This document shows positions 1-64,000 of a DNA stretch of 64,000 nt, one piece after another. The notes under the pieces are model-generated. The model was not told the origin of the DNA. It saw only the letters and a list, made by a program, of their open reading frames with translations, and searched no databases. Each line of letters starts with the position of its first letter. Positions within the stretch are counted from its first letter, which is position 1. The translations under genes were made by a program, and so were the position numbers. Source of the stretch: Chrysemys picta bellii (Eukaryota); assembly GCF_011386835.1 (NCBI RefSeq), contig NC_088794.1, positions 104,594,001 to 104,658,000 of the forward strand. The letters run 5' to 3'.

Positions 1-282
1 CAGGAAGATTCACTTGGTTCCCCTCTATCCCACATAACTCAGCTGGGTTCTTTATACCAGTTCTTTCTGGTGGGAGGATGAATTGTCAGCTCAGTTAGGC
101 ACCCAGCTTCTGAAAAGAACTCAGTGCAGCTCCAGTTCCATTGGTTCCTCCACCCACATAAAACAGTGAATCAATTTGGTTCCCTTCTCTTGTCAGCCTA
201 GCATCTAATAATCCCATTCCTCTAGGAAAAGTTTAAATGGACAGTATCAGCTAGAAAACCCAGCATCTACATCAGCTCTGAA

Positions 283-535
283 GAGGAAGGATGATCCAGT
301 GGTTTGGGCACGAGCCCAGGAGTTGGAAGGCCTGCATTCAATTCCCTGCTTCACCACAGACTTCCTGTCTGCCCGTGAGTAAGTCACTTAGTTTCTCCAT
401 GCCTCAGTTTCCCACATTGCACAGCTCGGAATGCTAATACTGCCCTATCTCACAGGAGTGGTGTGAAGATAAATACATTAAAAATTGTAGGGCACTCAGA
501 TGGTATGGTGATGGGGGCCACACAAGTGCCTAAGA
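283..535 (+). mobile_element. MIR/CORE-type SINE, degenerate
   Basis: CORE-like segment GTAAGTCACTTAGTTTCTCCATGCCTCAGTTTCCCACA..GGAATGCTAATACTG, preceded by a decayed tRNA-like head; family name from recall. Confidence 0.6.
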
Positions 536-2495
536 TAAACAAATATATGTACATCCACTAGGAAATGTCCAATGGATTCTAAATATTTGGGAGATGCAGT
601 ATTTTTACTAAAAAAACCAAAATGTTGTTGGGAATTTTTTTAAGTCCCTGTTATTGTAGAATATATGTAGTTTGTAGTTAGAAATGGTTGTTTCAAGCTC
701 ACAGACCTCTGAAAGCATATTCTCTCTCCCTCCTCCCCTTCCCCATTCTGATTCTCTCATAGAGCAAAATCACATGGTAAATATTCATAATCAGATTACA
801 TGGCCCAGTGGTTCTGAATATTACCTGATTATTTCACTTCCCAGACTCAGGGTACACAATGGCATTCTTCAAAAATTAATTGAGAAGTAGAGCTAGACAG
901 GCAGTGAATGAGCCACCTGTTTACCCTTCTCATTGAAAAAATCCTATTAAACTTTGTTTTCCCGTAGTTATGTCAGGGAACCCAGGCTGCCATCTCAATT
1001 ATATCACTTTAGGCACTACCATTCAGAAAAAAACTACATTAAGGAATCATGTCACAGAGTTGACCAGTCACCAGGGTTTGATGCTGTGATAGTGCCCCAC
1101 AAAGTTCAATTCTAGTTTGTTCTGAGAGGGATACTATGGAAAATAGCTCTATTAACTGGTTCCAACAGCTCAAGAGTCTTTTAACAGCCCTGTTTGGAAT
1201 GATATCATATGGGAACTTTTAGGGAAGAAGGTAGGCTCAGAGAAGGTGTTTTTGTGATTAAGGCACTGGACTGAGATACAAAAAAACTGAGTTCTGTTCC
1301 TAGCTCTACCACAGCTTTCATGCAGTGCTTTGGACAAGTCTTTTTGGGGGGCTGATCCTACACCACTGAAGGGTATGAGAGATGGTCGGATACTAAAGTG
1401 AAGCCTTGATAAACTAAGCCTCAACAGGGTCAAGAACTTTCTAGTGAGCTGAGAGAGATTTGTACCTTAGAGATAGAAATCTGGGGAGGGGGGAACAAAC
1501 TTACATCACAGTTGTTAGTCTGTGGCTTTTTCTAGTTTGTACTTAGGAAATGCCTCAAAAGGAACTTTGATAGTGTACAATACACTAATATAATCTATCT
1601 ATATCTAAATAGTTCTTAACTCTTAGATGAACTATCAAAAGTAATACATTTTCCATGTGTGTTTGGGGGGGAATTGCTGAATAATTTCAGCCATTTTGAT
1701 TAGAATCCATGGTTTTAAGAGCAAAGCTACGAGACAGATCAAATATTTATAAATAAATTAACATCAACATATTGGACCAAATTCAGGCCTGGTGTAAGCA
1801 GATGCAATTCCATTTGTGCCAATGAAATGGTTTGAAATTAGCACAGCATTATTTCGATATTTTGTATTAAATCAAAGCCATTGTCAAATGCATTAAGTTA
1901 AGTGGTAAGGAAGCTTCTAACAAAATGTTCTGTGCTGACATCTCTAGTGGAACACAGAGTGTGCAGCTCCCACTGTTAATGTATTTATGATGGGAGTTAC
2001 TTTGAGAATATACCGTAGTTCTCAAATTATTATCAATTATGGTTGCCAAATTAAGTAATGAAAATTAATGGACAAGAAAAAGGTGTGGGAGTCCAGGAGA
2101 TGTAGTTATTGCTAAAAATAAAACGCAAAATGACAAAGTACCTAATTTGCTCATTATTCAGCATCTATTAAACTATCAGTTTTTTAACAACTTACACTCT
2201 TTTCTGAGAATAATGATGAAATAAAGTATTTCTCTACTGGACACAACACAGAGTGACTTGCTACAGTGCTCATTTTTGACAATGATAGCGTTAAAGCATC
2301 GTATAAATATTCATCTCACACTAGTATGGGAAGGGAACATACCATCAGCCTAAACACAGTAATCAGGAAAGCTCTTCATTTATAATCCTCTTGAAGAACT
2401 GAACCTAACATTCCTCAGCAGGGTCAGTTCTGTCATTTGTCGACCAACTTCTTGAGCAAGATTCATCATGTACTTCTTAATAGCACATACATTTA

Positions 2496-2792
2496 GGCTA
2501 TATTTACACTACAGCCTATGTTGGCAAAACTTATGTCACTCAGGGATGTGAACATTCCACCCCTATGAACATCACAAGTTACAGTGACATAAGCATTCAA
2601 GTGCACAGCACTATGTCAGCAGGAGACCTTCTCCCACCAACATAGCTTATGCTGCTCACAGAGGTGGGTTTTTTTATGCCGATGGGAGAGCTCTCTCCCG
2701 TCGGCATAGAGCGTCTTCACCAGATGCACCACAGCAGCACAGCTGTATCCGTACAGCTGCGCCACTGCAGCTCTGTATGTATAGACATACCC
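2496..2792. mobile_element. Non-autonomous PIF/Harbinger MITE
   Basis: TIRs GGCTATATTTACACTAC ... GTATGTATAGACATACCC; TTA on both sides (2493-2495, 2793-2795), the Harbinger-type 3-bp TSD. Confidence 0.85.
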
Positions 2793-3012
2793 TTATTAGA
2801 CTCTTTTGAAAGTTTTTACCATTTCAGGCTAGCCCTATGGTTAATTCTCTTGAAAAAGCAGAATCTTTCAAAAATTGTTCTGCTTTTTAAAGGTCTTTGC
2901 TTTCCTAAAAGAAACTTTTGCTGAATCATTTAAGATTCAGGCCCTACCTACAAGAACTTTACTTATGTAGGTGAGTCAAGTAGGTGCATGAATCTTTGCA
3001 GTGTCAGGGCCT

Positions 3013-3158
3013 AAGAATGTAAATCTTTGGGGCAGGTGCTGTCTTTTTGTTATATCCGTGTTCAGTCTCTAGCACAACAGGGCCCTGAATTCTGATGGGG
3101 ACCTCTAAGTGCTGCCATAATACAAACAATAAATGATAATAATAATAATAATAATAAT
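3013..3158 (+). mobile_element. L2/MIR-related 3' tail ending in (TAA)n
   Basis: GTAAATCTTTGGGGCAGG..CTAGCACAACAGGGCCCTGA..CTAAGTGCTGCCATAATAC followed by a TAA-repeat tail. A related reverse fragment lies at about 12850-12925. Confidence 0.55.
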
Positions 3159-3385
3159 GACTGTCCATTAACTTAATAAGCAGTTTTAGGAATAGTGAGT
3201 TATCCAAGGAACTAATAATTCCTCCAATAAGCAATTCAGTCATTTATCCTCATCTCTGATATTGTACATCTTGCTTCTACTGTGCCTTTTGCTGAATTTC
3301 TGTAGATGTGCTGTGTCTTCTTATGAGTAAATTGGATAATGAAATGGAGCAATTTTTCTCAGTCTTAGGATTTCTTCTTTATTAA

Positions 3386-3768
3386 GGGCCAAATTGCCCT
3401 TAATGTTCAGTTACCCATGTAAGGGGCTGTGCGTAGCTGCACCACCCCAGGAGCAGTCCAGGGAAGGAATTGTGACTCAGAAAACTCCCCTTGCTCCAGG
3501 AAAGAAGCCCCTTTACCTGGAGCAAAGTACTTTCCCCTCCCTGAGCCAGCTCAGCTCTTCTGGCAGGAATATTGAGGGGAGCATAATCAAAACTCCATTC
3601 AGTCCCTGGCCATCTGTGCAGGAAGCGAAGGAAGGAATAGCAGGTGGAGAGACCCTGTTTTTCACCCCACACCAATCCTAAGGTCCAGCAAGGCTATGCA
3701 GGTATGAGTTGGGAGGGCTTCTGTTTTATGTTCCTGTAAAGCCACATAACTGGGCAATATTTTGACCC
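3386..3768. mobile_element. PIF/Harbinger-type MITE
   Basis: Imperfect TIRs GGGCCAAATTGCCC ... GGGCAATATTTTGACCC; TAA on both sides (3383-3385, 3769-3771). Confidence 0.7.
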
Positions 3769-4429
3769 TAAATTCTGAATTAGCAGCATATAGTTATGAA
3801 CAAAATAAAGAAAGAATAGCAAAGTGAAATCCTCACTGTATCAGAAAATAGCCCTACTGGCTTTTAAAGTTTCCCTTTGATCTGAGACAAAGTAGTTCTT
3901 GTGACCTTCCCCCATTACATACATACAGGAGAAGAGCTTGTGCTTTAAACATACATGTCTTCGGCATGTTTCAGTGACAACAATCTGGTGAAGGGCCACT
4001 TCATAGTCTCTTCTTTCAGACATTTTAAAGTTGCCAGTAGTGTCCCTTTGATTATCCTTATTTGTTATGTAAATTCATATTAATAGGTAAATGAAATAAC
4101 CAGATGACTCAAAGGAATCTCCTCCAATTTTGGATTGAAGACATGTTTAACAATAACCGCAGTTTTCCTGCATCCATACCACACAATTTTTTGTACTCAT
4201 CATCAATCATACACATTATGATTAATTTGAGTCATTATGAGTAATGTCTGTCACTGCAGTCCTGGCATGAATCGTTATTGTTTCTGCACCCTGCTGAGAT
4301 AACTCATTTGTGTAGAAACTATAACCACCGTGTTAGCCTGTTCCCATCCACTTTTTGTTCAGTGCTAGCCAGTTCTAAGAGCCTCACCAGAACAGTGATT
4401 GTGGATGATTTGCCCAACCTTGTGGAACC

Positions 4430-4860
4430 TGTGACAGGGCCATGTTCTGCTCCCATCCTCTGATGTCCTAGAAACTGCTCAGACCCACTTTCTTCTTGCA
4501 TGCAGGCTTTATTTTATTCTAAACCTGTCCACCAACACCAGTACACTGCACATCAGTTTTAGCCACTACTTCTTTCAGTCTTTCTTTGCTAGGTCCCTCA
4601 GAGGAAAGACAGTCTCCCTCTCTCTAGGGAGTGCCTTCATTCCAGATTCAGCTAGCCCTTTCCTCCTCACCCATAACACTTCCTTCCTGGCCCTTTTTCA
4701 GGCTAGTTAGCTGAGGGCTACTTCCTTACCTCCCCAGCTTCTCCTTCTGATTAGCTAATTATTTAATCAGCCATTACTGGGAGAACTACTTGAGTAGTCT
4801 AATTGAGGCTACTGTGATCAGAATGCTGACCCACCTGTCAGGCCTCCGCACTCTGTCACA
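4430..4860. mobile_element. Solo LTR (Gypsy/ERV-like)
   Basis: Termini TGTGACAG...CTGTCACA (8-bp inverted) flanked by a 5-bp direct repeat GAACC (4425-4429, 4861-4865). Confidence 0.75.
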
Positions 4861-5991
4861 GAACCCCTGGAGTATTTCTGGTCCTTTGATTTGTTTTTTG
4901 TTTGTTTGTTTTTGTTTTGTTTTTTAAACTTGGCATAGATTTCATTGCACTGCAAAGAAATGAGCTGTCCTGAGCACATGAAAGTATATTACAGAAATCT
5001 GTGTATTCTGCAATTCTTGAGCCATGGAATTTTCCAGGAAATCCACCACTCACTGCAGAATTATGCTTATTTAAAAGTAAAAATTATTGTCCTGATTTTC
5101 AAATGTACTGAGCTCCTGCCGCTCCCTGGTGACTTCTGAAAAAAAAATCAGACCATCAGTTTGTGTTCATGGTTGTGAAGGTAACAAATAATAATAAAGT
5201 AATAGTAATAGTGAAGGGGTTTATGCACCTAAAGCCATAGATAGGCATCTTCTTCACAGTTTTAAGTCTGAATAAAATAAAATTAAAATTAAATAAAAAA
5301 GCCAGGATTTTCAAATGAGCAAACTGAATTAGTCTTAACCTAGTCAATATACTGTTGGAAGTTATGTTTCTCTTTAACTATGGAAACTGTCTTCCTTGAT
5401 CACTTTTTACACGTCAGATGATTTAAGGTTTCTTTTGTTCCTTATTTTTTTATTTAAATATATATAATATTTTTCATTTAAATATATATAATAAATTTAT
5501 TTATTAACTTCAGCCTTTAGACTGAAACTTTTCAACTATATCTCTTTTTTATATTCGTTCCCTTTGCTGAGTATGGGAATTGTTATGGTACAGTTAATAA
5601 AATATTAAATTCAAGTTTTAGGAGTATGAAAAGCAAATAGCTTTCAATTCCCAAAATGAATATCAACATAACAGCTTGTTACACAGTGTCAAGTTTTGAG
5701 TTTGGAAAGGAGACAATGATTCCCATTCTATGAATAAATTAATATTTGGAATTGGAAAAAAACAGATAAATGATTATAAGGTTAGCAGTTCGCTGTTCCC
5801 ATGACACACCCAATGTGTTTGAATTCAGAAGGCAGAGGTGACATCTTTGAATCAGTTACACAGTTTTGCTGTCCAAGCTCAGTAAATCACCAATTATTAA
5901 AACAATTAAAATTAGATATAGTAATTTAAGTTTAGAACCAAACTGTTAAGACCATAAAATCTGTCTTGGTAGACTTTATCCTGTAATCTTA

Positions 5992-6276
5992 GGCCTGGTC
6001 CACACTAACCCGCAACTTCGAACTAAGATACGCAGTTATTCACGTAGCTGAAGTCGAAGGATCTTAGTTTGAACTTACCGCGGGTCCACACGCGGCAGGC
6101 AGGCTCCCCCGTCGACTCTGCATACTCCTCTCGCGGAGCAGGAGTACCGGCGTTGACAGCGAGCACTTCCGGGATCGATCCGGGATCGATTTATTGCATC
6201 TAGACAAGACGCGATAAATCAATCCCAGAAGATCAATTGCTTACCGCCGGACCCGGAGGTAAGTATAGACGTACCC
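5992..6276. mobile_element. PIF/Harbinger MITE, relatively young
   Basis: TIRs GGCCTGGTCCACACTA ... AAGTATAGACGTACCC; TTA TSD (5989-5991, 6277-6279); many CpGs retained. Confidence 0.9.
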
Positions 6277-6484
6277 TTAAAGTCTTAGGTAACCTTCAAA
6301 TCTATCTAGCTAATCTATCTATCTATACACACATATACAGTAAAATCTGCTAAGAATGATTACTCATGGGAGTTAGCAAAAGTGATCACTTGTAAGAGGT
6401 GGTCTTTCTTCAAAGGTTTACACACCAAAGAGTGGTGGCTGCTCTCTGGCTGCCCAGTTCTGAAGGCAGCGCCACCATCCACAG

Positions 6485-7174
6485 TAGGGTTACCATATTT
6501 TGAGTGTCCAAAAAGAGGACACTCCATGGGGCCCCAGCCCCGCCCATGCCCCCACCCCAACTCCACCCCTTCCCCAAAGTCCCCTCCCCAACTCTGCCCC
6601 CTCCCCTGCTTCCCGTGAACATTTGATTCGCGGGAAGCCTGAAGCAGGTAAGCTGGGGGGGGGGAGTAGGAGGCGCGGCCCAGTCTGGCCCCCGCAACCA
6701 AGTGGCTCCCTCCGGCGGCCGGCCCCAGCTTCTCCAGCCTGGCTCGGCTCCTGGGGTGCCGGCCCCCGGCCCACCGGCCCCCGGCCCCGCACGCCCGGGC
6801 CAGCCCCCGGCCCAGCAGCGCCGGCCCCGGCCCTTGGCCCAGCACCGCCGGCCGCTGGCCCCGCACCACCAGCCCCAGCCCCCCACCCAGCACCCCCGCC
6901 CAGCATCCCCGGCCCAGCCCAGCACTGCCGGCTCCCGGCCCAGCACTGCCGGCCCCGCACCGCCGGGCCCGGCCCGGCCCCCGGCCCCGCACCCCCAGGC
7001 CAGCCCCCGGCCGAGCACCCCCGGCCCAGCACCGCCAGCCCCGGCCCGGCCCCCAGTCCAGCACGTCCCTATTTTCCCGGACATGTTCGGCTTTTTGGGA
7101 TTTCCCCCCAGACGGGGATTTGAGGCCCAAAAAGCCGGACATGTCCGGGAAAATCCGGACGTATGGTAACCCTA
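6485..7174. mobile_element. hAT (Tip100-like) non-autonomous element with GC-rich repetitive core
   Basis: Perfect 13-bp TIR TAGGGTTACCATA/TATGGTAACCCTA and perfect 8-bp TSD ATCCACAG (6477-6484, 7175-7182). Confidence 0.92.
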
Positions 7175-7479
7175 ATCCACAGCAGCACAGAAATAAAGAA
7201 GATCAGTTTCTCCTACAGGTTTTTTTTTTATGGATGAGAGTAAGAAAATCTGGTTGCTGGTAACAGATGACATGTCTTTGTGTGTGTGTGTATCTCACAG
7301 ACTCAAAACTCAACATTAATTTTATGCCTTTTGTGGTCTAGTTACAGCCATTATCATCTGCAAACTAGTGATGTGCCAAACTCCAATTTCAGATTTTCAG
7401 AGTAGCAGCCGTGTTAGTCTGTATCCGCAAAAAGAACAGGAGTATTTGTGGCACCTTAGAGACTAACAAATTTATTAGA

Positions 7480-7519
7480 GCATTAGCTTTCGTGGACTAC
7501 AGCCCACTTCTTCGGATGC
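7480..7519 (-). ncRNA. Minimal type I hammerhead ribozyme motif (Penelope-associated), minus-strand copy
   Basis: Reverse complement GCAT-CCGAAGA-A-GTGGGC-TGTA-GTCCAC-GAA-AGCT-A-ATGC: stem I, core variant, stem II, palindromic AGCT stem III. Confidence 0.55.
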
Positions 7520-7612
7520 ATATAGAGTGGAACATATATTAAGGAGCTATATATACACATGCTCTCTGTATGTGTGTATATATATCTCCTCAATATATGT
7601 TCCACTCTATAT

Positions 7613-7652
7613 GCATCCGAAGAAGTGGGCTGTAGTCCACGAAAGCTTATGC
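7613..7652 (+). ncRNA. Minimal type I hammerhead ribozyme motif (Penelope-associated), plus-strand copy
   Basis: GCAT-CCGAAGA-A-GTGGGC-TGTA-GTCCAC-GAA-AGCT-T-ATGC; core differs from CUGANGA by U4C. Confidence 0.55.
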
Positions 7653-7951
7653 TCTAATAAATTTGTTAGTCTCTAAGGTGCCACAAGTACTCCTGTTCTT
7701 TTTCCAATTTCAGAACAGCAGCAAACTTGGGGGAACTTTAGCTCAGAATCCAAATACCCCAAAACATTGGAGAAATTTGAATTTGAATTGCAGCCCATAT
7801 CTACTACAGACTCAGTTCAGGGAAGTGATAATGTTTGTGTTAGAGCTTGGAATGGTGTATGCTGCTATCATCATTTCTAAAGGTAGGCAAAGCATTCCAG
7901 ATAGAAGAGAATAAGAACGTCCCTGGCTTTTACACATTTTTAAAACCCTAC

Positions 7952-9110
7952 TGTGATTGAATGCACCTCTGTATTCACACTCAACACACTATTTTAGTAA
8001 TTTTTGTAAAGATATGCCTTATAAGGTATGATTTGAAAATTAATAACTCACTGGCCAATAATATCATGATGAAATGTAGCAACATTATGTGTAAAGTTAT
8101 TAAATCCCCCCATATGACGTTAAAGGCACATATTCAAACTCACATAGCCCTGGTTAGGTAGAACTGATCTAGCAGGCCTGTCTTAGACAAAGGAATATGC
8201 GTTTATCTCAACCTGCATATAAACTGTAAACAGAATCCTCAGACAGTGAGAGAGTAAAGAAAGAAGACAAAGAAAATTTGCATTTCAGCATACACAGATG
8301 GGAAAAAAACAGCATGAACCCTCCTTCTTCCATGAGACTCCATGTCTCCTTGCTCTCAGCTGTAAAGAACTTCATCTAGAGGCCAGGAAAATGCATTTCA
8401 AAGGGTAACCGAACTATAAAAAGTGAGGGGCAAAAACACCTCAAGTTATCTCTTCCTCTCCATCTCTCCCTAAGAAGACAAAAGAAGCAGACGTTGAACC
8501 TTAGGAGCAGATCTTCACCTGAAACTTGGTCAGCAAATCAACTGAGAACCTGTGGTAAGAATTTCACCTTGAAACAACTCTAGTTTGTTAAGTTTAGTAC
8601 TAGGAAGTGTTTTCTTTGTTTTTCTTGTAGCCATCTCTGACTCATTACTTGTACTCACTTAAAACCTATCTCATTGTAGTTAAATAAACTTTTTTTATTC
8701 TTTAATCAAAATTAATCCAGTGTTGTGAACTGTGGGGAAAACTCCATTTAAGGTGGCAATCTGCTGTATCTTGATCCCCCTTAAAGGGGACTCCTTGGAC
8801 TGTCCAGGAGAGGGCTGGACACTGCAGAACACACAGTTGTGCAGAGAAATTCAGAATGGGGAGTGTGTTGGGATCACTCTGCAAATAGTAACCACTCTGG
8901 AAGCCAGAGTGTAGCTGACAGGATTCTGGGTTCAGAGTTGCTGGATCAGGGCTGTGGCTTTACACAGATACTCTGGATGTGACCTGAATGCTGGCAGGCT
9001 GTTTGTGAGTAACCCAAGTTGGAATCTACAATAGCAAAGCATTATTCGGTATCCAAGGTTGCAGGGAAGGGGTAACCTCACTTGTCTGAATTTCACCCCA
9101 GAATGTCATA
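7952..9110 (+). mobile_element. Solo LTR (Gypsy-like)
   Basis: Starts TGTGA, ends TCATA (decayed TCACA); internal TATAAAAA (8415-8422) followed by AATAAA (8683-8688), the U3-R-U5 order; TSD not recognisable. Confidence 0.7.
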
Positions 9111-11829
9111 TCAATTCTATGTCAAAGTCTATTATTTCCATTCAGGACGGAACTGGACTAAGAACCAGATGTGCCAAAGGATTGTACTACAAAAAATTAT
9201 GCTTCAATGCTAGTTCCATCTTGGTTCAGGAAATAAAGTTCCAAAAACATCTCAAGAGAGTGTTTTCTCACAAGATTTCTCTATCCCTTCCTCAGTATGA
9301 ACCATGGATATGATAAAAGGTCTTTGGGGCTTCAGCGATGGGATGGAGGTAATGTCATAGTGCCGGACCTCAATCCCATTAGAAGGGGGAAGCATCAGGG
9401 TACAGAGGATTCCCTCTCTGTTATATAGGAGTGGGATAGTTGGGATAAAGAATAGAAACTGAATTATTTAGCCACTTTCCTTAATAATGGTTGTTGTTTT
9501 CAGGGAATTCTCAAAGGGAGTTTTCTTGAGATTTCTCTATTCCATTCCTCCCCTCAGAGGTTTCTGTATTGTGAGTCGGAGTGCTGCTGATCATGTAGTT
9601 AAGATTCAGTTGCTGAAAATACATAGCAGCAAGCAGAATTTGCCCTTTGACTTTCAGAAACTCCTCTGCTATGATACACAAGTCATTAGATTTTTGTTTA
9701 ACTTTTTGCCTGCAAACAAAACTTCACCAGATACTTTGTTTTGCCATTTTAATACCTCCATGAATCATTTTATGAAATTGTCTCAAGGTATCAAATTATA
9801 GTTGATCTGCATGGTACCCTAAATATAATTAGAGAGAGATTGTATACTAGCTGACAGATTGGAGGTACAATATTGCTATTCAGTGTGGGTTGGATTTTCA
9901 GAAGATCCTAGGAGAGTTAGACACCTTTGAAAACTCTTGCACATGTTAACAATAAGGAACAGCATGTTCTGATATTTTCACCATTATTGTGTGCAATTCA
10001 GTTATTAAGATTTGTTTTAAATTATTTCGAATCTTGACAGAGTTTGTCCATTTGGATTATAGTCTGGAAGGCTGACAAGCCCAGAAATCTGAAGTTTCGG
10101 GCAACAAGAAACTGGCCATGATGAAGGTGGGGTGAATGAATTGTAAGAATGGCAACTGATGCTTCATTTCAGGGTACCATTGATTTTCCCCACTCTGTTA
10201 TGAATTTGAACTAATAGGGAAGTCATGCATATTTCAGTGGACAGCAGTTTAATATGTAGAACAGTATATTTTAGCACCTGTACATTTTAGAGCAAAATCT
10301 TTGTCCCAGTGAAAATCCTTAGCCTTCAGTCTAGCCCTTTGCTCTGCTCCTGTGGTGCAATAGGGCAGCTGGAAATTCTCCTTGCATGCCCATCTCTACA
10401 TCACCCATTTTTGATTCTGCATTGGGCCATGTCAGCAATGAGAGGGGGTGTGACTGGATCATCTTTTGCTCCAACTACCCTATGCAGCAAGTCAGTGTAA
10501 GTTAGAGCAACCCTGAGGCTGCTAATTTTTTTAATTAAGCAAAAATGATTAAAATCCTCACAAAAATTGTTGAGATATTTGCCTAGCTCTTAAAAAAAAA
10601 TAAAAGACCCAACACAGTCTAAATAAATAATCATTTATTTTAAATAAACATGATCTGCACTCATTTTCTATCACATATATTTGGGGGGAAGGAGAGTTTC
10701 TCTCTTATTTTTGTGAGAAATTCATGCTCAGTGTAGAATTTCTAATATATAAATACCCGCTCCAAAAAAAGAGGTCTTATTCTGTCCATTGATGCAGCCT
10801 ATTGGATCACTCTAGGGCCTGAGGGGATTTTTTAAAAATAAATATTGTAAAGCATTCAAAATAGTCACAACAAACAAATCCTAACTAATTAAGTACACTG
10901 TTAATTTACATACCAAGCAAAAAGGATTGGTATTTTCCCTTGCAAATGCTACTTTTTTCTGCACTACAGTTCATTATTTTAAAATCTGAACACCTACACT
11001 TATTAATTTTTATATGAAATGTTCTCCAACTTCACTTTTCTCCTATCATCTTGTTGTGTTTTTCAAGCAGTGTATTGATTTAAAATACATGCACTCCAGC
11101 TCTCTATGGCTTAGTTTTTCTTCCTTTTTTATATTAATACATTTATGTCTCCAGAAAATTGAAATGCAGTGCTAGTAATGATACCTGCTTTTGCATAATA
11201 AGTCAAAAATATATTTTTATAACTGAGCACAAAAAAAAGGCATTCAGATTATTGACATTTAACTATAAAGCATACAAGGCTGCCATTATTTACAAGTGGT
11301 TTATTACTTTCTTTTATGAATAGGTTTAAAAAAGTTTGTTAATTACATACTGCATGAATGCAAAAAAGCTTCTCCTTATACATTCTGAATGCCCCTTTTT
11401 CTATATAATTACCTTTAAAGTAAGATGAGAATTTTTGCATTGCATTAAATGTATGCTCTAGTGTGTTCTTTGACTATGCTGTAAGTGTGGGGGGAAGGAG
11501 GAGGGTTCCACTTTGCTAAAAATTATTTTTCTCATGTAAAGAATTTAAATATTTCAGAGGTCTTTTCATTTGATTATACGTGCAAATCACTTGGGAAATC
11601 TAATATACTGATCTTGAAATTACTAATTCCTGCATAACAAATTTAACAATCTCACCTGTAGTTTTTCAAGCTTTTCAAAATCATTTCCAGTTCCTCTACA
11701 GTATTCTTATGGTTATGTGGAATGCAGAGCTGTAGATCTTGAGGGCCAGCTGAACGGCACATGGCATAAATCAAACTCAAAAGTGGCTTAAAGATCACAT
11801 TTTGCGCATGTTTTTGAGGCCTTATGTGC

Positions 11830-12142
11830 TAGGCTAATCCTCATGCATGACTAACTTATGCTGGCTGCAAACAATCCCAAGAAGCTGAACCCCCCAGCTA
11901 GGGACTTATGTGGAAAGGGGGTGTCCTAGCCACGCCCCCTGTGCTCCATCACGTCCTCTGGTGCGTATTATGCTGAAGACAGAAAAGAGGTGATGCAAGA
12001 GCTTATGCCCTAACCTGCTCTACTCTGTAGATTGTTTCTTGCCCTGGTGTGATCCTCCTGGGCCTGGATACACCAGTTCTGTAGCCACAATTGGCCAGCA
12101 GGGCACTACCAAGAAGCTACACTGGGCCTGAGAATTTGACCA
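11830..12142. mobile_element. Degenerate Harbinger-type MITE
   Basis: Right end GAGAATTTGACC resembles the 3386-3768 TIR; internal hairpin GGGGGTG..CACGCCCCC; shares CTAACT/AGTTAGAGCA motifs with fragments at about 10300-10530 and 21800-22060. Confidence 0.4.
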
Positions 12143-12566
12143 AAGAATTTTAAGTTTAATGAAGTGTGAGGCCTTCTAATCAATTCACATACATTTTAAA
12201 CTTGTCTTGCAAGCATCACAAAGCAGACCAGCGCAACAAATTCTCATAGTTCATTGCAGATTTGGAGGTTTTAATATTATTTCAGATTAGGAGTAGAAAA
12301 TAAAATCATTTGAACAACTAGGGGTTTTTTTTATTTGTGATCTTTAATTAGCCAGTTGTGTTCATTTACTTTGCTGCCCTTCTGGATAAATTCTTCTATA
12401 GATTTGTTTAAAACCTTCTTTTCATTTAAATGGAGAATTATATTGCCTGTTGTAGAATCTCATAAAATAGTTCAAAAACCTATAGAAAATTTCCCTTTTT
12501 GAAAAGTCCTATGAGATTTATAGAAAAGCATTACATTTCTGTACATTTTAATTATGTTATATAATA

Positions 12567-12758
12567 CACCTCTACCTCGATATAACGCTGTCCTCGGGAG
12601 CCAAAAAATCTTATTGTGTTATAGGTGAAACCACGTTATATCAAACTTGCTTTGATCTGCCGGAGTGTGTAGCCCCGTCCCCCTCCCCAGAGCGCTGCTT
12701 TACCACGTTACATCCGAATTCGTGTTATATTGGGTCGCGTTATATCGGGGTAGAGGTG
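12567..12758. mobile_element. Tc1/mariner-pogo (Tigger-like) MITE
   Basis: 22-bp TIR CACCTCTACCTCGATATAACGC / GCGTTATATCGGGGTAGAGGTG (1 mismatch) with TA TSD (12565-12566, 12759-12760). Confidence 0.9.
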
Positions 12759-13773
12759 TATAATGAAGACTCGTATTCCCTCCATAGATTTCCATAAACA
12801 TAAAAAATCTAGACAAATTATTTATTTGTTAATGTATATTACAACTGTGCCTAAGGGCCCAATTATGCTAGACCCTGTACAAACAGAAAAGTAGACTGTC
12901 CCTGCCCCAAAGAGTTTGCAGTGTGAATCGATAAGACAGACAGAGTGGAGGATCGGGTATAACACACAAGTAGAGTGAATAATGTGATTACACCTTCATG
13001 TGAGTTCCACAAATCTTTTTTTTTTTTAAGTTACTTGGGAGGAGATTAGCTAAATGGAAAGACTAGGGAAGGGAAGTTAGATGAAGGGGATGGGCGGGGG
13101 GAAAAGGGAAAGAGTGGAGGGAAGCCACAGTGAAGAAACTGTGATGGAAGTGAGTGGGGGGAGTGTTGGAGAAAACATCCAATCAGCACAAGGCAGAGAA
13201 AGTCCAGTCAAAGTTATAGAAAGTTCTTCAAATGTCCAGAGGTCCAAAGGTATGTTTTAGCTGCTTCTGCCCCCACAAAGAATATAATTCTTTATTAAAT
13301 TCAATAAGCTTTAGAGTTATTTCTGTTCAACTATTTATAATTATATAGAATCTTATTGGCTTCATTACCATTTGATTCTATAGAACTTTTCTATAAGGAT
13401 TGTAATTTTAATACTTTGGTTTTAATACACAGAAGATATAGTAAGTAATGCTTTATAAATTAAATTTCTTATTCTTTTGCAGCTTTATTTTTTAGCTATA
13501 TTAGTGAATTGCTCTCACTATGATATACCTTAATAACTCTCATGATGTAATTTTGTGTTTGGCTCTTAATGTTTTTTGGGTATTTTAGCCCCTGATCATA
13601 TGGATGAAACACATGGAGTTTCATGAGAAATGTTGCTCTACTGATCAGTTATTAGTAAATAGAAATCCTATATATATTTAAACAAGCTGTCTGACACCGT
13701 AAAGTTTGTTACAAACTGATGAAATTCAGTCATTGGTAATAACAAAGCTGACAGCACTTTGAGACCACTTTCA

Positions 13774-14275
13774 CATATGAACATAGTAATTGCCAGTGGT
13801 CCATCCTGTTCAGGATCCTGTCTCCTGACAGTCACCAGCCCCAGATGCACCAGAGGAAACCATGTAGTTGTGGAATAACCTGCCTAAAGTAAAAGCAAAA
13901 GCATCTCCTTAACCCCCCATTAGTTAGTTTATCTCTGAAGCATGAAGCTTTATAACCTTTTCAAACTCTGAGGAGTGTTTAGTCCTTGATACAGTAACTC
14001 TAGATGTTCTTGTTGCTATATAAATGCTTAATCCATTTTTGAATCCTGCTAAAACTCTTGGCCTCAATGTCTCCTCTCCAAACAGTCCCCTTCCTTTCAA
14101 TTTCTGTTCACTTGCAAGGTTTTTTTTCCCCCAGATCTAGTCTAACCATCCTTTATCTCAGAACCACCTCTAGTTTTGATATATCCTTTCTGAGAAATGA
14201 TGATCAGAATTGAGCACAGCATTCCAGATGAGGGCATGCCATTGATTTCTATAATGCTCTTATAATATTTTCAGT
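13774..14275 (-). mobile_element. CR1 LINE 3' fragment
   Basis: Left end CATATGAACATAG..GGTCCATC..GGATCCTGTCTCCTGACAGT is the reverse of a CR1 3' end; further CR1 ORF2-like sequence (CAGAATTGAGCACAGCATTCCAGATGAGG) lies to the right. Confidence 0.7.
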
Positions 14276-14646
14276 CCTGGGAAGGTTAATATAAGAAAGA
14301 ACTTGTGATGACTACCTCCTTCAATATAATAGGCCCAAATACATACAAACTTCTTTCTTCAAATAAAACATCCAAATGGATCTATTGTCACCTAGTTTCT
14401 TGAATATGGCAAGTAAAATCCCATTTCCTATAATACTGGGTAAAACTGGTTTGGAAATGTTTTCTCAATTCAAAAATGGACAGGGGTTGGAGACACTAAT
14501 CATCAACATGTGGATATGTTAATATCTAACCTCCTGCATGTGCTTCCTAAATAGTTTAATTACTCACATATTCTGTTCTAAAGGAGTAGAACAAGAGAAA
14601 GTCTTGGTGAGGTTCTTACTCAGAGGGGATTCACTAGTGTTTGGGG

Positions 14647-14770
14647 TAGGGGGACCAGATGTCCTGATTTTATAGGGATAGTCACAATTTTTTGGTCTTT
14701 TCCTTATATAGGCTCCTATTACTCCCCACCCCCTGTCCCGATTTTTCACATTTGCTGTCTGGTCACCCTA
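14647..14770. mobile_element. 124-bp hAT (Tip100-like) MITE
   Basis: TIR TAGGG(G)GACCAGA / TCTGGTCACCCTA; perfect 8-bp TSD GTTTGGGG (14639-14646, 14771-14778). Confidence 0.92.
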
Positions 14771-15737
14771 GTTTGGGGCCAGATGAGAGTATACTGTGGA
14801 GGCACAGTTTTCCCCCTTCCTGTGTTTGAGGATATTTCCACTCCAGTGTACTCTTCTCCATGTACCACAGATGAACATGTGGACCACATACCTGCTCAGG
14901 AATTCATTTTAAAAAATTTAACCAACATTTTAACACTTTGAAATCAATAGAAAGCTCCTTCTATAATCAGAATGAGATGTTAATTGCTCATATCCAGAAA
15001 AACTCTACAATAATATAACTTCATTTTAATTGTTGGGGTGGAAGAGTTATTGGATTTTTCATTCTGGCATCGTGAAGAAAATTATTTTATAGGAGTTTTC
15101 CCACTGATTTCTTTGGGAGGAGGAGCACTGTTTTTCATTATTTCCTCCTTGATTGTTTCAAATTAGGGTCTGCTCTTATATTAGCATAAATCATCAGTTA
15201 ACCTGGCCATAATTCATCTGGCAAAAATATATTTCTTGGTGTTTTTAATCCTATTTACATTAGATTTGTTGAAGGAGAAAGTAAGGAAATTAAATGACTA
15301 ACTAGTGTCTCAGTTCTGCCACCCTTACTCAGAGTAGTACTTTGTGCCACTGATACCTACTTATACCCTAGAAGCTCAAAAAGCAAATTAAAAAAAATCT
15401 CATTTTTTTAAAATCTCGTGATTTTTAAGACATTCCAATGCTTTTCTGTGGCCTGACTTGTAATTTTTGAACACTGGTGGTTGAAAATATTCCTGTTTCC
15501 AAGGCCAATATCTACCTTAACTCCCTCACCTTTAACTTTATCTATCCCATATCTTTCCTACCAATAGAAGCCTTTTCCCACCATACATGCAAAAAGCCTT
15601 GAAAAGTGGGCAGTGTCAATTTCCTACCTCCAAATCAAACAGATACATAAATCACAAAAGTGTGAAGAAACAGTGAAAAGGAAACTCTCTCTTCTCTTCA
15701 CATGGTTGGGGGATCACTCATACATCAGACCTTCCCA

Positions 15738-15899
15738 CAGAAGCTGGGAATTGGCGACAGGGGTTGGATCACTTGATGATTACCTGTTCTGTTCTTTCCC
15801 TCTGGGGCACCTGACATTGGCCACTGTCAGAAGACAGGATACTGAGCTAGATGGACCTTTGGTCTGACCCGGTATGGCCATTCTTACGTTCTGATGTTC
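15738..15899 (+). mobile_element. CR1 LINE 3' end
   Basis: GGCCACTGTCAGAAGACAGGATACTGAGCTAGATGGACC..TGGCCATTCTTACGTTCTGATGTTC, the typical turtle CR1 3' UTR with terminal short repeats. Confidence 0.85.
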
Positions 15900-16874
15900 A
15901 TACTAACACAAATGAGGAGAAACTCAATAAAAAAGAAAAACAAATAGACTGTGCTCATACAAATATCTCTGTAGCTCTTTTTGATGTCTTGATGATGTCG
16001 CTGAACACTGACAATACTGTATTGACCCTAAGAATACTTACTAGCCACTTTACTAGAACTTCAAAATACACACATTGTTTCAATTACCAGTTATATGGTT
16101 TAAAACAGATAAACTTGGGTTTCAGCATGTACGTTACTAATCAGTTCCTATACTTTTCTCTCTAGTAAATTTCAGCATACTGAACTAAAATATATTGAAT
16201 AATATCTTCCCTTCTGGTTAACTATGTGCCTCAGAGTTCCATTCTGAGAGCTTAGCTACTTCTCTGTTATTTCTCCATGATCTTAATGTTTTTATGTCTT
16301 ATTATATGTTGATGGCACAGTTATTGTTTCCTGTGTCAAATGTACTGCCTTCAGTAAATGGTAAAAATGAAATCTGCATTTGTTAATATTTGCCTCTAGA
16401 TGAAAAATAATAGACTCTTGCTTAGAAAAAAACAAAACTAAATTGATCCTATTAATTTTAAAACATACAATAGAAAAATTTGTGTCTTACTTCAAATATT
16501 TTCACTTGGTAAGTAGATTAGATAAGGGGACCTAGTGACCTTCATCATAAAATCACATAAATGAACAAAATGTGCTATTGAGTTCTGTGATCCCTGTACA
16601 AACCTTCTATAGCTTAAAAAGTATTCTTTTTACCATCAGCTTATTTTGTGCAAGAGAAGAATTTATTTAAATATCTCATTTTGGCTTTTTATACTCAGTC
16701 TTGCTTGAATCTCAGCTCTGGGCAGGGGTGGGGGGGGCGTTGAGAAGAAGGCTCGTATTCCTGTAATACACCCACGTTAGCTTATGGATGCAAAAATCCA
16801 AATTTCACATTGATTACAATGTGCAGATGACACAACTCTACCTATCCTTCAGCTCATAGAACCACACAAATGCC

Positions 16875-17850
16875 ACCAAGATTGCCCAGTGCTTGGATGA
16901 GATCAGCTCATGGCTGAAGACCAACTGGTTGTAGGTTGTAGACAGAAGATAGTATTTTAAAGAGTTTGCAGCCATGATGCAGCCTTCTTTGGTTAAAAGT
17001 ACACACACACAATTGGACAATTCAGTCCATAGCTTAGGAATGCTCCTGGGTTCTTCACTGACTCTAAGCTCCCACACAGCAGCATCTGCTAATATTGCTT
17101 TCTACCATATCCAGTTGTCTAGAATATTCTGATGAACAATGATCTGGACTCATTTGGTCATACCTTCATCACCTCTTGGCTGGACCACAGCAATGCAATA
17201 TACCTGGGCATAAAGCCTTTTCTGCTCAGGGCTGCAATGCGGCCAAGTGGATAGTGCCCTGGCCTGGGACTCAGGAGACCTGCATTCCATTACTGGTTCT
17301 GCCACTCCCCTGCTGGGTGACCTTGGGCAAGTCATTTCACCTCTCTGTGCCTCAGTTTTGTCTATTTGTAAATTGGGGATAACTATAAATCATTTTGATA
17401 TCTACTGAGGAAAATACCATATCAGAACTGTGTTATTATCAGAAAACTCCATCTGGTACAGAATGCTGCTGCACATCTCCTCAGCAACATTGGCTACTAT
17501 GAACATATCAAACCTGCTCTCTGCAGTGGTGTCCCACAGAATATCAAATCAAGTTCAAGGTCTCAGTTCTTATCTTCAAGGACCTCAATGGCCTGGGTCC
17601 CAGAGTATCTAAAAGATCACCTAAAGCTCTGGGATGAAGAGCAAAGCTGACAACTTTGCCCCTCTAGCTCAATGAAACTTTCTAGAATAAAAGTAAAGCT
17701 AATCTGTGCAGGAGACAGAACTTTTTCAGGGGCTGATCTGAGACTGTGGAAAGAATTCCCCTTGGAACCAAAGACTTTCACAAAGTTCACCACCTTCTGC
17801 TCCAAGTGCAAGATGCATTCTTTGATCTTGCCTCTCCTAACAGAAACATA
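16875..17850 (+). mobile_element. Ancient L2-type LINE ORF2 remnant, interrupted by a MIR
   Basis: Decayed translations resemble L2 ORF2 C-terminal motifs in order: LDEISSWLKTN, VHSLGMLL, FITSWLDHSNA, LHLVQNAAAHLL, GDRTFSGADLRLW. Confidence 0.65.
17228..17430 (+). mobile_element. MIR/CORE SINE nested in L2
   Basis: CTGGGACTCAGGAGACCTG head and CORE GGGTGACCTTGGGCAAGTCATTTCACCTCTCTGTGCCTCAGTTT..GTAAATTGGGGATAA. Confidence 0.75.
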
Positions 17851-17890
17851 TAGCAACATGAGTGCATAGATACAGATATATACACTAGTC

Positions 17891-18012
17891 CAGAGGTAGG
17901 CAACCTATGGCACGTGTGCCAAAGGCGGCACGTGAGCTGATTTTCATTGGCACTCACACTGGCTGGGTCCTGGCCACCGGTCCGGGGGGCTCTGCATTTT
18001 AATTTAATTTAA
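17891..18012. mobile_element. hAT-Charlie-like element, one end only
   Basis: CAGAGGTAGGCAACCTATGGCACGTGTGCCAAAGGCGGCACG terminal motif; no matching opposite end found. Confidence 0.6.
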
Positions 18013-18473
18013 ATGTTCCCTTTCTGATGCTATAATCCAAGTTGGCACTTTGAAGTTCAGCATGGCCTGACACTACCAATAAAAGCACCAGATGGACTTG
18101 GTCTGCTGAGCTTATAAATTCCATTACTAACACTGATGATCTGAGAAACATTGCATTCTCTAGGATCAGAGCAGGAGTGAGTATAGAAATCCATAACTAC
18201 AGAGTTAATTTTGACTCACAGGCGTGTCAGTGTGGCATGAACACAGAATGGTGTCCATTTAGAACAAGGTGTTTTTTTCCTGCTGAAGTCATCTGCAGGA
18301 GTTCACTCACCCAACCAGGGACACAAAGAAACATTAGACACTTCACAACATTTTCAAAAAAAAAAAATTATTTTAAAATCTTTTCACCCAGTAAAGCATT
18401 TGTTCAATTTCCTTCAAACTTTCAGGAGAAATCCTACTGGTTAAAAATATTAAGGTAAGCAGCTGCTGCTTGC

Positions 18474-18578
18474 TTTTTTTTTTTTTTTTGCTTTGTTTTG
18501 TTTTGTTTTGTGGGATGTTTTCTTGTTGTGTGTCATTTGTTTTTCTTTGTTTTGTTTTGTTTTGTTTTGTTTGTTTTT
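18474..18578 (+). repeat. Poly-T and (GTTTT)n simple repeats
   Basis: Seen directly. Confidence 0.9.
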
Positions 18579-19849
18579 AATTAAGGAAGAGAGTTAAAAT
18601 TTGTCTTATAATGAAACCCTGATTACAAACATAACTAAATAGAAATTATGGGTTTATCTAGAATAGAATCTCTGGGGCACATCTAAACCCTGAGTAAGCA
18701 CTTGTTTGCTCTATGGAAAGGAATGGGTAATATAGTAATATAGTAATTTATTTAACAGACTAATTTTGTGATGTTCTTCTGCCTCTCCCTTGTTTTCTTC
18801 TTATTCTGATGTTATTTCTGATTTCATTACATTTTCCATCATGAAACATTTAATTGCATTTGTTGACTTCCCATTATCCTGGAGACTTAAAAGAGGTAAA
18901 AAAGACAGATTATCTCTTGAGGACACCTGGATGGGAAATGAGAAGATATTAATGGGTGAATGAATGTCACTTGGTAGAGTAAAACAGATGATCCAATCAT
19001 TTTGAAATGGAATACACTCTGTTCTGAGAAAATGCTAACAGAGCTAAATAAGGCTGACTGAAAAATGAAAGAATAGTACATATTGGATACTTTCAACTTA
19101 CCAACAGCACAATGTACTTCTGTATTTATGGCAATTTGTGATAAACTCGATTCCTTTGCATTAAAAAGCTAAAATTATCAGTATATTCTAGAAGATGTGC
19201 TAGGAATTTCAACAAATGAGGTACAGTCTGGAGTAACTATAAAAAGCTGTTGATATTAGAGGTAGATGGTTTTATAAAATGTAGCAAAATAGATACTCTG
19301 AACATGTTCAGGACAGAGAAAAAGTTTCATATTATATGAGAACTTGGAAAGAGAAAATTACATCTTTTGGAACTTGGCAGAAAGGACTAGAATAATCTAG
19401 GACTAAAACTAAAGATAAAAAAGAGCAAAGAAAAATAAAAATACAATAAAAAGCATTAAAATAATGAGAGCTGTAAATGAGTTTGTAGAATTTGTGATAA
19501 ACAAAATGTAGTGACAATGATTTCACAGACATCCATTTAATTCAATAACTGCTTTAAACTATTTATAAATATAGGTGACTATATTTATAATGTAGTCCTT
19601 ATTTTCTGTTTGTAATACGTTGAATTGATTCATGGGTATACCGGTAGATCATTCAGAGGTACATTAATTTATCCAATATATAAAGTTTCTAAATTGTATT
19701 CTGTAAAAATACTTACACATTAAAACCCTACATTAGAAGAACATTATTAAGGGTGCAAAGCTGAGCACTCAAAAGTTAGGAAATGCCATAATTATGGCTG
19801 ATTGTGTACTTTAATTCAATCCCCTTGTATATACGCATTAAGACACAGT

Positions 19850-20670
19850 CATTAATTCTCCACTCCGGCTCTTTGAGTGCAGAAGGTGGGGGCCCACAAG
19901 GATTCTAAAAATTAATACTGGCCACTCCAGGCTGGTATTAAATTCCCAAGGCCACAGCTTCTCTCTGACTTCAGATGGGTAGATGCTGCCACCACCCAAA
20001 TGCAAAAAAACCCTTTGGACCCAGGAAGGCACACTTGGAAATTCCTCCCTGTGGGGTACCCTCAAGCCCTTTCACCCTCCCTCCAGGGAAGAGCTGAGAA
20101 AGAAAACAAAGGAAATCAGCTGTTGCCACCAGCTAATTATACAGCATGTGCACAAACCTCTTAGGACACAAAAAAAAAACCCAATGAAGCATCAAGAATG
20201 GTTTTCTTGAGGTTCAGCTTAATGGTTGCAGGCAAAACAGAAGCATTTGGGGGTTAGCACAGAGGAGTCCACAAGCCAATAAGGGGGGAAAAAAGGGATA
20301 AACCTAACCGTGTCTTCCTAGACATTCCCTGATCTACTTACATATCTGGGGGTTTTAAATAAGTAGTCTCTATGTATGATCTGATGGTTTTTCATACCTG
20401 GCTTAAAGCTTCCTACAGCATAGTTCAGCCCTGTTCCTGCTCTGCATCTCTTCTCTCCAGAAAACAACAACAGACAGACAAAGGGACAGTTTTTTTTCCC
20501 AATTTTAAAAAGTCCTAGCCCTTCCATTGGCTCTTTTGGTCAGGTGCCCATTCCCTTTCTTTTACCTATGGGCTTTTTTAACCCTTTACAGGTAAAGCAA
20601 GTAGAGAACAGCTACTAACAGGGATTTTATAGCTAACTGGCTGGCTGGGTGTCCATAAAAGGGAGCAGGT
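19850..20670 (-). mobile_element. LTR (Gypsy-like), reverse orientation
   Basis: Resembles a common turtle LTR from recall (ACCTGTAAAGGGTTAA, CACCTGACCAAAAGAGCCAATG, GCTATAAAA on the minus strand); termini not cleanly defined. Confidence 0.6.
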
Positions 20671-21184
20671 GGTCACTAATTCAATGGACAGTCCTCTGCT
20701 GAAGTACAGCGCTAAGGAGTATTTCTTCAAGGTGACCCTCTGCCACTTCTGCATTGACATGTTCAACGCAAAGCTGGCCATACTGGCCCCCTCCCCTTCA
20801 TTTATCACAGCCTGACTCTCTGACATGGTGTACAATATAGGGGGGGGGGGTGCAAGGAGCCTTTCCCACCCATTGCATAACCACAGTAGGCAAAACTGCA
20901 TCTCCACTGCTCCCCACTAATGCTACTCTGAGCCTACAGTATTATGAGCCAGTGGGGCACAAGCAGTATGCAGTGGGAAGTACCCTGGACTGCATTAAGG
21001 GGTGTAGCAGAAGACATGTTTCCCTGCACACTAGGGAGCTATGGGAGTCGTGCTGCTCCTGAATGCTGGGAAGGGACACTATGATGTTCCCCATGATGCA
21101 GTACAGTTCTGCACCACTTCCAACACAGGGCTGTGATTTAAAGGCACAACTGAACCTTTCATCAATAATATTTTGCTGCTGTGG

Positions 21185-21186
21185 CT

Positions 21187-21234
<48 letters not shown>

Positions 21235-21236
21235 TC
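21185..21236 (+). repeat. (CTTT)n microsatellite
   Basis: About 13 tandem CTTT units. Confidence 0.97.
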
Positions 21237-21409
21237 AAATAGTAATGTTTAGATCCCATTTAGAATAGCAAAGTGTCCAGGGAAAGTGTACTCATATGTT
21301 AAGAAATTAGAAGATTTGAGTATCTTTCTTTGTAAGCATTGCCCTATTTCAGTAATATAATTTAATCCAAATCACTTGAAAAACTATATATTCTACTGTT
21401 GATGGATTT

Positions 21410-21785
21410 AATTACAAAGGATACTGTTCTAACCTTTCTCCAATCTAGACGCAGATGTTTTCACTCTATAGTAACTGCCTTTTTAAAATTCACTAACGAT
21501 AAATCATTATTAATAGACAAAAGAACATTGATGATATCCATAGAACTAGCTAAAGCTTTTGATTTAATCATCATGTTCTCTTGATTAAAGAAATTGCTAC
21601 TCTTTGGCCAATTTATCTCTGCTATTATCTTGGGTAGATTTTCTTGGACAGTCATACAAATGTTGGAAAGACAAGTTCTAATAAAATCTGATGAGTTATT
21701 TGGAAATGTTGATTGACCTGTTATTGTGATGGAAAAACAAACTGTACAATAAGGAACTGTACATGGAAGTGAATACTGAGGCAAA
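21410..21785 (+). mobile_element. Highly decayed non-LTR reverse-transcriptase fragment
   Basis: HSIVTAFLKFTND...IELAKAFDLI resembles the RT motif STETAL.KV.ND...DLSKAFD; GTVHGS downstream resembles GVPQGS. Confidence 0.4.
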
Positions 21786-23071
21786 GACTCTCTCTTTCAC
21801 TCAGCCTCCACTGAGGGCAGCAGAGTAGGGGGCAGCTCTATGCCACCATGGGCCCCAGAATAAAACAGAGGAACTTGGAGCTGCTCTAACTGATGCCAGC
21901 TGGTTACAGTTCCAAAAGGCCCATACACCAACTGAGTAAATGCAGAACTCGACATATGCTAGACATGTTGCTGACATGCTCTCTATGCTGAGACTGAGTG
22001 GCAGGGTGGCATAGGGACAAGGTGCCAGATAAGAGTTCATCTGTGCTGGAGAATTTGCTGCTGGCAAGGTCTAACTGTTGCCTGGACTCTTCACAATGCT
22101 CAGATGGTGCAAAAGGACCAAAACCAAACCAAGAATCTGGGCCTCAGTCTGCGAAACTTTCTAGAACTTGGGGCTGAGACCAGGCTGTACAGAAGTGAAT
22201 GGCAGAACTCCCGACAACTTCTAAGGCTGCCAGTATTTCACGCAGGATCCTTTGTGCGACTGGTTATGGTACTTTATGCTGGGCAATGTTGATAAAGTGT
22301 GCCATTATATTTTCCCATCAAACTAAAGGAGCCTGCAATCCAGGTTGAAAACTTTATTTGCATCCTCCCTGCTTACATAATCATGTTCCTTTACCAGTGA
22401 AATCTCAAGCAATGCAAATACAGTATTCCTACTGTGAAAACTTCAGTAAGTTTTTACTAGCATATCTTTTGTTTAGCTAAAGTATACCAGGTTCCAGGTC
22501 ATCTGTTTTCCATTATGAATGTAGAGTCTTCTTCATTTCAAATATTATGAAAATGTCTCTGCATTTAGTCAGTTTAAGTAATGAGTTTTTAAATATAGTA
22601 TATCCTGGGAGATTGGCAACTATATTTTTACTCTATATGCTTTAGAACAACTCTCCCCTCATCTTTTGCAAGGGAGATGATTGTTTAATCTCAATTAAAA
22701 TTTATATCTGAGACAGGTTGGTAGCTCTTCATAAACAACTTATTTTATATAGCTTTCCTTTGAAGATAATTTCTGAAAATGTGTCCTTGGAAATTTTCCT
22801 TGGAGATAGCCACAGAGCTTTGGAACACAAGATTCAGCAGCTGGAATACAACCTACATAAATTGGAGAATATGAGAAGCAACATACAGATTGTTGTCCTA
22901 GCAGAAGATTCTCCATCCACCAAGCTCATTTGTTTTCACAGCAGATGACTCAGTAGACCTGAAACCCTACTAGTAGGCTACACAGCCTCCATGCATAACA
23001 TACACAGTTCTCATCATCTCTCCACAGTATCACCAGGAATGGCATATGATCCTCACTGCAGGATAGAGACT

Positions 23072-23500
23072 CACATAATCATCAAAATTAGCGATGTTAA
23101 AGATCTCTTAGATCATTTAGTCTATCCCCCACCAAAGCTAGATTGTTCCCTAGGGTACATTTTCTAGTAATTTGTCCAATCCATTTTTAAATTCCCCAAG
23201 TGATATAGCTTTCACTATTTCCCTTTGAAGATTGTTCGAGAGTCTTATAACTTCTCTTATAACTCCATTAGGAATATTTTTTCCTTTTCTCAGTTTCACT
23301 TCATTATCCCTATAGTACATTTCCATTTGTGGACCCTAAAACAATTGCTCCCTTATTATAATTCACACCCTTCTAAATATTTGTAGACAGCTGTCATGTC
23401 CCTCCCTCCTAATCATTGTTTAACCAATGTATACCTATTCAAATCTTTTAATCTTTCTTCAGAAAAAATCCCAGCTGATCTTACACCTCCTCCTGACCTC
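23072..23500 (-). mobile_element. CR1 LINE 3' fragment
   Basis: TTAGATCATTTAGTCTATCCCCC, TTTGTCCAATCCATTTTTAAA, AAATATTTGTAGACAGCTGTCATGTCCC are reverse-CR1 hallmarks. Confidence 0.6.
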
Positions 23501-23874
23501 CACCCTCCACCCATGATCTCAGCAGAGTGTCTTTTTTTAGGGCTGGTTGAAAAACATGAAATTTTTTACACAAAATTTTCATTAACACATTGTCATGCTT
23601 TCCCTGGGGGAAAACACATCTACCCATATTATTAGTGACTGAATCTAATGGTGGTTTTGTGCTGTTACAGGTTGCTCACCTCAGTCCCTCATCTGTTCAG
23701 CATTTACATTTATGATACAGCCTGAAGCTTTAAATAGACATCTAAAGTTTCTCATTGTGATGCTTCTCAGGGAACCCAGCTCTCTAAGTCACCTTGTTAC
23801 CTCATGCCACCACCATGAGGGAGTCTTGCTTGTGTTTAGCTGGGTGTCAGCTCCCTGACACCACCAAACTGTTA

Positions 23875-24063
23875 AAAGCAATCGAGGGTCCTGTGGCACC
23901 TTTAAGACTAACAGAAGTATTGGGAGCATAAGCTTTCGTGGGTAAGAACCTCACTTCTTCAGATGCAAGTCTCCCAATACTTCTGTTAGTCTTAAAGGTG
24001 ACACAGGACCCTTTGTTGCCTTTTACAGATTCAGACTAACACGGCTACCCCTCTGATACTTAA
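23875..24063. mobile_element. Short Penelope-like fold-back insertion
   Basis: 13-bp direct repeat CACCAAACTGTTA (23862-23874, 24064-24076); 42-bp inverted arms 23885-23926 and 23971-24012 (1 mismatch); tail CAGACTAACACGGCTAC shared with the 7394 element. Confidence 0.85.
23926..23966 (-). ncRNA. Minimal hammerhead ribozyme motif with canonical core
   Basis: Reverse complement GCAT-CTGAAGA-A-GTGAGGT-TCTT-ACCCAC-GAA-AGCT-T-ATGC: CUGANGA core, stem II with a 1-nt bulge, GAAA, palindromic AGCT. Confidence 0.68.
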
Positions 24064-25307
24064 CACCAAACTGTTAGCCACTCAAGCTCTCTCCTCTGGG
24101 CTATGCCAGGCCTTAGTTTGCCTTGCATATTAACAATAGGTGTGCCACATGCCCCAAGTCCCTTTGAAGCATTCCCCTGTGGTGTCCAGCCCCTTATCCA
24201 CTGAACACTCACAGAAATGTCAGGTCTGCTGTCACCAAAAGAGCAGTATCCACAATAGCCTGTAAGATTCAGTACAGGACCTGCACTTTGTTTAACAGCA
24301 CAGCACTGAGATATATTTATAGTGAAAACAAGACTAAGTGTATTATCAAAGTCTAGTGATTCAGGAGATAGTGAGTAAGGATATTGGAAAGAAATGGTGA
24401 GACTATAAAAGAAAATCATAACACACTTTCTAAATACTAAACTTAAATATTAGGTTAACCTCCTATCTAAAGAAGTCTATCTCACTCAAAGACTTTTGCT
24501 GCGTTTTCAACTAAGGTTGGCTGAGATCCCATTTTCATGACTGTAAACCCACAGCCCTGCAGGATAAGAGGGTATCTTCTTGGCCTTCTAGAAATATCCC
24601 CAAAGTTCTTTGTCTTTACACACAGCCAGGTCAACCCCCCATGGCTTGTTTTTTCCTATGTGCCTTTTTCCTGTTGACTTCATATGTAATTGGGCATCCA
24701 TTGTGTTAGTGTACAATGCTTAATTTACATCTTGACAGAGAGATACACATCTCTTTCCTCCTGTCTGGAGGGAAACCTGTTTTTCACCTCTGATGGGGAC
24801 TAATGCCTTGATACAGACTTTAAATATATATATTACTCCTTACACAGTATATGTACATACATTTCACAATGATGTTAATGATCAGTGTGACCCCAGCTTT
24901 CATTTAAAATCTCTCATGACATTCTTTGGTGAAGCAGAATGTACATACCAGAATGAGGACATTGCTGTAACCTCCTCACCAGTTGGCGTTAACGGGTTCT
25001 TGGTCACAGTCACCAGGGGTGCAAAACTCTTGAGCTGATGTAGAATTTTTGAAAGGGAACCATTTTGGCACTGGAGATAATTCAAAGACTGTTTTCCTGG
25101 CCAGTGTGAATTCATACCTGTAACTGATATGCTTTGTTACCATGACTTCAAGAGGCATATCTAAAGTGTGCCCCTTTAAAACACAGCACAGTCAGAAAGC
25201 ATTATAAATGGGATTTACAAAAACACATCTGTGAGTTAGGAGCACAAATCCCATTGACTTTCAATGGGGCTCCATTTACTTGTACTGTTTTTTCTGCATA
25301 TAAAAAC

Positions 25308-25562
25308 CAGGGCTAGCATTAGGGGGTAGCAAGCAGGGCAATTGCCAAGGGCCCCATGCCACAGGGTTCCCTACAAAGCTAAGTTGCTCAGGCTTTAGCT
25401 CCAGGTGGCAAGGCTGGGAGCCCTGGGCTTCATTCCCACACTGCAAGGCTTCAGCTTTCTGCCCTGGGCCCCAGCAAGTCTAACACTGGCATTGCTTGGC
25501 ATACTCTCTGAAACCTGCTCGCAACTCCTAGGGGGCCCTGGATCTCTGGTTCAGAACCACTG
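25308..25562. mobile_element. Non-autonomous hAT-like element
   Basis: Begins CAGGGCTAGC and ends GGTTCAGAACCACTG (Charlie-type TIR); TSD unclear. Confidence 0.5.
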
Positions 25563-26959
25563 ATTTACATAACAGAGGCCAAGTCACAGTAGAAAAAACA
25601 TGACAATAAAATGGGTTCTACAGCAACTGCATTACTGCAAAACTAATTAGTACCTTTGGGATGCTAACAGAAAAGTGATGCAATAAAGAAAAAAAGAAAG
25701 AAGCCCAGCAAAAATTGCAAATCCCTATTTGTGAAATATATGTGTAAAGCACACCATCAATCATCTATGTGTCTACTGTAGAACGTATGTGTAAGAGTGT
25801 GAGAGAAAAATACAGCTATATGTTTTTGTCATTAGCATGGTAGCAACTGAGGATCCCAGTCAGGGATTAGAGCCCTATCATGCTACATACTGTGCACACT
25901 ACTCCAAAGAATTTATAATCTTTCATGGCTTTCTTGTTCTCTCTCCTCTCTCTATATATGTTTTAAGATAATTCCCATTGCTGAAACTGTAACTCTCATT
26001 AAAAAAAAACAAAAACAAAAAACCTGTCGCAAATTCAGTTCCCAGAGGCTGGGCTATTCTGAACTGCAATTTACTAGATTTTTGTCTTTTTGGAATGAGA
26101 TTATTGTATGACAGACCTGGTCATGGTCCCCTCAGGTGTACAGATGCTCTTCTAGTTTGCTCTCAATTATCTTTCCCCCTCATGCCTATCAAGTCAGGTG
26201 TCACTGCTGTCAATCTAGTAAAACTAGAGGCTATGTTATTTGGGAAGTAGGAATAAATGTGCATGTCACTGCAATGGCTGTGTTATACCTGACCTGTAGG
26301 TAGTTAGAGCCAGTATATGGGACTCCCAATCTGGCTTCATTGAATGAATAAGAAAGAATTAAAATAAAATCCTGGCTTTTAAAGTAAAAAAGAAACAAAC
26401 AAAAAACAAATTTGTCAGAAAGAAAGTAAGTAAATTGGGGTCCTATTCTTAACAGCACAACAATCCCTAAATAAAAACAGAAGCTCAAATTTCAAACTAA
26501 TGTTTCAAATATGATGAGGCAAATGAAGATCAATGTTTATTTTATAAAATCTTCAAAGAAGTCCTTTTGAAGGAAATATTTGGCAGCTTATGGTTAGAAT
26601 GTTCAATGCTGACCCTCCCCCCTCCAATTAAAAAATCACGAGTCGGGACGCAAAAACTCAGAGATTGATTTAGCAATCGTTAGACTTTTTTTAAATAATA
26701 CATTTCGGATTATTATTATTTCCCTTCAGTTTTTTCCCCCAACCATGAGAGCTAGAAACTTGTTTTTCTTTTCATTTTGTTATTTTAAATTAAACTTAAG
26801 ATTCTCCCCTCCAAGGGTAGGGGCTGTAATAAACACTAACTATCATGAGACTTGTGATGAAATTGTGAGAGTTGGCAATACTGTGTGTTCCAAAGGTTCC
26901 GAGCTGTACCTTTCAGAGGCTGGAACCGGATGTTCTGGGCAGAAGCTCATACATGTGAG

Positions 26960-27370
26960 GCAAGGCAGATCAGCGCTGAGTGATTTCTGAACACCACACT
27001 CGGGAAGAGGTGGTGCATTGTTGTGCTTTCCCCAGACCACCCCTGAGTCACAATTCCTTCCCTGCTTCCTCTTCTTCCAGGGGATAGCTGGAACTAAACA
27101 GCAGCAAATCATCATCCTGCCCATGCCATAGTTCCGCCAGCTGGAGTGTTGGGGAAAGGGGATGGAGGCAAAACTTCTCTCATCGTCTGGCCCTCCTCAC
27201 CCCGCTCCCTCCCCATCAGCGTTGCGTGGATGCAAACAAGCATGCAGTGCCTCTTTACCCCTGCGCACCCAGACCTAAGGTCCAGGTAGTCTACATAGGG
27301 AGATGAGGAGAGATCTTTCTCTCCCTCCTGCCACTGCATGGGTGTGCAGTATCGGCAACAATTTGGTCCT
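26960..27370. mobile_element. Harbinger-type MITE related to 3386-3768
   Basis: 22 bp (27043-27064) are the exact reverse complement of 3459-3480; right end GGCAACAATTTGGTCC resembles the same TIR. Confidence 0.5.
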
Positions 27371-27543
27371 GAAGGGGAACAGAAAGAAAATGTACACTCG
27401 AGAGAAAATAGCTAGATCTTTGTTGCAACTGAGAAAACTCAGCATAGAACCGTTTGTGATCAAGCAAAAGATCTAATTTCCCCCCAGCACTTTCCTTTTG
27501 TGCTCCGAAGGCTCCTAATGAAAAATATGCATTCAAAAGATAC

Positions 27544-27666
27544 TAGGGTGACCAGATGTCCCAATTTTATAGGGACAGTCCTGATATTTGGAGCTTTTAC
27601 TTATATAGTCACCAATTACCCCCCACCCTCGTCCCGATTTTTCACACTTGCTATCTGGTCACTCTA
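27544..27666. mobile_element. Second copy of the ~124-bp hAT MITE
   Basis: TAGGGTGACCAGA / TCTGGTCACTCTA TIR; perfect 8-bp TSD AAAGATAC (27536-27543, 27667-27674); aligns along its length with 14647-14770. Confidence 0.92.
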
Positions 27667-28186
27667 AAAGATACGTACCAGGATTTTTTAGTCGAGTGTG
27701 AGCAGCTATTCATGGAAGCAAACTCTCAGCAGTTTATTTGAAACTCTCTACCCGCTAATATCAGAGTGGGCATTCAGAACAGAGAGGGTGTGTTTTGGAC
27801 AGAGCATATTTTTGTAGTTACTATGCGATATGCCAAGAAAAGAGCACAAAGAAAAGCGATGGGAGGAAAGGACGGATAGAGTGGATGTGGTTGCACTGAC
27901 ATTACTGTAATTACAAAAGTTTCCCAAAGCGCCCTATAAATAAATGCAATATACATGACTAGGTACTAAAGGTATATCATACAATACACAGTTAAACGTG
28001 TTCCTAAATTTATGCAGAGTAAATACATCACCAGCAGGAAGGTCTGGAGAAATGATATTGCTGCTAAACACCCTGTACTCCTTTGATCGTCATTTCTCCT
28101 TCTGTTTCTGGCCATTACATGCTGAATGGATAAGAGGAGTCAAACCGCCGAGACAATCTTTGAGCCACTTTCAAGGGCAGCAACAC

Positions 28187-28272
28187 AGTTAAGTATTTGC
28201 ATAGTCCCATTGCTTTCAGTGGATTATTCATATACTTAAAGAAGCTACGCACGTGCTTTCTAGGTCAGAGCC
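28187..28272. mobile_element. Short palindromic Harbinger-derived remnant (Chompy-like)
   Basis: TTAAGTAT..TAGTCC-CATTGCTTTCAGTG-GATTAT..ATACTTAA around the CCCATTGAxxTCAATGGG-type core. Confidence 0.4.
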
Positions 28273-29315
28273 AACCTGAGTGTTCCCAACTTCGGGCGCT
28301 AACGATACCACCAGAAACATGAAATGTACACTTGCCATTTTAAACAACAATAATTTGTTTAGGAGATCTCAACTAAGAAGCTATCTCCAGTATTTGGAAA
28401 AGGTCCTTTGTTTTACTTTGTTTTTCAGCTGAACATATTGTTGAGAAACTAAGTTACAGAGTTAGTTCTAGTGGATCCAGTGCAATGGGTCTAGTACATT
28501 CAGTGCAGGTTGATTTAATGACTATTGTTCTCTGATTATCATTAATAAAATATAGGACGCTGCGAAAGGCACAACCTCGCTACACTAAAATATTGCTCTT
28601 TTAACAGATTTACAAATCTTTGTTTAAGAATATTGAAAAAATGTAAATCGGGTTGCCCCTTACTGCTTTGTTTAGGAATCTGCTCTGCAGCTAACTGTTG
28701 GAGAGTCTGGTATATTTTAAAAGGTATATTTCAATCATATTAAATATTTGGTAAGAATAAACAATTATCTTTCCCATTGGTGAAGAAGGCCGCCAGGGAA
28801 GTGATTGTTACTATATATTTGAAACGTCCGAATAGTTTTCAAATGGTTGGTTATTTTTACAAAGCAGTGTGAATACCTCGATTAAAATAGTTCACTTGAG
28901 GAAACAAGTAACTGTGGTTACAAACTTTATAATAGTTAACTTCTCTGCCTCGCTTTCTCTGTAAAATATAGCTGAAAACAATAACACCAATCTGGTAGAG
29001 CGATCATGAGGATTAATTAACTAACATATTTGAAGCACTTTATATATATTCCAGGTATTATTGGTAGAAGTGAGTATTAATTGTCTAGCACTCAACCCTG
29101 CACATCAGTAACCAAATTAACCCTTGACCTGTGGTTCTATAGAGTCTGAGTGTCCTTCCTTTTTCTACCCAAGGTTTTGGGAGTGCTGGCAAGTATTTGA
29201 TGATGTGGTGGGTCTTTTTCATCTCTAGCTATTAGGATTTTATAATGGCTTAACTTTCCGGAGAAGGTAAAAATGTTAGTCCCAACCTACTGACCTAGGT
29301 CCACTGGATTTGAGG

Positions 29316-29415
29316 TAAGTGGCACCAAAAGTGGAACCATGAACTAGCTTCTCTCACTTAGGGCTAGCCCTGGATGAGAGAAGCTAGTTCATGGTTCCAC
29401 TTTTGGTGCCACTTA
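29316..29415. repeat. Perfect 41-bp inverted repeat with 18-nt spacer
   Basis: 29316-29356 is the exact reverse complement of 29375-29415; the spacer contains the palindrome AGGGCTAGCCCT. Confidence 0.97.
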
Positions 29416-30883
29416 TGGAAGACCCATGTGGATAGCCTTTTGGGAGTCCTTGATGCTTGCGTCCTGAAGAAGCTGTCCTGCCCGGAGGAAGCAGGCACAG
29501 TGTAGTGTAGAGGAGTGAGGCCTCCCCACAAATTCATGAGCTTCCTCCTGTCTGAGGTTCACCTTCCCTATGGATCCCCAGGATCTGCTAGGTTGGGAGG
29601 CTGACCTTCACAGTTTTCTGGTCCGTCTGCATACCTCCCATGGATTTCTTTTCTGAAAAGGGGCCTGGAGGGCTGGAGGGAAGGTGGTCTAGCCACCTAC
29701 AGTAGTTAAATGAGGTCCCATACATCACTCTATAGAGCTCTCCAACTGAGACCCTCCTGATTAATTGATGGAATTTTATCTATGCATATCTCTATATGTT
29801 TTTTCTGTATAAGCCACGCCTCCTCTCTGTAGGGCGAAAGGAAGTGAGACAAAGCAAGCTGGTGTTTGCATCAGGGAGCGAGAAGAGATGGAGAACGCAC
29901 TCTTCCGTTACTTATATGCAGTGCCATGTTAAGAACTAGTTATGTTTAAACACACTTCCTTAGGCTAGTTTATTCTGACGCTGTGTCCCTTTTATCAGTG
30001 GAACAGAACCCGAGGAAATAGCTTGGAGAGCTCAATAACTGTAAATACGCAACACTTTTTAAAACTTCGACTGTAGCTTTTCCTGTCTCCATGGCTCAAA
30101 GACACAAAAGGATGCAGAGATGGGGGACAGATCATGTACATTCCTGAGGATATATATGAAGCTCTGGCAGTAGGAGCAGATATTCAATAAAGATTTTAGA
30201 GACCAGGGAACATTGAAGAAGCATATTTCGAAGTCTGGCATGGACCATTTTTTTGCAGCTTCCTAAGATGTTCTGCTCTCACACTGAGGGAGTCCAGGTC
30301 TCCAGAACTGCTCTGCCTTTTCCATTCACGCAAGGTAGAGGTAGAGGATTTTAATTTAAGACAAAATTCTAAGGGAATTGGAGCAGAATGCGATCCCTAC
30401 AGCAATATTTGGCTGCCTTTTGAGACGGAACCCCGGCACGTTCCAAATTCTACAGCTGTAGAGAATGTTCCAGTCCCACTGCAAAGGGCTGATCATTTTT
30501 ATACCACCCGAAATCAAACTCTGGACTTGTGTTTGGCCGCTGACTTTAGCTCCAACTTCGGAGTCTTAATCTTTAAATTGAAATATGTTTATCTGATAAT
30601 ATGTCAAAGTAAGAATCGATGTATTTTGTAATACAGTTCTATATCAGGCGTGTTTTATATGTAGGAATCTTCGATCTGTCTAGGGTCATTTTCCATTTGT
30701 TGTCCATTAAAGCACCAAGAAAGCTGTTGCCGTTTACCTAACCTGTGACACTGATGACCACAATCGTTTTGGTTAAAATAAAAACTGAAACACCAGAAAA
30801 TCGGGGCAATTCAAAGCTGACTCTGCATCTGCAGCAAGAAAGTGTTACCTTGGTACCATGTGCTCTTCTAGATGCAATCTTTG

Positions 30884-30906
30884 ACACACACACACACACA
30901 CACACA
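30884..30906 (+). repeat. (AC)n microsatellite
   Basis: Seen directly. Confidence 0.95.
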
Positions 30907-33900
30907 TGAATTGTGTCTTTTGTTATTCCGCCACTTCCCCGTCTTCGAGGTGACCCTGATGCATGAATGTGAAAGCCTTATTATCATCAGTGTAGAAACC
31001 CTAACTTGGCTTGTACTTCTCTGACCTTGTCACTATTCTTTTCTTACACTTGGCGCTTCGAACTGTGTCTAACAAATTAGTGAAGCTAGCAAGCCTTAAA
31101 GCAGATTACTGCAGGACAGAAGAGGATAAAAGAGAGTGCAGCGCACAGCTCTGCCTTGAGAATATAAAATGAGTTCTGGTAATAACATACTGGATGGGAG
31201 AATATGAAAATAATCTATTCGCATAGGAAATACTACTCAAGATATGGAGATGCGGCAACCGAAATGTATTCTCATTGTAGTTTGCAATGGTCCTACTCTA
31301 CCCGGCTGCTTTTCTTTTTTCTCCAGTTTGTAAAACTCCTCTTATTTTTTTTAAAGACGCCAGACAAATACATAATTATTTTTATGGTTACATATTTTCG
31401 GTGTTAGTAACTAACATAGTCCCTCCATTGTTTTAAATTAATATCACACGTAAGAAGCATACGAGAACATTAGTCAGGAAAAAGATCTAAAGGATCACAT
31501 AAAACCATGTTGGTTTCGTTCGGTTAATTTATCTGTGTTTGATTTTTACATGTTGGTACCATGATTGCAATGATCAGGAAATATACCAAGTGTGAAATCA
31601 ATGTGTTGACTAGGAAAATAGCTGTTATTACTTGCACTCCCCTATAAATATTGTTTTTTTAAAAAATAACATTTGATTGCTCTGTTTTTTTCATTAATGG
31701 AAACTCTGTTTCCACTTGAGCAAGAGCATTTTTAACGAAAAAAAGTCATGAAAGTTAAAAAAAAATTAAGAGTGCCTTAAAGTAAGGGTGATCCTGGAAT
31801 TAGACAATTGCCCTAATAAGTAGAAGTGGCATAATAACTCTTATGTGTATTGCACACAGGTGTTTTCTGTTTGTAAAGTATGACAACGCCAAACCTGATT
31901 AGAAAATTAATGTTTTTAGAATACGTTGAGGATGTATTACCAAAATTAAAAGTAGGCTTTGGGGTTGTCTATAGGAACCCCCGGCTTGAGAAATCACCAG
32001 TAATCCAATTAGAGAAAGCCCTTACTTTGTGTGTTGTGTTAAACTTGCATAGCTGCGACATAACAATCAGACCTCTGCGACCCATAGTAGCTGCTTTAGG
32101 AATTGTCAAGAGAAAGGGGTGCTACTTGAATCCGAAATCATTTAGATGCTCATTCGGCAGAAATTCAGTCTCTGGTTATGACAGAATGGACAGGCAGTAT
32201 CTTTGCGTCTGATTGGCACTGCATGGGTTCTCAGTGGACTAAAAACCCTAGTGTATTGCGATCGAGATCTGACAGGTTTCTGGATCTTCCCTGCATGTGA
32301 TGGAATGGGAAGGGATTACTTCCAGGGAGGGACCTCGCTAACGTTGCTCTAAACTAGCTGGCTACAGAAAGAAAAACAAATCTAAGCAGCCATCACTTAA
32401 GACCCTGTCTAGCCTCGGATTCTGAAGTATCCATTGTGTTAAGTTACTAACATGTGGCTATGACTATCCCAACAGTTCTGGAGGCAAAGATTGCTTCCCA
32501 GTTACCAACTGAGAGAGAGAGAGAGAGATCCTTGTAATCCTAGTCCCTTTGGAAAGTTATCTCTGTTGCTTTCAGAAATTCATTTGAAAAGAATAGACCA
32601 CGCAGTCCTCACCCCGCTAAAGCTCTCAATCGCTATGCGAGTCTATGGAAATTTCCTTGGGCCCGGATGACTAAATAGGGCCCTTTGTATTGTTTTGTTG
32701 TTATGATATAGATTAATTGAGCAACGTAGTTGACTCTCAGTTCACGTGTAAATCCAGATCCAGTTTATTTTACTCACAAGGGCAAGTGCTATTGACTCCA
32801 ATAGGGTTACGCTAGCGAGTAGAGGCAAGCAGGATTTGACCCGTAGTATAATTTGCAACAAACAGTCACCTAAGGCCGTTTCGAACATATTTTGTTTGTT
32901 ATGAATATGCTCCAGGACGTGACGATCCTGTACATTTAGTTCCACACTTTTGGCCAAAAGAAACTGGGGGCTGGGACTAGCACAGTTTTAGCCTTGGTGA
33001 AATCCGTCACACTGGTTCACCCATATCATCACTCCGCAGCTTAATACCAACGAATTTACTGATTCCCTTTCATTCCACAGACCAAACGGGACCCCCTCTT
33101 GAGTTATCAGGAGCTCAACAATATTTCCCGGTATCCATGGCTGCGGCACCAGGTTACCAATACAGCAAGTTTATCAGCTGGGATATTAGACAGTGAAATC
33201 TAGCTGCTGCTGTGGGAAATGGGGAACGGGAGGTGGGGGGAGCAAATTGCACATCTCAGCTTTTAGCAGCGTTATCTGCCAAGGGTTCCAAGCAGGGCGA
33301 AGTAGGAGCCTTTGGCTTCTTCCTAAAGGAATCTCGGAGCATAAATTGGAGCTCTGTCTGTTTGCCGCCAAGTACCTCTCTTTAGAATATGTTCGCATTA
33401 GGTATGATAATAATAACAACAAGCGTGGAGAATAATGAGACAGGAGCGCGTTTGACAGTGTGTGAGAAACTCAAATACAGCTGCATTGGCTTTGTCTTTG
33501 GTTCACTCACTTCCCCACATTTAGTTCCCCCACATAGACAGACAGCGAGGAGAGGAAACTGAGTGCAGCATGACAATGAGTTTTGTAAATAGGAAATGGA
33601 AGGATTTAATTTTTTCTCCCACCATCCCCCACCCCGGAGTTGGTTTTACCCGCGATCCAAATAACCTTCCTCACAGAACGCTTCAAAAAAGAGAATGTGC
33701 TGGGAGGGAGGGGAGTCATAATTGCAGGTTCCTTTCGGAGTTGGAGTTAAAACGCTGATGGCGCTTGTTGCAGAGGAAAGGTACAGAGGCCGCCTCAGCT
33801 CAGGCTCCGCAGGAAGGCGGTGTTGTTATTGGTGGGGGTTTATTTACAGTCAGCTCTCGAAAGCACCCAGGGCTTCAGAGGAGGGAACTTTGAGCTCCAC

Positions 33901-36900
33901 TTTGTAGTCTTGGCATGCCACGCTCCACGGGATCGGGCCCTTGCTCGTTGAACTGGGAGCAAATATTTTGTCTATCCAGCGAGCGCCCTGAGTTAGGGTA
34001 TGCGCTGGGTTCGGTCTTCAGGGGCGACACATATTTTTAGCTCTGCATTTTTAAAAGCAAAAATACTGTCGTTGTGAGGGTAACTTTTTTTTCAACTTGG
34101 TAAAGTAAGGCAAACAGGTGAATGCTGGAATATCGCTTCGCCATGCGTTAGGTTTCTCGGTTAATATCAGCATAGGCATTCGGTTTAGTTCAGTGCTCCG
34201 CTTTGTGGCAAAGCATCTGAGAACCGAATTGCGATTAATCATTTGTGTCTTTCAGACTCCATGACCCCACTCCCTTTACTCAGTTCATACAGAAACCTCT
34301 TTTCCCTTCTTAATTCAGTTTATTTTAAAAGTATATTCTTCCCCTTTGTCTCATTCTCTCACACACAGACCATTGTCAAGGTAAATATATATTTGCATAG
34401 CATTAATTGTTCAGAACTTTATCTGCTTTATTAGTAAAGTGGTAAACAGCCTCCTGATGGTGGGACTGTCTTTTAGTCGCCTTTAAACTGTCCGTCTAGT
34501 GCTGGTTATTTCCTAGTTTGCTGATCTCTTCAGTGCCCATGACCATTTTCTTCTTTCATTCTGTATCCGTATGGTGCTGTAGTTCTAGCAGCTGGATCAG
34601 GTCTGGCTAGCACTTAACATGATGCAGAAATAGCCCCTAAAGTTAGAACAACTGCAGTTCCCATTTGCCCTCTCCCTTGCGCTCTGCACAGCAGAGGCTA
34701 TTGTACCTTCCCTGAATTGCTGAGTTTGTCTGAGCATGCCAATAACTACCTTTCTGGACTTCTTTATCCATTGTGTTTTCAAATGGTCATTCAAAGCCTT
34801 CTCTTTTGCTGCTATTGCAACGTCTATTCACGAAAAAGGACTGAAGACAGATGCCGAGTTTCTTAACTTTTCTTTGGGGAAGGATAAGAAAGATGTAAAA
34901 AGTGCTATCGCAAAAGGAAATATCTTAAAATCCAGTAGAAGTCTGCCAAGTTCTTTGCAAAGCAACCAATGAAACTTCAATAATAGAATAAAAAGTGGTT
35001 GGGGGTTTTCTTTATTGTTTTGTTTTGTTTTGCTTGCTTGTTTTTGTTTGCCATTAAATCGATACACCCGACAAGGTCTGCCGAAGGGGGAAGATTATTT
35101 GAGTTGTTAATGAGAGCTGACACTAATACTTAAATAGGATGATTTCATTTAGTCAAGAATGCGTCACATTTTCCTATTTTTCTTACAACTAGCAGAAAGT
35201 TACCATTATACACTTTGTGCAATCGTTTTAACGATGCTGCCACTTAACTATTATACCTGGGAAATATAGGTGATTCCTTAATCGGTCTTCATTCTTTCTT
35301 TTAATGTAGGTCTTTTGCATGGAAAGGGAGAAATGGAGGTGTGAGTGTTTAAAATATTATTTTGCAATGCCTTGATTACAGAAATACCTCAATGCAAAAA
35401 TACCCTAAAACGGTAAGCAAGAAAACGATTGCATTTATAGATGTTAGGGGGGCAGATAGATTAGCTTGTACCGAAAACTTTGGAACGTCTACATGAAGAA
35501 GTGCCTAACGTTTTGAAAATCTGAGGAGAAATCTTTTAAGAAGTTGGTATTCGTTCTGCAAATGGTAAACGGGCCTATGAATGGATCTTCACTAAACTTC
35601 ATTGCTAGCTTTATTAATCTAACAGGTATAGCACATGTCTAGTGTCCGTGAAGAAACGGGGTCGATGTGCTACTTTGGAAAGTAGATATCATCATTACTT
35701 ACGAAAAGAAATCTGGGCTTCAGTGAATACACAGCCGAAGCGCGTTGAATTCAGACGCTGCAGTTGCGCATCTCTGTCACGAGATGTCGCTGATGCAGTT
35801 CAGATCACGGTTGCAGGTTTTTGTTTTGTTTTAACTGAGCTTTAATGAAAAGTTATAATGCTATAATGAAAGTTCTTGGATCTCCCCAACACACAAATAT
35901 TCGATTTGTAACTGATAGGTTAATCATTTTTCTGAAATAAATTATAATGTTGGGGCACCAGGTTTCTCTGATTTTTTTCTCTAGGATTGTTTGCATCCCT
36001 GTGAATGTTCTGGCTTTACATTTTTTTGTATTGGTTATTCGAAGTGTTTGAGGGTCCTCGTGTTTCTTACACGTTCGAGCAGCTTGAAGGAAAATGAGAA
36101 AATTGGTCATCGCTTATGGTCAGTCATTATTAAAAACGATAAACCTACACTACAGTAGGGGGGGAAATGCGATCGCAGAAGGGGTTTGAAATAAACCCTT
36201 GCCAATAATAGGAGAGGCAGCTGATGTGAATTTCCTTCACATAAGACGTGCTTTGGTGGAAGTTTACAAACGGGGAAGGGGGGAGGGTAAACTAAAGATC
36301 TCAGTTCCTCCAGACTCGTGATTTAGGGTCTCATGTAGGGGATATTTGTGGAGTAACTCGTTGTAACGTGTGCTTTGGCTGCCTTAAGAGGGGAAATTTC
36401 ACACACCAGTTGAAATTATTGGCATCAAAGAGTGGAGAAACAAGGGCTCCCACTAAAAAGTTGTTAGACTTACCCCCTCTCCACCAGCCCCCTCCCCTCT
36501 TCTCCACCCCAAAAGGTTGTGTCCTGTAAATAAAGGAAACGGTGCACAAATCCATGGCTGCCCCTGGGAAAGGCTCGAAAGATGAGTATTTTTGTTGTGT
36601 TAAGTGGTCGGCATTAGTAGCCTAAACACGTAGAAAAAGGCTAACATCTGCGGTTTAATAAAATGCAGACAAGAAATGATAGACCTGTTAGTTCAAATGG
36701 GAGCCACTAGCTTGGCTCATATCAAAAAGAAACGTAACCACCAGGTTCACGATTGTTTGTTGGCGAGTGAGGAGGGAGAGGGGAACCTTAATATTTTGTT
36801 CAGTTTTTAAAAATCAATATTTTTTGCAAAGACTGTCTGTTTTGAACATTCGCTATCTTTAGACAGGAGTGGAATAAGTATGAGCAACGTTGGCCATTCT

Positions 36901-38143
36901 TCGTCATCCTATTAAGGATCAGCTGGGGAAACAGACACAAAGAGTCTGAACTTTTTTTTTAACCAGGTTTTAAAATAATACACTCCTCTAACTAAAAACA
37001 ATTGTTGATCTCTGAATTATTGTCCCAAATTGTTGCACGTTTTACCTTTGCCTTATAACACTCTAATATAAAATTTAATCCGCAATTTAAATGTCAAAAG
37101 CCATCTATGCCCTGGGTGTGAAACAAATAAACTCAGACACGTGTGATGCTTTATTTGTAAACTTGTATCAACGAATTGCACGTTCCAGGTGAAATATTTA
37201 ATTGAATTTTAGGAACTGATTTTAATCTGCAAATTCAGGGATCGATATGGTACTCCCCAAACTGGAGTCAATGGATGCTCCCGGCAATGAGGATCAGACT
37301 CTTCATGTAGTGATAATCACTAAAAAGGAGCAAATATTTGGCAAGAAAGAAAGATAAATAAATAGATAGATTGTTCTAATCGGAGGCAATCGGAATAAGG
37401 AAACTCTTGAACTTTTGCTTAAACTCCCCTTGTGTTTTCTAATGTTTGAACTAGGATGTTTGAATCACATCACTAAGGTCTTGCGTGTAAACCAACTCCA
37501 CGGGTTTATTTGTATGGTCAAAATATTAAGCGGCACTCTTTCTCCTTCTCTGGATTTCTCAGCAAGGACTCAGAACTGAGCAGACCCAACTGAATTGTTC
37601 CCCTTAACTACTAAGCAATGGGGGCAAGGTATTTATTGTCTAAATAGATTAGTCTGTTGATGGGGTAGCTGGTATTTTTTTATATATCAAAGAATAAATA
37701 CCGTAAAGGTAAAGCAATATTAGTTTTCATATGACACAATCACTGCATAGGCTGCCTTCAATCACTTTTTTTGTTTTTGTTTTTGTTCTGGGGTCTCATT
37801 AGAATTCTTCCACGCTCATCATCACGTATAGAAACCTGGACAGTGTAACCTGCGTTTCTAGCGACAGATTGAACAATCCTTAAATACATCCATTTCTGTT
37901 AACAAGAAAAAAAGTATTTCTTCAAGGAAAATAAAAAAAAAATCTTCACATCTCCACAGGCATAGAAGAGGCCTCCTGTAAGAGGATTCCTAGATCATGT
38001 CAACAGTTAACAAACTGAATCGGAAGAAGCAAATATTGTGATCATTGTTATGGGTAAAATCGGAGCAGAATGTAAAGAGGAATATTAGCTTTGAGTTTTG
38101 AGGTAATCAGTGATTAGATTTGTGTTAGGCATAAAGATCTTTT

Positions 38144-38157
38144 CCTGTAGATGGCGT
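38144..38157 (+). promoter_or_regulatory. Candidate CTCF site
   Basis: CCTGTAGATGGCGT versus core CCASYAGRKGGCRS (12/14); motif match only. Confidence 0.4.
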
Positions 38158-38306
38158 CCTTTGAACACCGAGTAACCACTAATAATGTAACTCAGGGAGG
38201 CTGTATTAAGCTTGGGGTAGTAAAATAATTAATATTCTTTTTTAGATATGTATTTATTGCGAGGGAAAAGTCATTGATTTCTCATAGGCAAAAGTGTGTT
38301 TCTCCT

Positions 38307-38494
38307 NNNNNNNNNNNNNNNNNNNNNNNNNNNNNNNNNNNNNNNNNNNNNNNNNNNNNNNNNNNNNNNNNNNNNNNNNNNNNNNNNNNNNNNNNNNNNN
38401 NNNNNNNNNNNNNNNNNNNNNNNNNNNNNNNNNNNNNNNNNNNNNNNNNNNNNNNNNNNNNNNNNNNNNNNNNNNNNNNNNNNNNNNNNNNNNN
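38307..38494. other. N-run (188 bp)
   Basis: Seen directly. Confidence 0.99.
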
Positions 38495-41400
38495 CGCTAC
38501 TATTCTGGATTTTAAAGCAATTTTCTGTAATTTGATTGAATTATACATCGTCTCTGCTACTTTTTTATTATTTCTATATTTTGGAATCCTATTTTCTGGA
38601 AAATTGCAGCTCTGTTCCTGTTTTGCTGTTTCTGAAGTAATGTACCCTTCTCTCAGATTTATAAATAGAGCGTCGTCCCTTCTGAAATGTGGAAAACCAT
38701 ATTTTTCAATCGTAAATCCTTAAAGATTTTGGTCTTAAAATCTGAGAGTCCAGAGGAACGCATATACAGTACCAGGATACTTTGCTCAATGTGGTGCTCT
38801 GTCGTATGAGAAGGCAGTACACAAACAGAAAAATGTTCCATGCATAATAGGGTTTGACCACTTTATTGTAATGATTTTGTTGTGCTTCTTGGGCTTCAAA
38901 ACAGAGGAACATGTCGAGACAAGCAGTTCAGTTTTTAATATTTATCAAGGGAGAATAGGTATAGACACAGTGCAACAGAAAAATATAACGCCAATTACAT
39001 TCCTCCAAGCAATTAGAGCAATTATCTGTATACTGTTCGTATGTTCTTTTTGGTGTCGATTACAGGTAACAAGTCCAAGAGGTACTTGACTTTCTTTAGG
39101 TATAGACTATAGATAGATAGACACACAAATGAACTGTTTACGTATGGAAATAATGCATATTAGAACGATGCAGCGCTCTCGGTTATTTCGCTCAGCGTTG
39201 CTGCAACATGCAGAGACGCATACATATAGTTTTACAAATAAATCAACATCTTAACACGATAAGCAACGATCTGTAATACGCTGATGCCAGAAAAAGCTCG
39301 AAGAATGATATAAAGACTCTCACAGTTGAATTTCATATGGCAAAATATGTATCCGCAACATAAAAAGTTGAACATGATTTGCAAATTGTTAGAATATGTG
39401 AAATGGTATTGCTTATATATTCTTAGAATGGCCAGACCTGAAGGTAGTCATTGTTCCTAATTCTTTGCATCTGAAAGTAAAAATAAGCATAGTAATTTAC
39501 AATCTCGGTTGCTTAATTTAAGAGCCAGTTAGTTGTATTTAACCTATAGCTGGTGGCGTCCATTTATGATAAAATCTCATTTATTTATTGCCGATCTATT
39601 ACTATTATGATGTATACTCAGAAAGATTAGTTGTACCCATCATGAGGAAAAATACTATCTATTTCTAAACTAATATAGTTTTATTCAATTATAATTTGGA
39701 ACTTTTTCTGAACATATAAATCTTCATACTATCCCATGATTATTGGTATTTGGAACTAAAAGCAGAAAATATTTTCCAATACGCTCCTTTTACTAATAAT
39801 ATTTTGTCGGTACCCAAAGGGGGAGCAGTTTATTTGCTTGAGTTTCCTGAGCTATCAAGTTATTTTTTAGATGTTCATGTCTCAATTAAAAATAACAACA
39901 TTCAACATTATTTTCCAAAAACTCCCTGAGAAACACAACCTGTGCCTGTGTGCGTATGTGCGTGTGCCCCATCTGAAAGGTGGAGACGAGAAAACACACA
40001 AAGGAGAAAGGTCTCTGGAGAATTGTTTCTTTCAATATTTTTCCTCTCTACATTGTCATTGCATGGAGAGTCTGTCTGCAGCCGCTTCGCTTTGTTGGAC
40101 AAATTAACGTCAAGGCAAAACTACAAACTCAGGTCTTTAGCGAAGCATAGTCCATGCTTGGTGGGAGGGACACAAACGGGATTTAACTTGTTGCCAGTAA
40201 TTTTTGTTTGCTTGCTTTTTTGTGTTTGTGCTAGGGCTTGAAAGAGAACAATTCAAGAAACAAAGCAAAAACAAAACAAACGCACAAAAAAGCAGGCTCT
40301 GTATGAAAGACATATCATATTATTAAAAATAATAAATGGAGACACCCACTGTTATGGGATGGTACCAACCCTTCCCAAAGAAACTTATTTAACAATGATA
40401 GCAGTTAGGATAAGGCAAAAAGAGTCTTTCCATCACCACCACCCCCACATCCCCAAGAAAGGAAGAAAACATGGAAACCGTTCTGCCCAATATGAAGTGT
40501 ATTAATAATAATGCACATAGAAAGTCAAATCCTGGTAGCCTTACTCACGCGAGTAGTCCCAAGAGGCAATCAAGAGTCGGTACGTACACAACTCCAGTCC
40601 TTCAAATTAGGGTAAATCCTATCCTGATACTTGTGATTTACCAGCCACAGTTACCGTATACTGTCTGAAATAGGCACCTTATACAGACGCAGCTCTTTCG
40701 TTTGAACCCAAAACATAGAGAAAGCTGAAGTTGTATGTGAAAGTGTAGAAGTTTACCTGGCTTGCAAGTGCCGTTTGGGTGCGTGCTTATGTTATCTATA
40801 TGTTTTATGTTGTCTATAGCATGTTGCTATCACTTGGCAGTGAGAAAGAATACTCAGCTTCTCTAGGGCCTAAAATCCTGGGTCCATAACTTAGCGTGTC
40901 CGATTGGGACTCTGTTAAGAAAAATATGTACTCTCTGCTTTGGAAAGAATGGCGCTGAGCCACCACAGCTATGGAACAGCTGTAGCAAATATGGCTAGTT
41001 GAAATGACCAGGTATAACGCTAAGAGATCTATGGAGCGTCATCTCGCTTCGAAAATTCCCCACCAGTCTATTTTTTTAAAGCGTCAGAATGAAATAACGT
41101 GTATGTGTGTGTGTTAGGGGGAGGGGGCTGGTGAATGTGTTATGTATTTCTTTTGAGTTAGTAACAGCTGTAAACGCAAAACATTTATATTTGTCATTTC
41201 CAAAATAGTACATTTTAGGAGCCTCAAGGTAGCATTTTGAAAGGATTATCCCGTGCGTGTTTGTTCCGAGGGCAGTCCAGCAGCAGCTAAAAGTCTCGGA
41301 GTAGAGCGCCGAGTTTTAAAATCTTTCTTGCTCCCTTAATTTTCATCACATGTTATCTCCGATTATTTAATTCAAGATGCTAGCTTTGGCAAGTTTATAT

Positions 41401-42950
41401 ATAATCAGACTTTCTGGCCAGGCATGTTTTAAGAATCGATCATAGAGATAAAGCGATTTCTTTAAATGTGCAGCATAGCATGCGACTTGAAACCTGCTTA
41501 CATTTTTCTGTGTATTTTGTTATCTTCTACATAGATTCTGGAGATAAATGTCACTGGTATTTTATTATTATCATTATCATTATCATTATCCCTGTATTTC
41601 CCCTGTGAGATAGAAAGAACTTTTGCTGTACTCTGTGGAGCATATTTAATGTATGCATGTGTTTGTAGACAGATACACAAAATACTATTGATAATTCGGA
41701 TTCCGAAGAAAATTCAATCAATATCTTAACATTAAAGTTAATATTTAATACAAATGTGAGAATATTCTGTCTCAGTTACGAGCAACTCAACAATTGCCAG
41801 GTTATGAACACTCAAACACTTATTAATCTGATAAGATTATGAACGTTTAACATCGGATCTCTAGCTTTATTTTGATTGGATTGGATTAGATTTAGATTTC
41901 TTTCTACTCTGTATACCCGCAGTGAGAAATGTATGCTTTATAATGTTTACTCGTCTCTGTTTCTGTCACCCCTAATTCTATCTTGTTTCACGCTCACAAC
42001 ATCGATAAACGCTTCTGTCCCCGACAGCAATGGTTTCCCATTTCCAAGTTTTCCTCCCTCTAGCATGCGCTAGAAACTTAAATAAATTAGAGGAACCTTT
42101 TAAACATGGTTGATTGCTTTCATTGTTTTAATGCTATCTGTCCTGGAGTTGGATAGACTCCTCCTTATACAGTATACAGTGCCCTACTGGCAGTTCTTTC
42201 TTTATGGTACAGTGCAGCTTCTCAAAAGATCATCGAATGAGAAATTTAGCTCTCCTTGAAACATTTAACAACAGAGTAGGTCACCCCTTCGGCGGGAGGG
42301 GGGAAGGGGTTGAGGAGGTGGGATTATAAAAAGTGGGGCCAAGGGGAAAAAATCACACAAGTGGGCCAAAAACAACGGGGAGGGGACCTTAAAATGTTTG
42401 TATTTAAAGGGTACTTGCAGGGTCTTCGGCACAATATATGCTGCTCTCCTTAAAGGGGCTCCCAGTGCCAATAACCATTAGTCATCCAGTAGGAACTTTT
42501 CATTACAGATCTATCATTAGGGGGAGTTCCCCCGACGTCTCGTGAAGAAACCCGGCAGTGGATTTCAAAATGATCCAGTTTGATTCGCTTAGTGCCTACG
42601 GACCTGCTTCAATAGACTGGAGAGATACTCACCAGAGTTTAAGGAAGTGCCTGGATCGCCCAATGGTCTTTGCCGCATCCATTTCCTCTGTGGATTCCTA
42701 GCTTGCATCCGAAGTAGCTCCCAGTCTATCCTTGAAGTTAGCATTTATGGTACTGTATCTCATATAGGAGGCTCTCCCAGAGAATTTTTTTCCCAGGTTT
42801 TCAAGCAAATTTCCCTGTGCCACAATGTTATGATGGAAGGATGCTGAAATGACAGGCCTCGCAGACGCTTGTCTTAATCATCGGCTTCTTAATTTAGTTT
42901 TAGTGCTGCGGTTTTGTGTGTGCGTGTGCGCGCAAGAGAAGCGCCTGACA

Positions 42951-43098
42951 NNNNNNNNNNNNNNNNNNNNNNNNNNNNNNNNNNNNNNNNNNNNNNNNNN
43001 NNNNNNNNNNNNNNNNNNNNNNNNNNNNNNNNNNNNNNNNNNNNNNNNNNNNNNNNNNNNNNNNNNNNNNNNNNNNNNNNNNNNNNNNNNNNNNNNNN
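42951..43098. other. N-run (148 bp)
   Basis: Seen directly. Confidence 0.99.
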
Positions 43099-43245
43099 GA
43101 TACAACACGCTAAATAGAGTAACTTCTAATCACTTAAATGTTAGCACCATTACCAGCTGTTAGGGATTACATGAGAGTTGGCTAGAGAGAGGACACCTAT
43201 ACATTACTGTATATATGTAAACATATCGGTGCATCATAGTAATTA

Positions 43246-43267
43246 ATCTATCTATCTATCTATCTAT
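43246..43267 (+). repeat. (ATCT)n microsatellite
   Basis: Seen directly. Confidence 0.9.
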
Positions 43268-44236
43268 CTTCAAAATGTTTGACACATATTGTTTTTAGTG
43301 CATTGGTACATACATATCTGAAATGTCCTATAAGCAAGGTATCAGTGGATGGTTAGGCTGGTTTGCAAGTAGCGCTTACTTTAATTGTTCAGGGAACATG
43401 AAACAAATAAGGGAAGCGTATACCCACCGGGGCAAATATAGAGCGCTTGATTGTATTTAATATGGCATTATTTGGATGTTAAAATGAAGTGTTCTGACTC
43501 GTTTCATGGATGCATGATGTCATCGAAGCCTGGATATTAAACACCCTTTATTCATGGCGGAAGAAACTCTATTTCATTTTTAAGATGTCATTACATTTGA
43601 CCAGCTTGTAAGGTCTTTGGACTATGGTATCTCTACCATCTTCTGAAAGCAAGCAAACAAACAGAAAACGTACAACTTAAGCACATGAAGAATACGTTTA
43701 CTCTGTACCTGGATTCATTCAGGTTACTGGATGGTACGATTTTACCTGGGTCTTTAAAATAAATTAAGAATAAAGGGAGAATGGCCAAACATAGACAAAT
43801 AAATAATCGAAGCACTGTATGGAAAGTACTGGTACGCGGAATTTCAGCTAGAATATTTAGTTAATTCTTTATCCTCTGAATTAGATATTGTTTTCCATTT
43901 TCTCATTCTATTCCTTATCAAATGAGTATATCTGTTCAAGATGTTAAATTAATCTGTAATAGGTACATCAGGTGAATATACACCAACAATGAGTGTGCAC
44001 TGCTGAACGGAAATACACGTCACACAAAGAGCTGAGTAACACTCTTTGCGCCTGTTATTCACGTTTGTAGTTCTTGGCTTGCGCAGGTAACACTACTCTT
44101 CCCAGCTCTTATTCTCAGGTATTCCACATGGGCTTCCAGTTTAGAAAATACTTCCCTTCGAGGCACTCTCAAAATAACTCCTAATCTTGCCATAGTCTTG
44201 GGGTCAAGTCACCCAGTCATCATTCCGTTGTGATCT

Positions 44237-44309
44237 AGGCAAAGCTGCCACTGAAGCGAATGGGAACTCTGTCTGGGTCAGGTCTAAGAAAAGAGTTTAG
44301 GGTTTGGCC
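44237..44309. mobile_element. Chompy-like palindromic remnant
   Basis: AGGCAAAGCTGCCACTGAAGCGAATGGGAACTCTGTCTG...AGGGTTTGGCC. Confidence 0.45.
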
Positions 44310-44959
44310 ATTAGACGAGCACATTCTGCATTTCCAAAGTAAATATCTATATGCACAGCTCTATAAACTGAGAATTTTCTGTGGAGGAAAAAATTAGACA
44401 GGCCTGTAAGTTAAAGTCCGTCAGAGATAATAATTGATGCGGCTTCTATTACATATCTTCTTGTCTCCTGTAAACAATGAATGAAACCTTCACGGCCTTA
44501 GAAAGATACGTCTTACATTTTGGAAGCAGAATTTCCTTTTTAGGGAGAATTGCATACCCTTGGTATTAAAAAATAATATAATAAATCCTAAATTTGGGTA
44601 CAATGCTTTATTTTACAGCCATGACAAATGGCTGGACACTAAATTTAGATTATTAGGCATTTTAAAAGCACGTTTCTCTCGTTATTAAACCCTGGTTCAG
44701 AAATTCAATATGACGAAATGTTTATTTTTTTCCCTGCTACATTTTCATCCTCGGTCACAACGCAATGTAAACGCAGCTTTGACCTAAGAAACCCCTCAGA
44801 GCATTAACATTTCAACAGGCGATGTCAGTGTTATATTAAACGACATCTCCTCCAGTTTGCTGCAGAGCAGAGATTTGAATAAAACGTTCAATGTTAACAA
44901 ACAATACACACGTTTGGCACTTTGTGTATTAAATGGATCAAAGAGATTTGATAAGGCAC

Positions 44960-45339
44960 NNNNNNNNNNNNNNNNNNNNNNNNNNNNNNNNNNNNNNNNN
45001 NNNNNNNNNNNNNNNNNNNNNNNNNNNNNNNNNNNNNNNNNNNNNNNNNNNNNNNNNNNNNNNNNNNNNNNNNNNNNNNNNNNNNNNNNNNNNNNNNNNN
45101 NNNNNNNNNNNNNNNNNNNNNNNNNNNNNNNNNNNNNNNNNNNNNNNNNNNNNNNNNNNNNNNNNNNNNNNNNNNNNNNNNNNNNNNNNNNNNNNNNNNN
45201 NNNNNNNNNNNNNNNNNNNNNNNNNNNNNNNNNNNNNNNNNNNNNNNNNNNNNNNNNNNNNNNNNNNNNNNNNNNNNNNNNNNNNNNNNNNNNNNNNNNN
45301 NNNNNNNNNNNNNNNNNNNNNNNNNNNNNNNNNNNNNNN
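44960..45339. other. N-run (380 bp)
   Basis: Seen directly. Confidence 0.99.
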
Positions 45340-45774
45340 TTGCACCGAATCATTACATGCTAGACAGAGTAAGAAAATGCACTGGGCCCAGCCACCCAAA
45401 AGGGATCCCATGCACCATAATAATACATATTAAATGTACATCATCATTATCATATGCACAGACCTTACCTTTCCTCTGACCCTGTCCTATCAGAGGATCA
45501 TGCCATAGTCCACTCCACAAGTTTTCTGAAGAATTCCAATACATTGGATACAGTGCTGTGCATTGACATGATTATCATTTGAAACGATTAAAAATACGAA
45601 AACATTTCTCTTTTAAAAAGTTTGATCATTGACTTATTTTTTTTTTGTCAGTAGCGATCTGTTACGAAATAGGATAAATAAATACAATCGCGGTAAGGTC
45701 ATTCGAGGTTAATCCAATGCACAGAGTTCATGCCATCCCCAATTGCAATCGTTTATTATTGGCCAATTGTAATT

Positions 45775-45776
<2 letters not shown>

Positions 45777-45834
<58 letters not shown>

Positions 45835-45836
45835 AC
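45777..45836 (+). repeat. Compound (TC)n(AC)n microsatellite
   Basis: Seen directly. Confidence 0.97.
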
Positions 45837-47321
45837 GTATTCGTTGCTACCTGAGTTCAAACCTGAGTTTACATAGGATGAATTGCATTTATTAGAATTG
45901 AACTTTTCACATATTTTTACTGCATTGTTCTTTTTTTTCTTTTACCCGCCATAATCCTAGAGAAGAAGCACACAAGTGTAAGGTATTTATGCAGTGATAG
46001 AGAGTAAAATGTCTGTTGCCCTTTTTTATTGTTTTGTTTTTAATGTGATCCATATCTCGGTGATATTTTGCCCTTCTGCTTCCTCAGTAAAAAAAGCCTG
46101 TGTGTTTCAAGCCTAAAGTAAGGAAGGATTTGATCTGGATGACTAACACTGAATTCCTGTCCCCAGGAAATCTTAGCCGTAAACTCACTTCTTTCCCATC
46201 GTATTTATTTAAAGAACGTTAGTGGGAAAGGAGCGGTACAAGATCATTTTATTTAACCCAGCAGCACCGAACTCATTATCGTCCCAGCCTCTTCTGCCCC
46301 CCTCCCCCCTCCACCCAAACAAGAATAAGAACAGCAGAACCACAACATCACGGATCGCAAAAACAAAGACAACAAATTGCAACTCATAGTGTGTGGATTA
46401 TTTATATAGCTATTTCATGTATACATATCTGTACATGGCCTACTTTTTTTTTCGGCTGAAAACAAACGCGGTGAAAAGAAGAAAAAACCAGACAACAAGA
46501 AGTGCCATACGTTGATGTTCAAAACAAACACCTTCAAGGAAGGAGCATTTCCCAGGGAGAAAGAATGGCGGGGAACATTTCCGATTGAAGTGAAACTTTA
46601 AAGTGGCAATGAGACGCAGAGAATGAAATTAAGAAGAGAGAAGGTTACAGGCAAATCCTTACAACGTCCATTATTTTCAGTCTTATCTCCCCCCACCCCC
46701 TCCACACACACCTTGTTTTTATCTCCTCCCCTCCCCCATCCATCATTTTAACTCACACATTTCGGAGATTAACAAACAAGAGAGTAATGGCCCACACGGC
46801 TGCGAGTGTCAAGTGCACCATAATGGGGTGGAAGTAGCCGCGGCTCGTTTCTTCCCCGAAAGGCCGATGCGCAGGACCCCGAGTGCCCCTGGATCAAAAT
46901 CACGTCCTATTATCCCTGCTTTCCCGGGAGAGGACGGAGACGCAAGGCGGGTTGTAAGTAAATCTTTCCTTCTCTCCCCCAAAAGAAACAGCCCCCTGCG
47001 ACATAAAACCAACAGAGCAAAACAAACATACCCGGGGGGAGGTGAACAAACCATCACAAAACATGTTTCTAAAGCAAGCTCCAAAAAATATTTGTCCCTT
47101 AAAACTGATGTTTTCAGAAGTAAAAACTAATCAACACAAGGGGCCTAAAAGAATACACTGCGCCGAGAGACAGTGCCTGGCTCCGCAAAGTAGTACCTCT
47201 CCTCTCCCAGCCCCACCACCACCATTGCCTTCTCATGCCCCCTCCCCCAACCTCTCACCTTCCTCTCCTTAAAAAAAAAAGATAGAAGCAAACTTTAATC
47301 GCTTAGAAAAAATATTGAGGT

Positions 47322-47414
47322 ATAAAACTAAAATTATCCAAAACACTGGGATGGGGAAATGTTGGTTAAAGAGGAGTGGAGTGTAGGGGAGAGGGAAGAA
47401 TGAGAAAGGTAAGC
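47322..47414 (+). promoter_or_regulatory. Candidate TATA box plus short upstream exon ending at a 5' splice donor
   Basis: TATAAAA at 47322-47328; AAG|GTAAGC donor with GT at 47409-47410; no transcript evidence available. Confidence 0.35.
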
Positions 47415-47541
47415 CTCCGCGGCGATGCGTCCTTCCCCTGGTATCCCTGCGCGGCAGGGGGCTTTGGCGGTGCTTGGAGGGTGGGGGGAGCAGGAGGAGG
47501 AGAGAGAAGGGGTGAGGGAAGAGGAGGAGAGGGGAGTCCTG

Positions 47542-47670
47542 ATTGGCTGGCTCCGGGAGAGACGCTCCTGCACGCCGAGGTTTCTGATTGGGCGACCGGT
47601 GGAAAAGGTTAAACCAAAAATTTTTTTACAGCCCTAGCGTGTGTCTGTAGCTCTGAAATTAATTGTGGCT
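47542..47670 (+). promoter_or_regulatory. FOXG1 proximal promoter: two reverse CCAAT boxes and probable TSS
   Basis: CTGATTGG twice (ATTGG at 47542-47546 and 47587-47591); AATTGTGGCT at 47661 matches the start of the human FOXG1 mRNA as recalled. Confidence 0.6.
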
Positions 47671-47770
47671 AAAGCTGTCTCTATAGCTGCCTCTGCTGCT
47701 CTGCGCCGCCGACCCGCCCGGCTGCTGCTGTCCCCCCCGGGCTCTGGTGGAAGCGGGGGGACCGGGCACC

Positions 47771-47785
47771 ATGCAGGAGTGCTGA
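47771..47785 (+). promoter_or_regulatory. Short upstream ORF (MQEC*)
   Basis: GCACC-ATG-CAG-GAG-TGC-TGA with A at -3; the first of only two ATGs in the proximal leader. Confidence 0.6.
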
Positions 47786-47829
47786 ACGGGGCTGTGATTG
47801 TGCTCAGTGGCTCCGAGCGGGGATCGGGG

Positions 47830-47886
47830 TTTGTTTTTCCTCTTCCCTCCCCGGCGGCTCCTGTCCTTGCTACATGCCTTGCCAGC
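47830..47886 (+). promoter_or_regulatory. Candidate 3' splice acceptor in the FOXG1 leader
   Basis: Polypyrimidine tract 47830-47852, 66-nt AG-free zone (47818-47883), then CCAG|C at 47882-47886. Confidence 0.45.
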
Positions 47887-48065
47887 GCCTGCGACTGCGG
47901 TCCAACTGCACTGCTGCTGCTCCAGCCCGGGGTGCCGCCACCTCGCTGCCCAGCGCGGCCGCCGCCGCCACCTCTACCGCCACCGCCACCCCGAGCGCTG
48001 CTCACTGGGCCGCTGCAGCAACTTTCCCCCACAGACTAGTGTGTGATGTTGGACATGGGAGATAG
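47874..48065 (+). CDS. Out-of-frame overlapping upstream ORF, 63 aa ([12 protein letters not shown]...DVGHGR)
   Basis: ATG at 47874 (weak context, T at -3), 172 nt before the main ATG; stop TAG at 48063-48065 inside the FOXG1 CDS. Translation not demonstrated. Confidence 0.45.
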
Positions 48066-49446
48066 GAAGGAAGTGAAAATGCTGCCGAAATCCTCCTTTA
48101 GCATAAACAGCCTGGTGCCCGAAGCCGTCCAGAGCGACAACAACCACAACAGCCACAGCCACCACCACAACAGCCACCACCCCCACCACCACCACCATCA
48201 CCACCACCACCACCACCACCCGCAGCAGCAGCCCCAGCGAGCTGCCCCGGCCGAGGAGGAAGAGGAGAAGAGCCAGCTCCTCCTGCAGCCCCCCGTGGTG
48301 GCGGCGGCAGCTGCGGCTGCGGCCACCACCTCTGGCACCTTGGAGGTGGCCAAGGAGATCCTGCCGGGCAAGGGGGAGCCGGGCTCGGCCTCGGCAGCCG
48401 CAGAGCTGGAGGAGAAGGAGAAAGCGGCGGCGGCGGAGGAGAAGAAGGGGGCGGCGGAGGGGGGCAAGGAAGGGGAGAGCGGCAAGGAAGGGGAGAAGAA
48501 GAACGGCAAGTACGAGAAGCCCCCGTTCAGCTACAACGCGCTGATCATGATGGCCATCCGGCAGAGCCCCGAGAAGCGCCTCACCCTCAACGGCATCTAC
48601 GAGTTTATCATGAAGAACTTCCCCTACTACCGGGAGAATAAGCAGGGCTGGCAGAACTCCATCCGCCACAACCTCTCCCTCAATAAGTGCTTCGTCAAGG
48701 TGCCCCGCCACTACGACGACCCGGGCAAAGGGAACTACTGGATGTTGGACCCTTCCTCCGACGACGTCTTCATTGGGGGGACCACGGGCAAGCTCCGCAG
48801 GAGATCCACCACCTCCCGGGCCAAGCTGGCTTTCAAGCGAGGCGCTCGGCTCACCTCCACCGGACTGACATTCATGGATAGGGCTGGATCTTTGTATTGG
48901 CCTATGTCCCCTTTCCTCTCCCTGCACCACCCCCGGGCCAGCAGCACTTTGAGTTACAATGGGACCACGTCCGCCTACCCCAGCCACCCCATGCCCTACA
49001 GTTCAGTGTTGACTCAAAACTCTTTGGGAAACAACCACTCCTTTTCCACGTCTAATGGGTTAAGTGTTGATAGACTAGTCAATGGAGAGATACCTTATGC
49101 CACTCATCACCTCACAGCAGCAGCTCTGGCCGCCTCAGTGCCATGTGGCTTGTCAGTCCCCTGCTCTGGCACCTATTCCCTAAACCCTTGCTCTGTAAAC
49201 CTTCTAGCAGGACAGACAAGTTACTTTTTCCCCCATGTTCCTCACCCTTCAATGACTTCTCAAAGCAGCACTTCAATGACGGCCAGGGCAGCCTCCTCCT
49301 CCACGTCTCCACAGGCGCCCTCCACTCTCCCTTGTGAGTCCTTAAGACCTTCTTTGCCAAGTTTTACAACAGGACTTTCCGGGGGACTTTCTGATTATTT
49401 CACACATCAGAATCAGGGGTCTTCTTCAAACCCTTTAATACATTAA
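48046..49446 (+). CDS. FOXG1: Forkhead box protein G1 (BF-1/Qin), intronless CDS, 466 aa
   Basis: [12 protein letters not shown] start; eh1-like FSINSLV (48097-48117); His12 tract; forkhead domain [38 protein letters not shown]... (about 48517-48804); Groucho-binding YWPMSPF (48895-48915); C-terminus [10 protein letters not shown]. The true start is ATG 48046, not the track's GTG at 48043. Confidence 0.99.
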
Positions 49447-49756
49447 CATCCATGGGACCAGACTGTAAGTGAACATTTTACACACATTTGCATTGTAAAT
49501 GATAATTAAAAGAAAAACAGAAAAGTCCAGGTATTTTTTATTAAGTCCCCCATTTTCTGTACGTTTGTTCAGTCTTTAGGGTTGTTTATTATTCCAACAA
49601 GGTGAGAAATGTCAGCAAGGTGCAATGTGGGGAGATGACATTGTAGACTATGAAGTTTGGAAGTCAAAATTATAGTAGAATGTGTATCTAAATAGTGACT
49701 GCTTTGCAATTTTTATTCAAAAGTCTATCCCTAAACCTCCAGATTTTCCATGTTTG

Positions 49757-49764
49757 CAGTATTA
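49757..49764 (+). promoter_or_regulatory. miR-200b/c/429 8mer site
   Basis: CAGTATTA is the complement of seed AAUACUG plus A1. Confidence 0.7.
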
Positions 49765-49959
49765 TAAGTTATCATGGATATGTTGGTGGATGCAGACCTT
49801 GAAAAAATACTAAATTTATTAAAACAATGAAAAAATTAAAATGTAATTTGTATTTAAGCAGAAGTAATAGTAAAAGATGCCCAAGAACTACATTTTGGCC
49901 ATTGATTATTTTGTCCTTTTCTTTAATGAGCTGATTTTTTGATTTTTGTTTACTTTTAG

Positions 49960-49967
49960 ACCAAAGA
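49960..49967 (+). promoter_or_regulatory. miR-9-5p 8mer site
   Basis: ACCAAAGA is the complement of seed CUUUGGU plus A1; miR-9 repression of FoxG1 is established. Confidence 0.8.
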
Positions 49968-50035
49968 TTGGGTTTTAGAAAATGCACTCAGTGTACGAAG
50001 TAATTTAAAACAACAACATTGTTTCAGCTTGCAGC

Positions 50036-50353
50036 NNNNNNNNNNNNNNNNNNNNNNNNNNNNNNNNNNNNNNNNNNNNNNNNNNNNNNNNNNNNNNNNN
50101 NNNNNNNNNNNNNNNNNNNNNNNNNNNNNNNNNNNNNNNNNNNNNNNNNNNNNNNNNNNNNNNNNNNNNNNNNNNNNNNNNNNNNNNNNNNNNNNNNNNN
50201 NNNNNNNNNNNNNNNNNNNNNNNNNNNNNNNNNNNNNNNNNNNNNNNNNNNNNNNNNNNNNNNNNNNNNNNNNNNNNNNNNNNNNNNNNNNNNNNNNNNN
50301 NNNNNNNNNNNNNNNNNNNNNNNNNNNNNNNNNNNNNNNNNNNNNNNNNNNNN
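50036..50353. other. N-run (318 bp) inside the FOXG1 3' UTR
   Basis: Seen directly. Confidence 0.99.
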
Positions 50354-50561
50354 CATATATACTTGATAGTTTTTTGTCTCTTTTATTAAATAGAATTAAT
50401 ATGCAAAAGGCATTAAAGCTATAGTGAATTCAAAGTGCTAGATAGGTAGGCCCCCATTTTTCACATGCTCCTATTTTCTTAATTCAAGTTGTATTTTTTT
50501 TTAAATCTACATTATATATTTTTAAAGGAGCAGGCTATTTAATCAAAAGCTACTAGTTTTT

Positions 50562-50630
50562 TTTTTAATCAGAATTCCCTATTGACTTCAATGAGGAGTT
50601 CTGCTTAAAAACTTAGTACGATATGGCCCT
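50562..50630. mobile_element. Chompy-like palindromic remnant
   Basis: TTTTTAATCAGAATTCC-CTATTGACTTCAATGA-GGAGTTCTGCTTAAAAA...ATATGGCCC. Confidence 0.5.
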
Positions 50631-53600
50631 AGTTACTATACTATGTATTAAATTAGAGGCGGCACAGACGTTACACCTTAAGTTTATGTAAATATATCAG
50701 TGTATAAAATAGATCATTTAAATATACATACTATATATATATATATATAACTTTGTGATAATTTCCAAAAGTAATTCAAGGAATAATTCTTCTCAAAGGA
50801 TTAATTTTATTTTTAAGTCAATTGAGGATATATACATGTCTTACATTTCTATATATTTTGTATAAGGTGTTTAATTTCCGTATTTGGATTTATATGGATA
50901 GATATAGCTAGATGTAATACATGTGTATACATATAAAACGACAATCCATACCTTTAAAAAAAAAGACGGTTCAGGAAGCATATGCACTTTTAATGCTGCA
51001 AACACGTTTGCTTAAAATATTTGTAAAAGTATTCATAGTTATCAGTCAACATTTATTGTTCCTATGGCTGTTCCTCTCTTCTCCCCCCCCCCCGCCCCAC
51101 TCCCGCCCGCCCTTCACCGCGATTAAAGAGTCTAATAAAGATATGCTGAAGTTGCAGTATATTACAGTGAAAGGTAGTGCTGAAGTGGTCACATGATGTA
51201 ATGGATTGCATAGCAATGTTTAAGATTTTCAAAAATAATTATCAGTTTAAATTTGAAGCAATAAAATGAATCTTTTACACATTCTGTCCTCCAGCGATAA
51301 ATATTCACTGAACGCCCACTAGCATATAAAATCATACGTACGTAAGTATCTTTCATTTGATGGGGAATCGATCCTTTTGCTTTAAGGGGGCAATGTTACT
51401 ACTTTCTTATGCAGTACTTGATCCTAAAAAGAATCAGTTTCTTGATGAGTTTAAGAAATCCTATGAAAGCCGCAACTCTTGAAAATAATTAGAAAACTTG
51501 TGCAAAAAGGTTTACGAACTAATTGGATCCCGCAGTGAGTCCGTGGAAGACAAGTTGTTCATTTGTTACAATTGTATAGTCTGAAATGTGTTCTGCAGTA
51601 ATGCAATAAGCCGGCTACTTCTCACAATAGGCCCAATGAAAAATAATCTCTATCCCGGAGATGTTATCGGCAAACACTTTAAAGAGTTGATCTTAAAAGA
51701 CTAGGGGGTAGAGGGGGAAGGAGTAACAGCAAACCTAAATTCTTGAAACCAGAATATTGACGACACTCGGACAGAGAAAAAAAGATCTTCTGAAAATAAG
51801 AATTAAACAAACAGATGCAAGCAAATCTGTAGGGAAGAGAGAGGAGTGAAAGGTTAAGGAGGAGATGGGACACCAAGCTTTGCACATATGGGGGGAGAGG
51901 GAGAGAAATCGCTGATATTCTTGGCTTCCATTCTAAATTCAGCAATTCAGATGACATAACAATAAGAAAAAGGTTGCTTTGTTTTAGTATAAAGGGATGA
52001 TACCTCTTTGAACCCCTCCCCCAAATTCTTCACTCTGTTGCAATTTAAATTCATACATGAAAGAATAATTGATCGCAACAAGTAAAAATAAAAAAGACCT
52101 CGAAACAATCAAATCTGAAACTGCACTTGATCAGAAAAAAATCTGTGTGAGTTTAAACTGTTAAAGTGGAGTCTCCGTTAGGTATATTTTTACCTAAGCA
52201 AATTAAAAGAATGGCATCTGCTGCAGCTGACAAAGGACATGATTTATTATTTAACACTTGCAATTGGTTGCATATTGTGGGAAATTCAATAGCACGTATT
52301 TAAGATGTTATTCCATTTACAATCCCCCCCCCCCGAAAAATACCCGCCGATAATATATTGAGGATTGAAAATAAAAGCCAGATCAATTGAAAGCATAATC
52401 TCGTCATGTCAATGTTTTTCGTGAGTTAATAAGAATTAATTAATTAAACGTAATAGATAATAATTCTGAGAAAAGGTGTTACAATTGTATTTTAAATATG
52501 CTTCCAAAAGACAAGATTTAAACAAGCACTCACTCTTAATGCTTTACTTAAGGTTCAGTGATAAACTGCTGCCTAAGCGATTCAGGTCTTATTGACTTTT
52601 TCTCTTCCCGTTGAAGCGGGGGGAGAGGAATATGTTTGATTTGGTAGTTTACTCAAGTTACCATATAAATATTACCTGGGATGAAAATGTCTTTGGAAGG
52701 AAAAGTGCTAAAGTAGTACTATATTGTAACAGGGCCTATTAAGGCCCCAAATTTGTCTTGGGATTTACCTCCTTCCCACCCTAAAAGTTAAACCTTTTGT
52801 TCATTCAAGATACCTTTTCACACATACATATGACAGTTTGGTATGGAATTTAAGGCACTTTTTTTATCCTTCAAGCAAATAATGACGTGATCTGATATTG
52901 TTTCCATAAACTTTTGACATGTAAACGTCTGACGTCGAACTTTTAAGAACTTTTACTGATTTTTTTTAAATTATTTATCACGTGTCAAGCCTTACTAGGG
53001 GCCTTTGTTGGCGTTTCCTTATTTATATTGTTTATGGGTTTTTTTAGAATTAAGAAGTTATTGCTATTTTTCTGGTTTGTGTTTGGGATTATTGCACTTG
53101 TCGGTATAGTTCATATTAAAGAAACTTCCAAGTATATTTTTAAAAATTGCCCTGGGGGAAAAATGATTGAGTGGTAATGAGCTCTGATATGAGTAGAATA
53201 TACTGCCCAGATTTATAATGAGACATTAAGCAAGCCTCCTCGTTTAATTTCTATATTTTCTTTAAAATATTTTATATTTCTCTAACATATTTTATATACC
53301 ATAAACTGGCTTCATTCAAATCCTAAGTGTTATGTAGAACAAATATGAGCCAAAATAATTTAAATTATAATAAAGGATGATATAATCTACTCTAAATTCG
53401 ACGATTATTTGGATGATACCTTTAAAAAATGTCTGACCCCTGTACAAGTTTTGGTAGGAGTGTATTGTGCTCATTGTGACCTCTTTTGCATGATGATTAA
53501 GATTTATGTCCGAAAGTATTCAAAGGGGATTTTCTTCACCTCCTCGCCACCCGTTATGCGATTAGACCCAGGCAGCACTTACTCACCCCTTCCTCAGGCA

Positions 53601-53869
53601 AATTTCATTGAATTCCAGTTACTCCACCGCTGAACTCAATGAGAGTTTTGTCTTGGTAGAGTCAGTGTTGAATAAGACTTATTGTTATTTTTAGTGTTTG
53701 TATTATTTTATTGGTCATAATATTTTCCTAAGGACAGAAGAATCTATAGGTGTATATATTTAAATCTATATTCATATAGGAACATAGAATTAACCATATA
53801 GAAACGAAGATAAACCCTTATATATTCTCTCTGTTTCCTCTTACATACACTATATATATAGATATTCTA

Positions 53870-54000
53870 NNNNNNNNNNNNNNNNNNNNNNNNNNNNNNN
53901 NNNNNNNNNNNNNNNNNNNNNNNNNNNNNNNNNNNNNNNNNNNNNNNNNNNNNNNNNNNNNNNNNNNNNNNNNNNNNNNNNNNNNNNNNNNNNNNNNNNN
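53870..54000. other. N-run (131 bp)
   Basis: Seen directly. Confidence 0.99.
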
Positions 54001-56859
54001 TTTCACAGTAGCGTCTGGACAGATTTGTATGTCCAATGCTCTTGTTTTGAAGAATGTTTTCCTGTGGTGAAGGTGCCAGGGTAAACGGGTGAAAAAGTGG
54101 TGGAGAACTGGGTTAGCAAAAGGTGAAGGTGAAGATCATTAGAGGTTTTAGGGCTGGCTGTGGCTGTTCTGCTGGGTTTGTGTGGCTGTGCCCAGAGGGC
54201 GGAGTTCCTGCATATTCCTACCTCACCGGAGAACCTGCCCTCAACTCCACTGCAGTTTATTCCAGACAGATGGGACCCTCCAGAACGAAAACCTGCCCAG
54301 CAATCTCAGCAAGCCTTCCCGCCAGCAGGGTAGGTGAAGTTAAAGAAACCCTCCACTCCTTCTCCCTACAGGCAGATACCTGTGATGCGAATTAAAATAC
54401 ATGACAGATTTCTGTCTACACATACTGTTTTCCACTACCCAAATAATAACCAGCTCGTCTGCACGACTGAAGCATAGTTTAAAAACACCAGTTACATCTG
54501 AACTGTTTGTGCCCAAAGTTAGGATTTTCCCCTCCCTCCCCCCAGCTCTTTAATTTAATCAGGTAAACTGCACATATCTTCATTATTTTATAAATTCTGC
54601 CAGTAAATCTTTGCGTTTATTTTTAACATTATTTCTTTTTCTAGTTAAGAGGACTAAAGCCAAGGAAGTGGCACGTGCAATGTTTTGTTTGGCTTTTTAA
54701 GACGCTGTGCAGAACTACCTGTACCTGAAAGAAAAAGAGGATGCCAAAGTGGTGGCGATACTTTCTCGAGCAGATTTGGTGAGTGTACATTTTATTCCTC
54801 TGCACTCGTAAAACGGCTGTACTCACTGATATCAGCAATATTTACACGTAGACCTTATCTTTTCGATCTCACTGTAAAGTAGAAGTATGCTTTAGCGTGA
54901 ACAATTTAATACGTGCTTTCCTCTTCCAGAATTAAAGCTGCTCTTTAATCGAAGTCTTAAATCGATGCCGTTTCGGTGTGTGTGTGTTGGAGGGGAGGTG
55001 GGGGTGGACTGTGTTTCTAAAAAATAATAACCCCCCCCCACAACATTTAACTTTTGGGTTTTACAAATGGGAATGGGTTTTTCGGTGGGGTTTATGCCTT
55101 TCGGGTATAAATATTGTTAAGTTTCTTAAACGCACAGGAAGCTACTCTTGCCAAAAATTATATGAGAACAAAGATGGAGACTTTTAAAATAACGTATATA
55201 AAACGAGCATCGCCTTTGCTCTGGATATATCAGCAGGCAAACGCTTGCCCACAGAAATGGAGAATGAATCACTTGACAATTTCAAGCTCCACTCTAGAGT
55301 TTGAGGGGGGTTTGTTTTATTTTATTTTATAATAGATCAAGGCATTTCTGCTCGTCCTCCCACCCTCCAAAATGCTGTGCCCCTGCGTGCCAGAGATATT
55401 GAGATTTTAATGTGACGTAGGTGCTATACTTTGTAAAACGAGAGGGTGATGCAGTATTGTCCTGCTCGATCTATTGATTTGACAAACTTGATCATATCTT
55501 CGGGGGGGGGGGCTGTTTCTAGACTGACTGAAGTTCTGGGTTTTATGCCTTCGAAACGGCTGGGGGGGAGGGGGCGGGGGAAGAGAACAATGCATCGTGC
55601 CCGACTCTGTTAATGATTTTAATTCCCTTGTTCCTCAATTTGTAATCTCATGGAAATAATTAATTTTAATACACCAATTTAAGTTACCAAAACGCAGTGA
55701 GATAAGACGCCTGCTGAAGGTAATCAGAGCAAATGGTAATGAAGTATTGAGGGGTGGATCTCCCCATTCACATTGCAGGAAATGGAAGCCGTGTACAGTT
55801 CGTTTTCCGTGGAAATGTATATACAAAGAATGAATTAGCTTTAAAGAGAGTTGACAAATTGTTGACAGTTTGGCAGAAACCTGCCTATAGATTAAATTGG
55901 TTCCGTAAGGTATAAATAAGACGTTTGTTGATTTCGTTTAAAATGAATGGATTTAGAAATCTATAGGTTTATATATTTATGCTTATAGCGATAAGACTAT
56001 CGGTCACTATAGTGATCTCTGTCGTACATCCAGTGCAAAGCTGCTGTTAGAGAGACGCAGATGGTTAGATCGAGATGTATAGATATAGATTTCGCTATGG
56101 ATATGCTACGCCTGCAGTCCTCAGATACAATGTAAGCAGCGAGGAGTCTGCTGTGCCTGGGAGCTGCTCTCAAAGCAGCAAGGTGAGGGCGCTCTTGTCA
56201 AACAGGAGAGCTGGAGTTCCTTGCTTGTCACACATACAGGTTCGATTTTCAGGTGCCAGAGAAAATGACTGTAGAGCAAAGCCATTAAAAAAAAAAGTCG
56301 ATCCTTAGTGTTTACACAGTGCCTGTTTCAGATCTCAGCACTTTATCTGCCAGTTGATAAAACTGTGTTTTCCCTGTGGTAGACATTTTTAAAAGGATTT
56401 TGCCCCTTTCCCTTTCCTGTTCCTCACCAGTTTGGCAAAGACTCTTACGGTAATTCGGCTGATCTGCTTCTCAGGCAAAGTTTACATTTGCTTTAACGAT
56501 ACATACCGTTCGCTGACCGCAGCTGGGGACTGGTCGTGTTGTATCTTTCTTGTTGTGAGCTGACAACAATATGGGAACAATGTATTAAAGCATAAAAACC
56601 AAGCAACTGCCTTCTTGCCGCTTTTACAATGCCATTTAACATAACACAGTATAATACCAATGCATATGAGCAAGTCACCTCAATAAAACACTGGAGAAAT
56701 GTTACAGATATCAGTGTTTTAATTTAACGAAAGGATTATCAAAAACTTCTTAATGGTGTATACATATAATTACCTCGCCAAGGCTATCAAATAAAATAGG
56801 AAGCATTTTTTTCTATTATTAATCAGCAAGGTAAAGATGTACTATTAAACGTTTTTAAC

Positions 56860-56886
56860 TAATAATAATAATAATAATAATAATAA
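56860..56886 (+). repeat. (TAA)n microsatellite
   Basis: Seen directly. Confidence 0.95.
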
Positions 56887-57374
56887 ATTCTGTGATGAGT
56901 GCCAGGACACATTACAATACTTAAAATAGGATTCCTTCTGTTTATGTCGAGCTGTTCTTAATTCTACCGGAAAGATCTATTAACTTAGGCTATACAGTCA
57001 CACATGAGGCTGAAAAAAATCTTACATTTGTCACCCTGCACTAAAAATATTAGTAAATAACTCCAATAAAGTTAACTGCAAATTGCTGCTTAATGTTAAG
57101 ACTGATATTAAGTGCATTCCTCATTCAAGCGAACCTGACTCATTCAGGTCAATAGGGGTTTGGAACTGCAAAGAAGGCAGGGACCCGACGGGCTGTTGGT
57201 TTTATTTTCTGTTGCACTGCATTCAGTAGATATCCTTTGCACGGTAACATGAGCCTGTGAAAAGAGACGTTCTTTTCCTTCGGATCTGCCGAATTCTTGT
57301 GGAGCAGGAGTTTGTGGAGCTCAGACGGTTTTTCTCGGGATTAAGCTGAATCAGTCGAAAAAGTTCAATTCTAT

Positions 57375-57430
57375 AGGTGAGACCTTGGCTAAATTCCCCG
57401 CTGACTTCAATGGGGCCAGGACGTCCACCC
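57375..57430. mobile_element. Chompy-like palindromic remnant
   Basis: CTGACTTCAATGGGGCCAGGACGTCCACCC resembles the family end ...TGACTTCAATGGGGCCAGGATTTCACCC. Confidence 0.5.
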
Positions 57431-57775
57431 AGAAATGATTTGATAGATGGTATTTAAAGTTAAATTATCTATTACATCCGTCATATACAATGGCAGATAA
57501 GATTTCCCTTGGCCAAAAATCTTGTTAGGATCTGCACATAAAAAAAAAAAGTCACATAATTCTTCAGTGTATTCGACGAAGGGCTCAAACCTTTTTTTAA
57601 AAAAATGTAACCGCATGTAAATAGTTAAACCCTGCTGTTAAAATTCGCGTTTTCCAAATGGCTACAATATTTTTGAGAATTTAATACGAGTAATATACAC
57701 CCCGACTGCCCTTTTCAGGTAAAAATCTCAGTAATGTTATAGCAAAGATGGCATTACCCTCCCTTTTCTCCCTAG

Positions 57776-57776
57776 G

Positions 57777-57807
<31 letters not shown>
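57776..57807 (+). repeat. (GC)5(AC)n alternating purine-pyrimidine tract
   Basis: Seen directly, 32 bp. Confidence 0.95.
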
Positions 57808-57808
<1 letters not shown>

Positions 57809-59486
57809 TCCAAACAGGCGTGTCAGTTCCACCAAGGAGAATCTTTAACTGAATATCTTAACTAAACAAAAGCTGAAACAATTATATGCTGACAGATTAT
57901 TAGAGGAATCTGTTCAAGGGAATAAATACAGATCTGATTAAATGTATCAGATAATAATTAATATTTGTTCATGCTATGGTTTGTAGCTGATTTGCAAATG
58001 CTATAATGGTTAGAAAACCTAATTTTATTCTTCTGAATGCACCTCCACTGTGTGTGCGTTTTGAAGGGAGAATCTCATGACATGAAATGTAAATTGTATT
58101 TTTGTTATCAAAGGTTATGAATTCATGAGGAACACACGTGAACCGTATCAAAATTGCATTGAGCTAAAGTGTCAATGATCTTTTAAAAGAAATACATTCC
58201 ACTGCTTTTGGAAGATATTCTTATTGTAAAGATTGGGGTACATTTTCAGCATGAAAATTCTTAAATCGGCATTAAGTAATCATATTATTATTTCCATAGC
58301 TGCTTATTCAATTTGGATAAAGTTGTCTACTCAAGGAAAAATCCGAAAGCCACCTTTTCTGTCAGATCATTAATATAATTTATGACCAGGTGGAAGGGTA
58401 GGAGATATTAACACTATTTTTGATTATTAAATCAGTGGAGTTAAAATTACTAATAATTAAATATGGATAGTGCAGATCGCAAGTTGGAACAGCAAAATCG
58501 ATTGTCTCTTCATCAATAAGACAAATGTTGGCTTGCTTCCTATTGATTAGTGTGTTTATTTATCCAGAGGTTTAGGTATTTACTTACATATTTCGGTTTC
58601 TTTGTCTCCTGATTATTATACCAGGTTGGTTTGAAAGAAAGAGCTTTCAAGGGAAACACACTTGACAGATCCATTTTTAGCAAACTTGATAGTGGATTAT
58701 TGCAATCCGATAAATTTAACAAATTACTTATACATGCTTGTTTTTGGAGCAACTAGGAAACCGTTTCAGAATAAAACCTCTTGTTGCATTCAGGTCTTTT
58801 GCTTTGAAATAAGGATAAATTATGTTTAGATACTTCTTTATTAAAAAAAATAACCCTTTTAAATAAATGGTTTGGTGGAACTGAAGATATTACACGGGAA
58901 TTATACTTTGGCTTTACTTCCCCACTCTCTCCCTTCCTTTGTAAATCTAAATATGTTCCTAGCAATAGAGTAGCCTCTGGAGTTTTGTAACAGATAGAAT
59001 TTCAGAATCTAGGGTTATATGAATATATAAATCAGACGTCGGCTGATTTTAAAAAAAAATCTGCATTAAGATATCACAGTAGTGGATAATAGCAACAAGA
59101 TGCTTTAGATAGTTTTGTGTCTTCATGTTTTAATATATTTAAAAGATGTTGCGGCTATTCCTGTGAACTCTTTCTATAATTGGAGCATCATGGATTGAAA
59201 TGGATTTTTTTTTAAATCTACATTTTAAATGAACATTAAGACACAGTAGCACCTTCTTTTGCGGCTGTTTCGGGAGATACCGTGACGTTTCAGCCATGTT
59301 TGCTATACTTTTCTATAATTCAGAACGATAATATTACAAATGGCAATATTATTCCGCTCACAAATACCCATTCCACTCTATCGTTTAGGAAAAGCTGTAA
59401 AGAAGCAGTATAAAAACCTAGTCACTGAGGAGGAATTATTCCTGTTGTAGTCATCAGATCATCGTATTCGACAATAAGAGCCAAAA

Positions 59487-59699
59487 CATTTTAACGGTGA
59501 AGATAATTAACTATTGGAACAATTTATCAAGGGTCATGGTGGATTCTCCATCACTGGCCATTTTTAAATCAAGATTGGATTTACACACACACACAGGCAT
59601 TTTTCGGGGGGGGGGGGAGGTTCTATGGCCTGTGTTATACAGAAGGTCAGACTAGATTACCACAGTGGTCCCTTCTGGCCCTGGAATCTGACTCTATGA
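59487..59699 (+). mobile_element. CR1 LINE 3' end
   Basis: GGTGGATTCTCCATCACTGG..TTTAAATCAAGATTGGAT and AGAAGGTCAGACTAGAT..TGGTCCCTTCTGGCCCTGGAATCTGACTCTATGA. Confidence 0.82.
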
Positions 59700-61352
59700 C
59701 AAGAAGGAATTATTTATTTTGCGTAGACGGTGAATTCATACGTTTCCCAAGCTGTGTTTCACCGTATCTACCCCAAAACTGTCATTAACATCTGTAGGTA
59801 ATTTTCCTGTTTGTCAGAAGAGTGTTTAAGATAAGCATTATAATATACTATTCTAAAGGTTGGGAAATGAAACCAATGTGGGATCCTTTGTTTATGATCC
59901 TGCCTAGCTGTCAAATCGCAATCTAAAAATATTAGTGCTTTTTGACTTTGAACAACTGCTTTCTTGCAACTTGTAGATGTAAAATGCCAGCGCATCAGAT
60001 GATCACATAGATAATCTCCCCCCGGTCTCCTTCTCTGGTATAGTTGAAGGTATATTCTTGAATCTTATAGCGTTAAGTCTTTCCTGTGAATGAACTAGAA
60101 AACACTCGACAGGTCGTGAATAATCGTTTTAATGAGTGTGTAAAGCGTGCGACGGGGTGCACGGAGCTGTCGGGTTAAACAAACAACTTGTACCCTGACG
60201 AAATCTGATTGTTAAAGTGCAAAGTGGTGTCAGTCCAATTTCCATCCCAGTCCTAAAAAACACAGATCTAAGTCGCAGGAGTCCAATTTTCCCCATTAAA
60301 GAAAAATAACAATATTTTCTGAAAGCAAGTGTGATCTTCTTTAATGTTAGTCCTTGCTGAACAAAAAGACCATTTGCAAACCATAAAGGTATCAAGGTTC
60401 TTGGTTCGGTTTTGTCTTCAGGAACAAGTTAACAAGTTTATTTTTGACATCTTACTAGAGATTATCTGATCGATGTGGTAAATATTTCCCCACTTTTTTG
60501 TTTGTTCATAGATCATTGGAGGTAAACATGGAGTTAACTGGATCTGAATAACAGAGGTGGGTAACACTATATTGAACTAAGATTATAGCTATTAACATTT
60601 GCCAGATGTTTTCATTTCGGGCAGGTTTTCTAGCAAAGGCAGGTACAGGTATTGAGTTTAAGTAAGATGGAGATACTATAATGTTCAACTATAGACACTT
60701 TGTGAATACTCAATATCCAAGTCATCAGCTCCCAGGAAGACAGCTGTCAGTAAAATGTTGTGGAAAGAGATAGAGATTAAAATCTGTGGGGAAAATATTG
60801 CAGGTGTTATTTATTTATTATTATTATTAATAATAATAATTGTAATAATAATTATAATAACCATTAAATATAAATAACAATCTCCAGACAACTCAGAACA
60901 TCCGATATTCTCAGGAGAGACTGAAAGGTTTGTATATGTTTGGGATGCTCAGAGTTCTACTCTGCTTTTCAGACAGAATTCTTTTATTTACTCAGACAAA
61001 AAACTCTAATTAAAATCAAATGGACTTTTACCTTTATTATTAATCAGCCTCACCATCATCATAAGCTTATTTTTTACGGCAGCTAAAGCTTTCAAAGTGG
61101 GCCCATATGGGCCAGATCCTGGAAATTCCACTGAAGTCAGGATTTGGTTTGAAAATACTAAGTGCAGGCCCACTCAGAGGAATATATAAAAGCGAATCCT
61201 TGAAAGCAACCCAAATGGAAAATCGAACTAGTTTTAAAATTCCCAGGTTACAGTCTCTTTTAATAGTTTTTGAAGAATTAGGTTAATACAGATCAACTAT
61301 ATACCTATCTTTATCTCTCTATATATTTTGCATGAATATAAGTACAGATGTG

Positions 61353-61423
61353 GGGCCTGATCCTCTGTCCACTGATATCATGGACATTTTGCCTGTGACA
61401 TCAATGGGAGCAGGATCTGGCCC
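61353..61423. mobile_element. Chompy-like palindromic MITE
   Basis: TIR GGGCCTGATCCT / AGGATCTGGCCC (1 mismatch) around a decayed CATTGA..TCAATGGG core; a smaller relative lies at 61109-61150. Confidence 0.6.
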
Positions 61424-64000
61424 TTTTATCATTTTGTATGGGCATGCAGATGGCGTGATGACAGTATTTTTCACATGTTGATTCCAGCCTGGTATTTCTA
61501 TAGTTCGAGTTAAAACTCTAGATTTTTTTCAACAGGGTATTTTGTACCGAACTCAGGGATGTTGTAGGTATTAAGGAAAGTATATAAATGCCTTCTTGTC
61601 CTAAACGCAATAAAATTTATATTGGGTAGGTGCCATAGAAATCACCGTCAAAACGCCCATAGATTTCAGTGGCATCAGGTTCGACCCGTTTTCCAAACAT
61701 TTATGACTAATGCACCATACGATCACACAGGAAATCCAATCTCTATGTAGTTTTACCATCGAAGGGTCTTCTCCTCTGTTTCCTCCGCACCCATTGGGGT
61801 CAATGGGAGCTACGGTTCAGAGATGAATTCCTGACGAGAAAAGGAAGAAACATTCTTCACAGAATATCACGCCTAGCACAGACAAACGTAACATTCTGCT
61901 ACATTCTGCTAGCCCTGAATTGATCCTGACAAAGAACCGAAAATAAACAATGGCTTCTTATGTTTTCTAAACATTTTCATTTTTAACAAAAAAAAATGTT
62001 TTTAAAACGTTTACTTTGTATAATACGCACCTACACCGTTCGTCCAATAGTTTAGGTAATAAATAAGGTTGTTTTTATGTAACCCTTTAAAAAGCAGTAT
62101 GTCTGTATCATTCACAATACAGGCTCTCTATATAATCCTGTTTCAAATATACAAACACACACGTTACGAGGTTGTGTGTGTTTGTGGATCTACTTCTCAG
62201 AAGAAATGCACTATCAAAACATTAATTATATTTGAAAGGGAGACGATTATTTGTCTGAGAAAGAATTACATCCTTGAATGTATATTCCGCACAGATCTCG
62301 TCTCTTGTCTGCAACGAGGGTTGCAATTGTAGATCTGTCTCAAATGCTGTACCCTAAAATGCAGGAAGGTGTATCACATTACAGTTGTAGAGAAAAGGGA
62401 GATATTCCATTTCTTTTACACACATCTGTACGATAGTCGTTAAGGGAATGTTGAAATCGACATGCAGTTGAAACGGGAACATGTTAAGAACATACATTCG
62501 TTTTATTTACTACCGGAAACACGATGATTTTTAACATATAGACACAGGGATGACCCCAGTTAGTTATTAAACACTGTAATTCACAGGGGTTTTGGCCTAC
62601 AAGTCCTGTTTATTTTTTTAAAATGCCAGACTTGACATGCACATATTACTTTAGCTTGTAATTAAAATCTACCAACGGTGTGAATCATCAATGATACTTT
62701 TTAGATTGTAGTTTATTTACTGGGCTTTAAATGATTAATAACCCGATTAAACATATTTCCTCATCTAGCTAAACTTGTGCTGCGAATAATAATGATGATG
62801 ACAACTCCTTTTGAATACTAGCTGTAGCAGGGAATCTTGAAATCCATTCATCTGAGTATATTTTGTTCTGGTCTTTTTCAAGTACTGCTCCATACTCCTG
62901 CTTTTTTAGTTCCTCCGCAACGCCAGGACTGGTAGTCACTGATGAGAGCCCTTAATTCAGATTCAGTGGCTGGATCCTTATTTTCATGTTTGGGGTGACG
63001 GGAGAAGGCGATTTGTCCCTAAAATGTACTAAGTAGTGAGGCCATGGGAGACCTGCTTAGCATCTGGGCCTCAGGAGATGGGTACTTTCCCCCTTCGGAG
63101 TGGTTCCCGGATCATCTTTCTCTGGCTACAGGAAAATGCCAGGGGGGTTAGGGGGCTGAAGAGAGCTCGCCACAGGCGTGAGGCAGACGGAGCAGTGTAG
63201 AGTGCGTTATTGTGTGTGGCTGTTTCTGGGCTGTGTTCTCTACCCCAGTAGGTATCTTTGGAAGAAGAAGGTGACATGAAGAGGCGCGTCTGACAGCCAA
63301 AGTGGGGGAACTGTCCGGGAGAAGGACACGTGATGAATTGAGAGCTGCGTGGTCACGGTGCAAAGGGAGAATAGGACAGTGTGCTGGTACCAAATGCCTT
63401 TTTCCCCCCTGCTTGAACAACACAAAAAATGGGGGGAGGGGAAGAGAGATGGGGGTTGGGAGGGAGAGATCCGTGGAGTTAGTGGCTGTCTAGAGTGTAA
63501 ACACGAACCCATCATCTTCTCGGGAGGAGGGGAGTCTGCTTTTGTCAAACCTGCTAGTGTCTGGAAGATAAAGGCAAAGAGACCACTGGACCAGCCTGAG
63601 ATTCTGCCTTGAAATCTGGACCCGAAATGATTCAAAGGACAAAAAGGGGGAAAATAATCCTAAAATCTCCCAGGCAGGCAGCTGTCCGGGGTTAAAACCG
63701 GTTATTTGTTAATTGCCTTGATATCGTAGAGAGGAAAGGCTGCCACAGAACGCGGGGGGTGGGGGGTGGGGGGAGGTTTCAAATAATATCTGATTCCTCT
63801 GGTAACTTGGTACAAGTCTCAATTTAGCTGCAGCCCAGGCAGCTCTGGAGGTTTAGGGGAGATGTAAATGTTGTAACTTCTCGGATTGCGTGTGACCCTG
63901 AGCGGTACTGCTATGATTTCAATAAACACTTTACAATCGACTAAACTAGCTCCTTCGTCCGTCAGAAAACATCACTTCGAGTCTCGAATAAAATATTGTG

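Follow-up and report, generated by a model that had tools for sequence, protein, structure and literature searches.

Conserved upstream open reading frames in the FOXG1 leader of Chrysemys picta bellii and other tetrapods: a candidate brake on FOXG1 translation

The presumed leader of the FOXG1 gene of Chrysemys picta bellii carries a pair of upstream open reading frames (uORFs), one very short and followed by a longer one that runs out of frame into the coding sequence, and the start codons of both recur at homologous places in other tetrapods. Comparison of these loci suggests that the conserved pair restrains and buffers the translation of FOXG1, a reading to which we assign a probability of about 0.5. 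The gene lies in the window, i.e. the whole stretch of 64,000 nucleotides that was analysed, and the coding sequence and the uORF layout are as follows:

48046-49446, + strand: FOXG1 coding sequence (CDS), one exon, 466 amino acids plus stop, identified by translation of the open reading frame, a protein match and the Pfam Forkhead domain
48037-48039, + strand: TAG in the frame of the CDS, 9 nt before Met1, the sole frame-0 stop of the leader, which shuts frame 0 upstream
47771-47785, + strand: uORF1, read from the sequence as ATG CAG GAG TGC TGA (MQEC-stop), 4 codons, strong start context
47786-47873, + strand: spacer of 88 nt from the uORF1 stop to the second upstream ATG, its 3' half pyrimidine-rich
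47874-48065, + strand: uORF2, found in the list of open reading frames and in the sequence, 63 codons, weak start context, running out of frame over the first 20 nt of the CDS

In a protein search, the FOXG1 product showed 98% identity with FOXG1 of Mauremys, Gopherus and Chelonoidis. The only record with exactly this protein is the assembly GCA_011386835.2; the same protein look-up returned no transcript contigs that carry it, the genome record alone being found. The protein matches also included the v-Qin oncoprotein of avian sarcoma virus 31, the known captured form of chicken FOXG1, which has no bearing on the leader. Five runs of N interrupt the window (38307-38494, 42951-43098, 44960-45339, 50036-50353 and 53870-54000).

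The frames and start contexts of the two uORFs are directly observed. The first upstream ATG (uATG1, 47771) lies in ggcaccATGc, with an A at -3, and uORF1 closes with the TGA at 47783-47785. The second (uATG2, 47874) lies in tgctacATGc, with a T at -3 and a C at +4, and the main AUG follows 172 nt downstream of it. The 20-nt overlap of uORF2 with the CDS spans both Met1 (48046) and Met4 (48055). An earlier note on this DNA had described the same arrangement, and its account of a 4-codon uORF1 in good context and of a weak second start that opens 63 codons across Met1 and Met4 proved exact to the base on re-reading. Its statement that there are exactly two upstream ATGs is true for any transcription start inside 47428-48045, a stretch in which a sequence scan found no ATG besides uATG1 and uATG2. 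Reinitiation at Met12 (48079), 13 nt past the uORF2 stop, was considered as a source of a shortened FOXG1 and is unlikely, as uORF2 is 63 codons long and the gap is too short.

Whether the two ATGs are part of the mRNA depends on the start of transcription, for which conserved features upstream of uORF1 give indirect hints:

47542-47591, + strand: two inverted CCAAT boxes with a spacing of 45 nt (ATTGG at 47542 and at 47587), the presumed core promoter, kept in 10/10 species
47657-47665, + strand: AATTAATTG, a block of deep conservation close to or at the presumed start of transcription, found by k-mer comparison

The CCAAT pair is presumed to be a core promoter of the NF-Y type upstream of the leader. 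NF-Y boxes usually lie 60-100 nt before the start site, so transcription is predicted to start at about 47650-47690 and to yield a leader of about 350-400 nt that would contain both ATGs. Indeed, uATG1 is located 184 nt past the proximal CCAAT box in the window (142-202 nt in all species that have uATG1), a distance that would place it inside the leader. From the proximal CCAAT box to the CDS, AATTAATTG is the sole exact word of at least 8 nt that turtles, bird, squamate, frog and mammal have in common. Five small sequencing runs that were guessed to be RNA (three studies, two organisms) held 0.50-0.59 of the sampled words of 47450-48150, a fraction that counts words whose positions were not located, and four large runs, presumably of genomic DNA, held all of them. 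If the held words are contiguous from the 3' end, they reach back to about 47725-47785. An mRNA spliced at 47886 could hold approximately 0.35 of the words of 47450-48150, which is less than the 0.50-0.59 of the guessed RNA runs. Further upstream, 5' of the CCAAT boxes, the blocks CCGCGGYGATGCG and GGTATCCCTGCGC (47417-47470) are common to turtles, birds and squamates and partly present in musk deer and frog; the first of these (CGGYGATGCG) holds an ATG at 47425.

For the comparison, the FOXG1 loci of nine further tetrapods were reached through their proteins. Besides the window, the sample comprised the turtles Mauremys mutica, Chelonoidis abingdonii and Chelonia mydas, the birds Apteryx rowi and Lagopus muta, the squamates Rhineura floridana and Anolis sagrei, the frog Xenopus laevis and, as the single mammal, the musk deer Moschus berezovskii; neither fish nor human was part of it. 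uATG1 was found in 9/10 species, and a purine occupies position -3 in all nine of them. The hexamer GGCACC directly precedes uATG1 in the four turtles, both birds and Rhineura, while the context is cccaccATG in Anolis and gggacATG in Xenopus. Outside the turtles, uORF1 consists of two codons, ATG-AAG-TAG (Met-Lys-stop), and the region around uATG1 reads GGCACCATGAAGTAG in Apteryx, Lagopus and Rhineura, CCCACCATGAAGTAG in Anolis and GGGACATGAAGTAG in Xenopus. In all four turtles the region is GGCACCATGCAGGAG, and uORF1 is 4 codons long in the window and in Mauremys and 8 codons long in Chelonoidis and Chelonia. Within the span of the k-mer comparison, which began 60 nt past the proximal CCAAT box and ended at the CDS, AATTAATTG and CATGAAGTAG are the only exact words of at least 8 nt common to the two birds, the two squamates and the frog. 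CATGAAGTAG occurs a single time per 2.5-kb upstream region, at a homologous place, and the 9-mer ATGAAGTAG is likewise present in one copy in each 2.5-kb upstream region. In the musk deer, the place of uORF1 is taken by GACCGAGAAGTAGAG, which keeps GAAGTAG and is devoid of the ATG, and no ATG besides uATG2 was found within 700 nt upstream.

Since ACC-ATG-AAG-TAG is shared by Apteryx, Lagopus, Rhineura, Anolis and Xenopus, uORF1 is, judging from these loci, ancestral to tetrapods as far as sampled. By the same comparison, the turtle form of 4 codons is derived: the TAG changed to GAG and a new stop was adopted. The earlier note had supposed that uORF1 might be a lineage-specific addition, which is contradicted by the ancestral ATG-AAG-TAG in birds, squamates and frog; the survey of uORF1 across sauropsids that it had proposed finds uATG1 in 4/4 turtles, 2/2 birds and 2/2 squamates. 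The peptide varies between lineages (MK versus MQEC). Turtles thus keep the ATG and its context after loss of the old stop, with a frame of 4 or 8 codons, as would be expected if its start and its shortness are what counts in uORF1.

All ten species have uATG2, which lies within the block TGCTACATGCCTTGCCAGCGCC...CTGCGGTCCAACTGC, and its context is weak in every one of them, with a T at -3 and a C or A at +4; the weak context that the earlier note had remarked on is therefore a constant trait of the sample. uORF2 ends at +20 of the CDS with the peptide ...DVGHGR in the window, Mauremys, Chelonoidis, Lagopus and Anolis, at +20 with DAGHGR in Moschus, and at +31 in Xenopus. For Apteryx the nominal end is also +20, but its phase is uncertain owing to a gap of the assembly within the frame. 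uORF2 of Rhineura is in frame 0 and ends at -6, so that the overlap with the CDS is lost. Overlaps of 20 or 31 nt thus occur in 7/9 scorable species, next to 1 nt in Chelonia and none in Rhineura. Chelonia uORF2 (2328-2501 of the fetched locus) is one base out of register with that of the other turtles; it ends at +1 within TGATG, whose A also belongs to the FOXG1 start codon. The shift could be real or could be an assembly error in a GC-rich repeat.

The distance from uORF1 to uATG2 is less constant and amounts to 88, 75, 77, 184, 183, 199, 298 and 119 nt in the other species that have uATG1. An extra upstream ATG is located between the uORFs in Lagopus (-282) and Xenopus (-167). Between the place of uORF1 and uATG2, birds, Rhineura, Xenopus and musk deer have a long T-rich tract, which follows ATGAAGTAG where this word is present. 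In turtles the tract has shrunk to about 30 pyrimidine-rich bases (47826-47862); turtles have therefore altered both AAGTAG and the T-rich tract.

An alignment read by eye revealed no codon-wise conservation of the uORF2 peptide, the first 12 codons differing at all three positions. As the uORF2 codons display no third-position pattern, the act of translation rather than the peptide would matter, and the overlapped CDS determines the C-terminal DVGHGR. A search of the uORF2 peptide against a protein collection gave no match, an uninformative blank. A uORF2 frame under selection was not demonstrable: the frame is common to 4/6 independent lineages (binomial P of about 0.10), and slippage in GCC/GCT repeats would also hold it. 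The conservation of both uATGs argues for function.

It could be asked whether such a layout arises by chance, the two ATGs of a GC-rich, stop-poor leader happening to fall in this order and having no function. The leader (47650-48045, 396 nt, GC 0.67) was compared with 3000 shuffles that preserve dinucleotides. It contains 2 ATGs compared with 3.4 +/- 1.3 in the shuffles, which is no significant depletion (P(<=2) = 0.24). A short uORF with an out-of-frame overlapping uORF behind it turned up in 16% of the shuffles, and 55% had some overlapping uORF, so the layout by itself is unremarkable. The frame of uORF2 is free of stops from -376 to the CDS; because the leader is GC-rich and stop-poor, any ATG in a non-zero frame runs into the CDS. 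However, both ATGs have stayed at homologous places over approximately 350 million years, with flanks that are otherwise unalignable. In this comparison of loci, it is the conservation of the layout and not the layout itself that goes beyond chance; an origin by chance is disfavoured by the cross-species evidence, and we consider it very improbable.

With regard to RNA structure, the leader (47650-48075) was predicted to fold at -163.5 kcal/mol compared with -180.5 kcal/mol for shuffled sequences (z = +2.88) and was less stable than all 100 dinucleotide shuffles. A stable leader structure is thereby ruled out, and the low predicted structure is compatible with scanning. A conserved RNA structure around uATG2 was ruled out as well, only 9 weak pairs (-3.95 kcal/mol) being predicted, and an Rfam search of 47642-48100 matched no family.

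How the pair would act can be proposed from the start contexts and the geometry, if both uATGs are part of the mRNA and are translated, as we infer together with the direction and size of the effect. Owing to the strong context of uATG1, uORF1 would capture most scanning ribosomes, and many 40S subunits would resume scanning after only two to four codons. A fraction of the ribosomes would then start at the leaky uATG2. Since uORF2 ends beyond Met1 and Met4, ribosomes that start there would be lost to FOXG1; the weakness of uATG2, however, would let most ribosomes scan past it to the main AUG, 172 nt downstream. The net result would be a moderate, constitutive cut in FOXG1 output, perhaps with some buffering against low levels of ternary complex. 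Phosphorylation of eIF2-alpha would bring at most relative resistance or mild relief and no off-to-on switch of the ATF4 kind. Several observations weigh against a role of the uORFs. The overlap is expected in a GC-rich, stop-poor leader, and slippage of trinucleotide repeats can explain the keeping of the frame; the abundance of conserved blocks in the FOXG1 promoter may also speak against it, as may a splice-acceptor-like triplet just past uATG2:

47883-47885, + strand: CAG after a pyrimidine tract, 9 nt past uATG2, a possible 3' splice acceptor judged from the sequence

This triplet leads to a different explanation, in which the conserved blocks serve as some other sort of cis-element, either promoter-proximal DNA sites or, in the case of the uATG2 block, the 3' splice site for an upstream non-coding exon, with ATGs that are incidental or outside the main mRNA. 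Transcripts in which an upstream exon is spliced to the CAG after uATG2 would have neither uATG. In the musk deer, the CAG is preceded by a very long pyrimidine tract and CTAAC, and the window has a pyrimidine tract and the CAG. A consensus donor (AAG|GTAAGC, 47406-47414) is present in the four turtles, and Rhineura and Xenopus have a donor-like GGTAA in about the same position. In addition, several RefSeq start sites are said to exist for mouse Foxg1 in a passage of PMC5172352. The GAAGTAG of the musk deer, kept without the ATG, indicates that this block may have a function that needs no start codon, uORF2 is without codon periodicity, and a further conserved block with an ATG, 5' of the CCAAT boxes, illustrates that a conserved ATG in the FOXG1 promoter need not belong to a uORF. 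On the other hand, GG replaces the acceptor AG in Chelonia while uATG2 is kept, and the double CCAAT box and AATTAATTG would fall into the supposed intron, a position that favours a proximal promoter and transcripts with both ATGs. Furthermore, turtles hold the ATG and its Kozak context although AAGTAG has changed, and the context has stayed strong at uATG1 and weak at uATG2. Taken together, this explanation is possible but clearly less probable than translational restraint by the uORF pair; the two are compatible, and both can be true for different isoforms. With respect to the putative donor, 47400-47414 reads ATG AGA AAG followed by the donor, the GT of which lies at 47409-47410; if this donor were joined to the CAG at 47885, the ATG at 47400 would be in frame with uORF2 (CGC at 47886 being codon 5). 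AA|GTAGTT was also considered as the donor of a small leader intron that ends at the CAG past uATG2; it is an unlikely one, as it has no G at -1, no A at +4 and no G at +5.

The earlier note had compared the leader with that of ATF4 and predicted that FOXG1 is induced when eIF2-alpha is phosphorylated. In such delayed reinitiation, ribosomes that have passed uORF1 would normally be lost at uORF2, and phosphorylation of eIF2-alpha would allow them to bypass uATG2, thereby raising FOXG1. Human ATF4 has a reinitiation-permissive uORF1 of 3/4 codons and an inhibitory uORF2 of 60 codons, which runs into the CDS in another frame (PMC11058473). The geometry in Chrysemys, with a 4-codon uORF1 in strong context, a spacer of 88 nt and an overlapping uORF2 of 63 codons, is a close match, and both uATGs are kept across sauropsids and the frog. 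As in ATF4-type leaders, the 5' uORF is short (4 codons) and, judged from its context with an A at -3, efficiently recognised, and uORF2 overlaps the CDS out of frame, although this is expected from composition. However, uORF2 is not the strong barrier that such a leader has; judged from context, the T at -3 of uATG2 in ten of ten species and the C or A at +4 make it a poor one. The spacer ranges from 75 to 298 nt, and the longer ones would allow reloading before uATG2 even under stress. A further uATG lies between the uORFs of Lagopus and Xenopus, uORF2 of Rhineura ends 6 nt before the CDS, and the overlap in Chelonia is reduced to a single nucleotide. Moreover, unstressed forebrain progenitors make abundant FOXG1, unlike ATF4, and the literature search yielded nothing that connects the translation of FOXG1 with the integrated stress response. 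The geometry and the conservation of both uATGs thus support the likeness to ATF4, whereas a tuned switch is doubtful. Because of the weak uATG2, the variable spacer, the extra uATGs and the loss of overlap in Rhineura, the FOXG1 leader is not filed with those of the ATF4 type, and a true ATF4-type switch is unlikely.

Compared with known systems, the FOXG1 leader resembles those of ATF4 and ATF5 in its very short 5' uORF in good context and in the uORF of about 60 codons behind it, which overlaps the CDS in another frame, and the ATF4 spacer is close to the 88 nt of Chrysemys FOXG1. It differs in the start of uORF2, which is weak and conserved as such, in the spacing of 75-298 nt and in the overlap, which two species have lost or nearly lost; FOXG1 is also strongly expressed without stress. 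The order of a reinitiation-permissive first uORF and inhibitory downstream uORFs recalls yeast GCN4, which, however, has four non-overlapping uORFs and defined reinitiation-promoting flanks. The ancestral AUG-AAG-UAG in strong context is nearly a minimal uORF and comparable to start-stop elements, one of which reportedly lies upstream of uORF1 in human ATF4; the ancestral uORF1 of FOXG1, in contrast, includes one elongation step, and in turtles uORF1 is 4 or 8 codons long. The musk deer, with uORF2 alone, out of frame and with a leaky start, is reminiscent of the single overlapping uORFs that dampen dosage-sensitive genes, whereas FOXG1 of non-mammalian tetrapods adds a conserved minimal uORF upstream. 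Like conserved regulatory uORFs, the FOXG1 pair has start codons that are kept beyond the conservation of their flanks (CATGAAGTAG; uATG2 invariant in ten species), while the uORF2 codons and the different uORF1 peptides set it apart from uORFs with conserved peptides. A more far-reaching scenario would make the minimal AUG-AAG-UAG and the leaky overlapping uORF an ancient module for delayed reinitiation, which ties the dosage of forebrain FOXG1 to eIF2-alpha signalling in non-mammalian tetrapods and which mammals dismantled through the loss of uATG1, only the overlapping uORF being left; we regard this scenario as improbable.

A literature search for FOXG1 uORFs and FOXG1 ribosome profiling found incidental co-mentions only and no paper that treats the subject, so that the uORF pair may be undescribed so far; inhibitory uORFs as a kind of element are already well known. 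FOXG1 is dosage-sensitive, and both excess and shortage lead to severe neurodevelopmental disease. A conserved inhibitory overlapping uORF, if the proposed restraint of translation is true, would be a translational brake on FOXG1 dosage, and the musk deer demonstrates that at least one mammal retains the overlapping uORF. In principle, such a brake would be a handle to raise the amount of protein made from one intact allele. The ancient two-codon uORF beside uORF2, whose ATG is gone in the sampled mammal, would furthermore provide a natural experiment for judging how much a minimal uORF contributes on top of an overlapping one.

Follow-up and report, generated by a model that had tools for sequence, protein, structure and literature searches.

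Does the leader of FOXG1 carry a conserved upstream open reading frame (uORF), or a conserved upstream start codon whose reading frame is free to drift? FOXG1 is a dosage-sensitive forebrain transcription factor, and loss or gain of one copy causes human disease. We analysed a window of 64,000 nt from the turtle Chrysemys picta bellii (contig NC_088794.1, positions 104,594,001 to 104,658,000, forward strand) in which a first-pass annotation had noticed a 63-codon ORF running into the FOXG1 coding sequence. From a comparison with the human leader, that annotation had proposed that the ORF is conserved from turtle to human in start, stop, length and terminal peptide, acting either as a translational brake or as a micropeptide. 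The ORF itself, here called uORF2, is present in the ORF listing as a 63-aa ATG ORF on the forward strand, with the N- and C-terminal residues that had been quoted. Its surroundings are summarized in Table 1.

Table 1. Features of the FOXG1 leader and start region in the turtle window (positions are those of the window; frames are relative to FOXG1).
Feature	Position	Strand	Description
Probable promoter/leader-start block	47542..47680	+	inverted CCAAT boxes at 47542-46 and 47587-91, followed by sequence that Xenopus and mammals share
uORF1 (MQEC*)	47771..47785	+	four codons, A at -3; spacer of 88 nt to uATG2
Nucleotide-conserved block round uATG2	47853..47909	+	~57 nt
uATG2	47874..47876	+	weak initiation context
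uORF2	47874..48065	+	63 codons plus TAG, frame 2, 20-nt overlap with the CDS
Variable GC-rich middle of the leader	47910..48014	+	tri- and hexanucleotide repeats; stop-free in three frames; site of length changes
Stop-codon ring at the FOXG1 AUG	48037..48076	+	TAG 48037 in frame 0; TGA 48044 in frame 1 (UGAUG overlap); TAG 48063 in frame 2; TGA 48074 in frame 1
FOXG1 CDS	48046..49446	+	466 aa; 98% identity with turtle FOXG1 proteins
FOXG1 in-frame AUGs	M1 48046, M4 48055, M12 48079	+	all three within 36 nt; M4 has the best context

Orthologous leaders were collected by a FOXG1 protein search followed by an exact-protein look-up of genomic DNA, and the FOXG1 ATG was placed at locus position 3001 everywhere. 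The resulting set of 11 sequences (four turtles, kiwi, ptarmigan, Rhineura, cat, musk deer, snub-nosed monkey and Xenopus laevis; Table 2) was aligned with MAFFT. The kiwi leader has a gap of Ns between uATG2 and the main AUG and was left out of the frame counts, which therefore cover 10 gap-free leaders. Rejected as leader sources were the long mammalian 'FOXG1' models P0028, P0059, P0066, P0076, P0086 and P0096 (519-756 aa), whose spurious N-terminal parts bear no relation to FOXG1 or its leader and look like gene-prediction artefacts of the GC-rich 5' region; of the long annotated proteins, the macaque P0031 alone was informative. The aligned leaders alternate conserved blocks with variable GC-rich or T-rich sequence, in the order promoter/leader-start block, uORF1, T-rich tract, uATG2 block, (GCC)n-type stretch and a block running into the FOXG1 AUG. 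Farther downstream, in the N-terminal region of FOXG1, a (CCA)n repeat encoding His-Gln-Pro (48133-48220; TRF period 3, 20.7 copies) differs in length among orthologues.

Table 2. Leaders sampled and the ORF opened at uATG2 in each (offsets and stops are counted from the FOXG1 ATG).
Species	Locus	uATG2 offset	Frame	ORF length	Stop
Chrysemys picta bellii (window)		-172	2	63 aa	+17
Mauremys mutica	L001	-172	2	63 aa	+17
Chelonia mydas	L002	-173	1	57 aa	TGA at -2 (UGAUG)
Caretta caretta, two haplotype assemblies	L008, L009	-176 (both)	1	58 aa	TGA at -2
Apteryx rowi (kiwi)	L003				
Lagopus muta (ptarmigan)	L004	-127	2	48 aa	+17
Rhineura floridana (amphisbaenian)	L005	-198	0	63 aa	TAG at -9
Prionailurus viverrinus (cat)	L006	-176	1	58 aa	TGA at -2
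Moschus berezovskii (musk deer)	L011	-181	2	66 aa	+17
Rhinopithecus roxellana (snub-nosed monkey)	L007	-175	2	64 aa	+17
Xenopus laevis	L010	-89	1	39 aa	+28

The part of the proposal that stood is the start codon: a homologous uATG2 occurs in 11 of the 11 tetrapod leaders, from Xenopus to mammals. The stop, the length and the terminal peptide did not stand. In all 10 gap-free leaders the ORF from uATG2 ends at -9, -2, +17 or +28, and never earlier, but it does so after anything from 39 to 66 codons and in three different frames. The first-pass annotation had reasoned that a frame preserved over amniote evolution would imply selection on the ORF, and had named frame shifts among orthologues as evidence to the contrary; what we find is that frames 0, 1 and 2 all occur. 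The sea turtles are in frame 1 through an insertion of 7 nt that two genera share and three assemblies show, and this shift, together with Rhineura and Xenopus, makes a solid set of exceptions to frame 2. Counted by lineage, the ratio of frames is about 4 : 3 : 2 and cannot be told from random use.

The appearance of a conserved ORF can be traced to the composition of the leader and to the stop codons at its end. Downstream of uATG2 the leader has a GC content of 72-90% in amniotes (54-56% in Xenopus) and is almost free of stops; in the turtle, no stop is found in any of the three forward frames between uATG2 and -9. Given a nearly stop-free leader and a ring of stops in all three frames, an ORF opened at uATG2 ends between -9 and +28 of the FOXG1 AUG whatever its frame, and any two species that happen to share a frame will therefore seem to conserve start, approximate length and terminal peptide all at once. 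The frame of uORF2 stays open in 63% of dinucleotide-preserving shuffles of the turtle leader, and under the same shuffling the open-frame share is 33-95% across ten species; openness is thus predicted by composition alone and gives no evidence of selection. The length of 63 codons in the turtle is unremarkable and not beyond chance expectation. Rhineura also has 63 codons, though in another frame and with another stop, so that this length evidently arises easily. Other ORFs overlap uORF2, with 132 and 82 aa in the remaining two forward frames and 132 aa on the reverse strand. As for the terminal peptide, the caveat already attached to it, that it is constrained by FOXG1 codons, proved correct: ...GHGR* is FOXG1 MLDMGDR read in the +2 frame, and the TAG that ends uORF2 (48063-48065) is built from FOXG1 codons D6-R7 (GAT AGG).

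We did find a primate leader of the kind proposed for human. In the snub-nosed monkey Rhinopithecus (L007) a 64-codon ORF opens at the homologous ATG in the turtle's frame, beginning MTCQRPSLRSNCAAAG and ending RLGDAGHGR, which makes the 63 codons given for human plausible, give or take one. The terminal peptide common to turtle and primate is dictated by FOXG1 codons, and the agreement in frame and length is most likely coincidence. A FOXG1 protein of Macaca fascicularis (P0031, from UniRef) has a 58-residue in-frame extension from the homologous uATG, that is, in frame 0, starting MTCQRPSLRSNC. Relative to Rhinopithecus, this protein model implies a C-run with one C fewer, and the difference is either a real polymorphism or divergence among primates or an assembly error. 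Both the macaque frame 0 and the cat frame 1 depend on a single base in a run of Cs, and either may be an error of assembly.

Two side observations concern frame 0 of the leader. The frame-0 TAG at -9 is missing from ptarmigan and eutherians, in which N-terminal extensions of FOXG1 become possible. The v-Qin oncoprotein of avian sarcoma virus 31 (P0053 / P0051) carries eight residues, AAPSAQRV, before MLDMGDRK; this is the galliform leader read in frame 0 (ptarmigan locus L004:2976-3000), and the retroviral capture therefore took in 24 nt of leader.

Selection on the encoded peptide was looked for in substitutions, in indels and in protein databases. Five close pairs of leaders, a small sample whose members are not independent, have 18/10/10 substitutions at codon positions 1/2/3. 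Synonymous/non-synonymous changes number 9/28 when these pairs are read in the uORF frame, and 16/23 and 9/28 when they are read in the off frames; the uORF frame thus does no better as coding sequence than the frames beside it. The prediction that indels would come in multiples of three held within families and among close relatives and failed between families, where lengths of 7, 1, 2, 5 and 10 nt, among others, occur. All of the indels between close relatives (3, 6 and 9 nt) lie inside the repeat-rich GC stretch of 47910..48014, one of them being a clear (CTG) run; TRF reports only one array there, a period-6 CCGCCA of 5.3 copies at 47959-47990. Repeat slippage by threes probably produced these multiple-of-three indels.

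At the peptide level, turtles, kiwi and eutherians resemble one another over the first 12 uORF codons, and five of the 10 assemblies use frame 2, with 48-66 codons. Between turtle and mammals, on the other hand, the middle of the peptide cannot be aligned, and only 62-73% of aligned positions are in a common reading phase. The best pairwise alignment with Rhineura has a 1-nt insertion after codon 4 (gap placement is uncertain in such GC-rich sequence), so that similar nucleotides would there be read in another phase. A search of 5.8 billion proteins with the 63-aa peptide gave no hit at E <= 10, though for a query this short and of such low complexity the test is weak. With frame shifts, no coding signature and no peptide homologue, the micropeptide with an MxCQRxxLRSNC motif is left unsupported.

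Conservation around uATG2 has instead the outline of a nucleotide block. Its tetrapod-invariant core is ~15 nt long (T.CT.CATG.C.T.C) and includes a T at -3 of uATG2 that is invariant in all 11 sequences; in amniotes the conservation spreads over ~21 nt upstream, outside the ORF, and 36 nt downstream. Within this block uATG2 is conserved no more strongly than its immediate neighbour bases, and past it, over 47910..48014, invariant columns amount to 10% in amniotes. We found no covarying RNA structure in the block (RNAalifold gave -5.4 kcal/mol, to which the covariation term, +0.38, adds nothing). Of 100 shuffles of the 451-nt leader, 98 fold better than the leader itself (z = +1.7), and Rfam gave no match at E <= 1. 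What the alignment shows to be conserved is an upstream AUG within a block of ~57 nt, and not the ORF as a coding unit.

The block 47542..47680 is probably the FOXG1 core promoter together with the start of transcription and of the leader; the conserved sequence 3' of its CCAAT boxes reads AAAGGTTAAACC...TTTTTTTACAG...GAAATTAATTG. Contig sets of small size (54-195 million letters, where the DNA runs have ~2,000 million; only X12 is recorded as RNA and the rest are guessed to be so) carry three organism labels and hold 0.9-1.0 of the sampled sequence words in 47650-47900, compared with ~0.5 over 47300-48300. In these sets 47650-47900 is contiguous with the genome across both uATG1 and uATG2. 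The RNA-like sets fit a probable unspliced leader that starts at ~47640-47660, just past the CCAAT boxes and a TATA-like T/A run, and contains uATG1 and uATG2. We also noted, 5' of the promoter block, a consensus-like splice donor, AAG|GTAAGC, at 47400-47415 (junction 47408/47409). Inside the uATG2 block there is a CAG at 47884-47886.

Upstream of the uATG2 block, uATG1 has a homologue in every sauropsid sampled and in Xenopus (there ATGAAGTAG, encoding MK*), and has become AAG in all three eutherian leaders (cat, musk deer and snub-nosed monkey). Initiation contexts along the leader are graded. That of uATG1, with A at -3, is strong, and that of uATG2, with T at -3 and C or A at +4, is weak; the first FOXG1 AUG is intermediate (G at -3), and AUG4, with G at both -3 and +4, is best.

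We propose that uATG2 may serve as a weak-context, leaky attenuator of FOXG1 translation that works independently of the peptide, a reading to which we give an even chance. A minority of scanning ribosomes would start at the weak uAUG2 (U at -3); these would pass over FOXG1 AUG1 and AUG4 and be lost to FOXG1 synthesis, and the majority would leak past uAUG2 to AUG1 or AUG4. Whichever the frame, the uAUG2 ORF would bring its ribosomes to or beyond the FOXG1 AUG. Both the initiation at uAUG2 and the resulting lower FOXG1 output are inferred. Since uATG2 is invariant in tetrapods and its ORF reaches or passes the FOXG1 AUG in every version, a brake is still plausible, and a varying frame with no coding signature is what is expected of a sequence-independent uORF. 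A single conserved mechanism is hard to square with outcomes that depend on the frame, namely bypass, overlap through UGAUG, a stop at -9 or, in the macaque model, an extension. The weak context of uATG2 may make the effect small. The wider claim, that uAUG2 (with uORF1 in non-mammals) would have been a frame-independent brake helping to set FOXG1 dose for ~350 million years, with the stop ring ensuring bypass, we consider rather unlikely.

The alternative that survives best takes the conserved block for an element acting at the nucleotide level, such as a 3' splice site, a promoter-proximal DNA site or a site for an RNA-binding protein, in which the ATG is incidental and the long ORF a by-product of GC richness. 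We regard this as a serious possibility, somewhat short of even. The conservation that reaches ~21 nt upstream of uATG2 would fit such an element equally well, being symmetric about uATG2 and extending outside the ORF, and the element would also suit a uORF that lacks a coding signature and Rhineura nucleotides that, in the best pairwise alignment, are similar past codon 4 yet phase-shifted. A 3' splice site would consist of a pyrimidine tract plus CAG and would serve transcripts with an upstream exon. A T-rich/CT-rich tract does lie 5' of the block, most species, Xenopus included, have an AG opposite the CAG in the alignment, and the donor at 47408/47409 is a candidate partner; but the CAG position reads CGG in Chelonia mydas and CAAG in Rhineura, and the RNA-like contig sets run contiguously with the genome across the candidate acceptor, so that an unspliced leader probably exists. 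An RNA element would have to do without covarying structure, folding beyond shuffles or an Rfam match. Moreover, in an unspliced leader even an incidental ATG would meet scanning ribosomes.

A second alternative is a special case of the attenuator, a delayed-reinitiation switch. Leaders of the ATF4/ATF5 type have two uORFs and work by delayed reinitiation, and the ATF4 layout is similar to that of the turtle FOXG1 leader. Here uORF1 would let the 40S subunit resume scanning; with abundant ternary complex it would reinitiate at uORF2 and FOXG1 would be missed, whereas eIF2-alpha phosphorylation would cause uORF2 to be bypassed and the FOXG1 AUG to be reached. The turtle geometry suits this, with a 4-codon uORF1 (A at -3), an 88-nt spacer and a 63-codon out-of-frame overlapping uORF2, and uATG1 is kept in the sampled sauropsids and Xenopus. 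We nevertheless think the switch improbable, given the AAG in place of uATG1 in the three eutherian leaders, a spacer that varies from 78 to 200 nt with additional uATGs within it in ptarmigan and Xenopus, and a uORF2 that has no CDS overlap in Chelonia, Caretta, cat and Rhineura (frames 1 and 0). FOXG1 is not known to be a stress-induced gene. Finally, a translated micropeptide of ~63 residues held in frame since the amniote ancestor is very improbable, being largely refuted by the use of three frames across lineages, of which the sea turtle shift is the robust case.

If the leaky attenuator is the right reading, it would belong to a familiar class. The uAUG is the most conserved triplet of 5'UTRs, and conserved uORF starts are enriched in genes intolerant of loss of function (PMC11057154). 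In the full-text library searched, no paper describes a uORF, an oORF or an N-terminal extension of FOXG1; the gene does not occur in the available, possibly incomplete supplement text of a set of 7,264 human Ribo-seq ORFs (PMC10032668) or in the main text of a human-brain Ribo-seq preprint. Conserved uAUGs and uORFs/oORFs are thus known in general, and the FOXG1 case was not found described.

An upstream AUG that has not changed since the tetrapod ancestor makes a cheaply testable candidate for post-transcriptional control of FOXG1 dose. Oligonucleotides that mask uORFs are an established route to more protein from a remaining allele (reviewed in PMC12881687). Should the brake be real, masking or mutating uAUG2 would be predicted to raise FOXG1 from the intact allele, which would give a lead for FOXG1 haploinsufficiency. 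The negative lesson is that a GC-rich stop-free leader, repeat slippage and the codons of the main ORF can together mimic, in a comparison of just two species, an ORF conserved down to its length and terminal peptide.

Three kinds of known system offer comparisons. FOXG1 resembles the uORFs with conserved peptides or micropeptides in that the start codon and the ~12 codons after it are similar across amniotes; it differs from them in the drift of frame and peptide, in the lack of a synonymous excess, in conservation that lies upstream of the ATG, and in Rhineura, where similarity persists in a different reading phase in the best alignment. With the ATF4/ATF5 leaders the turtle shares a short 5' uORF in good context, a spacer of ~90 nt and an ORF of ~60 codons overlapping the main start, whereas FOXG1 lacks uORF1 in eutherians and has a uORF2 that opens in a weak context and varies in frame.

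The third comparison is with attenuators of the oORF class, defined in PMC11057154; one of them, the oORF of STN1, is reported to attenuate translation (PMC6089452). Taking an oORF to have no in-frame stop before the main AUG and then to stop out of frame within the CDS, we find one in the window turtle, Mauremys, Lagopus, Moschus, Rhinopithecus and Xenopus, and none in Chelonia, Caretta, cat and Rhineura. FOXG1 is thus unlike these attenuators in that its overlap is not conserved, being replaced elsewhere by an end at -9, by UGAUG or by the extension of the macaque model, and in that its uAUG has a weak context. It is like them in having a leader uAUG without an in-frame stop before the main AUG and, in the turtle, termination out of frame within the CDS, in the dosage sensitivity of the gene downstream, and in a peptide whose sequence appears irrelevant.
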